Shown here piece by piece: positions 1-64,000 of a stretch of DNA of 64,000 nucleotides. The notes beneath the pieces are model-generated. The model was given only the letters and a program-made list of their open reading frames with translations. It searched no databases and was not told where the DNA came from. Both the position numbers and the translations under genes were made by a program. Location: the IMG/VR virus record IMGVR_UViG_2162886007_000107, positions 62,001 to 126,000 of that record; one strand, given 5' to 3'. Positions within the stretch are counted from its first letter, which is position 1, and every line of letters starts with the position of its first letter.

Positions 1-155
1 GGGAAGATAGGGAAGACGCGGTAACTGACGAAGCAATCGAATTAATCAAGAAAGCTTTCGATAACCCTCGCAATTACTTCTGGTTTAACGTTTACCTGGA
101 TGTAAAGGAAGGTTACGATAGTGATCTGATTGTCAAAGAAGTAAAAAGCAACTGA
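1..155 (+). CDS. 3' end of a hypothetical protein (partial)
   Basis: Frame 3 is open from the window edge (EDREDAVTDEAIELIKKAF...EVKSN) to TGA at 153-155. Confidence 0.6.
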   Translation, partial: EDREDAVTDEAIELIKKAFDNPRNYFWFNVYLDVKEGYDSDLIVKEVKSN

Positions 156-331
156 CAGTTGTTATGTTATACAAGAGGTGTGCTTTCTGAACCTCTAACC
201 CAATTCCCCGAGAGGGAATCTTTGGTCCCTTAAGGGTGGAGCCGAAGTACGTAAGGGGATATGCTATTTCGTGACTGCTTGTGTATATCCGAACCCTATG
301 GTGGTATGTCAAAGCCACAAGTCACAACTGT
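155..331 (+). ncRNA. candidate structured RNA module A
   Basis: No credible ORF; closing helix ACAGTTGT(155-162)/ACAACTGT(324-331); several internal hairpins; possible pseudoknot. Confidence 0.3.
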
Positions 332-557
332 TTCTATTACATGCCCGCTGGACTGGGAGCCGTTGGCCGATAGGCGAATGCGGCAAAGCACGGTCTGGTA
401 GGATTCTGAGATAGTTGAGGCGAACCTTTACGCCTGGGGGTGATTCTAGAAAATCCCCGGGGGTCTAGGTCTTGCCCGGATGGTTCCGGGTTTTCCGGGG
501 GAGGGGACGGCAAAGGACGTTCTTTTCCCCGGCGCTATTTAAAGGTAACGTTTATGA

Positions 558-749
558 CGGGACCTAACGAATCCGTGTAAGAGACGGTATCTGGATAAAC
601 CTAATGTTGCGGTCTTCTCTTTAGTCTGAATAAGACGGTCAGAGTTGTGCTAGATGTTAGGATGAAAAGCCTCATGACAGAGGGCGATTCAGACTAAGCG
701 TATTCAGTACGTCTTAGAGAGCAGGGCGTCAATCCTGTGATCTGTCCCG
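558..749 (+). ncRNA. candidate structured RNA module C
   Basis: Closing helix CGGGAC/GTCCCG; 11-bp TTAGTCTGAAT(621-631)/ATTCAGACTAA(687-697); TAAGACG/CGTCTTA. Confidence 0.35.
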
Positions 750-778
750 ATTTCCTATGTTATACGAAAAAGTGTTTT

Positions 779-866
779 GGAGAGATTCCCGAGTGGCCAA
801 AGGGATCAGACTGTAAATCTGACGTGCGATCGCACTTCGTAGGTTCGAATCCTTCTCTCTCCACCA
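779..866 (+). tRNA. tRNA-Tyr(GTA)
   Basis: Acceptor GGAGAGA/TCTCTCC, anticodon arm TCAGA-ctGTAaa-TCTGA, long variable arm, TTCGAAT T-loop, encoded CCA. Confidence 0.95.
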
Positions 867-870
867 TGTT

Positions 871-1010
871 TATTCATAAGCCAAGTATCCAACAAGCGTA
901 AGCCTGGATGCAGGGAACCACAAAGCCAACGCGCTGCCAGTGATTGGTTAGGCAAGCAGAAAGTAACATTACAGCCGATGGTACGGTGAAATCTACTTGA
1001 CTTATGAATA
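871..1010 (+). ncRNA. candidate structured RNA module D between tRNA-Tyr and tRNA-Asp
   Basis: Long closing helix TATTCATAAG-C-CAAGTA(871-887)/TACTTG-A-CTTATGAATA(994-1010). Confidence 0.35.
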
Positions 1011-1018
1011 GCTTTATT

Positions 1019-1095
1019 GCGGCCATAGTTCAGCTGGTTAGAATACCCGCCTGTCACGCGGGTGGTCAGGGGTTCGAGTCCCCTTGGTCGCGCCA
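1019..1095 (+). tRNA. tRNA-Asp(GTC)
   Basis: Cloverleaf; CCCGC-ctGTCac-GCGGG anticodon arm; GGTTCGAGTCC; CCA end. Confidence 0.96.
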
Positions 1096-1511
1096 AACGT
1101 GTAGCTCTTGGCCCTGTGGGTCTCCTTGGTTGGTGTGGTGTTGTTACGCCAAGAGCTACACCCTATATTCGACGCCCCGCTACCCCGCGCCCTCGCCCGA
1201 AGAAAACACTTCCTGATTGTGGTGAGTCAGGTTCTGAGCATTTAATGCAGTGTAGTAAGAGTCTATATCGCCACGCATATTCCTTCTTCAGGTTTCATCT
1301 AGGTTTCCTGGAGAGAATCTTTGCCATTGTCCCCTGGTCCGGGCTGACGTTAACCGTGTCTATGGCAGAGTAAAGTTGTCCTGGCAAATAAGCCGGATAG
1401 AGCAAACGGTAGTTTCGTATTAAAAGTTGAAAGCAGCCTGGGATGCAGTTTGAGGTGGGTCCCCTATCGACAAGGCTAGGTTTAAAGCACTTACACTGAT
1501 CCGATTTATTA

Positions 1512-1587
1512 GGCCTAGTAGCTCAACTGGCAGAGCATCGGTCTCCAAAACCGAAGGTTCCAGGTTCGACTCCTGGCTACGCCGCCA
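1512..1587 (+). tRNA. tRNA-Trp(CCA)
   Basis: TCGGT-ctCCAaa-ACCGA anticodon arm; canonical D and T arms; CCA; one C:C mismatch in the acceptor stem. Confidence 0.92.
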
Positions 1588-1731
1588 AATTCCCTTACCA
1601 GATCCATTGATCAAGGACAACCTGGTAAGGTAAGAAAACACGTAGGAGCGTGCGACGGTCTACCTCCCTTGACTTAGGTCATGAGCAACGTGCGGTATAA
1701 GTCCGAAGACACGTCAAGATTTTTGTTACAT

Positions 1732-1807
1732 TCCGTGTTAGCTCAGTTGGTAGAGCAAACGACTGTTAATCGTTTGGTCCCTGGTTCGAGTCCAGGACAC
1801 GGAGCCA
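1732..1807 (+). tRNA. tRNA-Asn(GTT)
   Basis: AACGA-ctGTTaa-TCGTT anticodon arm; canonical D and T arms; CCA. Confidence 0.95.
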
Positions 1808-2077
1808 ATTCTTTAAACCTGTGCGTAATCACCCGAGATGCACCGCCCTCACAGGTTTTCATAGCTACATTCAAAATTGTCAGTCCGATCGTTGAGGTGG
1901 TCTAAACTGATAAGGCAACGCATCGTATCCGAAGGCATGTTAACTCTAGGGACCTTACCCCTACGTTAACCGCAGCCAAACCCGCCTGAGCGTTAGAAGG
2001 CAATAGAAATAAGTGTAAGTCCTCTGATGGCCATTCCGGGTTAAGGCTTGGTTGCATCAGAGGCATCCCCTTTTTGT

Positions 2078-2167
2078 GAGGACTGTAGCTCAATGGTTAG
2101 AGCAATGGGACGAATGGCCTCGCCATACTCCTTGGTCGCCGGTTCAATTCCGGTCAGTCCTCCGCCA
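2078..2167 (+). ncRNA. tRNA-like RNA with an elongated, non-canonical anticodon arm
   Basis: 8-bp acceptor GAGGACTG/CAGTCCTC, D arm TAGCTCAATGGTTAGAGCA, T arm GCCGG-TTCAATT-CCGGT; a ~29-nt irregular arm replaces the anticodon stem-loop. Confidence 0.7.
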
Positions 2168-2172
2168 GATGT

Positions 2173-2248
2173 GGGAACTGTAGTTCAATGGCAGAACGGT
2201 AGCCGACCAGGTTTCCAGTCGGTGGTTCGATTCCACCCAGTTCCCCCA
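2173..2248 (+). ncRNA. tRNA-like RNA (G-1:C73, degenerate anticodon arm)
   Basis: GGGAACTG/CAGTTCCC followed by CCA, D arm TAGTTCAATGGCAGAAC, T arm GGTGG-TTCGATT-CCACC; anticodon loop CGACCAG lacks U33. Confidence 0.7.
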
Positions 2249-2492
2249 CCCCACATGGTCTAGCGGCCGTGTTGTAGCGCACACCCCATTGTGCGTTATG
2301 AAACCGTAGCTTGATAAAGACAGGTTTAGCTGGCCTATCTAGTCGCTATGGAGTTTTGCCTTAACTTCGACGCTGCCTCGCCCTGGTAGTAAGGTTATGG
2401 AGGTCCTTGCTAACTCAACCCTGAAAAAGAATGTTCCTCTTCACAGGGTTGGACGACACCGTAAGGTTAGTCACCGAAAACCTCCCTCCACA

Positions 2493-2558
2493 CCCAATCC
2501 CCGCTTCTCCTCGTCACTGACCTGGAGCCGGGGATTGGGAGGTGGGGTTTATTTTTTT
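2493..2558 (+). terminator. intrinsic terminator closing the RNA region
   Basis: CCCAATCCCCG...CGGGGATTGGG stem followed by TTTATTTTTTT. Confidence 0.6.
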
Positions 2559-2596
2559 GCATTTCCACTGAATTGCAAATGTATAGGGGTAAGCCG

Positions 2597-2614
2597 TTTT
2601 CAGGACTATATTAC
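2597..2614 (+). promoter_or_regulatory. phiKZ-type early (vRNAP) promoter, TATATTAC
   Basis: TTTTCAGGACTATATTAC upstream of phuZ matches the phiKZ early consensus TATATTAC. Confidence 0.65.
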
Positions 2615-2681
2615 TCCCATGAGTGAATGAAACAAATATATTCGCTTACATTTTCTAAAGACCTGCAATAGAGAGTACGAC

Positions 2682-3677
2682 ATGTCTAACAAAGCTGAAC
2701 TGAACTTCATCCTCTGCGGTGGTGCAGGTATCAACATCGGTAAGCTGCTCCGTACTTCCAAACTCAATGACCGAGTAGCGGAAGCTTCTTACCTTGCACT
2801 GGACGCAAGCGGTAACAATCCAATCCCGAAAGAACTGAACATCCCGCTGGAGCGTGTAGCTGTAAGTGGTGATGCCTCTACCTTGGCCAATGGCTCTGGT
2901 AAAGTCCGTGCTACTAACTACGAAGCAGCTCAACCGTTCGTTAACGATGCGCTGACCAAACACACTCCTGGTACCTTCAACGTCGTCGTCTTCTCTGGCT
3001 CCGGTGGTTCGGGTTCCATTCTGGGCACCCTGGTAATCCGCTGGCTGAAGCAGAACGGCTACAAGTTCATCGCGATCATCATCAACGATCACACGTCGAC
3101 GATCGAAATGGAAAACGCCGTCAAGACCATGACCGGTCTGGCAGTACAAACTCAGCCGAACTTCCTCAATGCCGCAATCCCGCACATCGAGTTCAAGAAC
3201 ACCCCGGACAAAACTCGTGGCGAGATCGACCGTGCGGTCGTGAACCGTATCACCACTCTGTCCCTGTTCGCCACCGGCAAGAACGAAGAACAAGACCTTC
3301 AAGACGTTCTGAACGTTCTGGACTACTCCAACGCCTACAAAGTTCCGGCCGCTCTCAGCCGTATCTCGTTCTTCGACAACCCGGACAATTACAAAGGCCC
3401 TGCACCAGTTGCGGTCGTCTCCCTGTTCTCCTCGTCGTCGGACATCAAGGCGTGCTTCGAAGGCACTCACATCCGTTCCACCGGTGTGTTCGCTCCAGGC
3501 ACTATCCTGCCTGAAGGTGTTACCCAGATGCACATGATCCTGGATCACGGCGAAGGCCACAAAAAGCTGGAATCCGAATCCGAAGATCTGGAAAAACGTA
3601 GCGTGACTACTCGTACCACCTACGTGGCGCAGAAAGATATGTCGAAAGGTGCTGACACCAACGGCATCCCGCTGTAA
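2682..3677 (+). CDS. phuZ: phage tubulin PhuZ
   Basis: CGGAGIN, NGSGK and SGSGGSGS tubulin/FtsZ motifs; PhuZ-like C-terminal tail; strong codon bias. Confidence 0.93.
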   Translation: MSNKAELNFILCGGAGINIGKLLRTSKLNDRVAEASYLALDASGNNPIPKELNIPLERVAVSGDASTLANGSGKVRATNYEAAQPFVNDALTKHTPGTFNVVVFSGSGGSGSILGTLVIRWLKQNGYKFIAIIINDHTSTIEMENAVKTMTGLAVQTQPNFLNAAIPHIEFKNTPDKTRGEIDRAVVNRITTLSLFATGKNEEQDLQDVLNVLDYSNAYKVPAALSRISFFDNPDNYKGPAPVAVVSLFSSSSDIKACFEGTHIRSTGVFAPGTILPEGVTQMHMILDHGEGHKKLESESEDLEKRSVTTRTTYVAQKDMSKGADTNGIPL

Positions 3678-3691
3678 GCAATACATGACTA

Positions 3692-3737
3692 CTAGAGTAG
3701 CAGCCGCGGCTGCTACTCTAGGGTTATGCTTGTTTTT
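3692..3737 (+). terminator. intrinsic terminator
   Basis: Perfect 30-bp inverted repeat CTAGAGTAGCAGCCGCGGCTGCTACTCTAG followed by a T-run. Confidence 0.75.
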
Positions 3738-3790
3738 TACTAGGCCAACTATTAATATGTGATTCTATACTTCTTAGGAGGGTCAGGAAG

Positions 3791-4087
3791 GTGTCTAAAA
3801 GCTTCTCTATGCGTCTTAGCGATTACACCATAGCCAGACCTATAGGTGTACAAGAAGTGGTCTTAAATCGCACTGTAGACATGACAGACGTTGTCACTCT
3901 ACTTAGCGATGAAGGCTTCATTAACTTTAACGAAGAAAGAACGATTCACAAGGTACATGGGCGTGACCTAAGTAATCTGCGTGAACGTATTGCTGATCAA
4001 GTAATAGGTGTTCCCCGGGACGCTTATGTTGATATTGATGCATACGGTCCAGGGTCAGATTTTCTAGTCATCAAATTCAATTACTGA
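3791..4087 (+). CDS. hypothetical protein
   Basis: ORF with purine-rich RBS; first gene of the small-gene run between phuZ and the polymerase. Confidence 0.75.
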   Translation: MSKSFSMRLSDYTIARPIGVQEVVLNRTVDMTDVVTLLSDEGFINFNEERTIHKVHGRDLSNLRERIADQVIGVPRDAYVDIDAYGPGSDFLVIKFNY

Positions 4088-4097
4088 GGTTTAAAAC

Positions 4098-4646
4098 GTG
4101 CTCGTATACAACATGGTTGCCAAGGCTAACCAATTGATGATAGGCAAACTGGACGAACCTACAATGGGTCGTATTGAAATTGCCAAGATCATCTTTGAAG
4201 CAGCCGTGGAAGTTATTAATTGCAAGCGCCCCTCAAGACGTGACGAACTAACCGACGAAATCGTTGAATTCGGTGAAACCGGTTACGGCATGGTTTTGCC
4301 AGATTGTGTGCTGGATAGTTACATCGAAGAGATCCACGACGATCTTAAGAAGGCACGCTGGGATCCACGCATCGTCATCAAGATTAAATACTTTAACATT
4401 GGTGATGCTTTATATACCGCCACTCTGGAGATGGATCTAGAAGCGACGGTAGAGAAGATGGGTTGGGACAGGGTACCTATTGCAGAGGACACAGACCATA
4501 TCTCTGATGTGGTTGAAGATAATCCGTCGATGGACACTATCAATGCGCTTAATCGATTCGATGCTTCTAGGCGTAAGTCCGAACCTAGAATTTCATCATA
4601 TCCCACTTCGGGATTTGTACGCGGAGTTCCGCGACGAGATCGCTAA
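4098..4646 (+). CDS. hypothetical protein
   Basis: GAGG RBS, GTG start, in operon. Confidence 0.75.
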   Translation: MLVYNMVAKANQLMIGKLDEPTMGRIEIAKIIFEAAVEVINCKRPSRRDELTDEIVEFGETGYGMVLPDCVLDSYIEEIHDDLKKARWDPRIVIKIKYFNIGDALYTATLEMDLEATVEKMGWDRVPIAEDTDHISDVVEDNPSMDTINALNRFDASRRKSEPRISSYPTSGFVRGVPRRDR

Positions 4647-5028
4647 CCACGTAGTTGGTAATATCCCAACTAAACGCTGGGAGGAAATGTTTCAAGGTTT
4701 CTTTGAGTCAATTGTCATCGATACCTTGCAGACAAGCTTTAATGCAGTGAATATGCAGGACAGCATATTTAACGGCAAGTTGTACCACAGGAATTTTTTG
4801 AAGGACGATATTCACGATTTCTTTTGTGACTATAGTTCGAAGATTGCAACACGAATACTTTTAGTAAGCGCAAATACAACCAACACACATCGTTGGGTGT
4901 ACAAGATTACGAATCCATTGAACATCATAGTGGGTTCTGATCCACGGGATACCATAACGGACCCTACGGAATTAGAGCCCTTGCCAATTGAACCTGAGGA
5001 GGATAACTGGTATGGCAATGAAAGTTAG
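4561..5028 (+). CDS. hypothetical protein
   Basis: ATG at 4561 (the track starts at TTG 4480); overlaps the previous gene by 86 nt. Confidence 0.65.
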   Translation: MLLGVSPNLEFHHIPLRDLYAEFRDEIANHVVGNIPTKRWEEMFQGFFESIVIDTLQTSFNAVNMQDSIFNGKLYHRNFLKDDIHDFFCDYSSKIATRILLVSANTTNTHRWVYKITNPLNIIVGSDPRDTITDPTELEPLPIEPEEDNWYGNES

Positions 5029-5332
5029 TAACGTCCCCTTGGGTCCACTGCCAAGGGTTTTCAAGAAACATGGTGTTGAACGTTCTCAGATGAATGCGGT
5101 GATCGGGTATCTGATCGGCCAAGCACGAAGTCAGGACAAGTTGATTCAATATGTCGACGTGGGCAAATCACTCGATACGTTGAACCTGGATCTGTTGCCA
5201 AGGACCATGCTGCATCTGGAAGCTGGCGACGATTTACTTCTACTGATGGAAGCTATTAGTAATGTGATCCGAGAAGGCAAACTGAATTCTTGGGTTGTCA
5301 AAGATCACGTATTACTTTTGGAGATGGATTAA
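5012..5332 (+). CDS. hypothetical protein
   Basis: GAGGAGG RBS before ATG 5012. Confidence 0.75.
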   Translation: MAMKVSNVPLGPLPRVFKKHGVERSQMNAVIGYLIGQARSQDKLIQYVDVGKSLDTLNLDLLPRTMLHLEAGDDLLLLMEAISNVIREGKLNSWVVKDHVLLLEMD

Positions 5333-5628
5333 TGGGTTTCTTTACTCACGTTATCCAAGTACCTCCGCTGACGGATACCATGATGTTGGTGGGGGCTTAC
5401 AGAAGCCTCATGGACACGATTGGTATTGAGTGCAGTAAATTGGCTCAGTATCCAAGCAGCAGTGGTGTCACGCACCCTATAGCGAGTGCACAGCAAATAC
5501 TGGCGGATGACTTCTCTGATACTTACTCTATGCTCATGGTTTCATACATGTTCCATGGAAGTTTGTCAGTCTCCAACATGACGTTCATGTCTAACTGCTG
5601 TGTGTTTACGTTCACCCACCCGGATTAA
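5332..5628 (+). CDS. hypothetical protein
   Basis: TAATG stop/start coupling, GGAG RBS. Confidence 0.7.
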   Translation: MGFFTHVIQVPPLTDTMMLVGAYRSLMDTIGIECSKLAQYPSSSGVTHPIASAQQILADDFSDTYSMLMVSYMFHGSLSVSNMTFMSNCCVFTFTHPD

Positions 5629-5633
5629 TATCT

Positions 5634-5951
5634 ATGCGTTATGGAATGCTAGTACCGGTTAACTACGATCAACTAGCTGAGTTCCTTTTGCTTAAGGCAT
5701 CGGACATCCATGATCCCTTGGATCTCAGCTTTGAGAGTATCTATCGCTACCTCGATGAAACTGCAACTGCAATGCTGTGTGATCCAGAACACCGCACGGA
5801 TGAGATTGAAGATATCGAATTAACGGAACTCCTGCTCAAGGAACACTACTTCGGTTGTATTGAAGATGTAGTGGTTACCAAGATCCCAGGTATTGTCGTT
5901 CCGGTTGGTGACCATCTTTTGAAGCTTCCGCTAGTTTTAATCAAAATCTAA
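5634..5951 (+). CDS. hypothetical protein
   Basis: Contiguous operon ORF. Confidence 0.7.
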   Translation: MRYGMLVPVNYDQLAEFLLLKASDIHDPLDLSFESIYRYLDETATAMLCDPEHRTDEIEDIELTELLLKEHYFGCIEDVVVTKIPGIVVPVGDHLLKLPLVLIKI

Positions 5952-5961
5952 AGAGGTCACC

Positions 5962-6378
5962 ATGGCGATTCCTAACCCGAAGAAAGGGGACATCATCAGT
6001 TTCAGCTTTGTGCAGAATGGCTTGATTGGTAATGGCAAAGAACAAGTTAAAGTAGAGGGTGATGTCAACTATCTCATGGCGAAAGCAATCGACCCAGAGA
6101 TCGACGTCAAACACCAAGCCCTCTACAACTACTTTGCCAAAGACGTAGGTTATGTCGATGATCCATCGTCGTATGGTTACATCGGCATCATCAACCTGGA
6201 TGGTCGCGTAGAAATGATCGGCATCCCTTGGATTTTGGAGAGTACCTTCAAGTTCTCGGAATCCGAACGTGCTGTTATTGCGGTACCTCGTTGGCAGGAG
6301 AAACATCGTCCTGCTTTCGATACGTTCTTCCAAAGTCTCGGTCTTGATTGGACTATCAATACTTTCAAGAACGAGTAA
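5962..6378 (+). CDS. conserved phiKZ-like protein upstream of the DNA polymerase (gp49-like by position)
   Basis: GAGG RBS; synteny. Confidence 0.75.
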   Translation: MAIPNPKKGDIISFSFVQNGLIGNGKEQVKVEGDVNYLMAKAIDPEIDVKHQALYNYFAKDVGYVDDPSSYGYIGIINLDGRVEMIGIPWILESTFKFSESERAVIAVPRWQEKHRPAFDTFFQSLGLDWTINTFKNE

Positions 6379-6394
6379 TACCGGATATCTCTTT

Positions 6395-6445
6395 ACCAGG
6401 CCCTCTATTAAGTTAGGGGACCTGGTGAAGTTCTTTTATTTTTTG
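6395..6445 (+). terminator. intrinsic terminator
   Basis: ACCAGG...CCTGGT stem followed by TTTTATTTTTT. Confidence 0.6.
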
Positions 6446-6491
6446 TACCCGTTAATTTCTGATAACCGGTTTAGCTCAACAGGTTGACTCG

Positions 6492-8597
6492 ATGACAGCC
6501 CAAGTTAAAGACTTTACGCCCGATAAGGAAGTCATCTCTCCTTTCATATCGGAGACTTACACGCCGAACCGTGATATCGTTAAGTCGTATCACATGCAGG
6601 CCGCATTGTACCTCAGTACGTTCTACGGCTACGATTACGCCACAGTACTGGAGTTGGTAGAGAAAGTATTTGTCCCTTCTGAGAACGGCTTTAAAGAAGC
6701 TCTCTTCGGGGTGTTCAAAAAGAACAAATACGGCGACCGTGTCAATACGGTAATGAAAGCCCGTGAGTTCTTTGCGACAGTAGAACAGAACAACTGGATC
6801 TTGTCGCCTTCGTTAGTAGCTTACAAGCACACTGACGAAGAACAAGCTGTAAACGCGATCGGTACTGATACCTTCATTGAGTTCCGTCGTCTTTATAAAG
6901 GAAAGAAGAAACAAGCGATTGATGTTGGTGACCATGAAGCAGAGGTTGCCTTCCACGAGATTCAGAACGCCCTGAAGATCTTTAACAACGCCCAGTCTGG
7001 CGGTATGTCTTCTTCGGGTACTCCGCTGTACAACAAGTCTGGTCATACCACCCTGACCAGTACTTGCCGTGCTGTAACTTCGACTGCCAACCTGTTGAAC
7101 GAACGTTTGATTACAGGTAACCGGTTGTTGCTCAGTTATGACAAAACCATGGAACTCTTCCTGAGTACCTTAGGTTATGCTAACCGAGAGTTGATCCAAC
7201 AAGTGATCGACGAGTACAGCATGAACTATGCGACTGTGGACCAAGTCTGGGACATGGTTCTGCGTTGCACTTCGTATTACTGGCATAACCCAACACAGCT
7301 ACAAGCAGTTAAGTCGTTCCTGCAAGATTTGACTCCGTTGGAATTGACCATCCTGCTTTGCTCGATGGACTTGCGTGGTTTGTACACAACCAACAAAGAC
7401 CTGATGAAACGGTTCTTTAATGATTGGTGCGAACTTCCAACAATGCCAGAAGGCTTCAAAGTCGAGGATGGTGTTAAGCCAGCCAACAGTGACTATGAAG
7501 TACTGATCATTACTAAGCTCGGTAAGAAGCCGACTAAAGAACAAGCAGCGTTCCTGAACAAGCATCACTTGATGCTAGAACAGAAGTGGGGTAGTTTCAT
7601 TAAGGCTTTCTTGAAGGCCGAGATCCCACCTAGTTCGTTGTTCAGTGTGAAAGAGCTGGTGCGTGAGAACGTACTGACCTCCGACACAGACTCCATGATT
7701 TACTCGATTGACATGATCATTGACGATTACGTCTCTGACATTCAAGGCGGCATGTGCTTCAACGCCGCAATGACGTACTTCATTCGTTGTATTGCAGTAG
7801 ACCAGCACGCGCGTCTTAGCCAGAACATGAACGTGGCTAGACGTTACCGTAACCGCCTGAACATGAAGAACGAATACCTCTTCAGTTCTTACGTTACTAC
7901 GTCCATGTCGAAACACTACTACGCAATGCAGCTGATGCTTGAAGGTATCCTGCGTGAAGTACCAGAGCTGGAGTTGAAAGGCGTTCACCTGAAAGGCGTC
8001 AAGATTGCACTCAAAGTTCGTGAGTTCACTAACCGACTCATGCGCGATGTATTGGATGCAATTTATAACAAACGTAAGTTGGACCCTGCTTCGTTGCTGG
8101 CAGAGATCGCGGACATCGAACGCGCTCTGTTTGCTGACATTGCAGAAGGTGGTTATGCATGGCTGACCAAGAACGGCATCAAAGCTGAAGAAGCTTACGC
8201 CAACCCTGAGTCTTCTATCTATTACTACCATGAGTTGTGGGAAAATGTGTTTGCTGCCAAATACGGTAGCGCACCAGAACTGCCGTATCGGGCTTACAAA
8301 GTCAACTTGGCCTTGCACAACAAGACTAAGGTTAAACGGTTCTTCGATACATTAGAAGACAAAGAGTTCGGCAAGATTTTCCACGACTACATCGAACAAC
8401 GTGCCAACCTGACTTCGGTTTATATTCCGGTTGACATGATCGATGGCATGGGAGGAATTCCTAAGGAGCTTTTGGATATCGTGGATACTCGTCTGTTGAT
8501 CCAACAGAACTTTAAGAGCATCTATGCAATCCTTGAGTCTTTGGGGTTGTACTTCCTTAATGCAAAGGCCACACGTTTGGTAAGTGACGAACATTAA
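6492..8597 (+). CDS. family B DNA polymerase, C-terminal catalytic half (phiKZ gp50-like)
   Basis: Motif B-like QNALKIFNNAQSG, motif C SDTDS, LELKG; no exonuclease domain. Confidence 0.85.
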   Translation: MTAQVKDFTPDKEVISPFISETYTPNRDIVKSYHMQAALYLSTFYGYDYATVLELVEKVFVPSENGFKEALFGVFKKNKYGDRVNTVMKAREFFATVEQNNWILSPSLVAYKHTDEEQAVNAIGTDTFIEFRRLYKGKKKQAIDVGDHEAEVAFHEIQNALKIFNNAQSGGMSSSGTPLYNKSGHTTLTSTCRAVTSTANLLNERLITGNRLLLSYDKTMELFLSTLGYANRELIQQVIDEYSMNYATVDQVWDMVLRCTSYYWHNPTQLQAVKSFLQDLTPLELTILLCSMDLRGLYTTNKDLMKRFFNDWCELPTMPEGFKVEDGVKPANSDYEVLIITKLGKKPTKEQAAFLNKHHLMLEQKWGSFIKAFLKAEIPPSSLFSVKELVRENVLTSDTDSMIYSIDMIIDDYVSDIQGGMCFNAAMTYFIRCIAVDQHARLSQNMNVARRYRNRLNMKNEYLFSSYVTTSMSKHYYAMQLMLEGILREVPELELKGVHLKGVKIALKVREFTNRLMRDVLDAIYNKRKLDPASLLAEIADIERALFADIAEGGYAWLTKNGIKAEEAYANPESSIYYYHELWENVFAAKYGSAPELPYRAYKVNLALHNKTKVKRFFDTLEDKEFGKIFHDYIEQRANLTSVYIPVDMIDGMGGIPKELLDIVDTRLLIQQNFKSIYAILESLGLYFLNAKATRLVSDEH

Positions 8598-8608
8598 CTT
8601 TTGGGACC

Positions 8609-8625
8609 TTTTGGACCTATATTAC
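8609..8625 (+). promoter_or_regulatory. early promoter, TATATTAC
   Basis: TTTTGGACCTATATTAC upstream of 8685. Confidence 0.65.
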
Positions 8626-8684
8626 CTCCTTGAATCAGTGACAGTTATCTGTTCTGGATAACTAACCTAATCAAGGAGACGTAT

Positions 8685-8888
8685 ATGTCTATTTTCAATG
8701 TAGCAACCGAATACCTCGTTTCGCTTATGAAGAAGCGTGACGAACTTAACGCAAAACGTTCCGCATGGTTCCGGGAAGAAGGTGCAGGTGTATGCCTGGA
8801 CAAAGACTACCGTCTGCTGTGCAAAGAGATCAACAGTCTGCGGACTGAAATCAGTAGCCTTTCTAGCCAAGAGACTATCACTTTTTAA
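8685..8888 (+). CDS. small hypothetical early protein
   Basis: AAGGAG RBS; downstream of the early promoter. Confidence 0.7.
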   Translation: MSIFNVATEYLVSLMKKRDELNAKRSAWFREEGAGVCLDKDYRLLCKEINSLRTEISSLSSQETITF

Positions 8889-8899
8889 GGGGGGATCGA

Positions 8900-9277
8900 A
8901 TGGGGATTCGAGTAGAAGTAATCTGTGAGGGACCTCACATCAGAGATCTCAGCGTTATTCAGGGCGACAACTCCCTGACTGTAGGTCTGCTGGATTGGTG
9001 GGATACCCTCACAAACAAATCGAAGTTGTTGGGATTCGCCGCACCTAACTCCGAAATGGAAGTTGCCGCATATGGTACTTTGTTTGGGAGCCTCTTTGGG
9101 GAAGCAATACCGCATAAAAGCTTTCCACTGTTTGACCAGACTGAAGTCGATGACTTTCAGGATAATGTGAAGCACCTTAAGGAGTTGGGATACACGCCCC
9201 CAGTTCTCAAAGGCCGTCTCACCCTCGATCCAAAGTCCTTTCGGATCTTCAATGACGGTTGGAAAGAAAGAACATAA
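8900..9277 (+). CDS. hypothetical protein
   Basis: AAGGGGGG RBS; followed by a terminator. Confidence 0.7.
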   Translation: MGIRVEVICEGPHIRDLSVIQGDNSLTVGLLDWWDTLTNKSKLLGFAAPNSEMEVAAYGTLFGSLFGEAIPHKSFPLFDQTEVDDFQDNVKHLKELGYTPPVLKGRLTLDPKSFRIFNDGWKERT

Positions 9278-9279
9278 AG

Positions 9280-9344
9280 CTATAACCCTACCCATTCCCC
9301 GCAAAGGGAATGGGTAGGGTTATAGGTACAACTCTTTATTTTTT
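9280..9344. terminator. probable bidirectional terminator
   Basis: CTATAACCCTACCCATTCCC/GGGAATGGGTAGGGTTATAG between convergent genes; TTTATTTTTT. Confidence 0.8.
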
Positions 9345-9346
9345 CT

Positions 9347-10441
9347 TTAGTTATTTGCAATTGCGCTAGACAACTCCAGGGAAATCCCTTTGAAGTGGTC
9401 CCTACAGAATGTTGACGGGCATTTATCAAAGCTGCGTTCAACAAACGGCATAATGCGTTGAAGCATCGGTTTAAATTGTGTATCCCGATAGTTTAGCGAG
9501 TTAAACAGAGCCAAATATACCGAATACCACTTGATGCATGCAGGCTGCCAAAACCACGAAGTTTGTACCAGAAGACGGTTAGAACCACCATTCTCATAGT
9601 TGAAGAAATGTCGTGGGTAGATGCTATCCATAGCTGCAATCAAATGACCGATGTCAACCAGCTTGCGACTGGTAAGGAAATCCAAACGGTTATCAAACCA
9701 TTCGCGCACCAACTTCTTCTCACTCAGGCTAGTCCACTTAACTTGCTCCATGTCGAAGAAGCCTTTAGTGCTTTGGCCCTTAACAAAGAACTCATACAGC
9801 CAATTGAGAACAACCGATTGGTTATGGATCAACTGAGCAGTATAAAGAACATGCTTGGTAAGGTAGTCGGTAATCCCAGTTCCATCTCTGGCAGGATCAT
9901 TCATCCACATCCACCAGCCAATGGCCAGTTCAACCATGTTCAAACCAATCAGAGCAACCTGATCTTTATTCTTATCACTGGTGCTGGTACGCTCTACAGT
10001 AGTTTTATACCCGCGTTCCAATAGTGTACTGTAGACTGGGACAACCGGCCTTAGATCCTCAAACCGTAAGGTAGTAGGCTCGTAGACCTTCTCAGTCTCA
10101 ATCAGACCCCAAAGCTCGTGGCACCCATCACCGTACAAGCCGACCTTGATGGGTCCACCCGAGCTGGACATCGAATTGATTTTAAACACGGTTGCTAATG
10201 AGTATGAACGAAACTGTGTGTACTTGATTACATAATCAAGATCCCACTCTGGACTGATCGCCAGTTGCTGGAGAATCCCTACCAAAAGGAACTGATTCTC
10301 CAAGATGAATTCGTTGCTTTCCATGTAGGCTTTAAATGCCTGCTGGTTATGGCGAGTAACTCGGCGAAGGTTCTGAATACCTGAGAAACTCTTCATGGGG
10401 TAGTTGTACGTACCCGGTGTAGGAAATGGCAAAGTAAGCAT
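9347..10441 (-). CDS. conserved phiKZ-like protein divergent from chimallin (gp52-like by position)
   Basis: Long ORF; likely start MLTLPFP at 10441; synteny. Confidence 0.7.
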   Translation of the reverse strand: MLTLPFPTPGTYNYPMKSFSGIQNLRRVTRHNQQAFKAYMESNEFILENQFLLVGILQQLAISPEWDLDYVIKYTQFRSYSLATVFKINSMSSSGGPIKVGLYGDGCHELWGLIETEKVYEPTTLRFEDLRPVVPVYSTLLERGYKTTVERTSTSDKNKDQVALIGLNMVELAIGWWMWMNDPARDGTGITDYLTKHVLYTAQLIHNQSVVLNWLYEFFVKGQSTKGFFDMEQVKWTSLSEKKLVREWFDNRLDFLTSRKLVDIGHLIAAMDSIYPRHFFNYENGGSNRLLVQTSWFWQPACIKWYSVYLALFNSLNYRDTQFKPMLQRIMPFVERSFDKCPSTFCRDHFKGISLELSSAIANN

Positions 10442-10582
10442 TCGATAATTTCTCAGTGATGTTTCTATGTTATAGAAATCTTCACTCACGGGCGAAAGCC
10501 TGTGAGGGACTTCCATGCACTTCTGTAATTTGGATATGAATTTCTTGGTCGAAACCTATAGCATTTCGGCGACCTAAGAATA

Positions 10583-10599
10583 TTTCAAACCCATATTAC
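10583..10599 (+). promoter_or_regulatory. early promoter variant, CATATTAC
   Basis: TTTCAAACCCATATTAC upstream of chimallin. Confidence 0.55.
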
Positions 10600-10684
10600 T
10601 AACACGAGTTAGCAAAAGAGATTTAATCTTTTTAGCTAATTATCCGCTAGCAAGCACTATCTTCGAAGATAAGGAACAAAGGCT

Positions 10685-12769
10685 ATGCCACTGAATACTG
10701 AAGACCAAGGCTCACAATTCGAAGGCTGGGACGGCAAGAACCCTCAGCAACCGGGCGGTGGCCAGTCGCAACAACCGAACGGCAACTTCAACGGTGGTCT
10801 GCTGGGCGCACTGTTCGGCATGAACTCCATGGTTGCAGACAACCGTAACCTGAAGATCGTTTCGGAAGTCTACGACGTCCTGAACGAGAAAATCTTCAAG
10901 GACATCAACACTTCCACTACCGACGACCGTCAACGCAAAATCGTACCGAAGGTTGAGCAGCTGACTCAGACCCTGTCCTCGCAATTGCCAGGTCTGGGCT
11001 TCTGGGCAGTGATCGACGGCACCATGTACGTGATGGCAGCGCTGTTCTCCAACAAGGACCTGAACATCGGTTCGGAAAGCATCACCGTCAACAACGCTCA
11101 CGGCAGCCAGCAACGCACCTCGATCCCGCTGACCCCGGCCGCTCAAATCAACGAGCGCTTCATCAACAACCTGAAAGAGCACTACCAGCAAGTCGCCGCT
11201 TCCAAAGGCGTCAGCAACCTGGTTCTGACCAACCTGGTCGTCCAGGACATGGAAATGCTCAATCACCCGGAATCCGGTGAAACCAAAGACTGGCCGTTCA
11301 ACATCGCCCAGTACCTGGCCACCCAGTGGGAAGAAGCACTCCTGGTCTACGCCGCCAAGCTGATCGTTCAGAAAGGCGGCGCGATTCCATCGCCATGGCT
11401 GGAACCGAACCACCCGTACGGCAAAGACAACGTCGCCGAAGCTCGTGTACAAGCGATCTCCGGCCGCGTTACTCGCGCCAAGACTCTGTCGCCTGCCAAC
11501 ATGGAAATCGTGGTTACCACCATGAATGCCCAGGGCAACACTCACACCTTCAACCAGGCAAGCACTCGTGAGATCGCTCGCGTAACTGCGGCTGTCAGCC
11601 TGGCCGGTGTACCGTGGGCCGACTACCAGCAACAAATGGCAATGCAGATGCAGTCCCAGGACCACATGGCAAACCTGCGTGCCTTCATGGGCCAGGCGTA
11701 CCAGGCTGGTTCCGTATGGCAAGGCACCTACCGTCCGCTGCGTCCGGAGATCACCATCGACACCGTTACTGCCGGCGAAATGCTGCGCAACAACGGCGGT
11801 ATCTTCCCGTGGTTCTACGGCCTGTACGCTCTGATGACTTCCAACAACCAGTTCGTCTGGGCGGAAGCACTGCGCAAGGCTCAGGTCGGTGGTCGTGGTT
11901 CGCTGGTCGGCCTCGAAACTCGTATCAAGATGGTGGCTCAAGAAATGCCGGGCTTCGCTCAGCTGATCGCGGCCAAGAACAATCTTCGCATCCCTCTGGA
12001 TGACAAGAACATCAACGATACCGACTTCGTGACCAACTGGATCCGCCAGAACGTTTCGCCGCACGCGATCTTCCGCGTGAACCTGATCCCGAACGGTCCG
12101 GATTCGCCAATCGTCAACTTCCTCCGTGAACTCTGCGGTACCAACTCGTACGAGGCCACCAAGGTAGTCGTCGCTCTGATCGACTCCATGACCAAGTTCA
12201 AGTTCTCCGAGATCATCAACGAGAACAAGGCTCGTGGCACCGGCTGGTACCCAGATCCACAGAAGCCGATCCTGATCAACACCAATACCCTGGTGGTGAA
12301 CGGTATCGCAACTTCGACCCTGGCTTCGCGCGATCACAAAGAGCGCGTGATCAACACCCAGGAAGTGGACGAAATGTTCATCTGCAACAGCAAGCCTGGC
12401 GACACCGCAGCTTCCACCGCGGCAATCGACAGCTACCTGGGCACTGTGTACGGTAACAACCCGAACGAAAACGCCAAAGAACGTTCGCAGAAACTGCGTG
12501 TGGAACAATCGTCTTCGCTGTTCGACGGTCGCAACCACATCAACAGCTTCGGTTCGTCGGCTGTATTCGATCCGGGCTTCATGGCTGCAATGGCTGGCGC
12601 AATGGACACCATCGGTGGCCTGAACGCAGCCAACAACCTGGGCTCGTTCCGCGTACACCGTCTGGCTTCTACTCCGGGCATCGGTCTGGCTACTCTGGTT
12701 GGCGCTGGTTCCAACGGCCTCAACCTGGGCGCAAACCAGGCGTTCAACATCACTGTACCGCTGATCTAA
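10685..12769 (+). CDS. chmA: chimallin, phage nuclear shell protein
   Basis: 694 aa; extreme high-expression codon bias; early promoter; immediately upstream of nvRNAP beta'-N as in phiKZ gp54-gp55; disordered N-terminus. Confidence 0.8.
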   Translation: MPLNTEDQGSQFEGWDGKNPQQPGGGQSQQPNGNFNGGLLGALFGMNSMVADNRNLKIVSEVYDVLNEKIFKDINTSTTDDRQRKIVPKVEQLTQTLSSQLPGLGFWAVIDGTMYVMAALFSNKDLNIGSESITVNNAHGSQQRTSIPLTPAAQINERFINNLKEHYQQVAASKGVSNLVLTNLVVQDMEMLNHPESGETKDWPFNIAQYLATQWEEALLVYAAKLIVQKGGAIPSPWLEPNHPYGKDNVAEARVQAISGRVTRAKTLSPANMEIVVTTMNAQGNTHTFNQASTREIARVTAAVSLAGVPWADYQQQMAMQMQSQDHMANLRAFMGQAYQAGSVWQGTYRPLRPEITIDTVTAGEMLRNNGGIFPWFYGLYALMTSNNQFVWAEALRKAQVGGRGSLVGLETRIKMVAQEMPGFAQLIAAKNNLRIPLDDKNINDTDFVTNWIRQNVSPHAIFRVNLIPNGPDSPIVNFLRELCGTNSYEATKVVVALIDSMTKFKFSEIINENKARGTGWYPDPQKPILINTNTLVVNGIATSTLASRDHKERVINTQEVDEMFICNSKPGDTAASTAAIDSYLGTVYGNNPNENAKERSQKLRVEQSSSLFDGRNHINSFGSSAVFDPGFMAAMAGAMDTIGGLNAANNLGSFRVHRLASTPGIGLATLVGAGSNGLNLGANQAFNITVPLI

Positions 12770-12790
12770 GACTCCGGTCTTAATGGAATA

Positions 12791-12828
12791 AGGACTAGAG
12801 GGGTTAACGCCTCTCTAGTCCTCTATTT
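12791..12828 (+). terminator. intrinsic terminator
   Basis: AGGACTAGAG...CTCTAGTCCT stem. Confidence 0.6.
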
Positions 12829-12855
12829 CAGCATTTTGATTTTTTGGGAGTTGGC

Positions 12856-14481
12856 ATGGAATTACCGGCTATTACACCTTCAAATATGAAGGCCATCCAA
12901 GCTCTTACGCAGTACACGGTAGAATCGTTAGACCCGATGAGCTACCTGTCTCGGTTTGCTTTGAAGTTCAAGCCGGGAGAACTTGAGGACGATCCTCGAT
13001 ACTCCAAGCCGTTGTACCCTGACTTCGAAGATTACGATTATCTACACGATACCAGTAAGCTTAGACCAATTTATTTGAACGAACTTGATCTCAAGTTGGA
13101 GGAAGATCGAGAGTTACTCGGCCGTCTTACTCGTATGGAGTTTAACGGGAATACGTTCGAGACAGTTGCACAATGTACATGCGGTCATCTCAGAGGTAAC
13201 TACCGGATTCGGGAAGGTAACCCCCAGATCTGTGAGTACTGTGGTGACCCAGTTGAGAAGTTCTTCAACAAAGGCAATGATAGCAAGATCTGGCTCAAAG
13301 CTCCTGAGGGCGTAGATCGTTTCGTAAACATCGGGTTCTACTCGACGTTCTTTAGCAACATTACAATCGGTTCTCCCAAAGTCTGTATTCCGCGTTACTT
13401 CATGGACAAGGAATATCGGCGAGGTGTAAACAAGGCGAAGAATACTTCTGGTGTAATTATCAGGACGATGCTTGAGACCTTGCAGATCACCGAAGTGAAC
13501 ATGAACTCATTCATCCGTAATGCGGATCGACTCTTGGAGTGGATCTTAATCGGTGATGGTCGTCGACACTTCAAGAGCACCAAAGAAGGTCCGTTGTACA
13601 TGGAAGTGTGGGAGCGAAATAAAGATATCGCATTCCCTCGCTACATGAAAGTTCCAAATCGTTATAGCACCGTTCTTGAGAAGAGTGGCAAGGATACCTT
13701 CGCGTATTCGTATCAGCCGATTACCGCTTCTCTTTATATCAGTCTTACTGACACACTCAAATCCAATAGTACGCATCAACTCTCTGATGCCGAAAAGGAA
13801 AAGAATGCTGAAGTAGTGGGCAGAACTCTTTGCGCATTGGCCGAGCAGTACACGAAGGTTAACAACCCGACTGGATTGTTTAGCAAGACTGGTCTTAATC
13901 GTAAGCATGTGGGCTCGGGTAGCACACCGTTTACTGGTCGTTCAGTTATTACATCTCAAACCGGTATTATCGACCCTGACAAGTTGATCGTGCCGTGGAA
14001 GATGGCTCTGTCGATGCTTGAGATTCATATCAAGAGCTATCTGTACAGAAAAGGTCATACTCCTTACCAGGCCAAGAAACGTATCGCAGAAGCTGCGTAC
14101 AACGTCGATCCTCTGATCGATGCTTTCTTTACTGATATGGAAAATGGCTGCAAATGCTTAATCCAGTCTGGTCGTAACCCAACCATTGAGTTCTTGAGTT
14201 GCCGTACGTTCAAGTTCTTTGTTAATCGGGACCTGGAAGACGAAAGTGTTCGTCTGCCTATTCTCTCGACCAAGCAAATGAACGCGGACTTCGACGGCGA
14301 CCAGGAGTACATCATTGCCATCTTTGATAACGAATCGAAGGCTAAGGCATATGGTGGGTGGGGTCATCATCAGGCACTGGACCGCAACGTCTTGTTTAAG
14401 GTAGGGGACTACGCAGGTCAAACTGCAACGAACCTTATGAACTTGAACACCTTAATGATGCAACACGAAATAATGGAGTGA
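12856..14481 (+). CDS. non-virion RNA polymerase beta' N-terminal/middle subunit (phiKZ gp55-56.1-like)
   Basis: Zn ribbon CTC..CEYC, GRSVIT, GRNPT, catalytic NADFDGD. Confidence 0.92.
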   Translation: MELPAITPSNMKAIQALTQYTVESLDPMSYLSRFALKFKPGELEDDPRYSKPLYPDFEDYDYLHDTSKLRPIYLNELDLKLEEDRELLGRLTRMEFNGNTFETVAQCTCGHLRGNYRIREGNPQICEYCGDPVEKFFNKGNDSKIWLKAPEGVDRFVNIGFYSTFFSNITIGSPKVCIPRYFMDKEYRRGVNKAKNTSGVIIRTMLETLQITEVNMNSFIRNADRLLEWILIGDGRRHFKSTKEGPLYMEVWERNKDIAFPRYMKVPNRYSTVLEKSGKDTFAYSYQPITASLYISLTDTLKSNSTHQLSDAEKEKNAEVVGRTLCALAEQYTKVNNPTGLFSKTGLNRKHVGSGSTPFTGRSVITSQTGIIDPDKLIVPWKMALSMLEIHIKSYLYRKGHTPYQAKKRIAEAAYNVDPLIDAFFTDMENGCKCLIQSGRNPTIEFLSCRTFKFFVNRDLEDESVRLPILSTKQMNADFDGDQEYIIAIFDNESKAKAYGGWGHHQALDRNVLFKVGDYAGQTATNLMNLNTLMMQHEIME

Positions 14482-15104
14482 TCGCTATGACAATGAACAG
14501 CGCCCACGCATTCTCCCACGCCATTTCTGGAAGCTTCACTGACCAACAGATGCAGCAGAATGCTGAATACGTAAGTCAGCAACTAGGAGCGGCTCAGCAG
14601 TTGGGCGGGTGGTTGGCCAAACAAGCTACGAACATCATGGACGGCTTCAACAAGTTCGTGGAAAGTCGGGCTTGGGAGTTCAGTCGTCGTTTAGATGGTA
14701 ACGACGGTGATCGTTTCCTCGGTCATTTCGAAATTGGTTACTTGGGTTCGCCTGAAGCGATCCTCGGTGCCCAAGGTCTGATGGCTAACTACATCATGGC
14801 CAACCCGGCGCATATGAAAGCTTTCCTGGCCGGAGAGATCAAAGGCTATGAAGGACTCAGTCCACTCTGTAAAGGTGTTGGTGCTGAGAACATGTTCTAC
14901 CGCAAGGCACGACATGGTGTTATGGAAATCAGCGTTGAAGACGACGTAGCGAGTTCCAGACACAGTCACTATATGGACATGGGCAACCAGATTCTCAGCT
15001 TCCGGGATCGTTCTGCTATTGATTGTACCTGGACTGCTGCTGATCATCACAGGGCAAAGGGGCTCTTCGACATCAAGTCGGAGAAAGGCAGTAAAGAGAT
15101 GTAA
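14478..15104 (+). CDS. conserved hypothetical protein (phiKZ gp59/Imp3-like by position)
   Basis: GTGA overlap with the RNAP subunit; function from synteny only. Confidence 0.65.
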   Translation: MIAMTMNSAHAFSHAISGSFTDQQMQQNAEYVSQQLGAAQQLGGWLAKQATNIMDGFNKFVESRAWEFSRRLDGNDGDRFLGHFEIGYLGSPEAILGAQGLMANYIMANPAHMKAFLAGEIKGYEGLSPLCKGVGAENMFYRKARHGVMEISVEDDVASSRHSHYMDMGNQILSFRDRSAIDCTWTAADHHRAKGLFDIKSEKGSKEM

Positions 15105-15110
15105 CAGTTC

Positions 15111-15160
15111 GGTAAGGTATCCCTAGGGATACCTTACCTTACCTTACCCTTTTATTTTTT
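15111..15160 (+). terminator. intrinsic terminator
   Basis: GGTAAGGTATCCCTAGGGATACCTTACC palindrome followed by TTTTATTTTTT. Confidence 0.75.
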
Positions 15161-15195
15161 GTTTCGATTTTACGACGATTTCTTTTATAAGGTAT

Positions 15196-15606
15196 ATGGC
15201 CGTGAGTAGTTTCTGCGTAGGTACATTGGACTCAGGCGTAGGCTTCGAAACTCAGTCTCCTGAGGAAGCTATTAGCAGGCATTTGACATACTGGTTTGCT
15301 AGCCGTCGTAATCAAGGCAAGATCATGGGTAACGTTCCTAGTTGGAACTACCTTTGGATGACTCACAATCGTACACCGGACAGATTGGCTGAAAAGGCCA
15401 AAGAAGAACTGGATACCTACTTTGGTGAACTCTTCGCTCAACGTACGGTTGAAGTTACCTTTCAGTATTTGAACGAGTCCCGTTCACTTTACAGTTTACA
15501 AATATCGATCCAAGTAATTAGTGACGGCAAGCTCTATGATGTAGGGCGAACTATCCTAAAAACCGGCGAACATTACAAAGTGCTTGACAGCGAGAGGCTG
15601 AAATAA
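15196..15606 (+). CDS. putative baseplate/sheath-initiator (T4 gp25-like) protein
   Basis: 136 aa; two helices then a beta-meander (VEVTF..LQISIQVI..YDV) resembling the gp25 pattern; inference. Confidence 0.5.
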   Translation: MAVSSFCVGTLDSGVGFETQSPEEAISRHLTYWFASRRNQGKIMGNVPSWNYLWMTHNRTPDRLAEKAKEELDTYFGELFAQRTVEVTFQYLNESRSLYSLQISIQVISDGKLYDVGRTILKTGEHYKVLDSERLK

Positions 15607-16401
15607 ATGGACCTAAAGAAAACTCCACCGACCACTACTCGCGAACGCATGATCGAGAGCGCCTTCGGTTGGCTACGGGATGTAGACACCATCGAGGTTG
15701 ATGGTAAACGGATGATGGTTAATAAAGGCGACAACAAGCCTTACAACGTGGCTGACATCATCAAGGAATCGGACTTCATTCGTGATTGGTTGATGCTGTT
15801 TGCTCTGGGTCGTGAACACGGACTGAACTACTTCCCTACCCAGGAATGGATCGATCTGTCTGGCGACGGTCTGCAATCGGTTATGGTTGTAGACGACAAC
15901 AACCGTCCTCTGTTCCTGATCCCGCCTCTGGTGACCACCAACATGGGTCCTGAGCATCAGAAGATGCTGCGCGACCTGGAACAGGCTATCAAGCAGATTG
16001 CTGCTGACGAACAGCTCAAGCACCTGCCTGACGCTTCTGCTCACCTGGCACACCATGTTGAAAATGGGCTTGCCAGTGTTAAGCCTAAGCTGATCACCGA
16101 TATGGTACCACAGTGGTACTATGCTAAGCACCAAATCATCCCGGAAGTAGAAAAACAAGTTAACTACATCCGTCAAGTGGTTAACCCGCGCGCTACGGTT
16201 GATGATCTGAACAAAGCACGGCCTATCCTGTATCGGGCATTCAAGAAAGAACCTGTTACAGCCGACGAGAAGAAGTTCATCACAGAACTCACCGACGGCC
16301 TGTTCAAGTTCGAAGAAAGTACTTCTGAAACTGCTGTAAAGCAGAATGAAGCCAAAGATCAAGACGAGCCAGATCAAGAATTCGATCCGCTCGAATGCTA
16401 A
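15607..16401 (+). CDS. conserved hypothetical protein
   Basis: GAGG RBS; abuts the previous gene. Confidence 0.8.
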   Translation: MDLKKTPPTTTRERMIESAFGWLRDVDTIEVDGKRMMVNKGDNKPYNVADIIKESDFIRDWLMLFALGREHGLNYFPTQEWIDLSGDGLQSVMVVDDNNRPLFLIPPLVTTNMGPEHQKMLRDLEQAIKQIAADEQLKHLPDASAHLAHHVENGLASVKPKLITDMVPQWYYAKHQIIPEVEKQVNYIRQVVNPRATVDDLNKARPILYRAFKKEPVTADEKKFITELTDGLFKFEESTSETAVKQNEAKDQDEPDQEFDPLEC

Positions 16402-16420
16402 ACGTATTGGGGAGTTTTAA

Positions 16421-17545
16421 ATGAGGCAGCTTTGGTGCTCCGACCAGCACACCGTACACCAGATTACACCGTCGCTGCATATTCTGAATAACCTCACCAC
16501 TTTCTTGCGTAAAGAGAATGACCTCGCCAAAGTAGACATGATCTCATTTGGCGGGGACTGGTTCGAACGCATGATCGAACTCCCTAACGTTGAAGCGCAT
16601 GTGGTGTTGGACTGGGTAAGGAAGTTCCTGGACTACGCCTACAAAACCAATCCAGACATCATCGTGATCTGGTTGGAAGGAACATCCTCCCATGACTGGG
16701 GTCAGCCTAAGCATTTCCCTATGTTGGCCCCAGAAGGGATGGACGTTCGTTATATCGACACCCTGTGTATCCAAACTTTCGAGAAACTGGATAACTTGTC
16801 GATTATGTTTGTTCCAGACAACATGGGGGCAATCACTCCTGATGATGTGTGGGATAAAGCTTTAGGGGTATTAGCTGAATCTGGACTGGACATGGTTCAC
16901 CAGATTCACTTCCACGGAGCATTCGAATTCCAAATGCATACCAATGCACGACACAAGGCTCACAACCTTGAACGTTGGGAATCGATTGTTGAGTACTGCA
17001 TTCTGGCTGGTCACATTCATACGCCAGTGCAGCGTGGTAAGCTTTATACTTCTGGTAGTTTCGACCGTACTCGCCATGGTGAAGAACATCCCAAGGGCGG
17101 TTACGTTATCGATCTGGATCTGAAGACCAAAGAGTTTAAACCGGTCTTCTGGGAGAACAAGAATGCGCTCCCATACCTGACAATCAATGTGGATCAAAAC
17201 ATCGATCCAGCTGAGTTGATTGCACTAGTTCACAGTTTCATTGATAAGCGAAAGTTACCGATGCATTCCCAGTTACGCATCATGGGTGGGTCGGCTGCTG
17301 TAGTGAACCCAATGATCTCGGTCTTGGCTAAAGAGTACCCGCAGTTTGGGTTCAAAGCTGAGAACGAAAAGAATGACGACGAGATTGTCGAAGAAGCTTT
17401 GTTTGAAACCAAGGTCTACTCCGGCACATCTTTAACCAAGGCTAACATCAAAAGCTCTGCCGCTCCTTACGTAGCACCGAAGTTTGCTGCTATGGATATT
17501 CCAATGAGTGAGGCGGAAGCTGTATTAGAGGAGTTCTTAATCTAA
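16421..17545 (+). CDS. sbcD: SbcD/Mre11-like metallophosphoesterase nuclease
   Basis: SDQH, GGDWFE, GTSSHD, FHG and GHIH motifs. Confidence 0.85.
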   Translation: MRQLWCSDQHTVHQITPSLHILNNLTTFLRKENDLAKVDMISFGGDWFERMIELPNVEAHVVLDWVRKFLDYAYKTNPDIIVIWLEGTSSHDWGQPKHFPMLAPEGMDVRYIDTLCIQTFEKLDNLSIMFVPDNMGAITPDDVWDKALGVLAESGLDMVHQIHFHGAFEFQMHTNARHKAHNLERWESIVEYCILAGHIHTPVQRGKLYTSGSFDRTRHGEEHPKGGYVIDLDLKTKEFKPVFWENKNALPYLTINVDQNIDPAELIALVHSFIDKRKLPMHSQLRIMGGSAAVVNPMISVLAKEYPQFGFKAENEKNDDEIVEEALFETKVYSGTSLTKANIKSSAAPYVAPKFAAMDIPMSEAEAVLEEFLI

Positions 17546-18339
17546 TGAGAAGCACAGGCGCGTTAGGGATTTCAGTAGGTACCTCCCTTGCGCTTGAGCA
17601 GGGAAACCTCATGAACTTCCGGAGGATTGATACTGTCCTTTTTAATCTGCGGACTCTGGTGCGTAATGCCCTGGAGTCTTATGAGAAAGATGACGAGACA
17701 GCCTTCGACATTAATCAGTTAGTTAAGGATACTGAAGGGGACATTACCTTCATAGCCAAGTACATCGATCAGCACCGAAATGGTAAGCCTGTGAAGATGG
17801 TTGTCTACTATCCTTCCTACAGAGGACTCAAGGGTCGGTACCCTCATGCCGATATTAAGGATCATAGCAAAGGAACTGAGAAGCAACAGAAAGTCTACAA
17901 AGCCATCAATGGAGCATGCGAAAAGCTTCTTGAAAAATACGAGAAGCTGATAGTAGCTACCAATGTCGGGATGCCTCCTTTTAGTGGTAATGGCGTGGTG
18001 ATGACTCACCATCCCGTAGATCTGTGCGAGACGTCAGGAACAGGGCGACTCAAACTCTTCGAAAGTTATACGGGTGTTCTTAAGTCGTTCCCAGATTGGC
18101 ATACCAAGCTGACTAACGGCAAGAACCTGTTAAACATTCCGCTGAATCGTCTGACCATTCAGATCTTTGGTGACAACTCAACCGACTTCATGTCGTCTAA
18201 GCAAGCGATCAAGGATTTGGTGAAAACCATTGCCAACGATAGCGGCTGGACCACTGCCTCAACCTACGCTAGGGTGAAGTCATCCATCGTCAGCTTGCAG
18301 CAAGGTGTGGACAGGGCAGGTCTGATGATGATGTTCTAA
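17545..18339 (+). CDS. conserved protein with a possible PIN/5'-nuclease-like fold (phiKZ gp66-like)
   Basis: TAATG coupling; LFNLRTLVRNA, VVYYP and THHPVDL segments; synteny. Confidence 0.65.
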   Translation: MRSTGALGISVGTSLALEQGNLMNFRRIDTVLFNLRTLVRNALESYEKDDETAFDINQLVKDTEGDITFIAKYIDQHRNGKPVKMVVYYPSYRGLKGRYPHADIKDHSKGTEKQQKVYKAINGACEKLLEKYEKLIVATNVGMPPFSGNGVVMTHHPVDLCETSGTGRLKLFESYTGVLKSFPDWHTKLTNGKNLLNIPLNRLTIQIFGDNSTDFMSSKQAIKDLVKTIANDSGWTTASTYARVKSSIVSLQQGVDRAGLMMMF

Positions 18340-18349
18340 AGGAAGGCTT

Positions 18350-18649
18350 ATGAGTTTATTTGATCGTAGCAGAATGCTTTATCCCTGGGACAATAAACAT
18401 TCCTGGGAAGACCCTGTGACGTTTGAAGAGAAGATGGGCTCTTTAGTAGAAGGTCTTACTTATGTATCCTCTACAGTTGGACAAGAAGACTGTCCCACAG
18501 GAGACCTCGAAATTGCCCTTGCTCTCATCAAACAGATACCCACTTTGTACGACGTTATTGCGCATGGCGGTCCGGAACATCGAGAGTGGCTAAAGCAGGC
18601 TATCGAGCAACATTTTCAAGGTTTACCAATGCCTGAGTACAAAGGCTAA
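18350..18649 (+). CDS. hypothetical protein (accessory insertion in the core block)
   Basis: AAGGAAGG RBS; 99-aa ORF. Confidence 0.65.
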   Translation: MSLFDRSRMLYPWDNKHSWEDPVTFEEKMGSLVEGLTYVSSTVGQEDCPTGDLEIALALIKQIPTLYDVIAHGGPEHREWLKQAIEQHFQGLPMPEYKG

Positions 18650-18720
18650 ATAATCACAACATAATTCTACTGCGGACCCAATTTATAACGGCTGCTTGGA
18701 AAAATTTAAGGAAAGTCCCC

Positions 18721-19434
18721 ATGAGCTACCAGCAACAATCCAAACCACAATTCACTCCTCGCAAGAAGATGTTTCTGAACGACTGGCGTCAGCCACACCC
18801 GGCTACCGACAAGCCTCTGGACGGCGCCAAGTTCCCTGCTCAGTTCATGTGGGAAATCACCAACGCCGGCAAGATCGTCTTCAAGGTCAGCGACGGCATC
18901 TTCAAGGAAGGCGGTGGCGGCAAGAACAACCACAAAGAAGTAGAGATGACTGCGTACGACCGCAACATCCTCTTCGAAACTCTGCTGGAAGCATCCAACA
19001 GCCCAGAGTTCACCAGCAAGCAATACCTCATCAAGAAACACGACTTCGTGTTTACTGGTGGCCAAAGTCGTCTGAGTGAGTCCCCGGTTGTCAAGGGCAC
19101 CTTCACCATCAAACGTGCAGAAGACGGCGTGATCTCCCTGGGTTACTCCAAAGGCGATTACAAAGTGATGTGTAACTTCAAGGGTCCAAACTCGAACACC
19201 TTGCTGATGCGCAACGCTGAAGGTCAGATGGTTGAAGACAACGGCTTCATGTCGCGTATGTCGGCACGTAGCTGGGTCAACTTCCACCGTCCGGTCCTGG
19301 ACCGCATGGAACTGGAAGGCTGGGAGCCGCCGAAGCCGAAGGGCGATGGTTCGCAAGGTTCGCACAAACCGAACAACAACCCGAACCAGTCGAATACCAA
19401 CACCTTCGACGAAGACTTCGACGACATGTTCTAA
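18721..19434 (+). CDS. ChmC/Imp6-like nucleic-acid-binding protein (phiKZ gp67-like)
   Basis: Directly upstream of the gp68-like subunit; strong codon bias; disordered G/N-rich tail ending in acidic FDEDFDDMF. Confidence 0.6.
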   Translation: MSYQQQSKPQFTPRKKMFLNDWRQPHPATDKPLDGAKFPAQFMWEITNAGKIVFKVSDGIFKEGGGGKNNHKEVEMTAYDRNILFETLLEASNSPEFTSKQYLIKKHDFVFTGGQSRLSESPVVKGTFTIKRAEDGVISLGYSKGDYKVMCNFKGPNSNTLLMRNAEGQMVEDNGFMSRMSARSWVNFHRPVLDRMELEGWEPPKPKGDGSQGSHKPNNNPNQSNTNTFDEDFDDMF

Positions 19435-19453
19435 GCAACACCCTTTTAAGTCT

Positions 19454-19471
19454 GGGAGGGGCAACCCTCCC
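19454..19471 (+). terminator. hairpin or weak terminator
   Basis: GGGAGGG-GCAA-CCCTCCC. Confidence 0.45.
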
Positions 19472-19552
19472 GGGCTAGCCTTTATAGTGCTCTAAGATTT
19501 TTTCAGAACTACATTATTCAGGCAGAGCAGGTAAAGGAGATTAATACAAATC

Positions 19553-21112
19553 ATGTTTAATGTCGATATGCGTCGTAGTGGTAAGAAGGGGATTAAAGCG
19601 ATTGTCGTGTCGTTTAACGAACAGTCCAGCCTCTTCAATGGTAAGGCCAAAGTTCAACTGGAACGAGTCTCCAAGGATCGTCCAGAAGCTGAGAACAACC
19701 TGTTCGACTGCTTGAACGAATATGTGACAACGGTCCTTACCAACGAACAACAACTCAAGCTGTACAAGTTGTATGAGAAAGCCCACGACATTATCGAGAA
19801 CGGCAAGTTCTACGATTACCACCATGAGTTGAGCCGACTTAAACCGTTGGTAGACAACATCCTGGAAATGATCGGGGTAGAAAAGTATTGTGCGTTCATC
19901 CAGAACTCTGAGTATCTGAAGATTCCCAAGAATCTCAGTGAAGCAGCAAGCAAGGGTGATTATCCAGAACAAACAACTATCACCGATGCTGACTACGTCA
20001 ACTTGGTGAAGTTGGCTTTTGTAATTCGTTCGGTGTTTCCGATCATCTTCGGTCTTATGAACCGTTTCGATGACAACATGGGTAGCAGCTACAGCGGGGT
20101 AGTGTGCGGTCAGCTTATTAAGGACAACTATTTCATCAAGCGCATGTACGGGTGGGAGAAACTCAAAACCTACTTCTCGTATTCGTTTGATAAACGTCCA
20201 ACACCAACTCAGATCGAAAGCGGCGGTAACACCGAAGCATTCGTTGAGAAGGTTCTGTTCAGTGCAATCTTCGACAGACTGTGCTGTGCAGTGATTCCGG
20301 AAACAGAATTCGACAAGAACATTGCGAACACGATTAACGGTGCGGTGCGTCAGCATGAGGCCAGCATTTCGTTTCGTAATAAAGAAGATCGTCTTTCTGG
20401 TGGTGATGACGAGGACAAACGTTCTTCGTACGACAAGTACAACATCACCGAAAAGGTACGGGCGTCGGACATTGAATCTGAAGCAGAGTATTTCAGCTTT
20501 GGGTTGTTCGACGAGAAAGATCAACCGCGTTATGTTGACTGCTTTAAATTCCAGTGCGAAGGATTGGGGATCAAGAACTACCAGTTGGTAGATAAGGTCT
20601 ACCGCAACATTCCACCAAACTGGAACTTCGATCTGAACGAGGTCATTCGATCTCTGTTGTCTTTGGTGTACTTCGAAGTAGTTAGTCCGTCGATCTGGGA
20701 AGAGTGCAGCTATACTCAACTCATGTCGGCAATTGCCCTCGGTCAAGTTAAACTGGCCGAACAAGGTTATACGTATTTGCCGTCTCTGCTGGGCGGGATC
20801 CATGATCCGGAAGGAGCGCGGAGTTTGGCAGAAGGTCTTAAGCTAACCGACGACGACAAAAACTACCTGGCATCTATCTGCGACGTTCAATCGCGTAACA
20901 GCGAGAACCGAGGTTTCAATGAAGTACTGTTAGCCGTTGATCGATTCCTTGTCGAATTGACTAACAAGGCTTGGAAGTCCAACTTGGAATATGGGGTGTT
21001 GGATGATCCTGCAATCTACGATCGTGTAATCTCAGGCGACATGTTCTCCATTGAACTGGAAAACGAGATCCGCCTGGAATTCATGCGACTAGTCAAACAA
21101 GTTAACGATTAA
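19553..21112 (+). CDS. non-virion RNAP promoter-specificity subunit (phiKZ gp68-like)
   Basis: 519 aa; synteny between the ChmC-like and PicA-like genes; AAGGAG RBS. Confidence 0.7.
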   Translation: MFNVDMRRSGKKGIKAIVVSFNEQSSLFNGKAKVQLERVSKDRPEAENNLFDCLNEYVTTVLTNEQQLKLYKLYEKAHDIIENGKFYDYHHELSRLKPLVDNILEMIGVEKYCAFIQNSEYLKIPKNLSEAASKGDYPEQTTITDADYVNLVKLAFVIRSVFPIIFGLMNRFDDNMGSSYSGVVCGQLIKDNYFIKRMYGWEKLKTYFSYSFDKRPTPTQIESGGNTEAFVEKVLFSAIFDRLCCAVIPETEFDKNIANTINGAVRQHEASISFRNKEDRLSGGDDEDKRSSYDKYNITEKVRASDIESEAEYFSFGLFDEKDQPRYVDCFKFQCEGLGIKNYQLVDKVYRNIPPNWNFDLNEVIRSLLSLVYFEVVSPSIWEECSYTQLMSAIALGQVKLAEQGYTYLPSLLGGIHDPEGARSLAEGLKLTDDDKNYLASICDVQSRNSENRGFNEVLLAVDRFLVELTNKAWKSNLEYGVLDDPAIYDRVISGDMFSIELENEIRLEFMRLVKQVND

Positions 21113-21133
21113 GTATTAGAAGGCGCGAAGTGT

Positions 21134-22573
21134 ATGGACAATCAAATTAACGTGGCTCTCCGTCGTGTCATCTTGGGTGTGGGCAACCCAAACCATGAAC
21201 ACGTACACCGCCACAACATTCTCAAGATGCAGCCGATGCATGTTGACCAGCTGATGACTGAGCAGCGCGCAGGCGGTATTCGTGAGTCGACTCTGAATGC
21301 TATCTCCGGGCAAGCTGGTGGTTTGACAGTGCAACCCAATGGTTTCGTAGCTATCGAAGATACCTACAACCAACGTCGTGGTCTGGGCATGTTGGAGTTC
21401 GCAACTGAAGAGAGCGCATTGCGCTCTACTAAGTTGGTAGTGTTGGGTTATCTGGTGGGTGGTGAGCCTCGTGATGTTGGTATCGATCCAGCTACTCGAT
21501 TCCAGCCAGTTCGTTGCTGGGAGATTGACACCAGTAACAAAACTGACTTCAACGGTTATCCAACCATCCAGCAGTCGGTAACCAATTCCCACCAGTTCTT
21601 GCAAGGTCACCCAAACAAGAACATTAACCAGCGCTCCATGCGTCCTATCGACATCGGTAACGAAGTTCTGGGCTATGTAGCAACTGAGTCTGAAAACTCT
21701 CAGGATGGTTACGGTGGCAACGTTCTGGCTGACCTGAACAAAGGTATCGTGATCTCGAAGACTCAGAACCTCGATACCACTCACCACGCCAAACAGTTAA
21801 TGAAGATCGCAGGTAATGCGCTCACTTCGAAAGACTTCGGCATGGATCTTCACGATTCCATTGCTGAGTCGATCTACTCTGGTGGCATGGCTGAAGCCAA
21901 CATCACTCGTAATGCGTTCTTCATGGCGATGTCTCAACACACCGGCATGTGGAACCAAATGGGCTTCAATGGTTTCAGCCTGGGTGAGATTGCAAGCGTC
22001 TTCGAGAACTTCGTTGACGTAATGAACATGGAGATGATTGACAATCCTCCAGATGTGGTCGACAACATCGGTTTGACCAATGCTTATGGCTCCACCACCA
22101 TTTCGGAAACAACCGCTCAGGAAATCGCAGTTCTCTGTGCTGACCTGGCTATTCGTACTGGTGTGACGTTCTGTACTTTCTCCGCCACCAACAATCCGGA
22201 TTCGTTCGGTGGGTTCATGGAGGAAGATGGTGTAGCAATGCTTACCGGTGAGTGGATGTCGATCATCGACTCTGACCCATTTGCAATCAACCGCTTGGAG
22301 AAATTCAAGCAAGCGTTCAAAGATCGGTTCTTTACCAAGTACAACACTGGTTACGCGCACGACACGACAATCGTCAACGTGATCGTTACCTGTGCCATGT
22401 TTGGTGAGACCAGCGTGCAAGTGTTCTTCAACGGTGACGAATCCACCACGCAAAGTTACACCAACGCAACTTACTACCTCTCACGTACCAGTACCAATAT
22501 CGCGGCTACTGATGCTGGCATTGCGGAATCTGTCAGCTTCCTCAACAACATCCGCGAGTATTTCGCCGAATAA
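21134..22573 (+). CDS. picA: PicA/Imp1-like nuclear protein-import factor (phiKZ gp69-like)
   Basis: Position immediately after the gp68-like gene; 479 aa; assignment by synteny. Confidence 0.6.
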   Translation: MDNQINVALRRVILGVGNPNHEHVHRHNILKMQPMHVDQLMTEQRAGGIRESTLNAISGQAGGLTVQPNGFVAIEDTYNQRRGLGMLEFATEESALRSTKLVVLGYLVGGEPRDVGIDPATRFQPVRCWEIDTSNKTDFNGYPTIQQSVTNSHQFLQGHPNKNINQRSMRPIDIGNEVLGYVATESENSQDGYGGNVLADLNKGIVISKTQNLDTTHHAKQLMKIAGNALTSKDFGMDLHDSIAESIYSGGMAEANITRNAFFMAMSQHTGMWNQMGFNGFSLGEIASVFENFVDVMNMEMIDNPPDVVDNIGLTNAYGSTTISETTAQEIAVLCADLAIRTGVTFCTFSATNNPDSFGGFMEEDGVAMLTGEWMSIIDSDPFAINRLEKFKQAFKDRFFTKYNTGYAHDTTIVNVIVTCAMFGETSVQVFFNGDESTTQSYTNATYYLSRTSTNIAATDAGIAESVSFLNNIREYFAE

Positions 22574-22584
22574 GGTCTTAACCC

Positions 22585-24135
22585 ATGAACGAATTGAATA
22601 AACTTTACAAAGCCATCCTCGGCTCTTTCGGGGCGCTGGTTAAACCGAACTACCAGATCTTCATCAAGGTGTCGGAACATGAGATCGAAGTTAAAGTGGA
22701 TGACATGCCACTTTACCTGCCGGTCTCTGATCTGTTGGCATCCACCGACTCGATGAACAAGGTATACTTCCACCCGGCGTGTGAAAACGTCATCAGTCAG
22801 GAAACCGAAGTCTTCAAGATCATTCGCCGCATGGCTGGCATTCGCTTGCTCGAACTGTTCAAGAAGTATCCGCCAGTTCTTCAAGCTATCGCCAAGGGTG
22901 CCGAGAAACGTTCCTGGAACCAGAACACACTGGATATCCTAGAACCGTTCAAGAACGTCAAGAAACAAACCATGACGGAAATCTCGGAGTTCATGGCGCG
23001 CATGCAAGTGGAAATGGGTGAGAACGGCATCGACAACCGTTTCATTCACCTGAAAGTTTCCAAAGGCTCCGGCCGTAGTAGCACCGGTAGCGGTCAGCGC
23101 GTTTACCACCGTACCAAGCCAGTCTTCCCGATCTACAACGAGGTCGTGAAACGTCTGGCTCAGTCGGAAGGTCAGTCGGATAACCAAAGCATCGAGTTCC
23201 ACGGTTATTCGATTTCGCGTGCTGCACTGAAACTGATCGCTCACCTGCATCGCTGTGTGCTGCCAGCAGTAATGAACCCAGACGATATTGAGTCGGAGTC
23301 CACCTCTCCGGTTGCTTCGCGTCTGACGTCGTTCCTGGGCTGCTATGAAGCAATTGCTGACCAGTTCAACCGTCTCCAGAATATCTTCCGTGCTGACTTC
23401 GACAAACTGGGTATCTACCCAATTGACCTGTCGTGGACTGAAGAAATGGAACGGCTGCCGGAAATCTACAACCAGGTTCCGGACATGCAGTACAACACCC
23501 ACAACACTCAGGAAGAAGCTGTCAACAAACAGAATCATCTGAATGGCATGGGGAACATGTTCTCGGTCAACAGTACTCCGCAATCGAACGTAGCGGCTCA
23601 AGTCGGTGTCGCCGGTCAGGCTGCTCAACTGCTGGCACAAGCAGCAGCACAAGCTGGTCCGCAAAACGTCGACGGTTACTCGGTATCTCCGCCAGCCGGC
23701 ATGGAACCGAATGACCAGTGGATCCGTGTGGAAATCGACTACGCCAACAACCGGGTAGTTCACCACGCGATCAACAAGCTGACTCAAATGCCAGTTGTTT
23801 ACATCTGCACTCGCATGGGTACAATCATGCAGCGCACTGAAAGCTCTGGTGTGGCCGGTATCAACCCAGGCGTTGGTGGTGTAGGCTTGGGCGGTCTGGG
23901 CGGTCTCGGTGGCTTGCTGGGGGGCATCAACCCTTTAGCGGCAGCGGGGTTGGGTGGTGGCAACAATAACTTGGCATTGCTGGCTCAAACCGGCTTGCTG
24001 GGTAGCCTGACCCCGCTGCAACAACTGGCCTTGCTTCAAGGTGGTCAACTGGGTAACACTACTCCGGCGTCTTCGTCGAGCAGTGGTGTTTACGTAGATC
24101 ACAATGGCCATGGCATCAGCAGTCCAACCTACTAA
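22585..24135 (+). CDS. conserved protein (phiKZ gp70-like) with a Gly/Leu-rich low-complexity C-terminus
   Basis: FHPACENV motif region; synteny; GLGG-rich tail. Confidence 0.7.
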   Translation: MNELNKLYKAILGSFGALVKPNYQIFIKVSEHEIEVKVDDMPLYLPVSDLLASTDSMNKVYFHPACENVISQETEVFKIIRRMAGIRLLELFKKYPPVLQAIAKGAEKRSWNQNTLDILEPFKNVKKQTMTEISEFMARMQVEMGENGIDNRFIHLKVSKGSGRSSTGSGQRVYHRTKPVFPIYNEVVKRLAQSEGQSDNQSIEFHGYSISRAALKLIAHLHRCVLPAVMNPDDIESESTSPVASRLTSFLGCYEAIADQFNRLQNIFRADFDKLGIYPIDLSWTEEMERLPEIYNQVPDMQYNTHNTQEEAVNKQNHLNGMGNMFSVNSTPQSNVAAQVGVAGQAAQLLAQAAAQAGPQNVDGYSVSPPAGMEPNDQWIRVEIDYANNRVVHHAINKLTQMPVVYICTRMGTIMQRTESSGVAGINPGVGGVGLGGLGGLGGLLGGINPLAAAGLGGGNNNLALLAQTGLLGSLTPLQQLALLQGGQLGNTTPASSSSSGVYVDHNGHGISSPTY

Positions 24136-24151
24136 CGGAATAGTGGTTAAT

Positions 24152-24197
24152 CAGTACTCCCGGCTGACGCCGGGAGTACTGTATTTCCTGTTATTTT
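24152..24197. terminator. probable bidirectional terminator
   Basis: CAGTACTCCCGGC/GCCGGGAGTACTG between convergent genes. Confidence 0.75.
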
Positions 24198-24526
24198 TAA
24201 CCGGGGCGTGTATTACTTCGGGATATAGCGCGGATGATAGTATTTTCGTCCACGTTACGAATTTCCATAATGTGGCTGTTATCTTTGTTCACGTTTTCCA
24301 CATTATTAAGATATGCAATAGTCCACCACAAGTGGCTTTTGATATTCAGTGAACGCAATAACCGGTAGAAGTCATTCCGGTAGGCATAACGATCATTGGG
24401 GTTGGGGATGGGTAATGATGTTGTGTTTTGGAGCAATACTTCCTTAAGGGAGCGGATAAGAGTTTTGTATTCTGGGGTAAAGAATACACTCTTGTCTCCT
24501 TCGGAATTGTTAGTGCTGATCGGCAT
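24197..24526 (-). CDS. putative LysM-like baseplate wedge protein (T4 gp53-like)
   Basis: YRNDFYRLL...LWWTIAYLNN resembles the gp53/LysM-type baseplate signature. Confidence 0.55.
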   Translation of the reverse strand: MPISTNNSEGDKSVFFTPEYKTLIRSLKEVLLQNTTSLPIPNPNDRYAYRNDFYRLLRSLNIKSHLWWTIAYLNNVENVNKDNSHIMEIRNVDENTIIRAISRSNTRPG

Positions 24527-24555
24527 TTAAGTTGCCCCTGCTGTGGGTATAATAA

Positions 24556-24571
24556 TTCGGACCTATATCAT
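24556..24571 (+). promoter_or_regulatory. early promoter variant, TATATCAT
   Basis: TTCGGACCTATATCAT upstream of nvRNAP beta-C; same context as 2607, 8618 and 10592. Confidence 0.5.
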
Positions 24572-24604
24572 CTACCAGATGATGTGTAATAGGAAGTTAT
24601 AAAA

Positions 24605-26812
24605 ATGGTTGATATCTCGCATTTAACCGAGCAGCCGAAGTACAAGTATCTCAAACGTGAGAATGAGATGCTTCCAGAACTTCAGGGTGTTTGTACGAAC
24701 TTGGTTCCATTTCCATGGATCAGTTCACCTACTCGTATGTACATGGTCGGGAACATGATTCCCAAAGCTGTAGACGTTAACGGTCGCAGCGGTCGTAAGT
24801 TGGTTACTGGTGCAGAGTTTCATTATGCAGATGGTGCTCGTCGAATCGAAGCTCCATCGAACATGGTTATCGAAGGTGTGTTCTACGTTCGTTCATTGAC
24901 TCAGTCGGGAGAACCTACTGATAAATGGAACTCCATGTATTTGGTGTTCAAGAACGATGAACTCAATGCGTACGATGTACTGGAGCTACCGCGGTACAAC
25001 ACGCAGAACACCTACATCGGTTTCGAATATGTGTATGACAAAGAAATCATGCGCAAGATCGACATCGGTGCACGGTTTCCGAAAGGAACCATTTTTGCCA
25101 AGAGTCCTCGGGTTTCTGAGAGTGGCGAGTGGATGTTTGGTACAGACCTTAAAGTTTGTCCTGGATCTTTCCACTTTACCGAGGAGGACGGTGTTGCAAT
25201 CACTGACGAATGTGCTTACGAGAAACTTCGTTGCATGTTCAAACATTCTCGTAGCCATCAATGGAATGAGGATGAGTACGTTCCGCTGATGTTGTACGGA
25301 ACTGACGAGAATCCAAAACCGTTCCCTGAGTCTGGTGAACGTGTTCGTTCAGATGGCATTGTGATGGGTTTCCGTCGTCGTGATCCACGTACGGCACTCA
25401 CTACACTGACCAAGAAAGCACTGCGTACTCCTGATCGCAACTTCGACATTCTGTTCCATGCTCCTGTGGATGCAGAAGTAATGTCGGTAGAGGTTCTCAG
25501 CGAGCGGATGAAAAATCAGGCGAACAATCGTTCTACTGAGCACATCGAACAAACTCATAACCGTGTGCTGGATCGTTATGAGAAGCGTCAAAATGAAATG
25601 AACAACGATATCATTCGTTGGTATTACGGTAAACTGGCCAAGAACAACGGTCAAGATATTCCGGTGTCTTTTGCGTTGGATACCTTCCTGCGTTTGGGCA
25701 TGGCTAACAGCACCCGAAATAACTTGGGTAAAGTGAACACCATGTTCCGTGGTATCAAGCGTCAGCGGTTGAAGGACTGGAACGTAACGATTCTGTTGCG
25801 TGAGTTGGTCCCAGGTAAGAACAAGTTCAAAATTGCAGGTATGAACGGGGACAAAGGCGTAATCGTTCGGATCATTCCGAAAGCCATGGCTCCTCGTTAT
25901 GCTGACGGCACAACTGCTGACATCGTCGTCAACAACTTCCCTGCGTTCCGTCGGCAGATCTTCTCCATGCTCATGGAGCAATCTGTCAACTTCATCAACG
26001 CCAACATCCATAAAGAAGTTGTTGCTTGCCGTAAGGTCGGTGACTTCGAGGGTGCGTTCGCTAAGCTGCTTAAGTTCTTCGACACTGGGTTCCCAGAGTT
26101 TGGCGAAATGGTTCGGGACACAATCTTCGAACCAGACACAATTGCAGACTACGTGAACTACGTTGCCAAGACTCAAATCTCGGTGCGTGTTAATGTGGAT
26201 ACCAAGCTGTACGGTATTGCGATCATCCGGGCGTTGCGTGAGGTTTACGCCTACAAGCCAGAGAAGATCTACTTCACTGACTCGTTGGGTGAGGAACTGG
26301 AATCAGATAACCCGGTACTGTTGACCAACCAGCACTTCATGTTGCTGGATAAGTTCGGTACAGATATGAGTGCACAGTCGTTGCCTCTGTCTAACTTGTT
26401 CGGTATGCCGGCTAAGCCTAGCGAAACCAACAAGTACGGGAGCTTCTTGCAGAACAAGCACAACCGTAACAAAGGTGAAGACGAAGCTCGTCTGAACTTG
26501 AGTCAATCCGGTGGTAAAGAAACGGTTAAACAGTTGGCGATGGGTAACTCTCCAGAGCTGAAGGTTCGCATGACACGTCGAATCATTCGGGCAAATGACG
26601 TTTGGGATATTGACCAGATCGTTAAGCCTGAGGAATATGACATGAACGTGGCGTTGCAAATGTCTGTGAGTTTGTTGTCTGACTCCGGCTGGTGTCTGCG
26701 GGAAGAGCTTGCTTCTGACCGTACTGAAGATACTGTCGCAGTTAACTACTTGCAGAACCTGGAAACCGATCCTTTACTGAAATCCATGCTTAGTGCGGAG
26801 CAACATCAATGA
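24605..26812 (+). CDS. non-virion RNA polymerase beta C-terminal subunit (phiKZ gp71-73-like)
   Basis: SSPTRMYMVGNM, FTEEDG, KIAGMNGDKGVI, DIVVN..RQ (beta motifs). Confidence 0.9.
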   Translation: MVDISHLTEQPKYKYLKRENEMLPELQGVCTNLVPFPWISSPTRMYMVGNMIPKAVDVNGRSGRKLVTGAEFHYADGARRIEAPSNMVIEGVFYVRSLTQSGEPTDKWNSMYLVFKNDELNAYDVLELPRYNTQNTYIGFEYVYDKEIMRKIDIGARFPKGTIFAKSPRVSESGEWMFGTDLKVCPGSFHFTEEDGVAITDECAYEKLRCMFKHSRSHQWNEDEYVPLMLYGTDENPKPFPESGERVRSDGIVMGFRRRDPRTALTTLTKKALRTPDRNFDILFHAPVDAEVMSVEVLSERMKNQANNRSTEHIEQTHNRVLDRYEKRQNEMNNDIIRWYYGKLAKNNGQDIPVSFALDTFLRLGMANSTRNNLGKVNTMFRGIKRQRLKDWNVTILLRELVPGKNKFKIAGMNGDKGVIVRIIPKAMAPRYADGTTADIVVNNFPAFRRQIFSMLMEQSVNFINANIHKEVVACRKVGDFEGAFAKLLKFFDTGFPEFGEMVRDTIFEPDTIADYVNYVAKTQISVRVNVDTKLYGIAIIRALREVYAYKPEKIYFTDSLGEELESDNPVLLTNQHFMLLDKFGTDMSAQSLPLSNLFGMPAKPSETNKYGSFLQNKHNRNKGEDEARLNLSQSGGKETVKQLAMGNSPELKVRMTRRIIRANDVWDIDQIVKPEEYDMNVALQMSVSLLSDSGWCLREELASDRTEDTVAVNYLQNLETDPLLKSMLSAEQHQ

Positions 26813-28821
26813 CGATGCAAGTTAGTCTGCGAGAATTTGCCGATTTGTCTGAAGCTGATATGTTGCGGTGGCGAGGAACACGCCGTGCAGTTGATGTGTT
26901 AGATGATGAAGGCAATATCGGGCTGTCGGACACTTACGCGTTGATGTTGACCTGGCAAGGGTTGATCATTCACCGTAAGTACCCGGAGGTTCCGTATCAC
27001 GTTAAGGAGTTGGTTCCATCCAAGCGTGATCCGGAATTCAAGCACGTTGTTTACAATGACAAAACCCTCAAGATTCCAATGGACTACGTCTTGGGGGTAA
27101 TTGGTCCGAGAATCGACGACCCGGAAGAAGTCGATGGTCTGAAACGGTTGATCCATGCCTGGCAGGCAAAGCTCAACAACATGATCGTGGTAATGAGTGA
27201 GCGATCTGTTCTTTCTGCTCGCGCAGAAGACGTGGATGACCTGGCGATGAATCCGGGTATCGTTGAGATTCGGGAGAAAGTACAAAGCGGGCAGATCAGC
27301 ATTGACGAAGGTGAAATGCTGTTCAGCGATTACATCAAGATGGACGAGTCGCTGGATAACAACACTGTAGCACTGATGGCTCGTACTGGCGGTGTGAGTA
27401 TCAACCAGGCTTATCAGCTGGCTGGTGTTCGTGGCGGGGTGTTTGACTTGCCTAACCACATTCTGCCTAACCCAATCATGAGTAACTATTCTGAGGGTAT
27501 CGTCAAGCAAGTGGATGTGCTTGGTGATGGTAAGTCATCCGGTATGAGTTTGATCTCTAACGGTCGTGGCCTGAAAGACTCTCAGTGGTTCCACCGTAAG
27601 ACTCACTTGGCGACTGCGGTTATCCAAGGTATCTTGCACACTCATGACTGCGGTTCTGACGATTACGCAGAAATGCGGATTGCCAGTACTGATATGGCGA
27701 TTGCCATGTTGGGCAAACACCGTCTGTTGGATAACGGTAGTGTGGAGCTTATCGACCACAAAACTGTGAAGAACATCAAGGTCGGTGAGACTGTATCCTT
27801 CCGCACTATCGGCTTCTGCCGTTCTGGTGTGGATGGGATGCCGTGTGGTAAGTGTTACGGTGCGATGAAGTCATCGATTCCGTACAACGTTATCATGAAG
27901 CGTACTGCTAACGTTGGGATGTTCGCATCTACCACGATCTGTAACCCGCTCGGTCAGAAGATGCTTTCTACCAAGCACTTTATCCGTAACGCTGTAACCC
28001 GTCGGTTTGAGGTACAGCAGAAAGATAGACAGATCCTCACTTCTAACGGTAACGAGATCTTCCTCAAGGGCGACATGTGTCAAGAGGGGACCAGGATTAT
28101 CCTCAGAGCCTCTATCCAGAAAGATCTGGCCGACTTGCGTTCTCTGGACGTACTCGACGAGATCTCGGTGGACAAGCTCCCGTACTTCGATGACATCACG
28201 TTCCAATATGAAATCGAAGACGTAATGGTTGGCGGTAAGACCATTCAGCAACATTCGGCACAAACTTCGGTGGCCTCGCGGAACTCGCGGTTCAGTACAG
28301 GCTTCGTACAGTACGTGTTGAAGATGGGCTGGGAGATCCTGGATCGGAAACACATTGCGGTAGATTTGAAAGACTGGAACTTCGAAGACCCAATCTTCGT
28401 ACTTCCATTCACTCGGGAAGGCCTTGATGCGCACCGTAAGCGTGTTGAGAACTTCATGACCTTTAACAAACGTAATGCTGCCTGGAAAGCACAACCGGTA
28501 ACTCCGAAGATGTTCGGCGAAGTTCTCGGTGAGTTCTGGACTCTTATCAATCAGGAGACCAAAGGTATTAACATCGTACACCCAGAGACAATGCTAGCAG
28601 CATTGCTTTGTAAGAAACCTTCCGAGGGATCGTACAAACTTACTTTGGGTAGCGGTGAGAAGTACTTTGAAAACTTTATGACGTGTGTTGAAAATCGTGG
28701 AGCTGGCGGTCTTATGATCGCGCAGGGGCAACAATCTGTATTGTCCAACATCAAAACGTTCCTCGTCAAAGACAGGCAAGCATCTCCGTTGGAAGCGTTC
28801 TTCCAACATGGGGTGTCCTAA
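26809..28821 (+). CDS. non-virion RNA polymerase beta' C-terminal subunit (phiKZ gp74-like)
   Basis: ATGA overlap; HDCGS, CGKCYG, NVG..ICNPLGQKMLSTKH (bridge-helix/trigger-loop region). Confidence 0.9.
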   Translation: MTMQVSLREFADLSEADMLRWRGTRRAVDVLDDEGNIGLSDTYALMLTWQGLIIHRKYPEVPYHVKELVPSKRDPEFKHVVYNDKTLKIPMDYVLGVIGPRIDDPEEVDGLKRLIHAWQAKLNNMIVVMSERSVLSARAEDVDDLAMNPGIVEIREKVQSGQISIDEGEMLFSDYIKMDESLDNNTVALMARTGGVSINQAYQLAGVRGGVFDLPNHILPNPIMSNYSEGIVKQVDVLGDGKSSGMSLISNGRGLKDSQWFHRKTHLATAVIQGILHTHDCGSDDYAEMRIASTDMAIAMLGKHRLLDNGSVELIDHKTVKNIKVGETVSFRTIGFCRSGVDGMPCGKCYGAMKSSIPYNVIMKRTANVGMFASTTICNPLGQKMLSTKHFIRNAVTRRFEVQQKDRQILTSNGNEIFLKGDMCQEGTRIILRASIQKDLADLRSLDVLDEISVDKLPYFDDITFQYEIEDVMVGGKTIQQHSAQTSVASRNSRFSTGFVQYVLKMGWEILDRKHIAVDLKDWNFEDPIFVLPFTREGLDAHRKRVENFMTFNKRNAAWKAQPVTPKMFGEVLGEFWTLINQETKGINIVHPETMLAALLCKKPSEGSYKLTLGSGEKYFENFMTCVENRGAGGLMIAQGQQSVLSNIKTFLVKDRQASPLEAFFQHGVS

Positions 28822-28832
28822 CCGAGTACTCC

Positions 28833-28866
28833 CCGTCTAGGGGAGTAGCTCCCCCTAGACGGTTTT
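28833..28866 (+). terminator. hairpin terminator
   Basis: CCGTCTAGGGG...CCCCTAGACGG followed by TTTT. Confidence 0.55.
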
Positions 28867-28875
28867 AGAGGCTGG

Positions 28876-30417
28876 TTGATGCGTACTGTTGCTAATATAG
28901 AAACAGCGAACTGTTACTTTAGAGTATCAAATTTCTACGGAGAATTCGCTGACAAGGTAATCAAGCGCTTTTGTAAATCGGAGCTTACTAAGTTCGAAAT
29001 GCAGAAGATCCCAGGGACCAGACACAAAATCTGGAAACCCACCCACGTATTTGCCAGAGCAGAAAACGATCACGAAGTTTACAGAATGCCTTTAAGTGTT
29101 CTGAACGACTTCATCAAGCATGCTCAGTACTGCGGGTATAACTCTGCCCGTATCAAAATGAGTGAGAAACCGATTGATCGGGTTACACACATCACTCATG
29201 CCTTGCGAGAGAAGTACCAAACTCCTAGAGAACACCAGGTCGAGTGGATTACATATCAGCTAGAGCCTGGGCCACTCAAGGTAAACAATTGCTTCACCGG
29301 TGGTGGTAAGACCTACATGGCCTTGTTCACTGCCGTAAAACTCAACACAAGGGCTCTGATCACCATTCAGCCTCGTTACATCCCGGTATGGCAGAAAGAC
29401 ATTGCTGAAATGTTTGATATCAAACCGGAAGACGTGGTCGTATGGGAATTCAGCGACTTGGTCAGATTGGGTGAGCTTATTAAGTCAGGCAAGATAGATC
29501 CTAAGTTTGTAATCCTGCCGACTACCCGCATCATGACTTACCTCAAGAATCAGCGTAAAGATCCTTCGCTACCATCGTTGGATGAGATTTTTGATGACAT
29601 CGGTGCTGGTCTGCGTGTGATCGATGAGGCTCACGAGAGCTTCCACGAAGTAGCGGTTTCCATGATGTACGGTAACCCTGCTAAGACCATCATCCTGAGC
29701 GCTACGCTTAAGGCTGACGATCCATTCTTGAACAAGATGTACCTCACCATGATTCCTAAGGCAATACGCCTTAAGGAGCCTGACAATGAGAACTACATCG
29801 ACATTGTCGCTTTCATGTATGACATTGACCCAAGGAAGTACAGACTCAATACTCAGCAGAACGGAACCTACAGTGATATTGCACTGGAGAAGTCTATTCT
29901 TAAGAGCCCCGAGTTAACTGACTTCTACTTTGAGCTTACGGACGCGATGTATCGTGAGTTCTATCTTGACAAGAAGGAGGAAGGGACCAAGTGTCTGTTC
30001 TTCTTTACCTTGATTGAGATGTGTCAAGTCATGTGTGAACGTTTCAGGGAAAGATACCCAGGAGAGGACTTCGATACGTATCTCGGTACGTTGGACAAGA
30101 AGAATCCGACGAAGTACTTGGAACATGAAAACTTAATCACCACACCTGGTAGCTGTGGTACTGGTAAAGACATCCCTGGGCTGGTTACCACTATCTGCCC
30201 ACACACGGTGTTCTCGACTCAACGTAACAAACAAATCATTGGACGTCTGCGTAATCTGTTGGGCAAATTCGGTGATCGCATCACACCGGTATTTGTGTTC
30301 CCGGTTTGCAAGAGCATTCCGAAACATCACGATTGTCTGGCTAAGCGCAGGATTGCACTTGCTAGCAAGCAGAAGTCCTTCCGTAAACAAGAATCCGGTA
30401 TGGCTATGGCAGCCTAG
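28876..30417 (+). CDS. superfamily 2 DExH helicase (phiKZ gp75-like)
   Basis: Walker A TGGGKT, DEAH, SAT and QIIGR motifs. Confidence 0.92.
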   Translation: MMRTVANIETANCYFRVSNFYGEFADKVIKRFCKSELTKFEMQKIPGTRHKIWKPTHVFARAENDHEVYRMPLSVLNDFIKHAQYCGYNSARIKMSEKPIDRVTHITHALREKYQTPREHQVEWITYQLEPGPLKVNNCFTGGGKTYMALFTAVKLNTRALITIQPRYIPVWQKDIAEMFDIKPEDVVVWEFSDLVRLGELIKSGKIDPKFVILPTTRIMTYLKNQRKDPSLPSLDEIFDDIGAGLRVIDEAHESFHEVAVSMMYGNPAKTIILSATLKADDPFLNKMYLTMIPKAIRLKEPDNENYIDIVAFMYDIDPRKYRLNTQQNGTYSDIALEKSILKSPELTDFYFELTDAMYREFYLDKKEEGTKCLFFFTLIEMCQVMCERFRERYPGEDFDTYLGTLDKKNPTKYLEHENLITTPGSCGTGKDIPGLVTTICPHTVFSTQRNKQIIGRLRNLLGKFGDRITPVFVFPVCKSIPKHHDCLAKRRIALASKQKSFRKQESGMAMAA

Positions 30418-30425
30418 GTGGTGAA

Positions 30426-30833
30426 ATGACAGCAAAGAGCCATTACACTCTAGTGGCTCCCGGTATTGGCACTGCTAATGGTGTGGTGAAACTGGTCTTG
30501 GAGGAAGCCTTAATCAGCTTCTTCCTTGGCTATTCCTTACCTGACGAGGTCTATGACGACTGCTGGTACTATTCAAATATTCGGGATCACTTCCTGGATG
30601 ATGACGGATATCCAACAAGAGCAGCCTGCGATAGTGATCAGGAGTATTGGAACTATTGCAGAGATCCAAGCGTGGGTATCAGGGAGCTGACTGAGAAGGT
30701 CTCAGGACATCTGGAGAACATCATTGAACTTAACGAACGTGGGATCAATGACCTCTACGATCGTAGGGTGTTCACTGCTCCCTTTGACATCGTTTTCCAT
30801 GGTAACGCAATAACCATGGTTTTCCGAGGGTAA
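30426..30833 (+). CDS. hypothetical protein
   Basis: Contiguous ORF with RBS. Confidence 0.75.
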   Translation: MTAKSHYTLVAPGIGTANGVVKLVLEEALISFFLGYSLPDEVYDDCWYYSNIRDHFLDDDGYPTRAACDSDQEYWNYCRDPSVGIRELTEKVSGHLENIIELNERGINDLYDRRVFTAPFDIVFHGNAITMVFRG

Positions 30834-30837
30834 AGAT

Positions 30838-31200
30838 ATGAAGCAAGAGGTAAGAGCTTTATTCATTAACACACCAGGGATCGAGGAGTGTGAAAACTAC
30901 TGGGTGGTTCAGCGTCTCATTGAACACCGTATCCGTTGTGTTATGACTGGTTCGGAGTTCTCTGATATTTCGCGAGATCTGGTGCTGAAGTTTCTGACAG
31001 CCCCGGATGACGCGGACACCCCGGAGAAGTTGAACCACTTCCTCACAGTGGAGGCTGAGCGCCTGCTGAACACGTTCAACCTTTACGAGCAACTGCCGGA
31101 CTACCAGGATGCAATCGCAAGCCTCAAGCCGTTTGAGGGGCTTTCTTTCAGCATTACTTCGATTACCATGACCGGCTTCCAGATTCTTATCTACATGTAA
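30838..31200 (+). CDS. hypothetical protein
   Basis: GAGG RBS; contiguous. Confidence 0.75.
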   Translation: MKQEVRALFINTPGIEECENYWVVQRLIEHRIRCVMTGSEFSDISRDLVLKFLTAPDDADTPEKLNHFLTVEAERLLNTFNLYEQLPDYQDAIASLKPFEGLSFSITSITMTGFQILIYM

Positions 31201-31210
31201 GGGAAAAGGT

Positions 31211-31870
31211 ATGACTACCTTTGTTCTTGAGATCAACCCAGAAACCAGGGAAGAGTTATACTCTGATATCGGTGAAGTCTTTATTGGGTTTGTCTTAATT
31301 GAAGCCTTGCACAACATTCTCTTGGTAAAGCGTCCGGGGATCCTGGGGGTACTTGATCAAATCGAGTTTCCTTTGGATCTACCAGACGACCACCCTGAAA
31401 TAGGACTGGCTGAGAATGTAGGCATGGAGGTAGATACTTCGGTCGAGTATTTGCTTGAGATCCTGAAGGGGCTGGACGTTGCAGTAGGAGCCATCTTGCC
31501 AGATGATGATTATGAGTATGGTTCCTACTACTACGAAATAGTAATGCAGAAGTTGGCGATTGCTATTACCTCTATTGAGGAATGTAACCAGCCTTCTCAA
31601 CTGCATTCTCTTTCAGAAATCTTTGGTAGTCCCAAGTACGCTAGTGGTTTCTCTTTCAAGGTGGTGCATTACCCTGATCGAGTTGTAGTTGTACTGAGTC
31701 CCAAAATGAATCCCCTTGGCATGGGTAAGCCTAGCGACTCTCTGGCTGCCTTGCTTAATGGCGGTGATCCAGAGGGTAACCAGTCCTACTTCTACGAGGA
31801 GGAAGTGTTGCAGATGTCTGAAGAAGCAACCATGTCGGCCATTACCCGAATGTTGGGCGGCGGATACTGA
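31211..31870 (+). CDS. acidic hypothetical protein
   Basis: RBS; ends before a terminator. Confidence 0.75.
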   Translation: MTTFVLEINPETREELYSDIGEVFIGFVLIEALHNILLVKRPGILGVLDQIEFPLDLPDDHPEIGLAENVGMEVDTSVEYLLEILKGLDVAVGAILPDDDYEYGSYYYEIVMQKLAIAITSIEECNQPSQLHSLSEIFGSPKYASGFSFKVVHYPDRVVVVLSPKMNPLGMGKPSDSLAALLNGGDPEGNQSYFYEEEVLQMSEEATMSAITRMLGGGY

Positions 31871-31879
31871 TAGACCTTG

Positions 31880-31936
31880 TACTACTCCCTAGCCCCGTTA
31901 AGGGCTAGGGAGTAGTATACTTTCTTTATTTTTTTT
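31880..31936. terminator. probable bidirectional terminator
   Basis: TACTACTCCCTAGCCC/GGGCTAGGGAGTAGTA followed by TTTATTTTTTT. Confidence 0.8.
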
Positions 31937-31937
31937 G

Positions 31938-33239
31938 CTATTTGATCGCAGTAGCCAGATCCAAAGTAACAATCTTGTTACCTGCAACGTGAGCAGCCTT
32001 CATCTTCTGCAACATGGCGTTGGTAGGCATACGGACTACTTCAGCACTAACCTGGTTCTTGTTGGAACCCAAACCGCTGCCACAGCACATGAAGCAGTAG
32101 TTGTCGTCAGGAGTGATGCAGAAGTTGGTGGTACGGATAACCAGCACCTTACCCATGTACTTATCAATAAGCTCATTGGTAATGAGAACAGACTCACCGC
32201 CGATGAGAGCAAAGCTACCAACCCAGTTACCTTTGGCAGTCTTGTCAATGGTGATAACCTCACCCCACTTAGTGCCGCAGTCGTCTTCAGCAACCACACG
32301 ACGACCTACAATCTTCAGGTAATCCTTAACCTTAGCACCGCCCTCACCAGTAGACATCGAACGGCTATACGAACCCACAACGGCCGTGTTGATGTAGTCG
32401 ACGATCTTCTCTGGATCCATACCGTCTTCCAGAGCCATCGGCAATGCCACCCAGCCAGTACCGTCAGCATTAGGCTCAACACCGAAAGCAATGAACATAC
32501 GTTTACGGGCGTTATCAATGAACTTCTTCTCAATGTAGAAGGAAGCACCTTCACTGTTGAGCTGTTCTTCCATGTCCATCTTGACCAGGATGTTTACCGC
32601 AGCAGTAAATGCAACCGGATCGTTAAGCTTCCCTTCTTTCTTGAGTGCGTCGAAGAGTTCCTTCTTCTTAGCCATGACCGTAGGGCTAGGCGTCAGACCT
32701 TGCAGGCCAGGCGTACGAATGTAGTAGGTACCCAAGCCTTCCAGGAAGTTAAGGTGCGTTGTAAACTTCATACAGGCGCTTACAGGGGCTTTACCTTCAG
32801 GTACTTCTTCCCCTTCAGCTGGATCATCTACCATGACTGAAGAAAGCAGACCTTTAACCAGATCTGCGGTGAACTCTTCATTCTTGAAAGGAACGATCGC
32901 ACCGAATACTTCCCAAAGAAGAACCACGTTACAGAGGATCAATCCAAAGACTGTCTCCTGTGGCACTCCTTTCAGCATCGGGTGGAAGTCACCAGGGATA
33001 TCTACTGGATCATCCATTACAAAGAACGGTTCTTTTACATCACCGTCCAGAGTAACTTGTTGTTCATCAATGATGGCTTGGAACTTACCCTTCTCGACAA
33101 ACACAGCCCCAGGAACCTTCTTGAACTGCTCGCTTGAGTCAGGTCCTTCAAACTGGATGGAAATAATCGATTGGATTGCCGCTTTCTCTGCATACCAGCG
33201 GTTAGCAAACCAGATCTTTAGAAAGTCAACCTTTTTCAT
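31938..33239 (-). CDS. virion RNA polymerase beta' C-terminal subunit (phiKZ gp80-like)
   Basis: GSYSRSMSTGEGG, EDDCGT, RTTNFC..CFMCCG, MLQKMKAAH. Confidence 0.85.
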   Translation of the reverse strand: MKKVDFLKIWFANRWYAEKAAIQSIISIQFEGPDSSEQFKKVPGAVFVEKGKFQAIIDEQQVTLDGDVKEPFFVMDDPVDIPGDFHPMLKGVPQETVFGLILCNVVLLWEVFGAIVPFKNEEFTADLVKGLLSSVMVDDPAEGEEVPEGKAPVSACMKFTTHLNFLEGLGTYYIRTPGLQGLTPSPTVMAKKKELFDALKKEGKLNDPVAFTAAVNILVKMDMEEQLNSEGASFYIEKKFIDNARKRMFIAFGVEPNADGTGWVALPMALEDGMDPEKIVDYINTAVVGSYSRSMSTGEGGAKVKDYLKIVGRRVVAEDDCGTKWGEVITIDKTAKGNWVGSFALIGGESVLITNELIDKYMGKVLVIRTTNFCITPDDNYCFMCCGSGLGSNKNQVSAEVVRMPTNAMLQKMKAAHVAGNKIVTLDLATAIK

Positions 33240-34198
33240 TTGTCTAGTACCAGTTTGTTAACAAACGCCTCCGCCTTAATCAATACCACTGGATCGTCAA
33301 TCCAGTTGTTGATGTTGACATTGAGACGTTCTTTGATGTGTGGGGAGTTGACGTCACTAATCAAGTAGAAGCCTGCCAGCTCCTTTACATAGGCAAGGAC
33401 ATTGTCTCCAGTGAGGTTCTGAGTAAGCGGTGCTAGTTCGGCTTGGAAGAAAGCCAGGAAGCTTTCCAGAGAGCCTCCCAGTTGACCGTTAAGACGAATG
33501 TGTTGCCAAGCTAACGTACCATCCAACAAATCCTTGTTGGCCTTTATACGAGCAATCAGAGAGTCCGGGAGTGCATCAGACAGATTCTCTCCGGACAAGT
33601 CATTCAGAACGGTTTGAAGGGTGATCTCACTAACGTCATCCAAGATGTCGTAATAGACTTCAACATCAAAATCTTCACCGTAGTACTTTTGCAAGCACAT
33701 GATATAACGCTCGGCTGGAGGAATGTCTCGCGATTCCAGAATACCAGCCATACCAATGAGATCTTGATAGCCTTGCACTTCGAACAAGAAGTGTCCTATC
33801 TTACATAAGGCTGGGAGTGTTTCTGCTTGTACCATCTCTTCGTTAATTGAGAATCCCAGCTGTCGTAGCAGGTTCAAAACACTCTCTAGCAAGATCTCGT
33901 AAACACGGAGTTTCTTCCCGGAGATTTCTTGCATCTCGTCGATCAACAGGTTGCTGATCTGATAAGGAACGAGGGTGCTAGGCCTTGCAATGACCGAGTC
34001 TTCATCCAGAGGCTGCTCCTCGTTATTAACGGGATTGCTGGAATCTGTAAGCAGAATTAAATTAAACGCATCAACCAATACTTTGGCTTGTACTTCAGGG
34101 ATAGTCTTCTTGAATTCTCTCCAAGGTCCCCCAATTACCGTTAGGGCAAGATCTTCATCTTGCTCCATCAAAATCGCTTCATCGGCTTGAATCAACAT
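33236..34198 (-). CDS. hypothetical protein
   Basis: Likely start MLIQADE at 34198 with GGAGAAAGGG RBS; ATGA overlap with the vRNAP subunit. Confidence 0.75.
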   Translation of the reverse strand: MLIQADEAILMEQDEDLALTVIGGPWREFKKTIPEVQAKVLVDAFNLILLTDSSNPVNNEEQPLDEDSVIARPSTLVPYQISNLLIDEMQEISGKKLRVYEILLESVLNLLRQLGFSINEEMVQAETLPALCKIGHFLFEVQGYQDLIGMAGILESRDIPPAERYIMCLQKYYGEDFDVEVYYDILDDVSEITLQTVLNDLSGENLSDALPDSLIARIKANKDLLDGTLAWQHIRLNGQLGGSLESFLAFFQAELAPLTQNLTGDNVLAYVKELAGFYLISDVNSPHIKERLNVNINNWIDDPVVLIKAEAFVNKLVLDK

Positions 34199-34240
34199 AA
34201 ACCCTTTCTCCACCCGGACTAAACAAGGAACATAGCATTC

Positions 34241-35035
34241 ATGGCTAACAAACAAACCAGCATGAGAGCCAAAAAGCAACAAAAGGCCAAGACTCGCCAA
34301 AAAGAAGTGCTCCGGAAAAAGAACCCGGCCACTCAAAAGGTTAAGCCAACTGATGCGCAACTCAAGTACGAGATCAGCAAACGCGGTCTGGTAGCCACGG
34401 CCAAGAAGTATCGTCGTGCCCTGGATAAGGGCGATACCAGCAACGGCCCTAGCCATAACGATATCTCGCAGGGTTTTATTACCTTCATTGATATCATGAC
34501 GCCGATCCACTCCGCCTTGGAAATCGCCGACATCCTGGTTAAAGAAGGCAAGATCACCTTCTCTGATGAAGAGCGGGCACAGATCAATGCTTTCGACGAA
34601 CAAATCGTTAAGGCCAATGAAGACATCAACGCCATCGGCGAGTTCATGAAAGAGGGCCTGGAGTTCCACGACTTCGCCGACCTGTTCGTGCACTACGCTG
34701 AACTGTCCGCCAACATGGCCACCGATACCGCTCCTCTGCTGTTCCGTCAGATCCTGAAGCCTTACGGCGTGATGATCAGCGAATACGCCCGTGAACACAA
34801 GATCACTGGTGAGGTCGATATGGCCTACGCAATGCGCATGCACGAACAGCGCATGAAAACTATCTACCCTCTCTACCGTACCATCCTGGACGACAGTCCG
34901 TTGGACGTTCCGGAAGAAGGCGATGATGCCGGCATTCCTCCAGAGTTCATCCCTGCTGGGGAGATCTCCGATGCCGAACTCGTCGGTGATGTTGTAGTCG
35001 ATGAACTCCGTGACGTCTCGCAAGGTGACAAGTAA
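34241..35035 (+). CDS. hypothetical protein (basic N-terminus, acidic C-terminus)
   Basis: AAGGA RBS; codon bias. Confidence 0.8.
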   Translation: MANKQTSMRAKKQQKAKTRQKEVLRKKNPATQKVKPTDAQLKYEISKRGLVATAKKYRRALDKGDTSNGPSHNDISQGFITFIDIMTPIHSALEIADILVKEGKITFSDEERAQINAFDEQIVKANEDINAIGEFMKEGLEFHDFADLFVHYAELSANMATDTAPLLFRQILKPYGVMISEYAREHKITGEVDMAYAMRMHEQRMKTIYPLYRTILDDSPLDVPEEGDDAGIPPEFIPAGEISDAELVGDVVVDELRDVSQGDK

Positions 35036-36738
35036 TGTCCGAAGAAAACAACAGCCCTGAACAGCAACCGTCTTCTGAAAAGAAGCCGACGGCTAAGTAC
35101 AGTGAAAAGCACACCCCTGAAAACACTTCGATGAAGCATCGCCAGGATCCACGGGATTTCATTATCCGGGACCTGACCGAGAAAGAAATCGAAGACGGTT
35201 ACATGACCATCTTCATGGGTAACACCAAAGCCAGTCGCGAACATGCTCATCAGCTGATTCGTCCGTACATGGACTTGATCGTTATCCGTGATCTGCATCA
35301 GCGCGGTAAAGTCGAAGACGACATCCTGCGTAAAGCAGAAGATGACTGGGCTCGTTTCGTTGAGACCAACTATCCAGAACACACCCTGGAAGAAATCACC
35401 ACTCGTGCTCAGCACCTCATGGAGTTCCACAACGAAATCCTGGATGAGCTGCGTCAGCGCAGTAACGCCATTCGTGAACCGGGCATTACCAACGTCTCTG
35501 ACCGCGGCGGTGTGATCACTGGTGATGTGGTCGGTCGTACTCCAGGTCTCGGTACCAAGGGTCTGAAACCTTCGGCCATCATGCGTCGTCGTTCTGCTCG
35601 TGCGGAAGATGGCAAGATGGCTTTCGACATCATGCTGCGTAACTCCTTCATTAAGAGTACCATTGCTCGTCCTGGTAAAGGTCAGCTCGGTATTCTGATC
35701 GATGAGATCAAGGATGAGATCAAGGGTTACGTCCGCAAGGTCAACAACAACATGGCTGTACTGGCACGTATTGCAGTAGGTCGTGTGTTGTGGCGTCACT
35801 ACATCAAGTTGCTGACCAGCACCAGTGTGAACGACATTGCTGACTACAACCAGTTGGCTCGTATCGTTCGCTGGTCTGACATTGATGCCATTGCTGTGGG
35901 TATCCTCAATGCCTACACCAACAAGGGTGTGAACCTGCATCTGGTGTGTGGCAACCCAACCTGCGACTGGAATCGCATGGGTCTGGCGGATGTAGAGAAA
36001 TTGCTGCATATCCGTCCTGACTACGATACCGATGAAGAAGCGGCGATCTTCGCTAACCTCTTCAACGAGAAGGCGACCTACACCTCCGAAGAAACCTTGG
36101 CTCTGATCCGTGAAACCAAATACGGTCTCGAAGACAAGCGCGTGTACAACGAAGACAACAGCATCTGCCTGGAACTGGAATCTCCTTCCATGGCCGACGC
36201 CTTTGCCTCCTTGGACTTCTTCCTCGGTCGTGTTAACCCACTCATCCAGGGTATCCGTGAACGGAACATCTCGATGGAAGAGTTCGAAGAGAAGCGCAAC
36301 ATGCTCTTCATCGAACTGGGTGCCACTGAGTACATGCACTGGGTAAGCGCCTTTATCTCGGTTGCAGCTCCTGGCAGTGACGAGAAGGATGTTGTCCTGC
36401 GTCGTAGCGATGTCGAGGATCAGGCTGACTTCAACGAAGGTGTAATGGATATCATCCAGGACAGCCAGTACCTTCAAGAGAACCTGACTCAAGGTATCCT
36501 GCGTAAGACTCCGTTCATGTCGAAGACTTTCGCTGGTGTGCAGAACTACTGCTGCCCGAAATGCAAGATGAACCAGGATATCTTCGAGGACCCTGAAGGA
36601 CTCAAACAGCGTAAGTTGGGTTACACTCCAATCGATCCGCTCATGAGTTTTTTTATCCTTATCCAGTTGATTCAAGTTCGTCAGGCAACCGAAGCGCTAG
36701 AGGCAAGGGCAAAAGCCCTCTCCGCATTGGAAAACTGA
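35035..36738 (+). CDS. putative tail/baseplate assembly chaperone (T4 gp26 / lambda gpG-like), with a probable -1 frameshift extension
   Basis: CxxxxC and CPKC metal sites; ...PIDPLMSFF encoded over a T-TTT-TTT slippery site. Confidence 0.6.
   Translation: MSEENNSPEQQPSSEKKPTAKYSEKHTPENTSMKHRQDPRDFIIRDLTEKEIEDGYMTIFMGNTKASREHAHQLIRPYMDLIVIRDLHQRGKVEDDILRKAEDDWARFVETNYPEHTLEEITTRAQHLMEFHNEILDELRQRSNAIREPGITNVSDRGGVITGDVVGRTPGLGTKGLKPSAIMRRRSARAEDGKMAFDIMLRNSFIKSTIARPGKGQLGILIDEIKDEIKGYVRKVNNNMAVLARIAVGRVLWRHYIKLLTSTSVNDIADYNQLARIVRWSDIDAIAVGILNAYTNKGVNLHLVCGNPTCDWNRMGLADVEKLLHIRPDYDTDEEAAIFANLFNEKATYTSEETLALIRETKYGLEDKRVYNEDNSICLELESPSMADAFASLDFFLGRVNPLIQGIRERNISMEEFEEKRNMLFIELGATEYMHWVSAFISVAAPGSDEKDVVLRRSDVEDQADFNEGVMDIIQDSQYLQENLTQGILRKTPFMSKTFAGVQNYCCPKCKMNQDIFEDPEGLKQRKLGYTPIDPLMSFFILIQLIQVRQATEALEARAKALSALEN
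36648..36654 (+). other. putative -1 ribosomal frameshift slippery heptamer T-TTT-TTT
   Basis: In-frame XXXYYYZ; the -1 frame is open without a stop through to 37196. Confidence 0.65.
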
Positions 36739-37196
36739 GTCGATACAACAAGGGTGCGTTTAGTGTTGTCCATGAGAACATTACGCGTAACTTGCTGGGT
36801 AAGTCTACTAAGGAGATGCTTCCTGAGACTTTGTATTTCAATGAGCGCATGCTCTATGACTTCAACATGGAGTACTACACTCCTAAGAATCAGGATCCAT
36901 TCTCCTCGGTAGGTTGGTTCAAGGAAGAGAACGAATACTTCCACCCGCTGTCTTTGAGTATGTCAGGTGAAACATACGGCTATCACAAGCTGCATGAGAT
37001 CATGCCTATCAAAGACTTCTTTGAAATGCCAAACGTTATGGTAGAGGAAATCCTTGACTCTGTATCGCGTGGTTTGAAGAAGCGGGAAGAAGCAGAGGCC
37101 GCTAAAGCCAAAGCCAAGGAAGACAAGAACCCAGACAATATCGAAAAACAGCTTGGAGCAGAGCTTCGTAAAGCTGGTATCAAACTGGATAGGTAA
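36654..37196 (+). CDS. -1 frame extension (gpT/gp51-like) of the 35035 protein
   Basis: Open from the slippery site; no well-spaced RBS/start of its own; MPIKDFFEMP..ILD motif. Confidence 0.6.
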   Translation, partial: YPYPVDSSSSGNRSARGKGKSPLRIGKLSRYNKGAFSVVHENITRNLLGKSTKEMLPETLYFNERMLYDFNMEYYTPKNQDPFSSVGWFKEENEYFHPLSLSMSGETYGYHKLHEIMPIKDFFEMPNVMVEEILDSVSRGLKKREEAEAAKAKAKEDKNPDNIEKQLGAELRKAGIKLDR

Positions 37197-37204
37197 GTGT
37201 CTAC

Positions 37205-37238
37205 TCCCTGCCTCCGCAAGGGGGTGGGGGGTATTTTA
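37205..37238 (+). terminator. hairpin terminator
   Basis: CTCCCTGCCTCC-GCAA-GGGGGTGGGGGG followed by TATTTT. Confidence 0.5.
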
Positions 37239-37291
37239 TGCTGACAGCAAAAGCATTATAACGGTTAACCGGTAAATAAGAGAGATTTCTC

Positions 37292-38134
37292 ATGGCAGAC
37301 GAAACTAAACCAAGCGGTATCGCCGCTCTGCGTCAAGCGGAAGAGCAGATCATCACTCAGCCACCAGCTGAGCAACCAGCCCCAATCGAAGGCGAGCTGA
37401 TCATCCTGGACAAAAGCCTCCTGGAAACCGATGCCAAGGACACTCCTGCTCCTGAAGCTCCCAGTGAAGCCGCTCCAACTGTTCCTGTGGCCGAGCAATC
37501 GAGCCAGGAGTATCAACCCCCGGTCACTGAAGAACTGCAGCCACAAGAGCCTGCACAACAAGCTCCTGCTCCAACCGCCCCGGAAGCTCCTGCCGCCGCA
37601 TCTGAAGAAGCTGCTGGCTATGATGTCACCCCTGCGCTGGTTGAGTCGGGTGAAATGGTTGCGGCTAATGGTAGCGCGACTTCTGGCGTGATGCTCTCGC
37701 GTATCGCCAAGCACATGTCTCACCTGACTGGTAAGAAGGGCTTCGGTAGCAACAAAGAGCGTTGGGAAGAACAAGCCTCGTTCATCGAGTGTGTCGGTCG
37801 CTCCCTGGGTCTGCCTTATGACGACTACGTCATGGTTACCAACGAGCTGATCCAACAGATCCGTGACAACCTGAAGCTGTTCACCTCCGGTGATGCTTAC
37901 CGCTTCATGCACGACCTGACCACCAAGTACCCTGAAAACAAACCGGTCAAGTACCCGAAAGAAAGTGCTGATCGCTATCAGGCGTACATGTCGTTCCTGA
38001 CTACCATTGCCCGGAACTACACCACTCGTCATCGTCTGCGTACCAGCACTGACGTCGGTTTCGCAACCAAAGACATGAACATGGTCGGCAAGCAAAACGT
38101 CACCAAGTTCTTCACTCAACTCACTGCACAATAA
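37292..38134 (+). CDS. hypothetical protein with a P/A/E/Q-rich N-terminus
   Basis: ORF with strong codon bias. Confidence 0.8.
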   Translation: MADETKPSGIAALRQAEEQIITQPPAEQPAPIEGELIILDKSLLETDAKDTPAPEAPSEAAPTVPVAEQSSQEYQPPVTEELQPQEPAQQAPAPTAPEAPAAASEEAAGYDVTPALVESGEMVAANGSATSGVMLSRIAKHMSHLTGKKGFGSNKERWEEQASFIECVGRSLGLPYDDYVMVTNELIQQIRDNLKLFTSGDAYRFMHDLTTKYPENKPVKYPKESADRYQAYMSFLTTIARNYTTRHRLRTSTDVGFATKDMNMVGKQNVTKFFTQLTAQ

Positions 38135-38146
38135 TTGGCGGGCATC

Positions 38147-39235
38147 ATGATTGACGTAGCAGAATTTGAACCCGATGCCGCCACGTTTGAGCTTCCTGAC
38201 GTTCCTCAAGTAAACGTCATGATGGATGCTCTCGATGACTCCATCGAACAGATCGACCTGGTAGAAGGTAGCGAAGCTATCTCCTTCACCAAGGCTCAGC
38301 AGTACGCTCAAGGCGTTCTGTACTCCAACGGCATCATTCCTCTGCGCGCCATGTGCGGTATGGAAGAAGGCGGCGTGTTCAGTTCCATCGGTAACGGCAT
38401 TGGTGCTGTATGGAGCTGGATCAAAGGTATCTTCACCTCCATCTGGAATTTCTTCTTCTCCCGTGACAACAAGGAAGAAGCTGACAAGACCAAGGCTGAA
38501 GCTGATGCCAACAGCAAAACTGCTGGTGACGCTGCTAACGGTAACCAGTCGGATGAAGACGCCAAGAAACAAGCCAGCAAGATGGCAGGCATTGCATCTG
38601 AAGGCGGTGACGAGGCTACTGCCAAAGCTCTGAAAGAAGCCAAGACTCCAAAAGAGATCAAGGCTGCAATCAAGGCTGCCCTTCCGAAGATCGCCAAGCT
38701 CAATGCCAAAGGCAAGCAGAAGATCCAGAACTCCATCAAGCTGGCTGTTCAAGCTAAGCTGGGGTTCAAGAAGGTCGTCAACGATGACAGCAACAAAAAG
38801 TACACTGCAGCCCAAGACAAGGTTGCTGGTACTGACCATCCTGTTGCTCACATCATGGTGGAGCTGGAAGCCTGTATCGACAAGATTCTGATCAAAGACA
38901 ATACCTTCATCCCGATTCTGGAAAAAGCCATGGATTGCGATACGGTGCAGAAGGTCATGGCCTTCAACACCACCATGAAGGCAAACGTCGATGCGATGAA
39001 GACTCTCGGTGACGACTTCGATCAGCGTAAAGGCAAGGTCAAGACTATTCTCGACACTACTGAGAAGAAGTTGAAGGCAGCCAAAGATGCCAAGAACAAA
39101 GCCGAACTCAAGAAGGAAGTGGATACCATCCGCGTTCTGATGAACCAGGCTGTCAAAGTATCGAAGTTGATCCAGATCAGCAACACTCGTCTGCGTACTG
39201 TGTCCGACGACTTGAACGCCATGTTCGGTCTGTAA
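38147..39235 (+). CDS. putative processed head protein (paralog family)
   Basis: Acidic propeptide, GMEE site, then VWSWIKGIFTSIWNFF motif and a basic body. Confidence 0.7.
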   Translation: MIDVAEFEPDAATFELPDVPQVNVMMDALDDSIEQIDLVEGSEAISFTKAQQYAQGVLYSNGIIPLRAMCGMEEGGVFSSIGNGIGAVWSWIKGIFTSIWNFFFSRDNKEEADKTKAEADANSKTAGDAANGNQSDEDAKKQASKMAGIASEGGDEATAKALKEAKTPKEIKAAIKAALPKIAKLNAKGKQKIQNSIKLAVQAKLGFKKVVNDDSNKKYTAAQDKVAGTDHPVAHIMVELEACIDKILIKDNTFIPILEKAMDCDTVQKVMAFNTTMKANVDAMKTLGDDFDQRKGKVKTILDTTEKKLKAAKDAKNKAELKKEVDTIRVLMNQAVKVSKLIQISNTRLRTVSDDLNAMFGL

Positions 39236-39257
39236 GACGTTTTGCAGTTATAAGTCT

Positions 39258-39292
39258 AATACCCCTTACCCCGCAAGGGGTAAGGGGTATTA
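39258..39292. terminator. probable bidirectional terminator
   Basis: AATACCCCTTACCCC-GCAA-GGGGTAAGGGGTATT between convergent genes. Confidence 0.8.
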
Positions 39293-39298
39293 TGGCTG

Positions 39299-41098
39299 TT
39301 AGGCCGCTTCTTTGATTTCTTCCACGTATGGATCTGGTGTAGCGAAGCTTTCGTTCTTCGCGTTTTGCAGTTTGTACAGAACTTCTTCCCAGCCACGCTC
39401 TTGCAGGCATTTCTCGAACACGTCAACCATTTTGGCAACGGTAGGGAAGCCGAAGAGTTGATTCGACAGACCGATGGCATTCGCACCTGGACTGCTGGCA
39501 TAGTTAACTGCAATCTCACGCAGCTGCATACTGTCAGCATTCTGGATACGATATACTTCCATCATGGTAGTGTGGTTACTTACGTTACCAGTCAGAGTAC
39601 CGGTTGGGTAAGCACCCTCAACGTCCAGGTCAGAAGTAGCTCCTCGACCTTGACTTTGAACATCGTCAAGACCATCGAACAGGAACATACCCTGGCTTGC
39701 GTTCTTCTCTGTATCGAGCAGAGCAATCCAGTCACCCAGTGTTGGTAGGCGATCAGAGAATGTCGTATCACGTTTAGGCGGAGTACTACCCCAGACATAA
39801 CCATTATCCCGAGCAACAAAACTGAGAGTGTCAGAGATGAGAGTCGGTTGAGATACGTAGTTGAAGTATTCCGAGTAACGCAACAACATTGGAATCGACA
39901 GAGCGAAGTCGTTAGTACGTTCGTCAATCTCTTCAATTGGGAAGTTGTCCCCAATGTTGTACATTGAGTAGATGTACTTGTACTGACGCTGCATCCCACG
40001 ATGCCATTGAGGAGAACCGTCACCCCAATGTTTACCTTCCTCAGTGTAGAGCTTGCCTGGAACCTTCTCTCGAACGGCGATGCTTGCCAGAGCATAACTC
40101 TCAAGTTTACCACTTGGAGCACGCTTAATGCCGTAACCGGACATTTGGTCGGCCCACTTCCAAGTAGCCTGCGATTTAATGCTTGGAAACTTCTCTTGTG
40201 GTTCAAGAGGTGTCTTGTCTCCGTTTTCCTTAACCTTGTGCGTCCGTCCTGGATGATATTCATAAGACCGGTATTCAGCCGGTACACGAGGGTCACAATA
40301 AACATCCGCAAGGTTGTAACCATCTGCTATCAGTGCCTTCTCGCAAGCTTCCATGTCATAACTTGCATTCCAGCTAAGAACCCAGTCGGGCTCCCATGCA
40401 TGAAACTTCTGGATGCACGCATTAGCTACTTGACCAGGCGTATCAAACAACTCGTACTCGATCTCGCAGTTACGACGATCCAAGTGTTCTTTGAGGTGTT
40501 TGATTTCGGCTTCTTTAAGACGAGTTAAGATCGTCTCATCATTTGCTTCGTTATACCAGCTACGAACTCCAGCAAAGTAAGCTTTCTCTTTCATCGTGAC
40601 AGATGCCATGATGATAGGTTGATTAGGATCATCCATATCCGTCTCAACGTCGAACGCTGCTACGGTGTAACGTTCCTTCTCTTGATACTCGCCGTACTTC
40701 TCAAAGAACTTACGCTTGAAGTGAACCGGTGGAGTCTGATCCAAGCCGAATACAAACTGTTCTTTCTTTGCATCATACATCGATGCTTTGTAATTAGCTG
40801 CTCCGTAAAGCTGCTTCTTAACTTCAAAAGGGATCTTGCAGTACGGTAAATTATATTCCCGTGTTAAGCCTGCTTTGATGTAATCCTTGTGCTGCTTAAA
40901 CTGACGATGTGGTTCCTTAACAATCCAAAAAGGAATCTTGTAATTCTCTAATGCAATGAAAGAATTAGTACGACTACCGTCTTCATGGATGTTGGTGATC
41001 TTTGCACAAAGCAGATCTTTGAACTTGTCTCTGTTACTTACACTGTACCCTGCACTTTTACAAACCCGTGCAATAATTGGTGATTGAGTCTGAGTCAT
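39299..41098 (-). CDS. family B DNA polymerase, N-terminal half with 3'-5' exonuclease and motif A (phiKZ gp82-like)
   Basis: Exo I FDVET, Exo II WNASYD, Exo III YNIGD, motif A DLDVEGAYP. Confidence 0.88.
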   Translation of the reverse strand: MTQTQSPIIARVCKSAGYSVSNRDKFKDLLCAKITNIHEDGSRTNSFIALENYKIPFWIVKEPHRQFKQHKDYIKAGLTREYNLPYCKIPFEVKKQLYGAANYKASMYDAKKEQFVFGLDQTPPVHFKRKFFEKYGEYQEKERYTVAAFDVETDMDDPNQPIIMASVTMKEKAYFAGVRSWYNEANDETILTRLKEAEIKHLKEHLDRRNCEIEYELFDTPGQVANACIQKFHAWEPDWVLSWNASYDMEACEKALIADGYNLADVYCDPRVPAEYRSYEYHPGRTHKVKENGDKTPLEPQEKFPSIKSQATWKWADQMSGYGIKRAPSGKLESYALASIAVREKVPGKLYTEEGKHWGDGSPQWHRGMQRQYKYIYSMYNIGDNFPIEEIDERTNDFALSIPMLLRYSEYFNYVSQPTLISDTLSFVARDNGYVWGSTPPKRDTTFSDRLPTLGDWIALLDTEKNASQGMFLFDGLDDVQSQGRGATSDLDVEGAYPTGTLTGNVSNHTTMMEVYRIQNADSMQLREIAVNYASSPGANAIGLSNQLFGFPTVAKMVDVFEKCLQERGWEEVLYKLQNAKNESFATPDPYVEEIKEAA

Positions 41099-41180
41099 TG
41101 AAAGGCCTGCATTTTATGACCTAATTTCTAAAGAGTGCTATACGTATAGCACGCCAGTGTTAAACGAGGGGTTCCCTTTT

Positions 41181-42551
41181 ATGCTCTCCATGGAGTTTCT
41201 GACCAACCGGGCTGTTGACGGGTTGGAATTTATCAACTTTCAGACAGACGATTTCTACGTTAAGATGTCCTCGTTCCTGGAACAGAACATCAACGACGAT
41301 TTCGTTTTGTCTAAGGATTCGAAGGATGGTATCAAAGCCATCCTGGCGGAATTCACTGGTTTCAGCAACATCACCGTCAAACTGGTAGAGGAAGCAAACC
41401 TTTCTGTAGACGTAGGATACTTCTCTCCTAATCACGTCATTAACCATACCCTGGCCGATGACCTGCTGAAGCCCCATAAGTCTAATCTGTTCCGTTGGTT
41501 TGCAGAAAACAACGGCAAGATCTTCAAGGGCAACGTCAATTACAAGACTGGTAAAGTGGAAGGGTCCTTCTGCGAAATCCCTATCACGCTGACAATCAAT
41601 GTCAACTTGAAGGAGATCTTCCCCGATGACCTGGTTAAGAAGTATGGAATCCCTTATCACGGTCTGCTTGCTGGCGGCTTGGCTCATGAGTCTGGCCACT
41701 GCTATGGCGCCTGCGCGATGCTGGCGACTTCTGCTAAGGACAACGTCATTGCCAAGGCGGCTGTTGCACATTACCGTGAAGCGCGTAACGATGACGAGAA
41801 AGTGGTTGTGCTCAAGGAAATGGGTCAACTGCTCGAACTCCCTCCGGAGAAACTCGAAGAACTCCAAGCGATAGCCCAAACCCGTGACGAAGTTGGCGTT
41901 ATCATTTACTTCAACAAACTGGTTAACAAGCGTAACAGTTCCCGTGCCCTCTCTTTGGGCGTGCAGAACATGTCTGCTGAAGTAATTGCCGACGTCTACG
42001 CTATTCGCATGGGTTGTGGCAAAGCTGTAATAGCCGCTATAGGCGGGCTGGTGGATCGCGGGATCATTAAGGTGTTCATGGATAGCTTTATCGCTGCTGT
42101 CTTCTACACGGCGATTGTGGGCTGTATCTTCATGGGTACCTGGGTGGTTCTGGCTCTCATGGGTGGTGGTGGACTGGTTCTAGGTTTTGGTGGATTCACT
42201 TTCATCCTCTCCTTTATCCTTTCTTACTTCAGTCACGGTTTCTCTGGCACTTATAACGCCAATCACCGTCGTTTCGAAGATGCGGTTCGGCAACTCATTG
42301 CCAAACTGAAAGAAGTCAAAGACATGCCTCTGAATGAAAAGAAAGAGCTGCTCGAAGACATCGAAAAACTGCTGAAGATCAACAAAGAGATTCAGCCTTG
42401 GTACGAGAACACAGTTATCCGTCGTTTCTACGGGTGGATGACCACAGGCTCGGACTTCAAGAAACAAGAACTCGAACATTTCACTCAGGCATTGGCTAAC
42501 AGTGAGATCAACGTACTGGCAGAACGCCTCAAACTCGTCGCTAAGGAGTAA
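41181..42551 (+). CDS. putative virion membrane-anchored zinc metallopeptidase-like protein (phiKZ gp84-like)
   Basis: HESGH, EVIADVYA, hydrophobic TM hairpin; GAGGGG RBS before ATG 41181. Confidence 0.65.
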   Translation: MLSMEFLTNRAVDGLEFINFQTDDFYVKMSSFLEQNINDDFVLSKDSKDGIKAILAEFTGFSNITVKLVEEANLSVDVGYFSPNHVINHTLADDLLKPHKSNLFRWFAENNGKIFKGNVNYKTGKVEGSFCEIPITLTINVNLKEIFPDDLVKKYGIPYHGLLAGGLAHESGHCYGACAMLATSAKDNVIAKAAVAHYREARNDDEKVVVLKEMGQLLELPPEKLEELQAIAQTRDEVGVIIYFNKLVNKRNSSRALSLGVQNMSAEVIADVYAIRMGCGKAVIAAIGGLVDRGIIKVFMDSFIAAVFYTAIVGCIFMGTWVVLALMGGGGLVLGFGGFTFILSFILSYFSHGFSGTYNANHRRFEDAVRQLIAKLKEVKDMPLNEKKELLEDIEKLLKINKEIQPWYENTVIRRFYGWMTTGSDFKKQELEHFTQALANSEINVLAERLKLVAKE

Positions 42552-42554
42552 TCC

Positions 42555-42953
42555 ATGTCTCACCTCATCCATGTCCTCAACATCAAAAAGGCTTTGACTG
42601 AAGCCGGGGTACTCTGCCCTATCGAACAAGGTCAACTGACCAACGAGCCGTACGTTCGTGCTGTTATGGCCTTTGCCTCCAAGCGTGAAGGTATCGCCAC
42701 TCTGGATGGCCCACGTGTTTGGGGTCAACTGGAAAAGTGGAACTGTGTGAGCCCGATCAACGCTCGCTTCATCCACACTGCCGCGCTGACCCGTCTGAAC
42801 CAGTTGAAGGGCTCCATCTGCAACACTGGTTCCCTGCCGTGCTCGAAGACCTTCACCTCCTTCTCTGAAAGCGGTGTGGACGTGTCCACCATGGCAGACT
42901 TCGACACCCTGGTTGCTTACCTGATCAAAGAGCTGGAGGCCCGCAATGAGTGA
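42555..42953 (+). CDS. putative virion structural protein
   Basis: AAGGAG RBS; codon bias; position in the structural block. Confidence 0.7.
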   Translation: MSHLIHVLNIKKALTEAGVLCPIEQGQLTNEPYVRAVMAFASKREGIATLDGPRVWGQLEKWNCVSPINARFIHTAALTRLNQLKGSICNTGSLPCSKTFTSFSESGVDVSTMADFDTLVAYLIKELEARNE

Positions 42954-44475
42954 TACCGATCTCGACTCCTACCCTCAGATCGGTAGCTCTGCTCCAGTAG
43001 ACTCGTACCAGCCAGGTGAAGGTAAACAACGTCTGGACCTGGACGAGTACTACAAAGACACCGATCAGGCTGAAACTACCGTAATGGTGCAAGGCTTCGA
43101 AGCTTTCACCTTCGGCAAGATCAGCAAGCGTCTGGCCCAGCAAATCGGTTTGCCTAACACGGCTTCCTACGACCCGTTCCCATCTGAGCGTAATGCCCGT
43201 GCTGGTAATGAAGGTTTCTTCAGCATGGTTGCTGAAAAGTTCGAAGGCATGATCGAAGGCATCATCAAGTATGTCCGTATGGTCATTGACTGGGTTGTTG
43301 ATACCATTGGCGGTTTCCTGGGCTTCCGTAAGAAGTCTGCGATCTCTGCCGAGACCAACGAAAAGCAGAAGGACCTGAAGAAGGAATTCGAAAAGACCAT
43401 CATCGCTCTGGGTTTCCCAGTTGCTGACTACAGTCTGGAAGCTTTCCTGCGTGACATCCCTACTGCTGAAGCCGGTCCATTCCAGCTCCTTTTCATGAAG
43501 AGCAAGATGACCTCCGACCAGGATGCCATTCAAGGTATCGCTGATTCGTTGCCACTGATTCAACAAGCGGTAGGTAAACTGAAGGTAGCAAGCGATCGTG
43601 CTACTACTGCTCAGAAATACCTGAAGAAGGTCATCAACGAGGAATACAACCGTATCCGCGTTCGTAAGTCCACTGGTCAACATATCGGTGCGACTGACTC
43701 TCCTGAGTTGAACCGTGTACTGAAAGCCATCCTCGACGTCAAGTCTAATCTGGACACCAAGCTGATCGCTACCACGGTCAACAAGCTTTACGAGTCCATG
43801 TACAAGACCAAGTTCTCTGATGAAGAGCTGGCCACTGGTTACGACCGTGTTCGTGCCGATCTGAAGAAGAACCTGGTTACTTCGAAGATTAAGATGAGCG
43901 GTGGTAACGTAGGTAAGACTCTGGAAACCATCCAGATGTTGAACGCACGTTACCTGGAAATCTCCGACAAGGAACTGGACCTGTCCGGTATCAAGTGGCG
44001 TGAGATTGGCACTATCGTCGACAAGACTGATGCTGACAAAATCAAAGCCATGGACGAATACTTCCAGGGCATGGGTCTTCAGGCTCGTTACCAGGAAATG
44101 GGCGTTGACGTTCGTAGCTTCGTGCAGTACTGCTTGTCTGTTACTAACTCGATGCTTACTGTCGAGAAGCAGACCAGTAACTTGGTTGAGTGGCATACCA
44201 AGGCACGTACCTTCTACTACAACGGTGTGATTGGTGACGCTAAAGAAATCTCCAAGATCATCAAGACTGTTGCCGACCCAGACGATCAAGCAGAACTGAA
44301 GCGTCAGTTCAAGAAGATTGGTAAGCTGCGTTTCATTAAAGAGCAAGATGCTTTGACTCTGCAAGAGATGCTTAGCAAGGTTGGGGCTGGTGAGAAGGTG
44401 GAGTCGAATCTTTCGCAGTTTGATGGTCAACTCAAAAACTTCATGAAGCAAACTGGTCTGGGGATTAAGCTATGA
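42946..44475 (+). CDS. putative processed head protein (phiKZ gp86-like)
   Basis: GFE and GNE sites, then FFSMVAEKF..VIDWV amphipathic motif. Confidence 0.7.
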   Translation: MSDTDLDSYPQIGSSAPVDSYQPGEGKQRLDLDEYYKDTDQAETTVMVQGFEAFTFGKISKRLAQQIGLPNTASYDPFPSERNARAGNEGFFSMVAEKFEGMIEGIIKYVRMVIDWVVDTIGGFLGFRKKSAISAETNEKQKDLKKEFEKTIIALGFPVADYSLEAFLRDIPTAEAGPFQLLFMKSKMTSDQDAIQGIADSLPLIQQAVGKLKVASDRATTAQKYLKKVINEEYNRIRVRKSTGQHIGATDSPELNRVLKAILDVKSNLDTKLIATTVNKLYESMYKTKFSDEELATGYDRVRADLKKNLVTSKIKMSGGNVGKTLETIQMLNARYLEISDKELDLSGIKWREIGTIVDKTDADKIKAMDEYFQGMGLQARYQEMGVDVRSFVQYCLSVTNSMLTVEKQTSNLVEWHTKARTFYYNGVIGDAKEISKIIKTVADPDDQAELKRQFKKIGKLRFIKEQDALTLQEMLSKVGAGEKVESNLSQFDGQLKNFMKQTGLGIKL

Positions 44476-45197
44476 CTCTTGAGCATCTTGCCCAGCTTAA
44501 ACTGGAAGCCGACACAACTACCACGCACATCGATGAGTCGATGAACGCACTGGTGGATCAGTTGAAAGACGGTGTTCCATTGTCAGTGGGTAAAACCATT
44601 ATCAATGACATCTGGGGTTCTGGTGTTGATGCGACGCGTCTTATCGCTAAACTATCCAGTAGCTTCCCAGATGAGAACTCTGGCGTGATCCGTAACGCTC
44701 GTCTTCCCGATGAGATCGTTCGTGCGGCTTACAGCTTCAATGACAAATCTGCTGGGTTCATGGAAGGAGCGTTCGACTACATTAAGGAGACCATTCCGAA
44801 AATCGTCGACATCTTTTCCAAGTACTCTCCTGATGACACCATCGGTGCTGAAGTAGCCAAAGGCTTCCGTCGCGAGTCTCTGCGTTTCATCGAAGCTGTT
44901 CGTTATGGTGACTTCCAATCTTGCAATGTCGAAGACATGACCAAGTGGGGAGATTTCCAATCGACGTACATCTCGAATGGCGTAGATGATGGGGATTACA
45001 TGTTCATCTCTGACTTCGTGCCTGAGATGGAAAAGATTGGCAAGGAAGCCGTGGCTGAGCGTGAGCGTGAGGAAACTGACGACGGTTGGCCGACTATGGG
45101 CAACATTCGTTTCGAAGCCCATCGTGAACTGCTCACAATGAAGCTTACCTTCATGTACTGCGAGTACCTGGATACTCTTCTGAACATGGAAGAATAA
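44472..45197 (+). CDS. hypothetical protein
   Basis: ATGA overlap with the previous gene. Confidence 0.7.
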   Translation: MTLEHLAQLKLEADTTTTHIDESMNALVDQLKDGVPLSVGKTIINDIWGSGVDATRLIAKLSSSFPDENSGVIRNARLPDEIVRAAYSFNDKSAGFMEGAFDYIKETIPKIVDIFSKYSPDDTIGAEVAKGFRRESLRFIEAVRYGDFQSCNVEDMTKWGDFQSTYISNGVDDGDYMFISDFVPEMEKIGKEAVAEREREETDDGWPTMGNIRFEAHRELLTMKLTFMYCEYLDTLLNMEE

Positions 45198-45206
45198 GTG
45201 AAACAG

Positions 45207-45245
45207 TATAACCCCTCCCACCCCAAAAGGGTGGGAGGGGTTATA
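45207..45245. terminator. probable bidirectional terminator
   Basis: TATAACCCCTCCCACCC/GGGTGGGAGGGGTTATA. Confidence 0.8.
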
Positions 45246-45257
45246 GCCGTTATAGCG

Positions 45258-48203
45258 TTAAACAGGACCCATGTTGACCATACTGCGGTCGTGTGGCATG
45301 AACGATGTATCAACAGCTTCTTTAACCGATACCAGGCGATCGCTGCTAATGGCCAACAGCTTACGAATACTGAATCCGCTGAGGGAGTCTTCGTTACTGA
45401 TGATGTCGACAGTAGTGTCACCTGCCAACGCATTAAGCTTGATACCCACTACCTCTGGTGGAGCAGATGCACGGAGTACGCGAATGAACTCGGCAGTAGA
45501 GATAGTAGTAGCGTTCTCCAAGATGTCGTTAAGGATACGAGGAGTAGCATCCAGCAAAGCTTCCTTAAGGTTCTGGTTCTTGTAACCAGTCGCAGTAAGG
45601 TAGTAGACCACCGTGAAGCTGAGGTCTTGCTTGAGATACATCTCGTAGTTACTGTTGACCAAGACTTGCTTGCTACCGATCTTGCTACGAGGCTGATAGA
45701 ACATCCCTGTCTGATCGAGGAGACGAGTATTGAAGTAACTCATGTCCTTGCCAATGATGTCGATGAAGTAATCTTTAGTAGCCTGAGCAAACTCCTTGTC
45801 GTACTCGTCGGCACTGAAGTAGTACACCCCATCGAATGCAATGAAGTCAAAGTGGTATTGCAGGTCCCGTGGAGCAACTTGAATCTTGTTACCCAGATCG
45901 TCCAGAACAAAGTCGCCCTTCTGGTATTCCAAGCGGATAGAACCATTCGAGTTGTAGATGATCTCCCCGGCCAAGTGGTCAGGAATAGCGCGACCATTTT
46001 CATCACGAAGCAACTTACCTGTTTCCGGATCACGCTTGAAAGTATCTTCGGCGTAAACACGAGGAACGTCTGTTTCGTAACGCTTGTACTGACCTTCACC
46101 AACCAGCGGACGAATCCGACTGTACAGGCTACCCTGACGACTACCCAACGTGGTGCTGTAGGTAGTTTCGATCAGAGCGGTCATGGAGATAGGGAACAAG
46201 TTCTGATCGAGCTTCCGGTCAGAAGGAGTATCTGTCAGGCTTGGATCACCACCCATGGTCAGCAACAGAGTCATGGTCAGTTCAAGAGGAGAACCCACCG
46301 AAACTTGCGGACTACCGAACATGTTGAAGTTGGTGAAGTACAGCATGTCGTTCACATCCAGGTCGAACTTACTGTCCAACTTGAATTGCCAGATGCGTTC
46401 TTCATCTTCAGTGATACCGTAGAAGGTACCAGCCAGACTTGCCAGAGAAGAAGACCCGGTAACACTGATAGACAGCTGAGCACCCAAGGCATTGTTATCC
46501 AGCTCTTTGTAGCTTTGGCTGGACTTAGTAACCAGAGTAATCAGGTAGCCATCTTCCTTGTGTTCGATATCCAGTTGCCCCACACCTACTTCAATGCCCA
46601 GAGCTTCGTTTTCAGCAATGAACTTTTGGTAGTTAAACTTAGGAGCATCCAGGTGATAGGTACGCAACACCGCTTGGTTGTTGGTAGTGTCCATCACGTA
46701 GTAGAAAGGAGTGTAGACCAAAGTCTTGTTGGAGGTAAGTTCCACCAACTCCTCACCAGACATCCCCAGGTATTGATCCAGGGTGATACGGTTAACCAAT
46801 TGAGTCGTGTAGTCCGTTACATCAAACAGCATGTTGTGTGGAATGGTGATCCGTTTACCATTATCCAGAACAACACCACTTGCTACCAGGTTGTTAGCAG
46901 AAGTCAGGAAGCTACCGACAAAGCAAGCCATCGGTGAGTTGAACTTCTTGTTGTCCTGCTTGATAAGCTCTTTGGTGATCGCGTACTGACGACCAGTAAC
47001 GTAGTCGATACTCTTGACCGCGTCGTAGTCGTAAGCCTCTACAGTGCCTTCCAGGTTGCTTTCAGTGATAGGCAGAGTACGGATGCGCTTACCAGCAATG
47101 AACGAAGCTTTGATTGCAGCAAACGGACGAGGGCTAGAGCCACCGCTTACAGCAGTAGTAGCACCCCAAACAATACTGCCGCTATTACGCAAGCCTTCAG
47201 AGTACGGACCGAGACGACCACTGCCATAACGGTAATCCTGATAGTTGACCTTCACTTCATCCAGAGGAACCTTACGGAAGTCTTTATCCGTTACAGCGCC
47301 CTTGGTAACGTAAGTGTAGATCGAGACTGTCCCGATACCCAATCCGTTCTGGATATAGACGTCGGGGATCTCGTAGTTAAACATCGAGTTGGTCGTGTCG
47401 ATGATCAGGGCCAGAGTCGGAGTAGCGGGATCGAAAGTATCCTGGTCAAAGGCTACCTTGATCTCACGATTGACTGTGGAGTTAGGGGAACGCAAGAAAG
47501 CCCGCACGTTGTACAGGTAATCCGAGTATTCGATGTCACCAGTGCAACCGGACGACTGGTTAGACGTCAGGCCTTCTGTAACGATGCACTGAAGCTGTCG
47601 AACAGGAACGCTGACAGTAAGGTAGTACTTACCACCAGTCTGCCTGAAATCGCGTACCAGGATGTTATCGTTGATCGGCCACTGTGGGTTGTTAGTGGAG
47701 TCGTCGTAAACCACTTGGAAGCCAGAGGTTTCCTTATAACGGATCTCGATGCCGTTTTCGATGGCAAAGGTATAACCGTTAAAGTTGATCTCTGTGTCCT
47801 TAGGGAACAACAGTTTCTGATAAGTCGTAGTGGTACGACCAACAGTCACTTCAAAAGGCTTAGCCAGGTTATGGAAAGCATCCACATCAATACCCAACAT
47901 CAACGTACAGGTAGACGGGTTACCAAACAGACCTACTTTCTCTTCATCGCCCATGTGCTTGCTGAGGTCGGTGATGTTCCGAGCATGCACAGGGAAAGCA
48001 CGAGAGATCGCATCATCAATACGGTTCATTACACCGAAAGAAGTACCAATGATAAGGTCAGCACAAAAGACCACTGGGTGGGTCTTACTGTTGATGTACA
48101 CTCGCTTATCGAACCAGGTGGTTTCGAGATCATTAATAACCGTGTCGATACCCCGCTCAGGGTTGTCGGCTAGGCTAATGATTTGTTGTTGAGTCAGCGC
48201 CAT
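45258..48203 (-). CDS. large virion structural protein, probably baseplate (phiKZ gp87-like)
   Basis: Start MALTQQQ at 48203 via TGATG coupling; YVTKG..AVSGGSS segments reminiscent of gp6/gpJ wedge proteins. Confidence 0.65.
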   Translation of the reverse strand: MALTQQQIISLADNPERGIDTVINDLETTWFDKRVYINSKTHPVVFCADLIIGTSFGVMNRIDDAISRAFPVHARNITDLSKHMGDEEKVGLFGNPSTCTLMLGIDVDAFHNLAKPFEVTVGRTTTTYQKLLFPKDTEINFNGYTFAIENGIEIRYKETSGFQVVYDDSTNNPQWPINDNILVRDFRQTGGKYYLTVSVPVRQLQCIVTEGLTSNQSSGCTGDIEYSDYLYNVRAFLRSPNSTVNREIKVAFDQDTFDPATPTLALIIDTTNSMFNYEIPDVYIQNGLGIGTVSIYTYVTKGAVTDKDFRKVPLDEVKVNYQDYRYGSGRLGPYSEGLRNSGSIVWGATTAVSGGSSPRPFAAIKASFIAGKRIRTLPITESNLEGTVEAYDYDAVKSIDYVTGRQYAITKELIKQDNKKFNSPMACFVGSFLTSANNLVASGVVLDNGKRITIPHNMLFDVTDYTTQLVNRITLDQYLGMSGEELVELTSNKTLVYTPFYYVMDTTNNQAVLRTYHLDAPKFNYQKFIAENEALGIEVGVGQLDIEHKEDGYLITLVTKSSQSYKELDNNALGAQLSISVTGSSSLASLAGTFYGITEDEERIWQFKLDSKFDLDVNDMLYFTNFNMFGSPQVSVGSPLELTMTLLLTMGGDPSLTDTPSDRKLDQNLFPISMTALIETTYSTTLGSRQGSLYSRIRPLVGEGQYKRYETDVPRVYAEDTFKRDPETGKLLRDENGRAIPDHLAGEIIYNSNGSIRLEYQKGDFVLDDLGNKIQVAPRDLQYHFDFIAFDGVYYFSADEYDKEFAQATKDYFIDIIGKDMSYFNTRLLDQTGMFYQPRSKIGSKQVLVNSNYEMYLKQDLSFTVVYYLTATGYKNQNLKEALLDATPRILNDILENATTISTAEFIRVLRASAPPEVVGIKLNALAGDTTVDIISNEDSLSGFSIRKLLAISSDRLVSVKEAVDTSFMPHDRSMVNMGPV

Positions 48204-49273
48204 CAGATCGTGCTCCAGTATTCCATTTCCATGTTGACCGGATTGATCCATGGATATGCATGATAGTTGCCGGCAAAGTAATCAGCAACCTCCAGCTTCT
48301 TGTAGTACTGACTGCGTACACTTGGATGGAAGTTCGGATTGAAAGCCAGAGTAATGTTGTTGAAGCGATCGATGACTTCAAAGTTGTTATAACGGAAGCC
48401 TACACTTGGGAAACGAATCTCAAGCTCATCCTGCCCTTGACCGCGGAGAGTATCACCAGTCCGGTCGATGGTACTGAATGCACCACTAGGGAATGTGTTA
48501 GGCCAGCAGTAACCGTTGTTATAAATACCCTCAACGTTACGCATGTTCTTGTTCATGATAATCGTAAAGATCGTCATGTCGTAATCACGGTAGTTCTGGA
48601 TCAGTGCTTCAGGATAAGGTTCCATCCCTTCGTCACCCAAACTAACACCGTCAATGTAATGGTTGATCACATCGAAGATATAAGGAAGGATGTGTGGCTT
48701 GGAAGGGTAGAAGCTTAAGGTCATGTCGAAGTCATAGTTGACCGGCAAGATACCGGTAACGTATTGGTAGACTTCTTTACGAATACCTGGAGTACTGCGA
48801 CCAACCTCAAGACTAACGTCAGGAAAGCCAGAGCAGACTTTGATCAAGTTACTGATCGGAGCCATCCATGGGTAGAAAGGATCAAGTGCATCAATAGAGG
48901 CACTATTAGCTCGACCCCAAGCTGGATCCAACAACCCTTTAACGTAGGAGTTGATGGTGTTCTTTGGAGGAGCAACCAAACTTCTCAATTGAGGATGAAC
49001 ACGCACATTTTCATCGGATAAATTGAGCATAGGACGGTTTACGAACACTAATCCTATGGTGTCGTCGGGTATGGGGGTCATCTGATTACCAGGCCCTAAA
49101 ATCCTTACTCCGCGCAACAGGTTAATCAGAGCACTGCGATAACCAGGACCACCGTTCTCATGCATCGCATAATCGATGTATTCCGGGACATTATCCTGGT
49201 TTAAGTTTTGGCTAGGGGCGACGTTCCCAGGCGTACTGTTAAACCACCCTTGCATCGGAATCTGATCGGCCAT
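48203..49273 (-). CDS. virion structural protein, possibly tube-initiator/hub fold (phiKZ gp88-like)
   Basis: Start MADQ at 49273; CWPNTFP..ELEIRF pattern resembling tail-tube folds; synteny. Confidence 0.6.
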   Translation of the reverse strand: MADQIPMQGWFNSTPGNVAPSQNLNQDNVPEYIDYAMHENGGPGYRSALINLLRGVRILGPGNQMTPIPDDTIGLVFVNRPMLNLSDENVRVHPQLRSLVAPPKNTINSYVKGLLDPAWGRANSASIDALDPFYPWMAPISNLIKVCSGFPDVSLEVGRSTPGIRKEVYQYVTGILPVNYDFDMTLSFYPSKPHILPYIFDVINHYIDGVSLGDEGMEPYPEALIQNYRDYDMTIFTIIMNKNMRNVEGIYNNGYCWPNTFPSGAFSTIDRTGDTLRGQGQDELEIRFPSVGFRYNNFEVIDRFNNITLAFNPNFHPSVRSQYYKKLEVADYFAGNYHAYPWINPVNMEMEYWSTI

Positions 49274-49305
49274 AAATTTTCTCACTTACCTTAGGGGTAT
49301 ACAAC

Positions 49306-50424
49306 ATGATTTCTGGTGTAATTAATCTGGGGTCGCTGTTCCTAGGACTGGCCACGAAAGCCTTTTCTGACAACGAAGATATTGCCGATGCAGCAAAGAG
49401 CATCGACAAGGTACGAAACGCATACAATGTGGTTTCTACCACCTCTGTTACGGAGAGTGCGTCGCGTACTATTATCGCCCCAATGGTGGTGATCGACTCG
49501 GCCTCTATCCATCAAGAATACATGTCCGATCTCATGCAGATCGTCAACTTGCGTGACGTTATCGCAACTCTTACCCACTTGGCCATGCAAGGCTCGCTGG
49601 GTGTGGGTGTGAAGGTCTCCACCTTGATCTCTTCGATCAACCCACGTCGTGCTGGTCTGATGGCTCTGGCGGGTATCGAAGCGCTTGATACCAACCTGAA
49701 ATCGAAAGAAGTAAAAGACAAAGAAAATGATCGTGACAAAGAGATGGTTGAATACGTTAATGTCAACGGCAAGAACATGCCTGATCTTAACGAGTACACT
49801 CCTCTGGCACTCGGTCGTGTTGTAATCGCTACCCTGCGTGCCGAGAACGGTACTTCCTACGACATCCCTCTGACCTTCCGTCAGATCCCGGTGCCGATGG
49901 ATACCAAAGGCCTGGAGCGTGTGTTCGGTGCAGCCAAGATCGAAGACGGTCTGTTCGCTCGCGCCACCATGGTCGAAACCAAGGAAATTACTATTCCTGA
50001 TTTCCTCTCTGGTAAAGACATCATTAAGCAACGCTTCCGTATTGCCAACGAAGACATGACTGGCTACTACCGCCAGGCTATGAAGGACGAAACCGGCAAC
50101 CGCATGGCTGCACTGCGTACCGGTGTGATCAGCGTGAACAACCTGGCCAACACCTTCATCTTCAACCAGGATCAAGCCAACCAGATCGAGCTGAGCATCG
50201 GCCGTCGTTTTGGTAACGTGGCAAGCCGCAACGAAATCTTCAAGGCTGTTAAGGCCAACACCATTGTGGTGGTTAACGAAGACCGCGGTCTGTTCACTTT
50301 CTACACCCACGGCCAAGATCGTCCTGAGGTTTACACCCGTAAGGACATCGCCATGAAATCCAAGAAAGACGTCGGCTCCAACAACCTGGCCGACCTCGTC
50401 AAGCTCATCAACGGAGGCGTGTAA
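49306..50424 (+). CDS. head/inner-body protein (phiKZ gp89-like)
   Basis: Divergent from the gp88-like gene; AGIE site; codon bias. Confidence 0.65.
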   Translation: MISGVINLGSLFLGLATKAFSDNEDIADAAKSIDKVRNAYNVVSTTSVTESASRTIIAPMVVIDSASIHQEYMSDLMQIVNLRDVIATLTHLAMQGSLGVGVKVSTLISSINPRRAGLMALAGIEALDTNLKSKEVKDKENDRDKEMVEYVNVNGKNMPDLNEYTPLALGRVVIATLRAENGTSYDIPLTFRQIPVPMDTKGLERVFGAAKIEDGLFARATMVETKEITIPDFLSGKDIIKQRFRIANEDMTGYYRQAMKDETGNRMAALRTGVISVNNLANTFIFNQDQANQIELSIGRRFGNVASRNEIFKAVKANTIVVVNEDRGLFTFYTHGQDRPEVYTRKDIAMKSKKDVGSNNLADLVKLINGGV

Positions 50425-51317
50425 TGGATATTCTGTCTTACACCGGCAATGTAAAGACCGTAACAACCGCAGAACTGTTCACACTACTCGCTGAGATCCG
50501 CGTTAACGTCGGTGGTGTGATGGCGAACATTGAAAACATCAAGGCCAACAACCTGGCAGGTGATTTCAATCAGTACTCCAGTCAGTGGGTTTTGACCAAG
50601 TCGATCGAGAAAGCAGTTGCTGACAAAGGCTTCCGTGGTTCGAGCCTCCTGGACAACATTGCTTACGGCATGGCTGCAATCGACACCGGTCTTGAAGGCC
50701 TGAACAAGTTGATCAAAGGCCAGAACGAGAAAGTCTGGGATGGCAAGCTGCTCAACCTGCGCCAAGCCAACATCCTGAACTTCATCGAGTACATCCAGTT
50801 CTGGACCAAGTACAGCGGCATGCTGATCGACGTTGTCCTGTCCATGGTGATGGACAAGAAGTCCGACGGCAACCACTACCTCAACGGTCACGACACCAAG
50901 TGGCTGATGGGTACTGCGGAGTTCTACAAGCACTTCACTGTTGAACTGCTCAAAGGCTCCCGTTCCCTGATCACCCGTCTGGAAAAGATCCCTTCCATCG
51001 AGCTGAGTTCTACCGCTCTTGATGTACTGGAAGGCAGTTCCGGCGGTAAGGATGCTACCGACCTTATTGGTCGTGGTTTCGGTATCCACAACCTCAACCC
51101 GGTGTTCTGGTTCGGCCTGGCCAAGAAAGAACTCAACCTGAAGCGTATTGACACCATGCGTGCTGCTAACCAGAAGCATGCGATGAAGATCTCTCAGGCT
51201 GTCAACCGTCGTGATGGCACCAACGATCCTCAGATCGACCGTGAGATCGATATCTATCAACGGAAGATCGAACTCAACGAGAACACCATCGAAGAGATCA
51301 TCAAGGGGTACGATTAA
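50424..51317 (+). CDS. head/inner-body protein (phiKZ gp90-like)
   Basis: TAATG coupling; GGAGG RBS; synteny. Confidence 0.65.
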   Translation: MDILSYTGNVKTVTTAELFTLLAEIRVNVGGVMANIENIKANNLAGDFNQYSSQWVLTKSIEKAVADKGFRGSSLLDNIAYGMAAIDTGLEGLNKLIKGQNEKVWDGKLLNLRQANILNFIEYIQFWTKYSGMLIDVVLSMVMDKKSDGNHYLNGHDTKWLMGTAEFYKHFTVELLKGSRSLITRLEKIPSIELSSTALDVLEGSSGGKDATDLIGRGFGIHNLNPVFWFGLAKKELNLKRIDTMRAANQKHAMKISQAVNRRDGTNDPQIDREIDIYQRKIELNENTIEEIIKGYD

Positions 51318-51826
51318 TGGCTAAGTTCAAACTCGGGGTAAACGGGTACGTAACCGATCAGTCCTCCGAAGCCGAGTTGACGGCCATTTTCCGAAACCTG
51401 GCTTTGCTGCGTCGTGATTCCTGCGTTGACTTCTCGGTGGTGGCTGATGGTCGTATGGCTATCGAAACCCTTCGTTGTGCACGTCGTCTGACTGGCAACA
51501 ACTTCCGTGAGTGGATGCGGGTTAACGCTGATGGTCCTCTCAAGGTCCTGATCCGCGATCTCCTCAACTACATCAACGGCAAAGTCGGTCACCTGACCAT
51601 GAACAGCTCTATTACCATGCATGAAGAAATGCTGCGTAATAACGCTCACCGCCAAAACGAAGCCCTTTACGTACCCAGCGATCGTGAAGGTAGTGCTATC
51701 GACATCCACCTGAAGAACGGACGTAACCTGTTCGACTTCGATCTGTATCGACTGATGTCGGGCATGGGTGCTGTCAACGTAGCGCGTATCTTCCTGTTGC
51801 TGGGTGGAGCGAGCTACTATGGATGA
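51317..51826 (+). CDS. virion structural protein
   Basis: TAATG coupling; position in the structural block. Confidence 0.7.
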   Translation: MAKFKLGVNGYVTDQSSEAELTAIFRNLALLRRDSCVDFSVVADGRMAIETLRCARRLTGNNFREWMRVNADGPLKVLIRDLLNYINGKVGHLTMNSSITMHEEMLRNNAHRQNEALYVPSDREGSAIDIHLKNGRNLFDFDLYRLMSGMGAVNVARIFLLLGGASYYG

Positions 51827-53132
51827 TTCGGATGTTCAACTGGCTGCGGAGATGGCTGCTATCTCCACGGTCAAGTCTGCTGAGCTGGTAGAGCTGGCAG
51901 GTAATACCGGACGCCTGGAGACTTTCCAGAACCGTCTGGAGGACGCCAAGGACAAGGTAGAGATCGTTCGGGAAATCCTTAACGAGACCGAGGCCCATGA
52001 AATCAATCCGAACATCGTTGCTGATGTGGATAACTACCTGGCTAAGGCCGGTGTAGAAATCCCCTACAGTAATGGTTACCAGGAAGTCCTGGGTGCGGAA
52101 GATTTGGGTCGTCGTCTCTGCCCTCTGGATTTCCAGATGACCAGGATGATGGGAGTGGAAAACTTCCTCGGAGATTTCTTCCGTAAGGTCAAACAGCTTT
52201 CTGTGCAGCTGGGTTCGGAATTCCGTGACTTCTATCTGGTGCTTACTCAGACCGTGGATAGCCTGGAAGACCAGATCGACCTTACCGAGAAGTTCTTGCA
52301 ACGCATCCCTGCTTTCAAGGCTGGTACTGATGAGATCCTGTTGGGTGTTCGTTTGTTCAACATGTTCAAAATCAAGGACAAGGTAGACGAGCAGTGGGTT
52401 AGCAACGTTAGCAAAATGAACTCCACTGTTGGTGCTCTGGCTAACAACTACTACCTGACCAGCCAAAAGAATCTGAATGAGACCATGGCGTTCTTCGGCG
52501 GCTTTGCCGAACTGAATGATGACCAGGGTACTCAACGGTTCCTTACTCTGCCAAAAGCTATTCCATCTGTGCGATTCAAGGAGTGTTCTTACCCTAACAA
52601 GGAAGCCTCCGATAACGTCGTTACAGCGAAGCAATCGGTTGAGCTGATGGGTGGTGCCTATTTCCTGGATACGCGTCTGGAAAAGGTTAATACGGAGCCT
52701 AAGGGCCTGTTTGAGTTGGAAACCTACATTGAAGGGTACATTACCCACGATATGGTCGGTTTCCAGAACAATGCTCCTACGATTTATCCGAAGATCGGCA
52801 CTGAGATCAAAACTCTGTCGTCTGAAGTTATTCGTTCTATCCTCAAGCTTATGCGGGAAATCCTCAAGAGCTGGCGGAAGAGTATTGAAGGACAGGACAG
52901 CTACAAGGTTAACGATGCTGAGTTCTCTGAGATCATGAAAGGCATCTACGAATCGCAGATGTCCGATAGCCTCAAAGAAAAGGTTCGTCATGCCTTCAGC
53001 GGTATTGTCCGGAAGAACCAAAGTGAACTGTTGGCTACTCGTACTTCGGTAAGCAATTACCTGGTGCTGGTGTTCAATGGCCTCATTGAGATCTGCAACA
53101 CTTCGATCTCTGCCAATACACCGGAAGAGTGA
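51819..53132 (+). CDS. putative processed head protein
   Basis: Start MDDSD at 51819; GAED and GVEN sites, then FLGDFFRKVK. Confidence 0.7.
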   Translation: MDDSDVQLAAEMAAISTVKSAELVELAGNTGRLETFQNRLEDAKDKVEIVREILNETEAHEINPNIVADVDNYLAKAGVEIPYSNGYQEVLGAEDLGRRLCPLDFQMTRMMGVENFLGDFFRKVKQLSVQLGSEFRDFYLVLTQTVDSLEDQIDLTEKFLQRIPAFKAGTDEILLGVRLFNMFKIKDKVDEQWVSNVSKMNSTVGALANNYYLTSQKNLNETMAFFGGFAELNDDQGTQRFLTLPKAIPSVRFKECSYPNKEASDNVVTAKQSVELMGGAYFLDTRLEKVNTEPKGLFELETYIEGYITHDMVGFQNNAPTIYPKIGTEIKTLSSEVIRSILKLMREILKSWRKSIEGQDSYKVNDAEFSEIMKGIYESQMSDSLKEKVRHAFSGIVRKNQSELLATRTSVSNYLVLVFNGLIEICNTSISANTPEE

Positions 53133-53142
53133 GAGGTGGGCA

Positions 53143-54150
53143 ATGAGCGAGTTGAAGCGACTGTACATCCAAGGCCTTGAGAACCACGCAGTGTTGGTAG
53201 AACACAACACCTCGTTGGCTATCTGGTCTGACAGACTGCTCAACGATCGTTATGACGGTAATGAGGACATGAGTGCTGCCCTCACTACTTTAGGTTCAGG
53301 CTTCGCTAGCCTGGGTGGTGGGTTGCTTTCTGTGGCCGGCTGGGTGGGTGGTAAAGCTCTGTCTGGATTGAGCTTTGCAGTAGGGGGTGCTGGTAACCTC
53401 CTCTCCCACGCCTTCAGTGATAACGACGTTCTGATTAAAAAGATCCTCCAGCAATTCTCTCGGTCCGATGAAAGTGAAATCTCTTTCAGCGCTTCCAAGG
53501 TTGCTCTCCTGACCAGTGACGGGGATCTTGATACACTCGAACGAGACATGGACGCCTTGTTGGCTAACTTGACCTTGATCGATAAGCACGGTAAGGATTT
53601 GATTTCCTTCCTCGACAAACGTATGGGTATCCTTCGGGAACTCAAGAACGTTAAGACCACCGAAGATGTATTTAAGGTGATCGATAAGTACGGGGAAGTT
53701 TCATATCCGGTACTCGCTCTGAAACACAGTCGGGGAGAAGATCATTGGTCTGATCAACTTCCTAACGGTAAGGTATTTGCTTTCAAAGAAGGCGCTAATA
53801 AATATCTTATGAGCGGAGACTCCCCTGAGGGGTCGGCATCTTCCATGACAATGTCCAAGTCTGAAGTCAGCAACTTGCTGAACAAGTTGGATAAGGTCAA
53901 TGGTATGCACAAGCGTTTCAAGTCCAACTATGACGGCTACTTGTCTTTCATTCGCTCTTGGGCGGAGATGGTCAAAACTGTTGAGGGTAACCTCGGTGGA
54001 TTGGAGAAGGTGAGTAAGTCCGCGTTGGGCGAAGCCGAGAAGTTCCTTGGCGGCGATCCAGACGTTCTTGCATTTTATAGCGGATTCACTCCCCGAGTGG
54101 TCAGCTACACCGACCGGTACATTCATGGTGTGCTGGGAGTTTTCGCGTGA
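53143..54150 (+). CDS. putative processed head protein
   Basis: GAGG RBS before ATG 53143; GLEN and GNED sites followed by a Gly-rich hydrophobic stretch. Confidence 0.7.
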   Translation: MSELKRLYIQGLENHAVLVEHNTSLAIWSDRLLNDRYDGNEDMSAALTTLGSGFASLGGGLLSVAGWVGGKALSGLSFAVGGAGNLLSHAFSDNDVLIKKILQQFSRSDESEISFSASKVALLTSDGDLDTLERDMDALLANLTLIDKHGKDLISFLDKRMGILRELKNVKTTEDVFKVIDKYGEVSYPVLALKHSRGEDHWSDQLPNGKVFAFKEGANKYLMSGDSPEGSASSMTMSKSEVSNLLNKLDKVNGMHKRFKSNYDGYLSFIRSWAEMVKTVEGNLGGLEKVSKSALGEAEKFLGGDPDVLAFYSGFTPRVVSYTDRYIHGVLGVFA

Positions 54151-54199
54151 AACGTTTCTCAAGTAACTTTTCCTTCGATATCGAAAAAGGGTATTAAAT

Positions 54200-55504
54200 A
54201 TGTACGATGATCTGTTCAACTCCTACAAGGGTGCTGAAGAGCTGGGTCTGGGCGACGACGGCGCTGCCGGTACTGGTGCTGTGGTTGACGCGGTTGAAGC
54301 TGTTGTTGAAGCCGAAATCAGCGAGCTGACCGTTGCGGTCGAAGAAAACACTGCCGAAGTGCAAACCCTGGTCGACAAGGTTGAAGCACTGGAAGAAGCT
54401 GCTGAAGAAGTGACCGACGCCGTTGAAGGCATGGAATCCATGCTGGCCTCGGGCAACATCGACGCCATCTCCTTCGCCAAGCAATACGCTCACGCCGTGA
54501 AGAAAGCCAACCGCCTGCCAGGCGAAGCCATCGTGATCGACGAAGATCGCATGGGCGCTGAAAGCTTCGGCGACGCTGCTTCGGCCGAGCTGTTCGCCCG
54601 TAACGGTCTGGAGTCCATGGGCGAGAAGCTCAAGGAATTCGGCAAGAAGGCAGCTGAAGTGGTCAAGGCCATTTTCAACTCCATCATCAACTTCTTCGTC
54701 GGCATCTTCAACAAGGCTGATGCCCTGGGTCGTCGCGAGAAGCAACTGCGTGATCGCCTGAACGGCGGTGCCAAGATCAAGGACAAAGTCAAGCTGGGCG
54801 GCTGGAACGCCTACATCGACTACGCCACCGCTGGTCTGGGCGGCAAGTCTGCCAAGAACAAAGGCACCACCGAAAACATCCACGCCGGTCTGAAACTCCT
54901 GCTGGACGAAGCGGCCAAAGTCGACGGTATCACCGTTGCTGGCGCCAAATCGGCCTACGAGGCCATCACTTCTTCGATCAAGTCTGACGCTCAGGCGTAT
55001 GGCAAGTACAACGAGAAGAAGCAAGGCAGCAAGGACATGGTCGTTGCTCAGGACGCCGGTATCCGCTGGCAGGCAACCTACGGCACTCAGAACATCACCA
55101 ACCTGGGTGAAGCTGCTACTGCCGTACGTTCGATCCGCGTTGTCATCACCAAGGCTCCTGAAGCCAAGAAAATGACCTCCGGTGCCGAAGTCAAAGCCAA
55201 AGCCGACAAGGCTGCCCTGGGCGCTGCCCTGGACATCGTGAAGGCCAAGGTCACTCAACTGCGCGACAACAAGGTGAAAGCCAAGACCTCGGGCAGCGAG
55301 CGCGACACCCTGATCTCCAAACTGGGCAACATCAAATCCGGTGACGAGACCAAGAAGTCGGAAACCGACGGCAAGATCGCCTTCGTGAAAGCCGCTTACG
55401 CCACCACCGTTCAGGTTGTGTCGATGGCTGACCGTAACGAAGTCAACCTGGCCGACGCCATGCTGGACTGCGTCGCAGCTCACCTGAGCTTCGGCAGCAA
55501 CTAA
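54200..55504 (+). CDS. abundant inner-body/head protein (phiKZ gp93-like)
   Basis: Acidic coiled-coil propeptide with GAE, GME and GLE sites; VKAIFNSIINFF motif; extreme codon bias. Confidence 0.75.
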   Translation: MYDDLFNSYKGAEELGLGDDGAAGTGAVVDAVEAVVEAEISELTVAVEENTAEVQTLVDKVEALEEAAEEVTDAVEGMESMLASGNIDAISFAKQYAHAVKKANRLPGEAIVIDEDRMGAESFGDAASAELFARNGLESMGEKLKEFGKKAAEVVKAIFNSIINFFVGIFNKADALGRREKQLRDRLNGGAKIKDKVKLGGWNAYIDYATAGLGGKSAKNKGTTENIHAGLKLLLDEAAKVDGITVAGAKSAYEAITSSIKSDAQAYGKYNEKKQGSKDMVVAQDAGIRWQATYGTQNITNLGEAATAVRSIRVVITKAPEAKKMTSGAEVKAKADKAALGAALDIVKAKVTQLRDNKVKAKTSGSERDTLISKLGNIKSGDETKKSETDGKIAFVKAAYATTVQVVSMADRNEVNLADAMLDCVAAHLSFGSN

Positions 55505-55527
55505 GACCTGGTCTTAGGGCGTTTAAT

Positions 55528-55577
55528 CTACCAGGGGTTCCTTCGGGAGCCCCTGGTGGGTTTCCTTTATTTTTTTG
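55528..55577 (+). terminator. intrinsic terminator
   Basis: ACCAGGGG...TTCG loop...CCCCTGGT followed by TTTATTTTTTT. Confidence 0.8.
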
Positions 55578-55633
55578 CATTTTGTCTGGAATGCTATAGG
55601 TTTCGACCACTATATTTCTAACGGGTAAGCACT

Positions 55634-56701
55634 ATGTCTGATTACGTACACCCTCTACGTTTTGTCAACACTCCCACGATCAAAGAGATTTGGGAAGCCG
55701 AACATGGTAAAGATATCGCAACCGAAAGTACTGATGAGGAAGTCAAAGAACTTTCCGACGAGTATGACAAGGTAAGTGGTAACGAAGGTTTCTACAAACT
55801 GTTCTTGCAACACAGTCAGAAGCCTATGGATACTCGTGCTCTGTATACGGGTAATGAGGGCTTTTGGGAAGAAGTTAAGAAAGGCGTCAACTATGTAGTG
55901 GACTCCATCAAGAAGTTCTTCAAATGGGTCTACAGCTTCTTTACCAGCAAGAAAGAACTGGTAGAGCGCACCAAGAACAAGATGAGTAAAGTCATCGACA
56001 TCAAAGGTGTGAAAGAAGGTGACATTGCTTACCCTGCGTCTACTGCTCTTATTTGGAACGCTACTGGTAAGCCTGGTACCAGCATTGGTTGGATTGCTAC
56101 CAAGATTACCGAAGTGGATAAGGTCATTGATAAAGGTGTTGCTTACAAAGAAGCCACCAAGAACTTTGTCACTGCCGTCGGTGCTGCATTGTCCAAGCAT
56201 GGCCAGTTGCATAAGGCTAAGCCTGACATCGATAGTTTGACTGAGGGTTTCAACAAGAAGCTTAAAGAGATCTTCCCTGAAGGTCCTTTCCTGGCTATGA
56301 CCTCGTTGACTATCAACAAAGAAAACAAGATTGTTCTCAAGCGTAATCGCAACATCCCGCAGAAAGCTATTAGTGGTTCCTACCGTACTGACGTTAGTAC
56401 AGCTAAGACCATTCTCAAAGCTATCGAGCATGCCAACGAGGAATACGGCAACTTGACGGCTGAGAACATTAAGCTGGAAGAAGGTATGGTGAAGAACCTG
56501 GAACTGTCCCTGCGTACTGGCACCACTTTCAGTGATGGTGACCACGCTGCTGCTAAAGCGGTTAGCGAGAAAGTTAAAGGCATCATGAACGCTACCATGG
56601 CAAACATTAAGACCTTGGAAAACGTTATCCATAAATCTATTAACGGTGCACTCGGTGTTGTCAAAGCCGCGGTACCTTCTGATTCCAGCGTTAAGGAGTA
56701 A
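55634..56701 (+). CDS. putative processed head protein (paralog family)
   Basis: GNEGF twice; FWEEVKK..IKKFFKWVYSFF. Confidence 0.75.
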   Translation: MSDYVHPLRFVNTPTIKEIWEAEHGKDIATESTDEEVKELSDEYDKVSGNEGFYKLFLQHSQKPMDTRALYTGNEGFWEEVKKGVNYVVDSIKKFFKWVYSFFTSKKELVERTKNKMSKVIDIKGVKEGDIAYPASTALIWNATGKPGTSIGWIATKITEVDKVIDKGVAYKEATKNFVTAVGAALSKHGQLHKAKPDIDSLTEGFNKKLKEIFPEGPFLAMTSLTINKENKIVLKRNRNIPQKAISGSYRTDVSTAKTILKAIEHANEEYGNLTAENIKLEEGMVKNLELSLRTGTTFSDGDHAAAKAVSEKVKGIMNATMANIKTLENVIHKSINGALGVVKAAVPSDSSVKE

Positions 56702-56704
56702 ACT

Positions 56705-58147
56705 ATGCGTCATTTGATGGATCTGGGTTTGATCGGGTTGTTGATGACCACTTCTGAACGACCCAACAAAGAAACCAATCCTTCTCTTATGAAGATGGTG
56801 GACAACCTGGGTTACAACGAATACTGGGATTACACCTACGAAGAACTGCGGGCTGAAGCTTTCCAGGTTATCGATGCTGCTGAGCGTCACTTCGATTACT
56901 TCGACAAAAGTGATCTGGAAGTAAACGCTCTGACTGATGCATTCCTTACCCGGGTGTACGATGAGCTGTCGGGCGGCTTTAAAGAAGATCTGCGCACTGT
57001 TGCCATCACGGTCTGTGCATTGGGTAACAAGAACCCTAACGGTCTTCCTAACTGCACTGAGGGCGTGGAAACCTGGATCAAGTTTGCAAAGGCCCAACTC
57101 GAAGAACTGCGTAAGCGTTTTGAGACCGGTGAAGAAGTGGATTACCTCCCACTGCTTATCGGCCGTCTGGAATATGCAGACAATATCCTCGGCGTGGTCG
57201 ATGTGTTTGTTACTGCACACAAAGGCATGTTGATGGGTGTTGAGGAATTCGCTCCCGGTGATTATCAGGATGTCTTCCCAATTGAAGACTGGGTCTCTGG
57301 CAACGAGTGCAACCAGACCACCGAGTGTGAGTGCGGCTGTACTCTGAACAAGCCTATCGCCATTCTCCAGGGCATGGAAGATTACCTTTCAGGTAAGACC
57401 ACCAAGGCTACCTTGTATCTGGAAAACCTCTGCTACAGCAACGACATGCGTCTGCGCTCTGTGGCTGGTAACGAGGAAGGTGTTTGGGATACCGTCAAGG
57501 AGATTGGCGCCAAAGCCTACGAGTGGTGTAAGGAAGTTCTGGATAGCTTCATGGAACTCTTCGACAGCGGTAAGTCTGATGAAGAGATCGCTGCTGCTGA
57601 AGACGACGCCGAAATCAACAAGAAGGCTTTGCAAGCAATTACCGACAAGACCATGCGTGTCAAGCCGGCTGCTAAGCAAGGCGCTATCGCTCTGGCTACC
57701 AAGAACGACACTACCGGTAAGGTAGCGAAAGCTCTGACTAGCCTGAACACGATTGGCGATGGTGCTCGGGTCATTACTGCTCTGCAAGCTATCCTGACTA
57801 CCGAGTTGAAGAAAGAAGGCAAGCTGGGCACCAAGTTGGAAGCAGCCAAGAAAGCTGTTGCTGATTTGCAGTCGACTACGGCCAAAGCTACTTCTGGTAG
57901 CGGTGACAACAAGGAAGTTGTTAAGAACGCCAAGACCAGTGTTGACGAGAAAGTCAAGGCAGCCAAAGACAGCTTGAAAGAAGTTAAAGCAGCGGCCTCT
58001 GCGCAGAAGAAGATTGTTACCTGCATCCGTCGGACGATCAAAGGTATTACTCCGAAGATCTTCATGGATAAAGAGAACAAGACTCCTGCTACCAGCTCCA
58101 CTGCTCCTGCTCCTAAAGAGCCAGCTGCGAAACCAGCTAAAGCCTAG
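56705..58147 (+). CDS. putative processed head protein (paralog family)
   Basis: AAGGAG RBS; multiple GxE sites; GNEEGVWDTVK..WCKEVLDSF. Confidence 0.75.
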   Translation: MRHLMDLGLIGLLMTTSERPNKETNPSLMKMVDNLGYNEYWDYTYEELRAEAFQVIDAAERHFDYFDKSDLEVNALTDAFLTRVYDELSGGFKEDLRTVAITVCALGNKNPNGLPNCTEGVETWIKFAKAQLEELRKRFETGEEVDYLPLLIGRLEYADNILGVVDVFVTAHKGMLMGVEEFAPGDYQDVFPIEDWVSGNECNQTTECECGCTLNKPIAILQGMEDYLSGKTTKATLYLENLCYSNDMRLRSVAGNEEGVWDTVKEIGAKAYEWCKEVLDSFMELFDSGKSDEEIAAAEDDAEINKKALQAITDKTMRVKPAAKQGAIALATKNDTTGKVAKALTSLNTIGDGARVITALQAILTTELKKEGKLGTKLEAAKKAVADLQSTTAKATSGSGDNKEVVKNAKTSVDEKVKAAKDSLKEVKAAASAQKKIVTCIRRTIKGITPKIFMDKENKTPATSSTAPAPKEPAAKPAKA

Positions 58148-58158
58148 TGGCAACTTTT

Positions 58159-58191
58159 ACTATAACGGGAGGGTCAACCTCCCGTTATAGT
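58159..58191 (+). terminator. hairpin terminator
   Basis: ACTATAACGGGAGG/CCTCCCGTTATAGT. Confidence 0.6.
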
Positions 58192-58208
58192 TCTTTAATG
58201 AGGTTTAT

Positions 58209-59726
58209 ATGCTTCTTAAATCAACTGTAATGTCCATGGAAGACTACAAGACGTTCTCGCGTCCTGCGGTCATGGATTCGTTGCATCGAGTGCTTAAGTT
58301 CTACGGCTTGGAAAGTTCTGCTGATATCTACTACAACGAGGATAATGACTTCACTCCTCTAGTGGGTAGCTTTAAACGTGACCAGGTTCGTACCAACACT
58401 TTCACCGATGGCATTTGGCGTAACAAGATCTTCATCATTCCTGAGTGGGAAGAAAGTCAACACAACTCAGGCTACAGTAACCAACGTCGGGAAATGACTG
58501 AACGACCAGTATGGATGACGGATGATGAACAGCCTTTCATGATCTACCCGTCTTTGTCTGGGTTGAAAGTAACGGTTGGCGTCGTAGCTGGATTTAACAG
58601 CAGTAAAAGTGCTGACCAGTTCCGTCGTCGTATTAACCGCCTGCAAAGTAACCAGGTAGTAGCGATGAACTTCAGCGCTTCTGGTCACTTGGTGGTTAAC
58701 CCTGCGATTATCGATCTTCTTACCAACGTGCACTCATTGCACAAGAAGAACGATCCAACTACCCCAGACTTCCCCGAATGGTTCCAGAAATATCGTAAGG
58801 TTCCATTCACTGCTGCAAGTGATGCTTCCGGTAAGAACAAGTTGTTGGTTGTTCCTATCGTGATGAATGAGCTGGGGATTTACTTCACAGAACCCACAGT
58901 TAAGAAGAGCAGGAATGCAGCAACCGTGGGGATGTACGAAGTAGAGTTTGGTTACTACTTCTACTGGAAACAGTTCGACGGCTGGGAACTGGAATACCCA
59001 CTGAACGTGTATCAGGATGAGATCGATCCAATCTGGATTCCTCGCCCAGATGAACAATACACCAAGTCGTTTGATGTACGAGTCAATCCTGAGATGGCTT
59101 TTGCTAAGGCACTCACTGATACTCGTCATCTCAATGCTCCTTACTACTTGCGGCTTCCAAATCACGATCCTTGGAAGATGCCAGGACTGTGGTGGGTGCA
59201 ACCTGTTATCCAGGCAAGGCTGGCGGTAGACAACGTAGAAAGACAGGAACTCTGCAATATCTTCCAGATCCCTGGATGGAAATGGAGTGACCTGGCTAAG
59301 CGATATATCCTACGTCGTCGCACCGAAGCCTTCCGTCAGTTCAATACGCCGTTCCTGGTGACCGTATGGTCGAATGACATCCGCGTTTATCCAGAACATC
59401 TGGAGATGGATGAGAATGGTGGCGTATGGCTCCTGAGAGCCCCTGAGATGCGTAATACGTATCGAATAGTGGTAACGGTTGATTATGCCGTTCGCGACTA
59501 CACAGGAAGCTTCTGGACGGATCTGGCGCATAATCCTGATGACGAGGAAATCCTGCCTACTCTGTTCCCTGGATTTGACTGGGCTAACCTGGACAAGCCT
59601 TGGGCCGATAAGGAAGTAGAAATTCGTAAAGGCATTGATAAGGGTCGCGGTATTGCCGGTCCTGACTTCAATGGCTACATGATGAGACTCGGTCTCCACG
59701 CACACGTACTCCTTGAGAAGGAATAA
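58209..59726 (+). CDS. virion structural protein (phiKZ gp98-like, possibly neck)
   Basis: GAGG RBS; synteny. Confidence 0.6.
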   Translation: MLLKSTVMSMEDYKTFSRPAVMDSLHRVLKFYGLESSADIYYNEDNDFTPLVGSFKRDQVRTNTFTDGIWRNKIFIIPEWEESQHNSGYSNQRREMTERPVWMTDDEQPFMIYPSLSGLKVTVGVVAGFNSSKSADQFRRRINRLQSNQVVAMNFSASGHLVVNPAIIDLLTNVHSLHKKNDPTTPDFPEWFQKYRKVPFTAASDASGKNKLLVVPIVMNELGIYFTEPTVKKSRNAATVGMYEVEFGYYFYWKQFDGWELEYPLNVYQDEIDPIWIPRPDEQYTKSFDVRVNPEMAFAKALTDTRHLNAPYYLRLPNHDPWKMPGLWWVQPVIQARLAVDNVERQELCNIFQIPGWKWSDLAKRYILRRRTEAFRQFNTPFLVTVWSNDIRVYPEHLEMDENGGVWLLRAPEMRNTYRIVVTVDYAVRDYTGSFWTDLAHNPDDEEILPTLFPGFDWANLDKPWADKEVEIRKGIDKGRGIAGPDFNGYMMRLGLHAHVLLEKE

Positions 59727-59729
59727 GTT

Positions 59730-61028
59730 ATGCCACTTGCTATTGGCCCTTTGGGGCATGACCAGGTACCGGAACCAGAAACACCTGGTCTGTATTCCAA
59801 ACAGTACCGTCACTCGATTGTTGTCAGCACCTATCAGCCTGAGACTTCAATGCTCAGCATGGTGCAGGGTACTCCAATCGAAGTCGAGTACTACCGTCAA
59901 CGTTTGGAGCGGGATGAACTTCCTACTCCATTCGACCCTGATGACGCTGCTACTTATCAGTCGTATGACCGGATCAAACATCTGATCATCAAGAAGGAAG
60001 GTTCTGGGTCGTTTAACTTCGATCCACAAACCGGCCAGTCTGATAAGAAATACAGTGCCTACGTGGCATTCGATAAACCACCAATCAAATTCGACGTGTT
60101 CGTTCTTGATATCGGCGATGGTAACGCTGGTCTGGCTCAAATCTTTGATCCACCAGAGATCCCAGAGTTCACCGCCAACAAGGTTTACAAGATCAACTTC
60201 CAGATCGTCGGTATTCTTACTGAACAGATCTTCAACGAACTGGAGCGGCGTACTCAAGAAGAATGGGTCTATTCCAAAGACTCGGCTTTGATGGGCGGTG
60301 TGTCTATTGTTACTCCCCAAGACTTCGATATGGAAGGGGAGCTGTTCCAGTGGCGTACCACTATCGCTAACTGGATCATGAAGAACTTCTGGTGGAACCC
60401 TGAGCGAACCATTGCTTTCCCTCTCAAGGATGGTGGTGAGAAGAACTCCATGGTTTACGACCAGTATCTGGTAAAGTTCATTAACGCGGTGTTCGAACCA
60501 GACCTGCGTACGACCTACCCGATCATCCACATGTTCAGTACTCAGTACGGTGGTCGTGATTTCGGTATGAACGGGACCATCAACATCTGGGACGTTCTGT
60601 TGTATGGTGATTGGAATCTGTTGAGTCAATGTACAAACGAAGCCACTGTGATCGGTACTAACCGTCTGGTGAATACTCGTTTGTACGGTAACCTGCGTTC
60701 CAGTAAGTTCGAGTGGTTCGTTACCACCGATCCGAAAGAGTACAAGCTTTATCACGAATACTTCAACATGGACGGGTATCCGATTCTTCGCCCAAGTCCA
60801 GAGAAGAAGATCACGTACTTGTTCTCTGAGGAATTCTACAAAGGCAACCCGCAAGATGAGTTCGAGAAACTGATTGTCGATGTTCTCAAAAAGAGAATCG
60901 TTCCTCGTGATCGTCTGCTGGCTTATTGCAAAACTTACTTCTCTCTGGAACGTTTGGATCAGCTCTACCACGGAGCAATCTTGGTAATGCTCATTCAAGC
61001 TAGCAGGAGATTCGGAGTACCGTCATGA
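59730..61028 (+). CDS. virion structural protein (phiKZ gp99-like, possibly neck)
   Basis: VEYYRQ...TYQSY..I pattern; synteny. Confidence 0.6.
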   Translation: MPLAIGPLGHDQVPEPETPGLYSKQYRHSIVVSTYQPETSMLSMVQGTPIEVEYYRQRLERDELPTPFDPDDAATYQSYDRIKHLIIKKEGSGSFNFDPQTGQSDKKYSAYVAFDKPPIKFDVFVLDIGDGNAGLAQIFDPPEIPEFTANKVYKINFQIVGILTEQIFNELERRTQEEWVYSKDSALMGGVSIVTPQDFDMEGELFQWRTTIANWIMKNFWWNPERTIAFPLKDGGEKNSMVYDQYLVKFINAVFEPDLRTTYPIIHMFSTQYGGRDFGMNGTINIWDVLLYGDWNLLSQCTNEATVIGTNRLVNTRLYGNLRSSKFEWFVTTDPKEYKLYHEYFNMDGYPILRPSPEKKITYLFSEEFYKGNPQDEFEKLIVDVLKKRIVPRDRLLAYCKTYFSLERLDQLYHGAILVMLIQASRRFGVPS

Positions 61029-61771
61029 GCATGAACTTCACCCGCTACGACGCAGTTCGGAAACGGCTGATTGAACTCTACAACCTCCTCAACCACAAAG
61101 TGTATCGAGTATGGATTGCTCCAGAGAAGTTGATGACTCTGGACCAACTCCGTAGCCGACCCACTTACCACCAAGAAGGTTTCGCTAACGATACCAACTA
61201 CTACTCTGAGAAACAGATGCGTAGTTACAAGCTTCCTCGGATGATTGATCTGATGGAGAACCTGGAGTCGTACCGAGACCTTACCTTCGAGAAACCTACA
61301 GCCAGCATCATTGAGCTGTACGAAGGTATCCAAGAATGGATCAGCCTGTGGTGCGATATCATGCGGAATCTACCGGACATGAAACACCCGGTACTTTCTG
61401 AACTTCGGAAGATCGAGAACTTTGCGTACTTGATCTTTCCAGAGTACAAACGCATGAAGCCATACCAGAACAAACTGGCTAACAGCAAGGCAGCTTTGGA
61501 AGCCAATCTCGTGCATGACAAGGGCTTGGCTACTCTGGCTTCGTTGTTTGGTATGAACAGCACCATGGGCGGTGGTTACAAATCTGAAAGCATTAGCTGG
61601 TACAGCCATCTGGATGCTTTGATCCCAGATAGCCAGCAGTACGCCGATGCGTTTGACCCAGGCGCGCTGTTGCGTATCTCTGATGGCTTCAAGGCCTTGG
61701 GTGAGGATAGTCTCGCCCACATGGACAACGGCATGAACCATAACCCTAACTGGATATTTAACGCAGGTTAA
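61025..61771 (+). CDS. conserved hypothetical protein (phiKZ gp100-like)
   Basis: ATGA overlap; synteny. Confidence 0.65.
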   Translation: MSMNFTRYDAVRKRLIELYNLLNHKVYRVWIAPEKLMTLDQLRSRPTYHQEGFANDTNYYSEKQMRSYKLPRMIDLMENLESYRDLTFEKPTASIIELYEGIQEWISLWCDIMRNLPDMKHPVLSELRKIENFAYLIFPEYKRMKPYQNKLANSKAALEANLVHDKGLATLASLFGMNSTMGGGYKSESISWYSHLDALIPDSQQYADAFDPGALLRISDGFKALGEDSLAHMDNGMNHNPNWIFNAG

Positions 61772-61773
61772 AG

Positions 61774-63111
61774 ATGGAATCACCACGCTCGTTACAGAAC
61801 CTTATCGAGTTCGTGAATCATGTTGAGGCAACTCAACGCAACGAACGTCTTTTCAACATGGAGGCTACGGCAATCACCCCGGAAGCCCAGATACCTCTTA
61901 TCATCCCCAATGCATTTGCAAGGATGTGTAGTTTTGTAACAGGGCGTAGTGACGACATGCGACTGCGTGCACAAATCCAGCCGGGCGTGTACAGCAAACA
62001 GATCCAACCCTTTCGCGACGACCTCATGATTGAGATTGTAGAGCGTCAGGGTTTCGGTCAAGTCATGAAGAAGTATCGGGCCATTCCAATGAGTGGCAGC
62101 GACCCTGAACTGGAAGGTAACCACACTGCATTGGCTAACCTCATGGCCAATGACCACTTGAACATGGTTAGTGTGGACTTTCAGTTGTTTGAAATGGGCT
62201 TTGCCAAATTCCGTAACGCCCCAGCAAGTGACATCTTCTTGATGGCTAAGCTGGAAGACGTATTCCACGACAAGCTGTCTGAATTCGGCGAGACTCTAAA
62301 CCTTACCGGACCAGACTCTTGGAAAGGAGTTGATGTAGAGCAACCTGTAGACAACGACCGCATATTTAAGCAGGTGGTAATCCCGGCTAGTGTGCGTCTT
62401 ATTGATTTGGGGGACTACCTTCAGAACGATGAGAAGTTTGGTGTGTACAACACTGGATTGGGGTTGTATTACAGGAAGGGCTTGTGGCGCATCTATCCCC
62501 TCTACAGGGACGGACGTTATGAAAAGGCACGTAGGGTACTAAACATCTACAGACTGCCTGAGAACGCGTTTCCAACGCTTCACAACACATGGATTGAAGA
62601 CGAGAAGAGTATCACTATCTTCTCCACGGGTAAAAGTACCAACAACGACGATACGGACATCGATCGTCAGACTCATGGCGTTGGTCAGCGGGTAATTGCT
62701 GCAGATGCTGTGATGGGTGAAACTGGGCGCTACTACAACAAGGGTGTGGCGGTTACTACTCGTGAGGATAGTCTCTCTGAGTTCAAAACAGTTAACCGTA
62801 AGTCTGGGGAAGAATGGATTCCATTGGACCCTACTCCAACCAGTAACCTTGGTAAGCGTTTAACCAAGAATGCGGAGAACGATACCTCGGTTACTACAGT
62901 GCCTTGGCATAACTCCGATGCACTGAAGATCGATCCTGGGATGCCCCTGCGTTTCTTCTACATGCGTGGTGACATTCTTGTTTACAAGGAGGGTAGTGTG
63001 GCCGGTCTGTTGAGTAAGTACCAAATGGATACTGAAAGTGTTCAACCAGTATTCAGGGAACACTCGGTTATTACCTTGACCATCAACAGTCAGGAGTACG
63101 TCGTCAAGTAA
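61774..63111 (+). CDS. virion structural protein, probably baseplate hub (phiKZ gp101-like)
   Basis: GVYNTGLGLYY and W..SDALKIDPGMP segments; synteny. Confidence 0.6.
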   Translation: MESPRSLQNLIEFVNHVEATQRNERLFNMEATAITPEAQIPLIIPNAFARMCSFVTGRSDDMRLRAQIQPGVYSKQIQPFRDDLMIEIVERQGFGQVMKKYRAIPMSGSDPELEGNHTALANLMANDHLNMVSVDFQLFEMGFAKFRNAPASDIFLMAKLEDVFHDKLSEFGETLNLTGPDSWKGVDVEQPVDNDRIFKQVVIPASVRLIDLGDYLQNDEKFGVYNTGLGLYYRKGLWRIYPLYRDGRYEKARRVLNIYRLPENAFPTLHNTWIEDEKSITIFSTGKSTNNDDTDIDRQTHGVGQRVIAADAVMGETGRYYNKGVAVTTREDSLSEFKTVNRKSGEEWIPLDPTPTSNLGKRLTKNAENDTSVTTVPWHNSDALKIDPGMPLRFFYMRGDILVYKEGSVAGLLSKYQMDTESVQPVFREHSVITLTINSQEYVVK

Positions 63112-63243
63112 AAGTCCACTGGAGGTTTGCTCTTATACACTACTAGAAAACTGTCTGCGGAAGCGGGTGGGGAGATCCCTTCCTTATTTCTGCAACCTAG
63201 TGGAGCGTAAGCGACCTCCTTCTTCTTGTATCGAGTAATCACA

Positions 63244-63549
63244 ATGGAAAAGCCAGATCTTCAAACCATGTTGAACCTTGCTTCTAAAGCTTATACCGAA
63301 GCTTTGCAGGAAGGCATTATCTCTACTGTTGAGGTTGGCGACCGTGTCAACAAATCTCTGGAAGACTACATCAAAGGCGGAGACTTTCCTCCAACCACCG
63401 CCTACAAGTTTTCTATTCAGGGTGATGGTGAAGGGAACGTTATCAAGAATGGTGTGGTGAAGGCTCACTTCCTTGGTGGTGGCTTGAACATTGAAATTGT
63501 TGAAGAACATATTACCTTTCGTAACACCCAACCATCTTTAACTAATTAA
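63244..63549 (+). CDS. hypothetical protein
   Basis: Likely ATG start at 63244. Confidence 0.6.
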   Translation: MEKPDLQTMLNLASKAYTEALQEGIISTVEVGDRVNKSLEDYIKGGDFPPTTAYKFSIQGDGEGNVIKNGVVKAHFLGGGLNIEIVEEHITFRNTQPSLTN

Positions 63550-63561
63550 TGGAATATCCCG

Positions 63562-64000
63562 ATGCAACAAGACAACGTTAAAGAAGCACTGTGCCAAGAA
63601 CTTTGTGGTTATGCGATGCTCGGCCTGCACAAGTGCCATGAGAAGAATTGGCAGTCGTCCAAATACGCAGCCAAAGTTATCAAGCACGAAGTAAAGACTC
63701 AGGCTATTCTCAACAACTCCCAGCTCAAAGGAGTGCAGTTGGGGATTGCTATTGAAGAGATGTCTCCAGGCATCATGGCCCCTGCTTGTGAAGTTACTGT
63801 AAAGTGCGTTAGCAAAGATAATTTCATCATCTACCTGGTATCGAAAGCCCCAACGGCAACCACTCATGTGGAAGATACGATCGTGGATGAACCAGAACCT
63901 CTGGAACCTTACGAAGGAACTCCAAAGGCTGCTCCACAAATGCGCATGCTGCGTAGCCACATTCCTTTCCAAACCAATCCGGCTGAAGACAAACTCATCG
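63562..64000 (+). CDS. hypothetical protein (partial, runs off the window)
   Basis: Open from ATG 63562 (MQQDNVKEALCQEL...) to the window end; absent from the ORF track. Confidence 0.6.
   Translation, partial: MQQDNVKEALCQELCGYAMLGLHKCHEKNWQSSKYAAKVIKHEVKTQAILNNSQLKGVQLGIAIEEMSPGIMAPACEVTVKCVSKDNFIIYLVSKAPTATTHVEDTIVDEPEPLEPYEGTPKAAPQMRMLRSHIPFQTNPAEDKLI

What the first reader, a model, noticed from the sequence alone, without database searches (positions are those of the whole stretch)
2078..2248. Two tandem tRNA mimics: intact elbow and 8-bp acceptor, broken anticodon arms
Seen: both RNAs keep well-formed D arms, T arms and perfect 8-bp acceptor helices (G-1:C73, the tRNA-His-type geometry). 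The first has a ~29-nt elongated arm (inner ATGGC-ctc-GCCAT hairpin, no 7-nt U33 loop) and ends C-G-CCA. The second has a mismatched anticodon stem, loop CGACCAG without U33, and a correct CCA. Divergence confined to the anticodon arm in two adjacent genes does not look like random decay. Inference: non-decoding tRNA decoys, e.g. against host anticodon nucleases or tRNA-sensing defences, synthetase/EF-Tu titration, or amino-acid donors.
Basis: partly seen in the sequence, partly recalled or inferred. Interest (0 to 1): 0.7.

Follow-up and report, generated by a model that had tools for sequence, protein, structure and literature searches.

The report
Phage tRNA-His-like RNAs without anticodon loops
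Two adjacent genes in a giant phage belong to a conserved, apparently undescribed family of tRNA-shaped RNAs that keep the tRNA-His-type end and the tRNA elbow but carry a rod-like hairpin in place of the anticodon loop, so they cannot read codons and must do something else.

Summary
Window 2078-2162 and 2173-2245 fold as tRNA cloverleaves with 8-bp acceptor stems (G-1:C73). #1 has a 29-nt rod instead of an anticodon stem-loop. #2 has a 17-nt arm with a U:U mismatch and the loop CGACCAG.

The window is from a 236-kb phiKZ/EL-like jumbo phage (PhuZ tubulin, divergent PolB). These two genes end its only tRNA cluster: Tyr, Asp, Trp, Asn.

They are not decaying pseudogenes. Relatives with 52-83% PhuZ identity carry orthologues at the same place, in two types, A (like #1) and B (like #2).
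- 13 of 17 body base pairs show compensatory changes.
- G-1:C73 is invariant in 16 of 16 members and occurs in 0 of 27 canonical tRNAs of the same clusters.
- All 12 long arms stay hairpins although their sequences differ.
- Arms and bodies have partly separate histories.

The encoded CCA is often displaced or absent, while all 27 canonical neighbours have it. The unit sits directly upstream of a conserved, covarying ~300-nt noncoding RNA seen in a soil metatranscriptome.

Best reading: non-decoding, tRNA-His-derived mimics that act through their acceptor end and elbow. The partner is unknown. HisRS is the first candidate, and an anticodon-nuclease decoy is unlikely. Function was not tested.

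The parts
2021..2063 (+). Conserved long hairpin (CCUCUGAUG...CAUCAGAGG) followed by a C/U-rich tract that runs into the 5' end of mimic #1. It may be a terminator or processing element that separates the canonical tRNAs from the mimic/ncRNA unit.
   Evidence: Sequence, coordinates. The same hairpin stands in front of the last tRNA(-like) group in L009 and L011, and a variant stands there in L007. Function not tested.
2078..2162 (+). Mimic #1 (type A): G-1 to C73. Acceptor 2078-2085/2155-2162, D arm 2088-2103, rod 2105-2133 in place of the anticodon arm, variable GGUC 2134-2137, T arm 2138-2154.
   Evidence: Scores 80.3 bits with the family model R1. The L019 orthologue has an identical rod and two compensatory acceptor changes.
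2163..2172 (+). 3' tail CGCCA of #1 (CCA displaced by 2 nt) plus the 5-nt spacer GAUGU, which ends in the U that precedes G-1 of #2.
   Evidence: the base before G-1 is U in 13 of 13 family members. The spacer after an upstream CCA is AAUGU or GAUGU.
2173..2248 (+). Mimic #2 (type B, short-arm form): G-1 to C73 (2173-2245) plus CCA (2246-2248). Arm 2199-2215 has U28:U42 and the loop CGACCAG.
   Evidence: Scores 62.2 bits with R1. Its acceptor, D and T stems match long-arm type B genes in L007, L018 and L020. The same short-arm form follows tRNA-Asn in another phage (run X8), and a long-arm form does so in run X7.
2253..2486 (+). Conserved structured noncoding RNA directly 3' of the last mimic. 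Conserved blocks: 5' box ACAUGGUCUAGCGGCCGUGU, GCUGGCC, UAUCUUCGA, GGAGG paired with CCUCC, and a GUAA-capped hairpin.
   Evidence: Alignment A2 of 11 phages: 40 consensus pairs, 17 with compensatory changes. No Rfam match. In the soil metatranscriptome X14, the only contig on 1850-2700 covers 2264-2503.
2491..2559 (+). Strong terminator-like hairpin plus U-tract that closes the mimic/ncRNA unit.
   Evidence: Sequence, coordinates. The stem covaries among relatives.
779..1807 (+). The four canonical tRNA genes of the cluster: Tyr 779-866, Asp 1019-1095, Trp 1512-1587, Asn 1732-1807. All encode CCA. Together with the two mimics they are the only tRNA-type genes in the 236-kb genome.

Best explanation
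The two genes are the type A and type B members of a conserved family of phage-encoded, non-decoding, tRNA-His-derived small RNAs.

How they most likely work:
1. They are transcribed as the last part of the tRNA cluster, together with the downstream structured ncRNA.
2. They are released like tRNAs. The cut falls after the conserved U that precedes G-1, as in tRNA-His. In some relatives transcription may start directly at G-1.
3. They fold into a normal tRNA L-shape with an 8-bp acceptor stem.
4. A 10-13-bp-equivalent rod replaces the 7-nt anticodon loop, or in #2 a closed, U33-less loop does. So they cannot pair with codons or fit the decoding site, and they offer no anticodon loop to anticodon nucleases.
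5. Their activity therefore lies in the tRNA top half: the G-1:C73 acceptor end and the D/T elbow. I infer that this half occupies or recruits a host protein that reads it. HisRS is the first candidate; RNase P and other readers of the acceptor end are alternatives.
6. The exchangeable rod acts as a lineage-specific second module.

What is shown: the structure, purifying selection on the body, invariance of G-1:C73, hairpin maintenance with cassette-like turnover of the arm, and the fixed position in the tRNA-ncRNA unit.
What is inferred: processing, the partner and the benefit to the phage.

My confidence is about 0.9 that this is a selected, non-decoding tRNA-like RNA family, and about 0.35 that it works by engaging a factor that reads the tRNA-His-type acceptor end. 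The figure in the confidence field blends the two.
For: Architecture.

Family and position:
- The family is present in the window, L007, L011, L013, L015-L020, L029 and L077.
- It always lies between the last canonical tRNA and the conserved ncRNA upstream of PhuZ.
- The custom model R1 scores family members at 62-91 bits and the clade's ordinary tRNAs at 47 bits or less.

Selection on the body:
- 96% of cells are paired, and 10 of 17 pairs show double changes (13 of 17 in the expanded set). None of 500 shuffles reaches this, and slid controls drop to 33-54% paired.
- G-1:C73 is the only acceptor pair that never varies. It occurs in 16 of 16 members not chosen for it (18 of 18 with L028 and L031) and in 0 of 27 canonical tRNAs of the same clusters.
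- The best canonical matches of R1 in bacterial DNA are genuine tRNA-His genes.
- U precedes G-1 in 13 of 13 members.

The arms:
- All 12 long arms fold better than at least 95% of their shuffles, although their sequences differ.
- Arm and body identities are mosaic. L018a and L020a are 100% identical in the body and 86% in the arm. win1 and L019a are 91% in the body and 100% in the arm.

Other support:
- No decoding features: no U33, no consistent purine 37, and triloops in several arms.
- A strain that is 2% diverged in PhuZ (51 differences in 2,672 bases) shows no difference across 1850-2700.
Against: - No direct evidence that the mimics accumulate as processed RNAs. The RNA runs are assembled contigs, and only the neighbouring ncRNA stands out in one of them.
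- CCA is at 74-76 in only 4 of 13 mimics (27 of 27 in canonical neighbours), and it is absent within 3 nt of C73 in 4 members. This argues against obligatory aminoacylation.
- Close relatives lack one or both mimics (L009, L012, the phage in run X8), so they are dispensable.
- In six relatives G-1 coincides with the G of a TATG motif. In phiKZ that G is the late-promoter start site (PMC4666361). Part of the G-1 constraint could therefore be promoter-related.
- The phage encodes no HisRS, CCA-adding enzyme or TROVE protein that would point to a partner.
- The HisRS complex prediction was not run by the tool, so it gives no evidence.
Confidence: 0.5

Rival explanations
1. Processing handles. The tRNA-shaped units serve mainly as punctuation that lets RNase P and the 3' tRNA-processing enzymes cut the downstream ~300-nt ncRNA (and each other) out of a polycistronic transcript. 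This is how mascRNA defines the end of MALAT1 and how tRNAs punctuate mitochondrial transcripts.
For: - In every relative the ncRNA's conserved 5' box starts 3-10 nt after a tRNA-shaped element of some kind: Asn in L009, Gln in L012, type A, B or C elsewhere.
- In the metatranscriptome X14 the only contig on this stretch covers the ncRNA alone and does not run into the mimic.
- An exact CCA is not required.
Against: - A canonical tRNA does the same job in L009 and L012, so punctuation does not explain why dedicated non-decoding units are kept. It also does not explain why there are often two in tandem, why G-1:C73 is invariant, or why specific rods persist across divergent bodies.
Confidence: 0.2
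2. Natural tRNA scaffold. The functional payload is the rod hairpin, for example an aptamer or decoy for a host or phage RNA-binding protein. The tRNA body serves only to give correct processing, a compact fold and nuclease resistance, as in engineered tRNA-scaffold RNAs.
For: - Arms behave as cassettes. Identical or near-identical rods sit on diverged bodies (win1 and L019a; L007a and L013a). Different rods sit on identical bodies (L018a and L020a).
- Rod length is held within 27-34 nt, and all 12 rods remain hairpins.
- The exact CCA position is relaxed.
Against: - No motif is shared among all rods.
- #2 and its twin in run X8 work with a short 17-nt arm.
- The invariant G-1:C73 is not needed for a mere scaffold.
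- No complementary target beyond chance was found in the genome: 9-12 nt at most.
Confidence: 0.15
3. Decoys for anticodon nucleases or other tRNA-cleaving defences. The mimic binds the nuclease but cannot be cut.
For: - The clade's clusters recurrently carry Asn, Asp and Tyr, three of the four GUN-anticodon tRNAs, but never a decoding tRNA-His, whose place the His-like mimics take. By my own knowledge that set is what colicin E5-type nucleases attack.
- Presence and absence vary among close relatives, as is typical of counter-defence genes.
- Phage tRNAs are known to counter such defences (PMC10264068, PMC11464382, PMC11555353; listed, titles and abstracts only).
Against: - By established knowledge, anticodon nucleases recognise the anticodon stem-loop, which these RNAs lack. 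They would be poor competitors.
- A defence that reads the acceptor end or elbow would fit, but that case falls under the best explanation.
- No experimental or contextual link to any defence system was found.
Confidence: 0.08
4. Recently inactivated tRNA pseudogenes, or true tRNAs with a short intron in the anticodon loop that is spliced out.
For: - ARAGORN and Rfam call them tRNAs.
- Other viral contigs do carry tRNAs with 13-14-nt inserts right after position 37. Examples are a GUU anticodon followed by an insert, including in giant-virus contigs.
Against: - Against pseudogenes: orthologues across 52-83% PhuZ identity keep every body helix through compensatory changes.
- Against introns: no member has U33, a consistent anticodon or a purine 37. 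Removing any 12 nt from #1 does not give a canonical loop.
- The phage has no splicing endonuclease, RtcB or Rnl2-type ligase. The Rnl1 search was uninformative because its control rang nowhere.
- The inserts are far too short for self-splicing introns.
Confidence: 0.04
5. A YrlA-type Y RNA, that is, the tRNA-like partner of a Ro60/Rsr protein.
For: - Weak Rfam YrlA hit spanning the T arm of #1 to the D arm of #2 (25.9 bits).
- YrlA also combines a tRNA-like elbow with a long helix in the anticodon-arm position (my own knowledge).
Against: - The score is far below the gathering score of 69, and the hit is an artefact of two tandem cloverleaves.
- The topology differs. YrlA has its ends in the long helix and a closed acceptor; these RNAs are the reverse.
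- There is no TROVE/Rsr gene in the phage.
Confidence: 0.03

Closest known systems
Bacterial tRNA-His
   Same: 8-bp acceptor stem with a genome-encoded G-1 paired to C73. U precedes G-1, which fits the shifted RNase P cut. Canonical D and T arms. True tRNA-His genes are the best canonical matches of the family model.
   Different: No GUG anticodon and no 7-nt loop. The arm is a 27-34-nt rod, or in #2 a closed loop lacking U33. CCA is often displaced or missing.
Stable 'species 1 and 2' RNAs in the phage T4 tRNA gene cluster (my own knowledge, not tested here)
   Same: Small, stable, non-decoding RNAs encoded inside a phage tRNA cluster, co-processed with the tRNAs, function still unknown.
   Different: No sequence or structural homology was tested or is apparent. 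The T4 RNAs are not cloverleaves with a G-1:C73 end.
Bacillus cereus tRNA-Other, a pseudo-tRNA (PMC3399842; listed, title and abstract only)
   Same: A tRNA-shaped RNA that does not work in translation but has a cellular role.
   Different: It is chromosomal and bacterial, with an ordinary-length anticodon arm, a different identity and a different context.
YrlA Y RNA (Rfam RF02553) and the tRNA-like domain of tmRNA
   Same: A tRNA elbow and acceptor combined with a long helix where the anticodon arm would be.
   Different: YrlA is circularly permuted and needs Rsr, which is absent here. tmRNA carries alanine identity (G3:U70) and a tag reading frame, and ARAGORN finds no tmRNA.
mascRNA with MALAT1, and the tRNA punctuation model
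   Same: A tRNA-like unit next to a longer ncRNA, where tRNA-processing enzymes define the neighbour's end.
   Different: Those are eukaryotic and the unit lies 3' of the long RNA. The Rfam score is 23.7 bits against a gathering score of 42.5. Here the unit lies 5' of the ncRNA.
Phage tRNAs with anticodon-loop mutations that evade host nucleases (PMC10264068, PMC11464382; listed, titles and abstracts only)
   Same: Phage-encoded tRNA genes altered in the anticodon arm, plausibly under pressure from host defences.
   Different: Those tRNAs still decode. These cannot.
Histidine-accepting tRNA-like structures at the 3' ends of tobamovirus RNAs, and engineered tRNA scaffolds (my own knowledge)
   Same: Viral mimicry of the tRNA-His acceptor end. 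Separately, use of a tRNA body to stabilise an RNA inserted in place of the anticodon arm.
   Different: The plant-virus structures are pseudoknotted 3' ends of genomic RNA. The scaffolds are artificial.

Membership tests
Canonical decoding tRNA (Rfam RF00005) | Cloverleaf with acceptor, D and T arms, scoring above the gathering score | tested here: met
   48.9 and 47.5 bits against a gathering score of 29. Helices are supported by covariation.
Canonical decoding tRNA (Rfam RF00005) | 5-bp anticodon stem with a 7-nt loop, U33 and purine 37 | tested here: not met
   #1 has a 29-nt rod with the triloop CUC. #2 has G33, and C32:G38 can pair. No family member has U33.
Canonical decoding tRNA (Rfam RF00005) | CCA at 74-76, which all canonical tRNAs of this phage clade encode | tested here: inconclusive
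   Present in #2 and displaced by 2 nt in #1. It is at 74-76 in 4 of 13 mimics and 27 of 27 canonical tRNAs. Post-transcriptional addition is not excluded.
tRNA-His | G-1:C73 extra base pair | tested here: met
   Invariant in 16 of 16 members not chosen for it, and in 0 of 27 canonical neighbours.
tRNA-His | GUG anticodon | tested here: not met
   No GUG at an anticodon position in any member.
tRNA-His | Charged by HisRS | not testable with these tools
An in vitro charging assay is needed.
YrlA / bacterial Y RNA (RF02553) | Model score above the gathering score; adjacent or co-encoded Rsr (TROVE) protein | tested here: not met
   25.9 bits against a gathering score of 69, and the hit spans two genes. 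No TROVE match in the 236-kb genome, and the control rang.
tmRNA | tRNA-Ala-like end (G3:U70) and a tag reading frame | tested here: not met
   ARAGORN finds no tmRNA. Pair 3:70 is G:C, A:U or (in two members) G:U, with no tag frame.
Intron-containing tRNA (protein-spliced) | Insert at 37/38 next to a recognisable anticodon loop; a splicing endonuclease and ligase are available | tested here: not met
   No anticodon-loop remnant. No tRNA_int_endo, RtcB or RNA_ligase match in the phage. The Rnl1 search was uninformative.
mascRNA-type tRNA-like processing signal (RF01684) | Model score above the gathering score | tested here: not met
   23.7 bits against a gathering score of 42.5. The functional analogy (punctuation) remains possible.

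The most novel reading that the evidence does not exclude
This clade of nucleus-forming jumbo phages uses a tRNA-His-type body (8-bp acceptor, normal elbow) as a natural scaffold. The scaffold presents exchangeable hairpin cassettes, or an uncleavable and ribosome-excluded His-type acceptor end, to host factors. That would make these RNAs a new class of RNA-based host-manipulation or counter-defence effectors. They would be produced as one unit with a second, undescribed ~300-nt structured RNA.
Probability: 0.2. Interest if true: 0.85.

Novelty: new variant of a known kind. Interest (0 to 1): 0.66.

Why it matters
Why phages carry tRNA genes is an old question that has reopened recently. The current answers, codon supply and replacement of tRNAs cut by host defences, both assume decoding.

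Here is a conserved phage family that keeps everything about a tRNA except the ability to decode. It also keeps the one feature that marks tRNA-His. That points to a role for the tRNA top half outside translation, and it is directly testable:
- map the RNA ends;
- test HisRS charging and binding;
- pull down partners;
- delete the genes in a cultured relative.

There is a practical point too. Annotation pipelines label these genes tRNA-Ile(AAU), tRNA-Gly(ACC), tRNA-Ser or 'undetermined', which distorts counts of phage tRNA repertoires.

The adjacent ncRNA is conserved, covaries and is expressed. It is a second candidate new RNA family in chimalliviruses.

Tried and rejected
- **blastn of the pair against 50,697 phage records:** no homologue, only a 35-nt T-arm match.
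- **More distant relatives:** phage EL and two IMG/VR relatives (PhuZ 42-46%) have no tRNA genes in the 6 kb upstream of PhuZ. R1 run over EL and the two whole IMG/VR records found no family member.
- **The genome search 'relatives':** not available for a virus record.
- **Antisense or guide idea:** the longest complementarity of any rod to its own genome or locus is 9-12 nt, which is chance level. My first script found only the gene itself.
- **Phage-encoded partners:** no TROVE, CCA-adding enzyme, HisRS, tRNA splicing endonuclease, RtcB or Rnl2-type ligase. The Rnl1 search had no working control.
- **HisRS-mimic complex prediction:** the tool does not fold protein-RNA jobs, so there is no evidence either way.
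- **Pattern scan of bacterial and archaeal genomes:** 110 loci matched; R1 was run on the 80 listed (L080-L159).
  - The R1 hits I inspected were genuine tRNA-His, Val and other tRNAs near the pattern match, tRNAs broken by runs of N (probably scaffold gaps), and a few unrelated long-arm tRNA-likes.
  - None was a clear family member.
- **RNA evidence:** only assembled contigs are available, so RNA ends and abundance of the mimics could not be read. The plant RNA run covers genes and mimics evenly and may contain DNA.
- **Simple promoter/terminator scan:** uninformative for this phage type.
- **Literature searches for a described equivalent:** nothing found.
Full report
**1. What the window is**

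The window is bases 62001-126000 of a single 236,430-bp contig with 48% G+C. IMG/VR holds it as a complete virus record. A soil metagenome contig with an identical PhuZ and the same six tRNA calls also exists (L004).

Just downstream of the finding lie a tubulin-family gene (2682-3677, PhuZ type), an SH3 polymerase-associated protein and a divergent family B DNA polymerase. The polymerase is 65% identical to that of Pseudomonas phage EL, and the next matches are other phiKZ-like jumbo phages. So this is an EL-related, phiKZ-like (chimallivirus) jumbo phage. By my own knowledge such phages form a nucleus-like compartment and transcribe their genes with their own RNA polymerases.

Its only tRNA-type genes are six on the + strand: Tyr, Asp, Trp, Asn and the two genes of the finding.

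**2. The observation**

#1 (2078-2162):
- 8-bp acceptor including G-1:C73.
- Normal D arm with GG in the loop, and normal T arm with loop UUCAAUU.
- A 29-nt arm (2105-2133) that folds into a rod with a CUC triloop, one bulged C and one A:A mismatch.
- After C73 comes CGCCA.

#2 (2173-2245, plus CCA to 2248):
- The same kind of acceptor and elbow.
- A normal-length arm with U28:U42 and the loop CGACCAG. G33 replaces the universal U33, and C32:G38 can pair and shrink the loop to 5 nt.

Rfam's tRNA model scores them at 48.9 and 47.5 bits and skips the anticodon arm in both. The four canonical neighbours score 53-70 bits. ARAGORN's names, Ile(AAU) and Gly(ACC), are forced. By my own knowledge, anticodons with A34 are not used for these amino acids in bacteria.

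**3. Relatives decide the pseudogene question**

DNA searches found no homologue among deposited phages. EL and two IMG/VR relatives (PhuZ 42-46% identical) have no tRNA genes in the 6 kb upstream of PhuZ.

A protein search with PhuZ gave a graded series of uncultured relatives at 52-83% identity. I fetched twelve of their loci. All have a 1.5-2.5-kb gene-free stretch upstream of PhuZ that holds a variable set of canonical tRNAs. Downstream of the last of these, most have low-scoring tRNA hits of 83-90 nt.

Parsing them shows one architecture throughout:
- G at -1, a 7-bp acceptor, U8 A9.
- A 4-bp D stem and a GG-containing D loop.
- A 27-34-nt hairpin where the anticodon arm should be.
- A GGUC-like variable loop, a 5-bp T stem and the T loop UUCRANY.
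- C73.

Two types recur, often in tandem in the order A then B:
- Type A has the D stem GCUC/GAGC (GCGC in L015). Members: #1 and genes in L015, L016, L017, L018, L019, L020, later also L029 and L077.
- Type B has the D stem GUUC/GAAC or AUUC/GAAU. Members: #2 and genes in L007, L011, L013, L018, L020 and L029.

A model built from 13 members (R1) scores the family at 62-91 bits and the ordinary tRNAs of the same loci at 47 bits or less.

**4. Selection on the body**

On the 13-sequence alignment, 96% of cells in the acceptor, D and T helices are paired. Ten of 17 pairs show changes on both sides. None of 500 shuffles reaches these values, and sliding the partners drops pairing to 32-54%.

With 18 sequences, 13 of 17 pairs show double changes. 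Seven of the eight acceptor pairs covary. The single exception is -1:73, which is G:C in every sequence. Two of the 18 (L028 and L031) were picked because they have that pair, so the unbiased count is 16 of 16.

None of the 27 canonical tRNAs in these clusters has G at -1 with C73. The base before G-1 is U in 13 of 13 members. By my own knowledge that is the favoured base 5' of an RNase P cut, so this fits a tRNA-His-type cut one position upstream of the usual one.

When R1 is run on unrelated bacterial DNA, its best canonical hits are genuine tRNA-His(GUG) genes. The family is therefore most simply a descendant of a phage tRNA-His gene. The clade's clusters recurrently carry Asn, Asp and Tyr, three of the four GUN-anticodon tRNAs, but never a decoding tRNA-His.

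**5. The arm**

All 12 long arms fold better than at least 95% of their own shuffles, with 8-11 bp each. Their lengths stay within 27-34 nt, but no sequence motif is common to all.

No member has U33, a constant anticodon or a purine 37. Several end in triloops. So these are neither anticodon arms nor anticodon arms with an insert.

Arm and body have partly separate histories:
- L018a and L020a: bodies identical, arms 86% identical.
- L011a and L013a: bodies 95%, arms 64%.
- #1 and L019a: identical arms on bodies that differ by two compensatory acceptor changes.
- L007a and L013a: the same inner hairpin on bodies with different acceptor and D stems.

Laying contigs of other runs on the window shows three things:
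- One close relative (X8) has tRNA-Asn followed directly by the short-arm form of #2, and no #1.
- Another close relative (X7) has a long-arm type B at that place.
- A strain that is 2% diverged in PhuZ has no difference at all across 1850-2700.

So #2's short arm is a variant of a normally long-armed gene. It is shared by at least two phages, and its 'ACC anticodon' is incidental.

**6. The 3' end**

All 27 canonical tRNAs encode CCA at 74-76. Among 13 mimics:
- 4 have CCA at 74-76. These are #2, L016b, L018a and L020a.
- 5 have it displaced by 1-3 nt, including #1, where the tail reads C73-CG-CCA.
- 4 have none nearby.

The phage has no CCA-adding enzyme. A host enzyme could still add CCA. 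Even so, the relaxed constraint argues against obligatory aminoacylation.

**7. Context**

The mimics always sit between the last canonical tRNA and a conserved noncoding RNA.

- The RNA's 5' box, ACAUGGUCUAGCGGCCGUGU, starts 3-10 nt after the preceding tRNA-shaped unit.
- It spans window 2253-2486 and then a terminator hairpin with a U tract (2491-2559).
- It has 40 consensus pairs, 17 with compensatory changes. These include a long-range GGCCG:CUGGC helix, a GGAGG:CCUCC helix and a GUAA-capped hairpin.
- It has no Rfam match.
- In a soil metatranscriptome, the only contig on 1850-2700 covers 2264-2503, which is this RNA alone.

In L009 and L012 a canonical tRNA precedes the ncRNA and no mimic is present. 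So the mimics are accessory.

In six relatives the leader ends in TTATG with the G being G-1. In phiKZ the late-promoter consensus is TATG and its G is the start site (PMC4666361). In those phages the mimic/ncRNA unit may therefore start exactly at G-1. The window's two leaders read TGTG.

**8. Mechanism**

Shown:
- A conserved L-shape-competent body with a tRNA-His-type end.
- No decoding loop.
- A maintained but exchangeable rod.
- A fixed place in a tRNA-ncRNA unit.

Inferred: release by the tRNA-processing enzymes, and action through the top half of the molecule.

The rod would project well beyond the normal anticodon, by roughly 6-8 bp on my own estimate. That excludes the molecule from the decoding site. 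It also removes the substrate that anticodon nucleases need, so I rank the anticodon-nuclease decoy low.

By established knowledge, readers of the acceptor end and elbow include RNase P, the 3' processing enzymes, the CCA-adding enzyme, the T-loop modification enzymes, EF-Tu (if the RNA is charged) and, for G-1:C73 specifically, HisRS. The base-specific invariance of G-1:C73 makes a factor that reads the His-type end the best single candidate. I put this at about 0.35.

The main rivals are:
- Punctuation for the ncRNA, about 0.2.
- A natural tRNA scaffold that presents the rod, about 0.15.
- Pseudogene or intron-bearing tRNA, about 0.04.
- Y RNA, about 0.03.

The phage encodes none of the obvious partners or splicing enzymes. 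The rods have no complementary target above chance. The HisRS complex prediction was not executed.

**9. Comparison and novelty**

The family works like other non-decoding tRNA mimics: tRNA-Other, the tRNA-like part of YrlA, the tRNA-like domain of tmRNA, mascRNA and plant-virus His-accepting ends. It fails the defining tests of each of them (see the membership table).

Literature searches found no description of phage tRNA-like RNAs with a G-1:C73 end and a rod in place of the anticodon arm. I rate it a new variant of a known kind.

A pattern scan of IMG/VR also shows that tRNA-shaped genes with over-long anticodon arms are not rare in viral contigs. Some are clearly tRNAs with a 13-14-nt insert after position 37, including in giant-virus contigs. 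Others are rods with ordinary ends. The His-type end is limited to this clade plus two unrelated contigs (L028, L031).

**10. Verdict**

Interest 0.66.

Noticed in passing
window 2253-2559 (also L007 ~5566-5875, L009 ~5571-5885, L011 ~4544-4850, L012-L019): A conserved ~300-nt structured noncoding RNA lies directly after the last mimic and ends in a strong terminator. It has 40 consensus pairs, 17 of them with compensatory changes, and no Rfam match. In a soil metatranscriptome (X14) the only contig on 1850-2700 covers 2264-2503, which is this RNA. It looks like an undescribed RNA family of EL-related jumbo phages. A weak resemblance in phage EL itself (L003) was seen in an alignment but not tested.
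   Followed up: partly
L007 ~5485-5563, L017 5423-5495, L014 5289-5361; 91-nt insert in run X8 between window 2246 and 2253: A third tRNA-like type ('C'). It has a long acceptor-like stem (the GGAGACUU type in L014 and L017), a triloop hairpin in place of the D arm, a 5-bp stem with the 7-nt loop UUAGCUA, and a T-arm-like hairpin (GGUUCGAGACC). It lies between type A or B and the ncRNA. ARAGORN does not call it, and R1 scores it at only 22-23 bits in L014 and L017.
   Followed up: partly
L007 4381-4443 and 4507-5292: A tRNA-Trp gene is truncated in its T arm and is followed by an ORF with weak HNH_3 and NUMOD4 hits. This looks like a homing-endonuclease insertion in the tRNA cluster of a close relative.
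   Followed up: no
L016 5212-5285: A tRNA with the acceptor stem and G73 of the clade's tRNA-Asn, but with the anticodon loop UAUUGAC (A33 instead of U33, UUG at 34-36). ARAGORN calls it 'tRNA-???'. This is another anticodon-arm-altered tRNA in the same cluster, immediately upstream of a type A mimic.
   Followed up: no
L018 5323, L020 173, L077, L029, L011 4451, L013 5287 (leaders); window 2073-2078 and 2168-2173: In six relatives the leader ends in TTATG with the G being G-1. This matches the phiKZ late-promoter consensus TATG, whose G is the start site (PMC4666361). The upstream ~20 nt (GUAAACGAGUCAAGAWUUAUG) are shared between a type A gene (L018) and a type B gene (L011). The window's own leaders read TGTG.
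   Followed up: partly
window 2607-2614 and 8618-8625: TATATTAC motif about 70 nt upstream of the PhuZ start. A CTATATTAC-like block is conserved there in all relatives, and a second copy lies after the polymerase gene. By my recollection this resembles the phiKZ early-promoter motif; I did not check that.
   Followed up: no
window 779-1807: The canonical tRNAs are Tyr, Asp, Asn and Trp. Across relatives the recurrent set is Asn, Asp and Tyr, three of the four GUN-anticodon (queuosine-family) tRNAs. A decoding tRNA-His is never present. The spacers between the tRNAs are long (144-416 nt) and were not examined for further RNAs.
   Followed up: partly
IMG/VR loci L022-L079 (for example L038, L042, L047, L030; L058, L062, L076): 58 viral contigs carry class-I-type tRNA bodies with over-long anticodon arms. 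Some show an intact CU-GUU-A loop start followed by a 13-14-nt insert, which is intron-like; two of those contigs are giant-virus MAGs. Others are plain rods with ordinary -1 and 73 bases. Two contigs outside the clade (L028, L031) combine a long arm with G-1:C73.
   Followed up: partly
window 2048-2263 (+), 1902-2093 (-), 2397-2630 (+): Mechanical ORFs of 63-77 aa overlap the mimics, the ncRNA and the terminator. They run across conserved RNA helices and are almost certainly not genes.
   Followed up: no

Follow-up and report, generated by a model that had tools for sequence, protein, structure and literature searches.

A conserved slippery site and a probable -1 frameshift in a core gene of phiKZ-like jumbo phages

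We analysed a window of 64,000 nucleotides (positions 62,001 to 126,000 of the metagenomic viral contig IMGVR_UViG_2162886007_000107 from IMG/VR), in which a 567-aa open reading frame (ORF) is followed by a small ORF in its -1 frame. A megablast of the region against the phage collection found no match, so the phage itself is not in that collection. The gene lies between a virion RNA-polymerase subunit gene and the DNA polymerase gene; a virion structural protein and unknowns make up the remaining neighbours, both in the window and in all relatives. The features of the locus are collected in Table 1.

Table 1. Features of the locus (window positions, all on the + strand)
Position	Feature	Details
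34241..35035	Upstream gene, 264 aa	phrog_28183, at the position of phiKZ gp78; its stop overlaps the ATG of the 567-aa ORF (TGATG), which suggests translational coupling
35035..36738	0-frame ORF, 567 aa	Ortholog of phiKZ gp77, EL gp47, RisingSun gp53 and Miami gp009 (family phrog_4585); four invariant Cys (C305, C310, C507, C510) and an invariant FF at residues 539-540
36648..36654	Slippery heptamer T TTT TTT (X XXY YYZ)	0-frame codons AG[T] TTT TTT within ATG AGT TTT TTT ATC; the first T is the third base of the AGT codon
36654..37196	-1-frame extension, 180 codons plus stop (37194-37196)	Begins YPYPVD, continues with a Gly/Ser/Arg-rich linker and a KSPL motif, then a conserved domain of about 110 aa (phrog_19747) and a charged helical tail; includes the nominal ORF 36792-37196; the -1 frame is open from 36615
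36654..36738	Dual-coding overlap of the 0-frame tail (28 codons, predicted helix) and the -1 frame	The region of lowest synonymous variation in the whole gene starts here
36706..36719	Hairpin AGGGC-AAAA-GCCCT	52 nt downstream of the heptamer; not conserved outside the closest relatives; probably a by-product of the dual coding rather than a stimulator
36711..36722	K-S-P-L in the -1 frame	Consensus RSPL; S and L invariant in set A2, P in 12 of 14 sequences; upstream of every annotated start of the small ORF in the relatives; the same bases encode E-A-L-S in the 0 frame
36792..36818	Nominal start codons of the small ORF	TTG at 36792, 46 codons after the run and the first ATG/GTG/TTG of the -1 frame; in-frame ATG at 36816, abutted without spacer by AAGGAG (36810-36815); neither start is conserved among relatives
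37202..37233	Terminator-like hairpin (14 pairs, then T-rich)	Just after the -1-frame stop; no + strand terminator-like site lies between 36738 and 37196, so both frames sit on one transcript

A preliminary description, made from the sequence alone, had proposed that this heptamer marks a programmed -1 ribosomal frameshift producing proteins of 567 and about 720 aa, and that the products are a hidden tail-chaperone G/GT pair resembling T4 gp26/gp51; it also pointed out the hairpin. Everything it stated about the sequence itself was confirmed when we re-examined the letters, with predicted products of 567 aa and 540 + 180 = 720 aa. T7/A7 runs are depleted in the window, with 5 matches at 4 places against 14.7 +/- 4.7 in shuffles. 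The other three lie outside any convincing gene, so this run is the only one inside a convincing gene.

To test whether the site is more than chance, we asked if orthologs carry a slippery site or instead an independent conserved start for the second ORF. All 38 distinct related genomes examined have a -1 slippery site at the aligned codon and a -1 ORF of 153-215 aa, one of which is cut by a contig end. The heptamer is U UUU UUU in 23 genomes, U UUU UUC in 10, U UUU UUA in 1, G GGU UUU in 1, G GUU UUU in 2 and C UUU UUU in 1. That is, it is canonical in 35 of 38 genomes and near-canonical in 3, where only the A-site tRNA re-pairs perfectly. The genomes include phiKZ (gp77/gp76.4), EL (gp47/48), RisingSun, Miami, SPN3US-like phages, RSL2, Xoo-sp14, a Bacillus phage and metagenomic phages, and the hosts range from Pseudomonas, Vibrio, Aeromonas, Erwinia, Klebsiella, Salmonella, Ralstonia and Xanthomonas to Bacillus. 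This conservation in 38 genomes is the decisive evidence that the site is more than chance. No conserved start codon was found in the second ORF. Annotated starts are scattered over 28-87 codons after the run, all downstream of the conserved RSPL motif, and no conserved Shine-Dalgarno sequence accompanies them.

We next analysed conservation in both frames. A tblastn search with the -1-frame translation aligned from its first residue in EL, RisingSun, FishSpeaker and Miami; in each case the match was in the -1 frame relative to the upstream ORF and overlapped its end. In an alignment of 24 genomes, the codon before FF ends in T in 23 of 24 although it encodes S, A, N, T or G, the first Phe codon is always TTT, and the second may be TTT or TTC, which is exactly the X XXY YYZ constraint. 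In the -1 frame, Y3, P4 and P6 are invariant, while the 0-frame residues on the same bases vary (L/H/Q; I/V/T/S/A/H), but only among codons that keep Pro in the -1 frame. The eight 10-codon windows with the highest synonymous-codon identity in the whole gene all lie on or next to the slip site (0.79 against a gene mean of 0.48). In the close relatives the -1 frame is closed by a stop only 4-17 codons upstream of the run. No in-frame fusion was seen in the 38 loci, among the 20 word-search relatives, or among the 150 listed representatives of 220 HMM hits. As a negative control we inspected T4 gene 26, whose product also ends in FF and which is followed by gene 25 in its -1 frame; the FF is encoded as TTC TTT, which is not slippery, and a slip into gene 25 was rejected.

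In contrast, we found no conserved stimulatory element. RNAalifold predicted no consensus pairs downstream of the heptamer in 24 sequences, single-sequence folds were not more stable than shuffles (z-scores from -1.9 to +1.4), and no conserved upstream Shine-Dalgarno-like element was seen. The hairpin of the preliminary description is rejected as a conserved stimulator. Such elements are frequent at -1 frameshift sites but not obligatory; efficiency may be low or depend on an unknown stimulator.

We interpret the locus as a programmed -1 ribosomal frameshift, with a probability of roughly 0.85. In this view, ribosomes translating the 567-aa ORF reach codons 539-540 (UUU UUU, preceded by a U), and a fraction of them slip back one base with both Phe-tRNAs re-pairing perfectly, then continue in the -1 frame for 180 codons. 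Two proteins sharing residues 1-540 would result, and the predicted trans-frame junction reads ...PLMSFF-YPYPVD... in this phage and ...LSTFF-YFGGLE... in phiKZ. The short form would end in a helix of about 28 residues, whereas the long form would replace that helix with a Pro-containing hinge (YPxP), a flexible Gly/Ser/Arg-rich linker, the RSPL motif and the domain of about 110 aa with its charged helical tail. The sequence comparisons themselves establish the site, its phase, the open -1 frame, purifying selection on both frames and conservation throughout phiKZ-like jumbo phages and their relatives. That the trans-frame protein is made, that the slip is ribosomal, how efficient it is and what the proteins do, including any requirement in baseplate hub assembly and absence from the virion, are inferences from these data.

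The same 720-aa fusion could also arise by transcriptional slippage, if the phage or host RNA polymerase stuttered on the T run and added one U to a fraction of mRNAs. Most genomes have a run of 7 or 8 T, phiKZ-like phages use their own unusual multisubunit RNA polymerases, whose slippage behaviour is not known to us, and the missing RNA structure would not matter under this model. However, the phase is conserved while run length is not: there are T6 in 11 genomes, T5 in 2 and only T4 in one genome (L038), where the site is the canonical tandem-slip heptamer G GGU UUU, and the Bacillus phage has U UUU UUA. The constraint on the base before the first Phe codon and the freedom of the last base fit tRNA re-pairing rather than a homopolymer-length requirement, and bacterial RNA-polymerase slippage usually needs runs of about 9. 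We consider this explanation unlikely.

Two separate genes, with the small ORF translated on its own from a non-canonical start or by termination-reinitiation, are less likely still. All GenBank records annotate the locus this way, FF is a conserved protein motif in its own right, and an ATG with an adjacent AAGGAG exists, but the scattered starts, the conservation of YPxP and RSPL upstream of all of them and inside the overlap, the suppressed synonymous variation and the wobble T before FF speak against it. A homopolymer error hiding a single 720-aa ORF (T8), or a decaying gene, could be suspected because the window is metagenomic and homopolymers are error-prone. The comparative data effectively refute this, since the same split occurs in 38 genomes from many laboratories and technologies, including the phiKZ and EL records, runs of 4 to 8 T all give the same frame relationship, no fused protein was found in the sets given above, and both frames are under purifying selection.

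We then asked what the protein might be. Pfam gave no hit above its cut-off for either part, tail-chaperone families included, and the PHROG families of both parts are of unknown function. T4 gp26 and gp51, both listed as hub assembly chaperones (PMC3004832), match PF12322 (T4_baseplate), but neither the window protein nor phiKZ gp77 did, and only 1 in 90 remote members hit this profile (E 0.0022). Alignment of the jumbo-phage profiles to T4 gp51/gp26 profiles with hhalign gave only a local CPxC match (probability 16-56%), and the extension profile against gp51 gave nothing. Foldseek against BFVD, with a model of medium quality (pLDDT 71.6), returned a 'Baseplate hub assembly protein, bacteriophage T4-like' (E 5e-4, probability 1.0, target TM 0.44), several weaker hits of the same family including the ACP17 'hub assembly chaperone' (E 0.03), and gp26 of Aeromonas phage 25 (E 1.8, not significant), and the ESM Atlas linked the model to clusters carrying PF12322 (TM 0.44, feature score 0.90). 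Profile searches of both parts against the PDB and a Foldseek PDB search with the large model found nothing, and no solved gp26 or gp51 structure turned up in the PDB searches. With the extension model, which is poor (pLDDT 60.6), Foldseek against BFVD found only an ortholog and the Atlas gave only weak leads. Several GenBank annotators call orthologs 'putative baseplate hub assembly protein', while the label 'ZipA-like cell division protein' has no support from Pfam. phiKZ gp77 is not marked structural in the phiKZ record and is not mentioned in the phiKZ virion atlas.

From this we infer that the shared body is most likely a non-virion assembly factor distantly related in predicted fold to the T4 gp26/gp51 chaperones, and that the extra domain of the long form would, by analogy with lambda G/GT, tether it to a second partner; we rate the hub-chaperone function itself as about as likely as not. 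The interpretation in the preliminary description is only partly supported. Its frameshift joining the two ORFs has strong comparative support and its resemblance to T4 gp26/gp51 has weak to moderate support from fold searches and no significant support from sequence profiles, but a G/GT tail-chaperone pair does not hold as family membership.

The lambda G/GT-type tail assembly chaperone frameshift (also P2 E/E+E'), reportedly described by Xu, Hendrix and Duda (2004), likewise involves a -1 slip on an X XXY YYZ heptamer near the 3' end of a phage morphogenesis-type gene, giving a short and a C-terminally extended protein with a shared N-terminal body. In both cases the arrangement is conserved although the protein sequences diverge, and the protein is apparently absent from the virion. 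However, we found no sequence or fold relationship to tail-chaperone families, the gene is not between tube and tape-measure genes, the products (567/720 aa rather than about 140/280 aa) are about four times (short form) and 2.5 times (long form) larger, and the heptamer is a U run rather than G GGA AAG. In E. coli dnaX (tau/gamma), a -1 slip on the homopolymeric heptamer A AAA AAG gives two functional forms of one protein in a fixed ratio, but the slipped ribosome stops almost at once and makes the shorter form, driven by an upstream Shine-Dalgarno-like element and a downstream hairpin. Here no conserved stimulator was found and the slipped product is the longer one. T4 gp26/gp51 have a weak to moderate fold-level similarity to the predicted model and share with the jumbo-phage proteins four conserved cysteines arranged as two separated pairs, and gp26 also shows CPxC, then a spacer, then FF near the C terminus. 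T4 gp51 is not in the virion. The T4 proteins are 208-249 aa against 490-660 aa here, and T4 gene 26 makes its two products, gp26 and 26', by internal initiation, so that they share the C terminus rather than the N terminus.

A literature search found no description of a frameshift in phiKZ-like phages and nothing on phiKZ gp77 or gp76.4. These phages are intensively studied as models and as therapy candidates, yet in every record inspected the gene is annotated as two unrelated hypothetical proteins, with the small ORF starting at a different, arbitrary codon in each. Recognizing the frameshift predicts a new protein of about 720 aa in each of these phages, corrects the annotation of a family-wide gene and offers a simple genetic handle, as synonymous changes in the heptamer would separate the roles of the short and long forms. 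For recoding biology, it offers a U-run site conserved across very different hosts with no detectable RNA stimulator. A broader and more tentative reading, which we cannot exclude but hold to be somewhat less likely than not, is that an ancient, obligatory -1 ribosomal frameshift is a universal feature of this core gene in nucleus-forming jumbo phages and their relatives, across Gram-negative and Gram-positive hosts, and that the gene is the counterpart of the T4 gp26/gp51 hub chaperones. If so, making a short and a long chaperone by frameshifting would extend from lambda-like tails to giant contractile tails, as a principle of contractile-tail and baseplate assembly that arose independently of lambda G/GT and works here without a conserved RNA stimulator.

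Finally, we suspected that BFVD hits of 686-687 aa (phiEaH2, Myoviridae sp.) might be natural in-frame fusions. This was rejected, as remote members match positions 289-687 of the 693-position phrog_8054 profile, so the extra length is N-terminal, and the SPN3US-like JN03 ortholog has its own U UUU UUC site and -1 ORF.

We first re-examined the sequence itself. As the preliminary description had stated, the 567-aa ORF reads CTC ATG AGT TTT TTT ATC CTT ATC CAG around a run of seven T, the first of which is the third base of AGT, so that the heptamer T TTT TTT lies in the X XXY YYZ phase. The -1 frame is open from shortly upstream of this run, and a slip after Phe540 would give a product of 540 + 180 = 720 aa. 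The possible start codons and the downstream hairpin noted in the preliminary description were likewise found in the sequence. Thus, the original observation was confirmed. T7 runs are rare in this window, with 4 places against an expectation of about 15. The other three are intergenic and share the motif TTTATTTTTTTGC, which may be a repeated phage promoter or terminator element. Upstream, the stop codon of a 264-aa gene at the position of phiKZ gp78 overlaps the ATG of the 567-aa ORF, suggesting translational coupling of the two genes.

Coordinates of the features at and around the putative frameshift site (window positions unless another locus is named)
Feature	Position	Strand
567-aa ORF (0 frame)	35035-36738	+
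Overlap of the upstream stop codon with the ATG of the 567-aa ORF (TGATG)	35033-35037	
Stop codon closing the -1 frame upstream	36612-36614	
Run of seven T (T TTT TTT)	36648-36654	
Hairpin AGGGC-AAAA-GCCCT	36706-36719	
First ATG/GTG/TTG of the -1 frame (TTG)	36792	
ATG directly abutted by AAGGAG	36816	
Stop codon of the -1 frame	37194-37196	
Terminator-like hairpin	37202-37233	
Other T7/T8 runs, intergenic, sharing TTTATTTTTTT(T)GC(A)T	2543-2566, 31920-31944, 55561-55584	
Antisense ORFs of 528-600 aa	34873-36675, 33236-35023, 37265-38851	-
phiKZ, stem after the heptamer	L030 (phiKZ locus): 11836-11958	-
T4 genes 26 and 25	L031 (T4 locus): 5760-6429	-

The window is part of the 236-kb IMG/VR contig UViG_2162886007_000107 and has no near-identical relative among deposited phages. 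The 567-aa protein belongs to phrog_4585 and the -1 ORF to phrog_19747, both families of unknown function. Using tblastn, we found orthologs at 26-38% identity in Pseudomonas phage EL (gp47), Erwinia RisingSun (gp53), Shewanella FishSpeaker, Klebsiella Miami (gp009), and Vibrio, Aeromonas and other jumbo phages. The neighbourhood is always the same: a virion RNA-polymerase beta/beta' subunit gene and a roughly 300-aa virion protein gene on the other strand are followed by a small gene, the large gene and a small ORF and, in most of the deposited genomes checked, by the DNA polymerase gene a few genes further on. By this synteny, and by a later tblastn hit, the phiKZ ortholog is gp77, and the later-added ORF PHIKZ076.4 lies downstream of it.

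To test whether the frameshift signal is conserved, we compared the -1-frame translation starting at the T run with related phages. It aligned from its first residue in EL, RisingSun, FishSpeaker, Miami and others, in each case in the -1 frame relative to the large ORF and overlapping its end by about 70 nt. In total, 38 distinct genomes were inspected: 24 in a first round, 8 remote metagenomic members found with a profile search of 1.84 billion representative proteins, and 6 further deposited phages (SPN3US-like JN03, Ea35-70, RSL2, Xoo-sp14, Halocynthia phage JM-2012 and Bacillus phage AgentSmith). Every one has a -1 slippery site at the aligned codon, namely U UUU UUU in 23 genomes, U UUU UUC in 10, U UUU UUA in 1, G GGU UUU in 1, G GUU UUU in 2 and C UUU UUU in 1. 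The -1 ORF continues for 153-215 codons (one is cut by a contig end), while the 0 frame stops after 10-53 codons.

We then analysed selection on the two frames. In the alignment of the 24 first-round genomes, the codon before Phe-Phe encodes S, A, N, T, G or H, yet it ends in T in 23 of 24; all Ser are AGT, all Ala GCT and all Asn AAT. The first Phe codon is always TTT, whereas the second is TTT or TTC. Synonymous-codon identity is 0.79 in the 10-codon window at the site against 0.48 for the gene, and the eight highest windows of the whole gene all lie there. In the -1 frame, Tyr3, Pro4 and Pro6 are invariant among 14 diverse sequences, and in the motif RSPL at residues 22-25, S and L are invariant. 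The 0-frame residues encoded by the same bases vary (L/H/Q; I/V/T/S/A/H; Q/R), but only among codons that keep Pro in the -1 frame. That is, both frames are under selection from the slip site onward.

These data bear on the alternatives to ribosomal slippage. The T run varies from 4 to 8 bases, while the phase and the tandem-slip pattern are kept; this is what tRNA re-pairing requires, but not what polymerase stuttering on a homopolymer requires. All annotated starts of the small ORF in GenBank lie downstream of RSPL and fall anywhere from 28 to 87 codons after the run. Independent initiation therefore cannot explain the conservation. A natural in-frame fusion was not seen in any of the 38 loci. 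The 20 relatives found by word search are all 555-606 aa long, and the 150 listed representatives (of 220 HMM hits) all end at most about 50 residues after the profile end, while the 686-aa relatives are longer at the N terminus. That neither a simple fusion nor a clean separation turned up suggests that both the short and the long form are needed.

Next, we looked for stimulatory elements. No conserved RNA secondary structure follows the heptamer, and folding energies of the 85 nt downstream are ordinary, with z-scores from -1.9 to +1.4. The hairpin proposed in the preliminary description lies 52 nt downstream, occurs only in the closest relatives and coincides with the dual-coded GKSPL/EALS stretch. 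No conserved upstream Shine-Dalgarno-like element is visible. The strong nucleotide conservation just after the heptamer (ACCCnnACCCAGTTGA) and at GAAGCCCTCTCC is explained by the double coding. In phiKZ alone, a stem of about 8-10 bp (GGCCUCGA... pairing with ...UCUUGAGGCC) starts about 5-7 nt after the heptamer; it is not conserved in other genera and the overall fold z-score is 0.05, but it could be a lineage-specific stimulator. A terminator-like hairpin follows the -1 stop and none lies inside the region, so both frames are on one mRNA.

To study what the protein is, we used structure prediction. The AlphaFold model of the 567-aa protein is of medium quality (pLDDT 71.6) and ends in a long helix (535-566) that begins just upstream of the slip site. 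The predicted short form therefore carries this helix, while the long form would replace it, after residue 540, with a hinge, a disordered linker and a small helical/beta domain that is poorly modelled (pLDDT 60.6). No solved structure resembles the protein. When the medium-quality model was compared with predicted viral structures, the hits after the jumbo-phage orthologs were 'Baseplate hub assembly protein, bacteriophage T4-like' (E 5e-4), 'Baseplate hub assembly chaperone' (ACP17) and, not significantly (E 1.8), 'Gp26 base plate hub subunit'. The ESM Atlas independently pointed to clusters carrying PF12322. T4 gp26 and gp51 are paralogs that both match PF12322, and both are listed as hub assembly chaperones, with gp51 absent from the particle (PMC3004832). 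In addition, both families have four conserved cysteines in two separated pairs, and some GenBank annotators already call orthologs 'putative baseplate hub assembly protein'. However, sequence profiles do not confirm the link: Pfam finds nothing in the window protein and one weak hit among 90 remote members, and hhalign finds only the CPxC motif. We consider the hub-chaperone assignment about as likely as not. GenBank calls two other orthologs, RisingSun gp53 and ZPAH34 gp061, 'putative ZipA-like cell division protein', for which Pfam gives no support in the window protein. phiKZ gp77 is not flagged as structural in the phiKZ record and is not mentioned in the 2026 phiKZ virion atlas, which fits a non-virion assembly factor but does not prove one.

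Taken at the sequence level, our analysis establishes a canonical slippery heptamer in phase, an open -1 frame with conserved protein sequence from the site onward, dual-frame purifying selection, one transcript and family-wide conservation. The slip itself, the existence of the long protein and the functions of both forms are inferred. In this view, with Phe-tRNAs on UUU UUU(Y), the ribosome would shift one base toward the 5' end in a fraction of passages and go on in the -1 frame, making a long form beside the short form. Without a conserved stimulator, the efficiency may be only a few per cent, which is also the order reported for G/GT. By analogy with lambda G/GT, the common body would bind one assembly partner and the extra domain of the long form a second one.

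The proposed mechanism is the familiar -1 programmed frameshift, and the nearest functional parallel is the G/GT (or P2 E/E+E') tail-chaperone frameshift. However, this gene does not fit that family in homology, position or size. The interpretation in the preliminary description, a probable programmed -1 frameshift that makes a hidden G/GT tail-chaperone pair resembling T4 gp26/gp51, was partly supported, with strong comparative evidence for the frameshift itself. We found no paper that describes a frameshift in phiKZ-like phages, and no inspected record annotates one; the site is ordinary in mechanism, but unrecognised, ancient and present in a much-studied phage family. The protein may be a distant relative of T4 gp26/gp51, but those proteins have no slippery site, and T4 gene 26 makes its second product by internal initiation. 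T4 gene 25 starts in the -1 frame of gene 26, overlapping its stop (TAATG); however, the FF near the end of gp26 is encoded TTC TTT, so nothing suggests a slip there. In precomputed annotation, gp51 homologs (P0171-P0262, the T4 gp51 family) carry a second, newer Pfam domain (PF28602) after PF12322. Finally, very long ORFs run antisense to the real genes in the window. They look like shadow ORFs caused by codon bias rather than genes, because the sense-strand ORFs are the ones with homologs.
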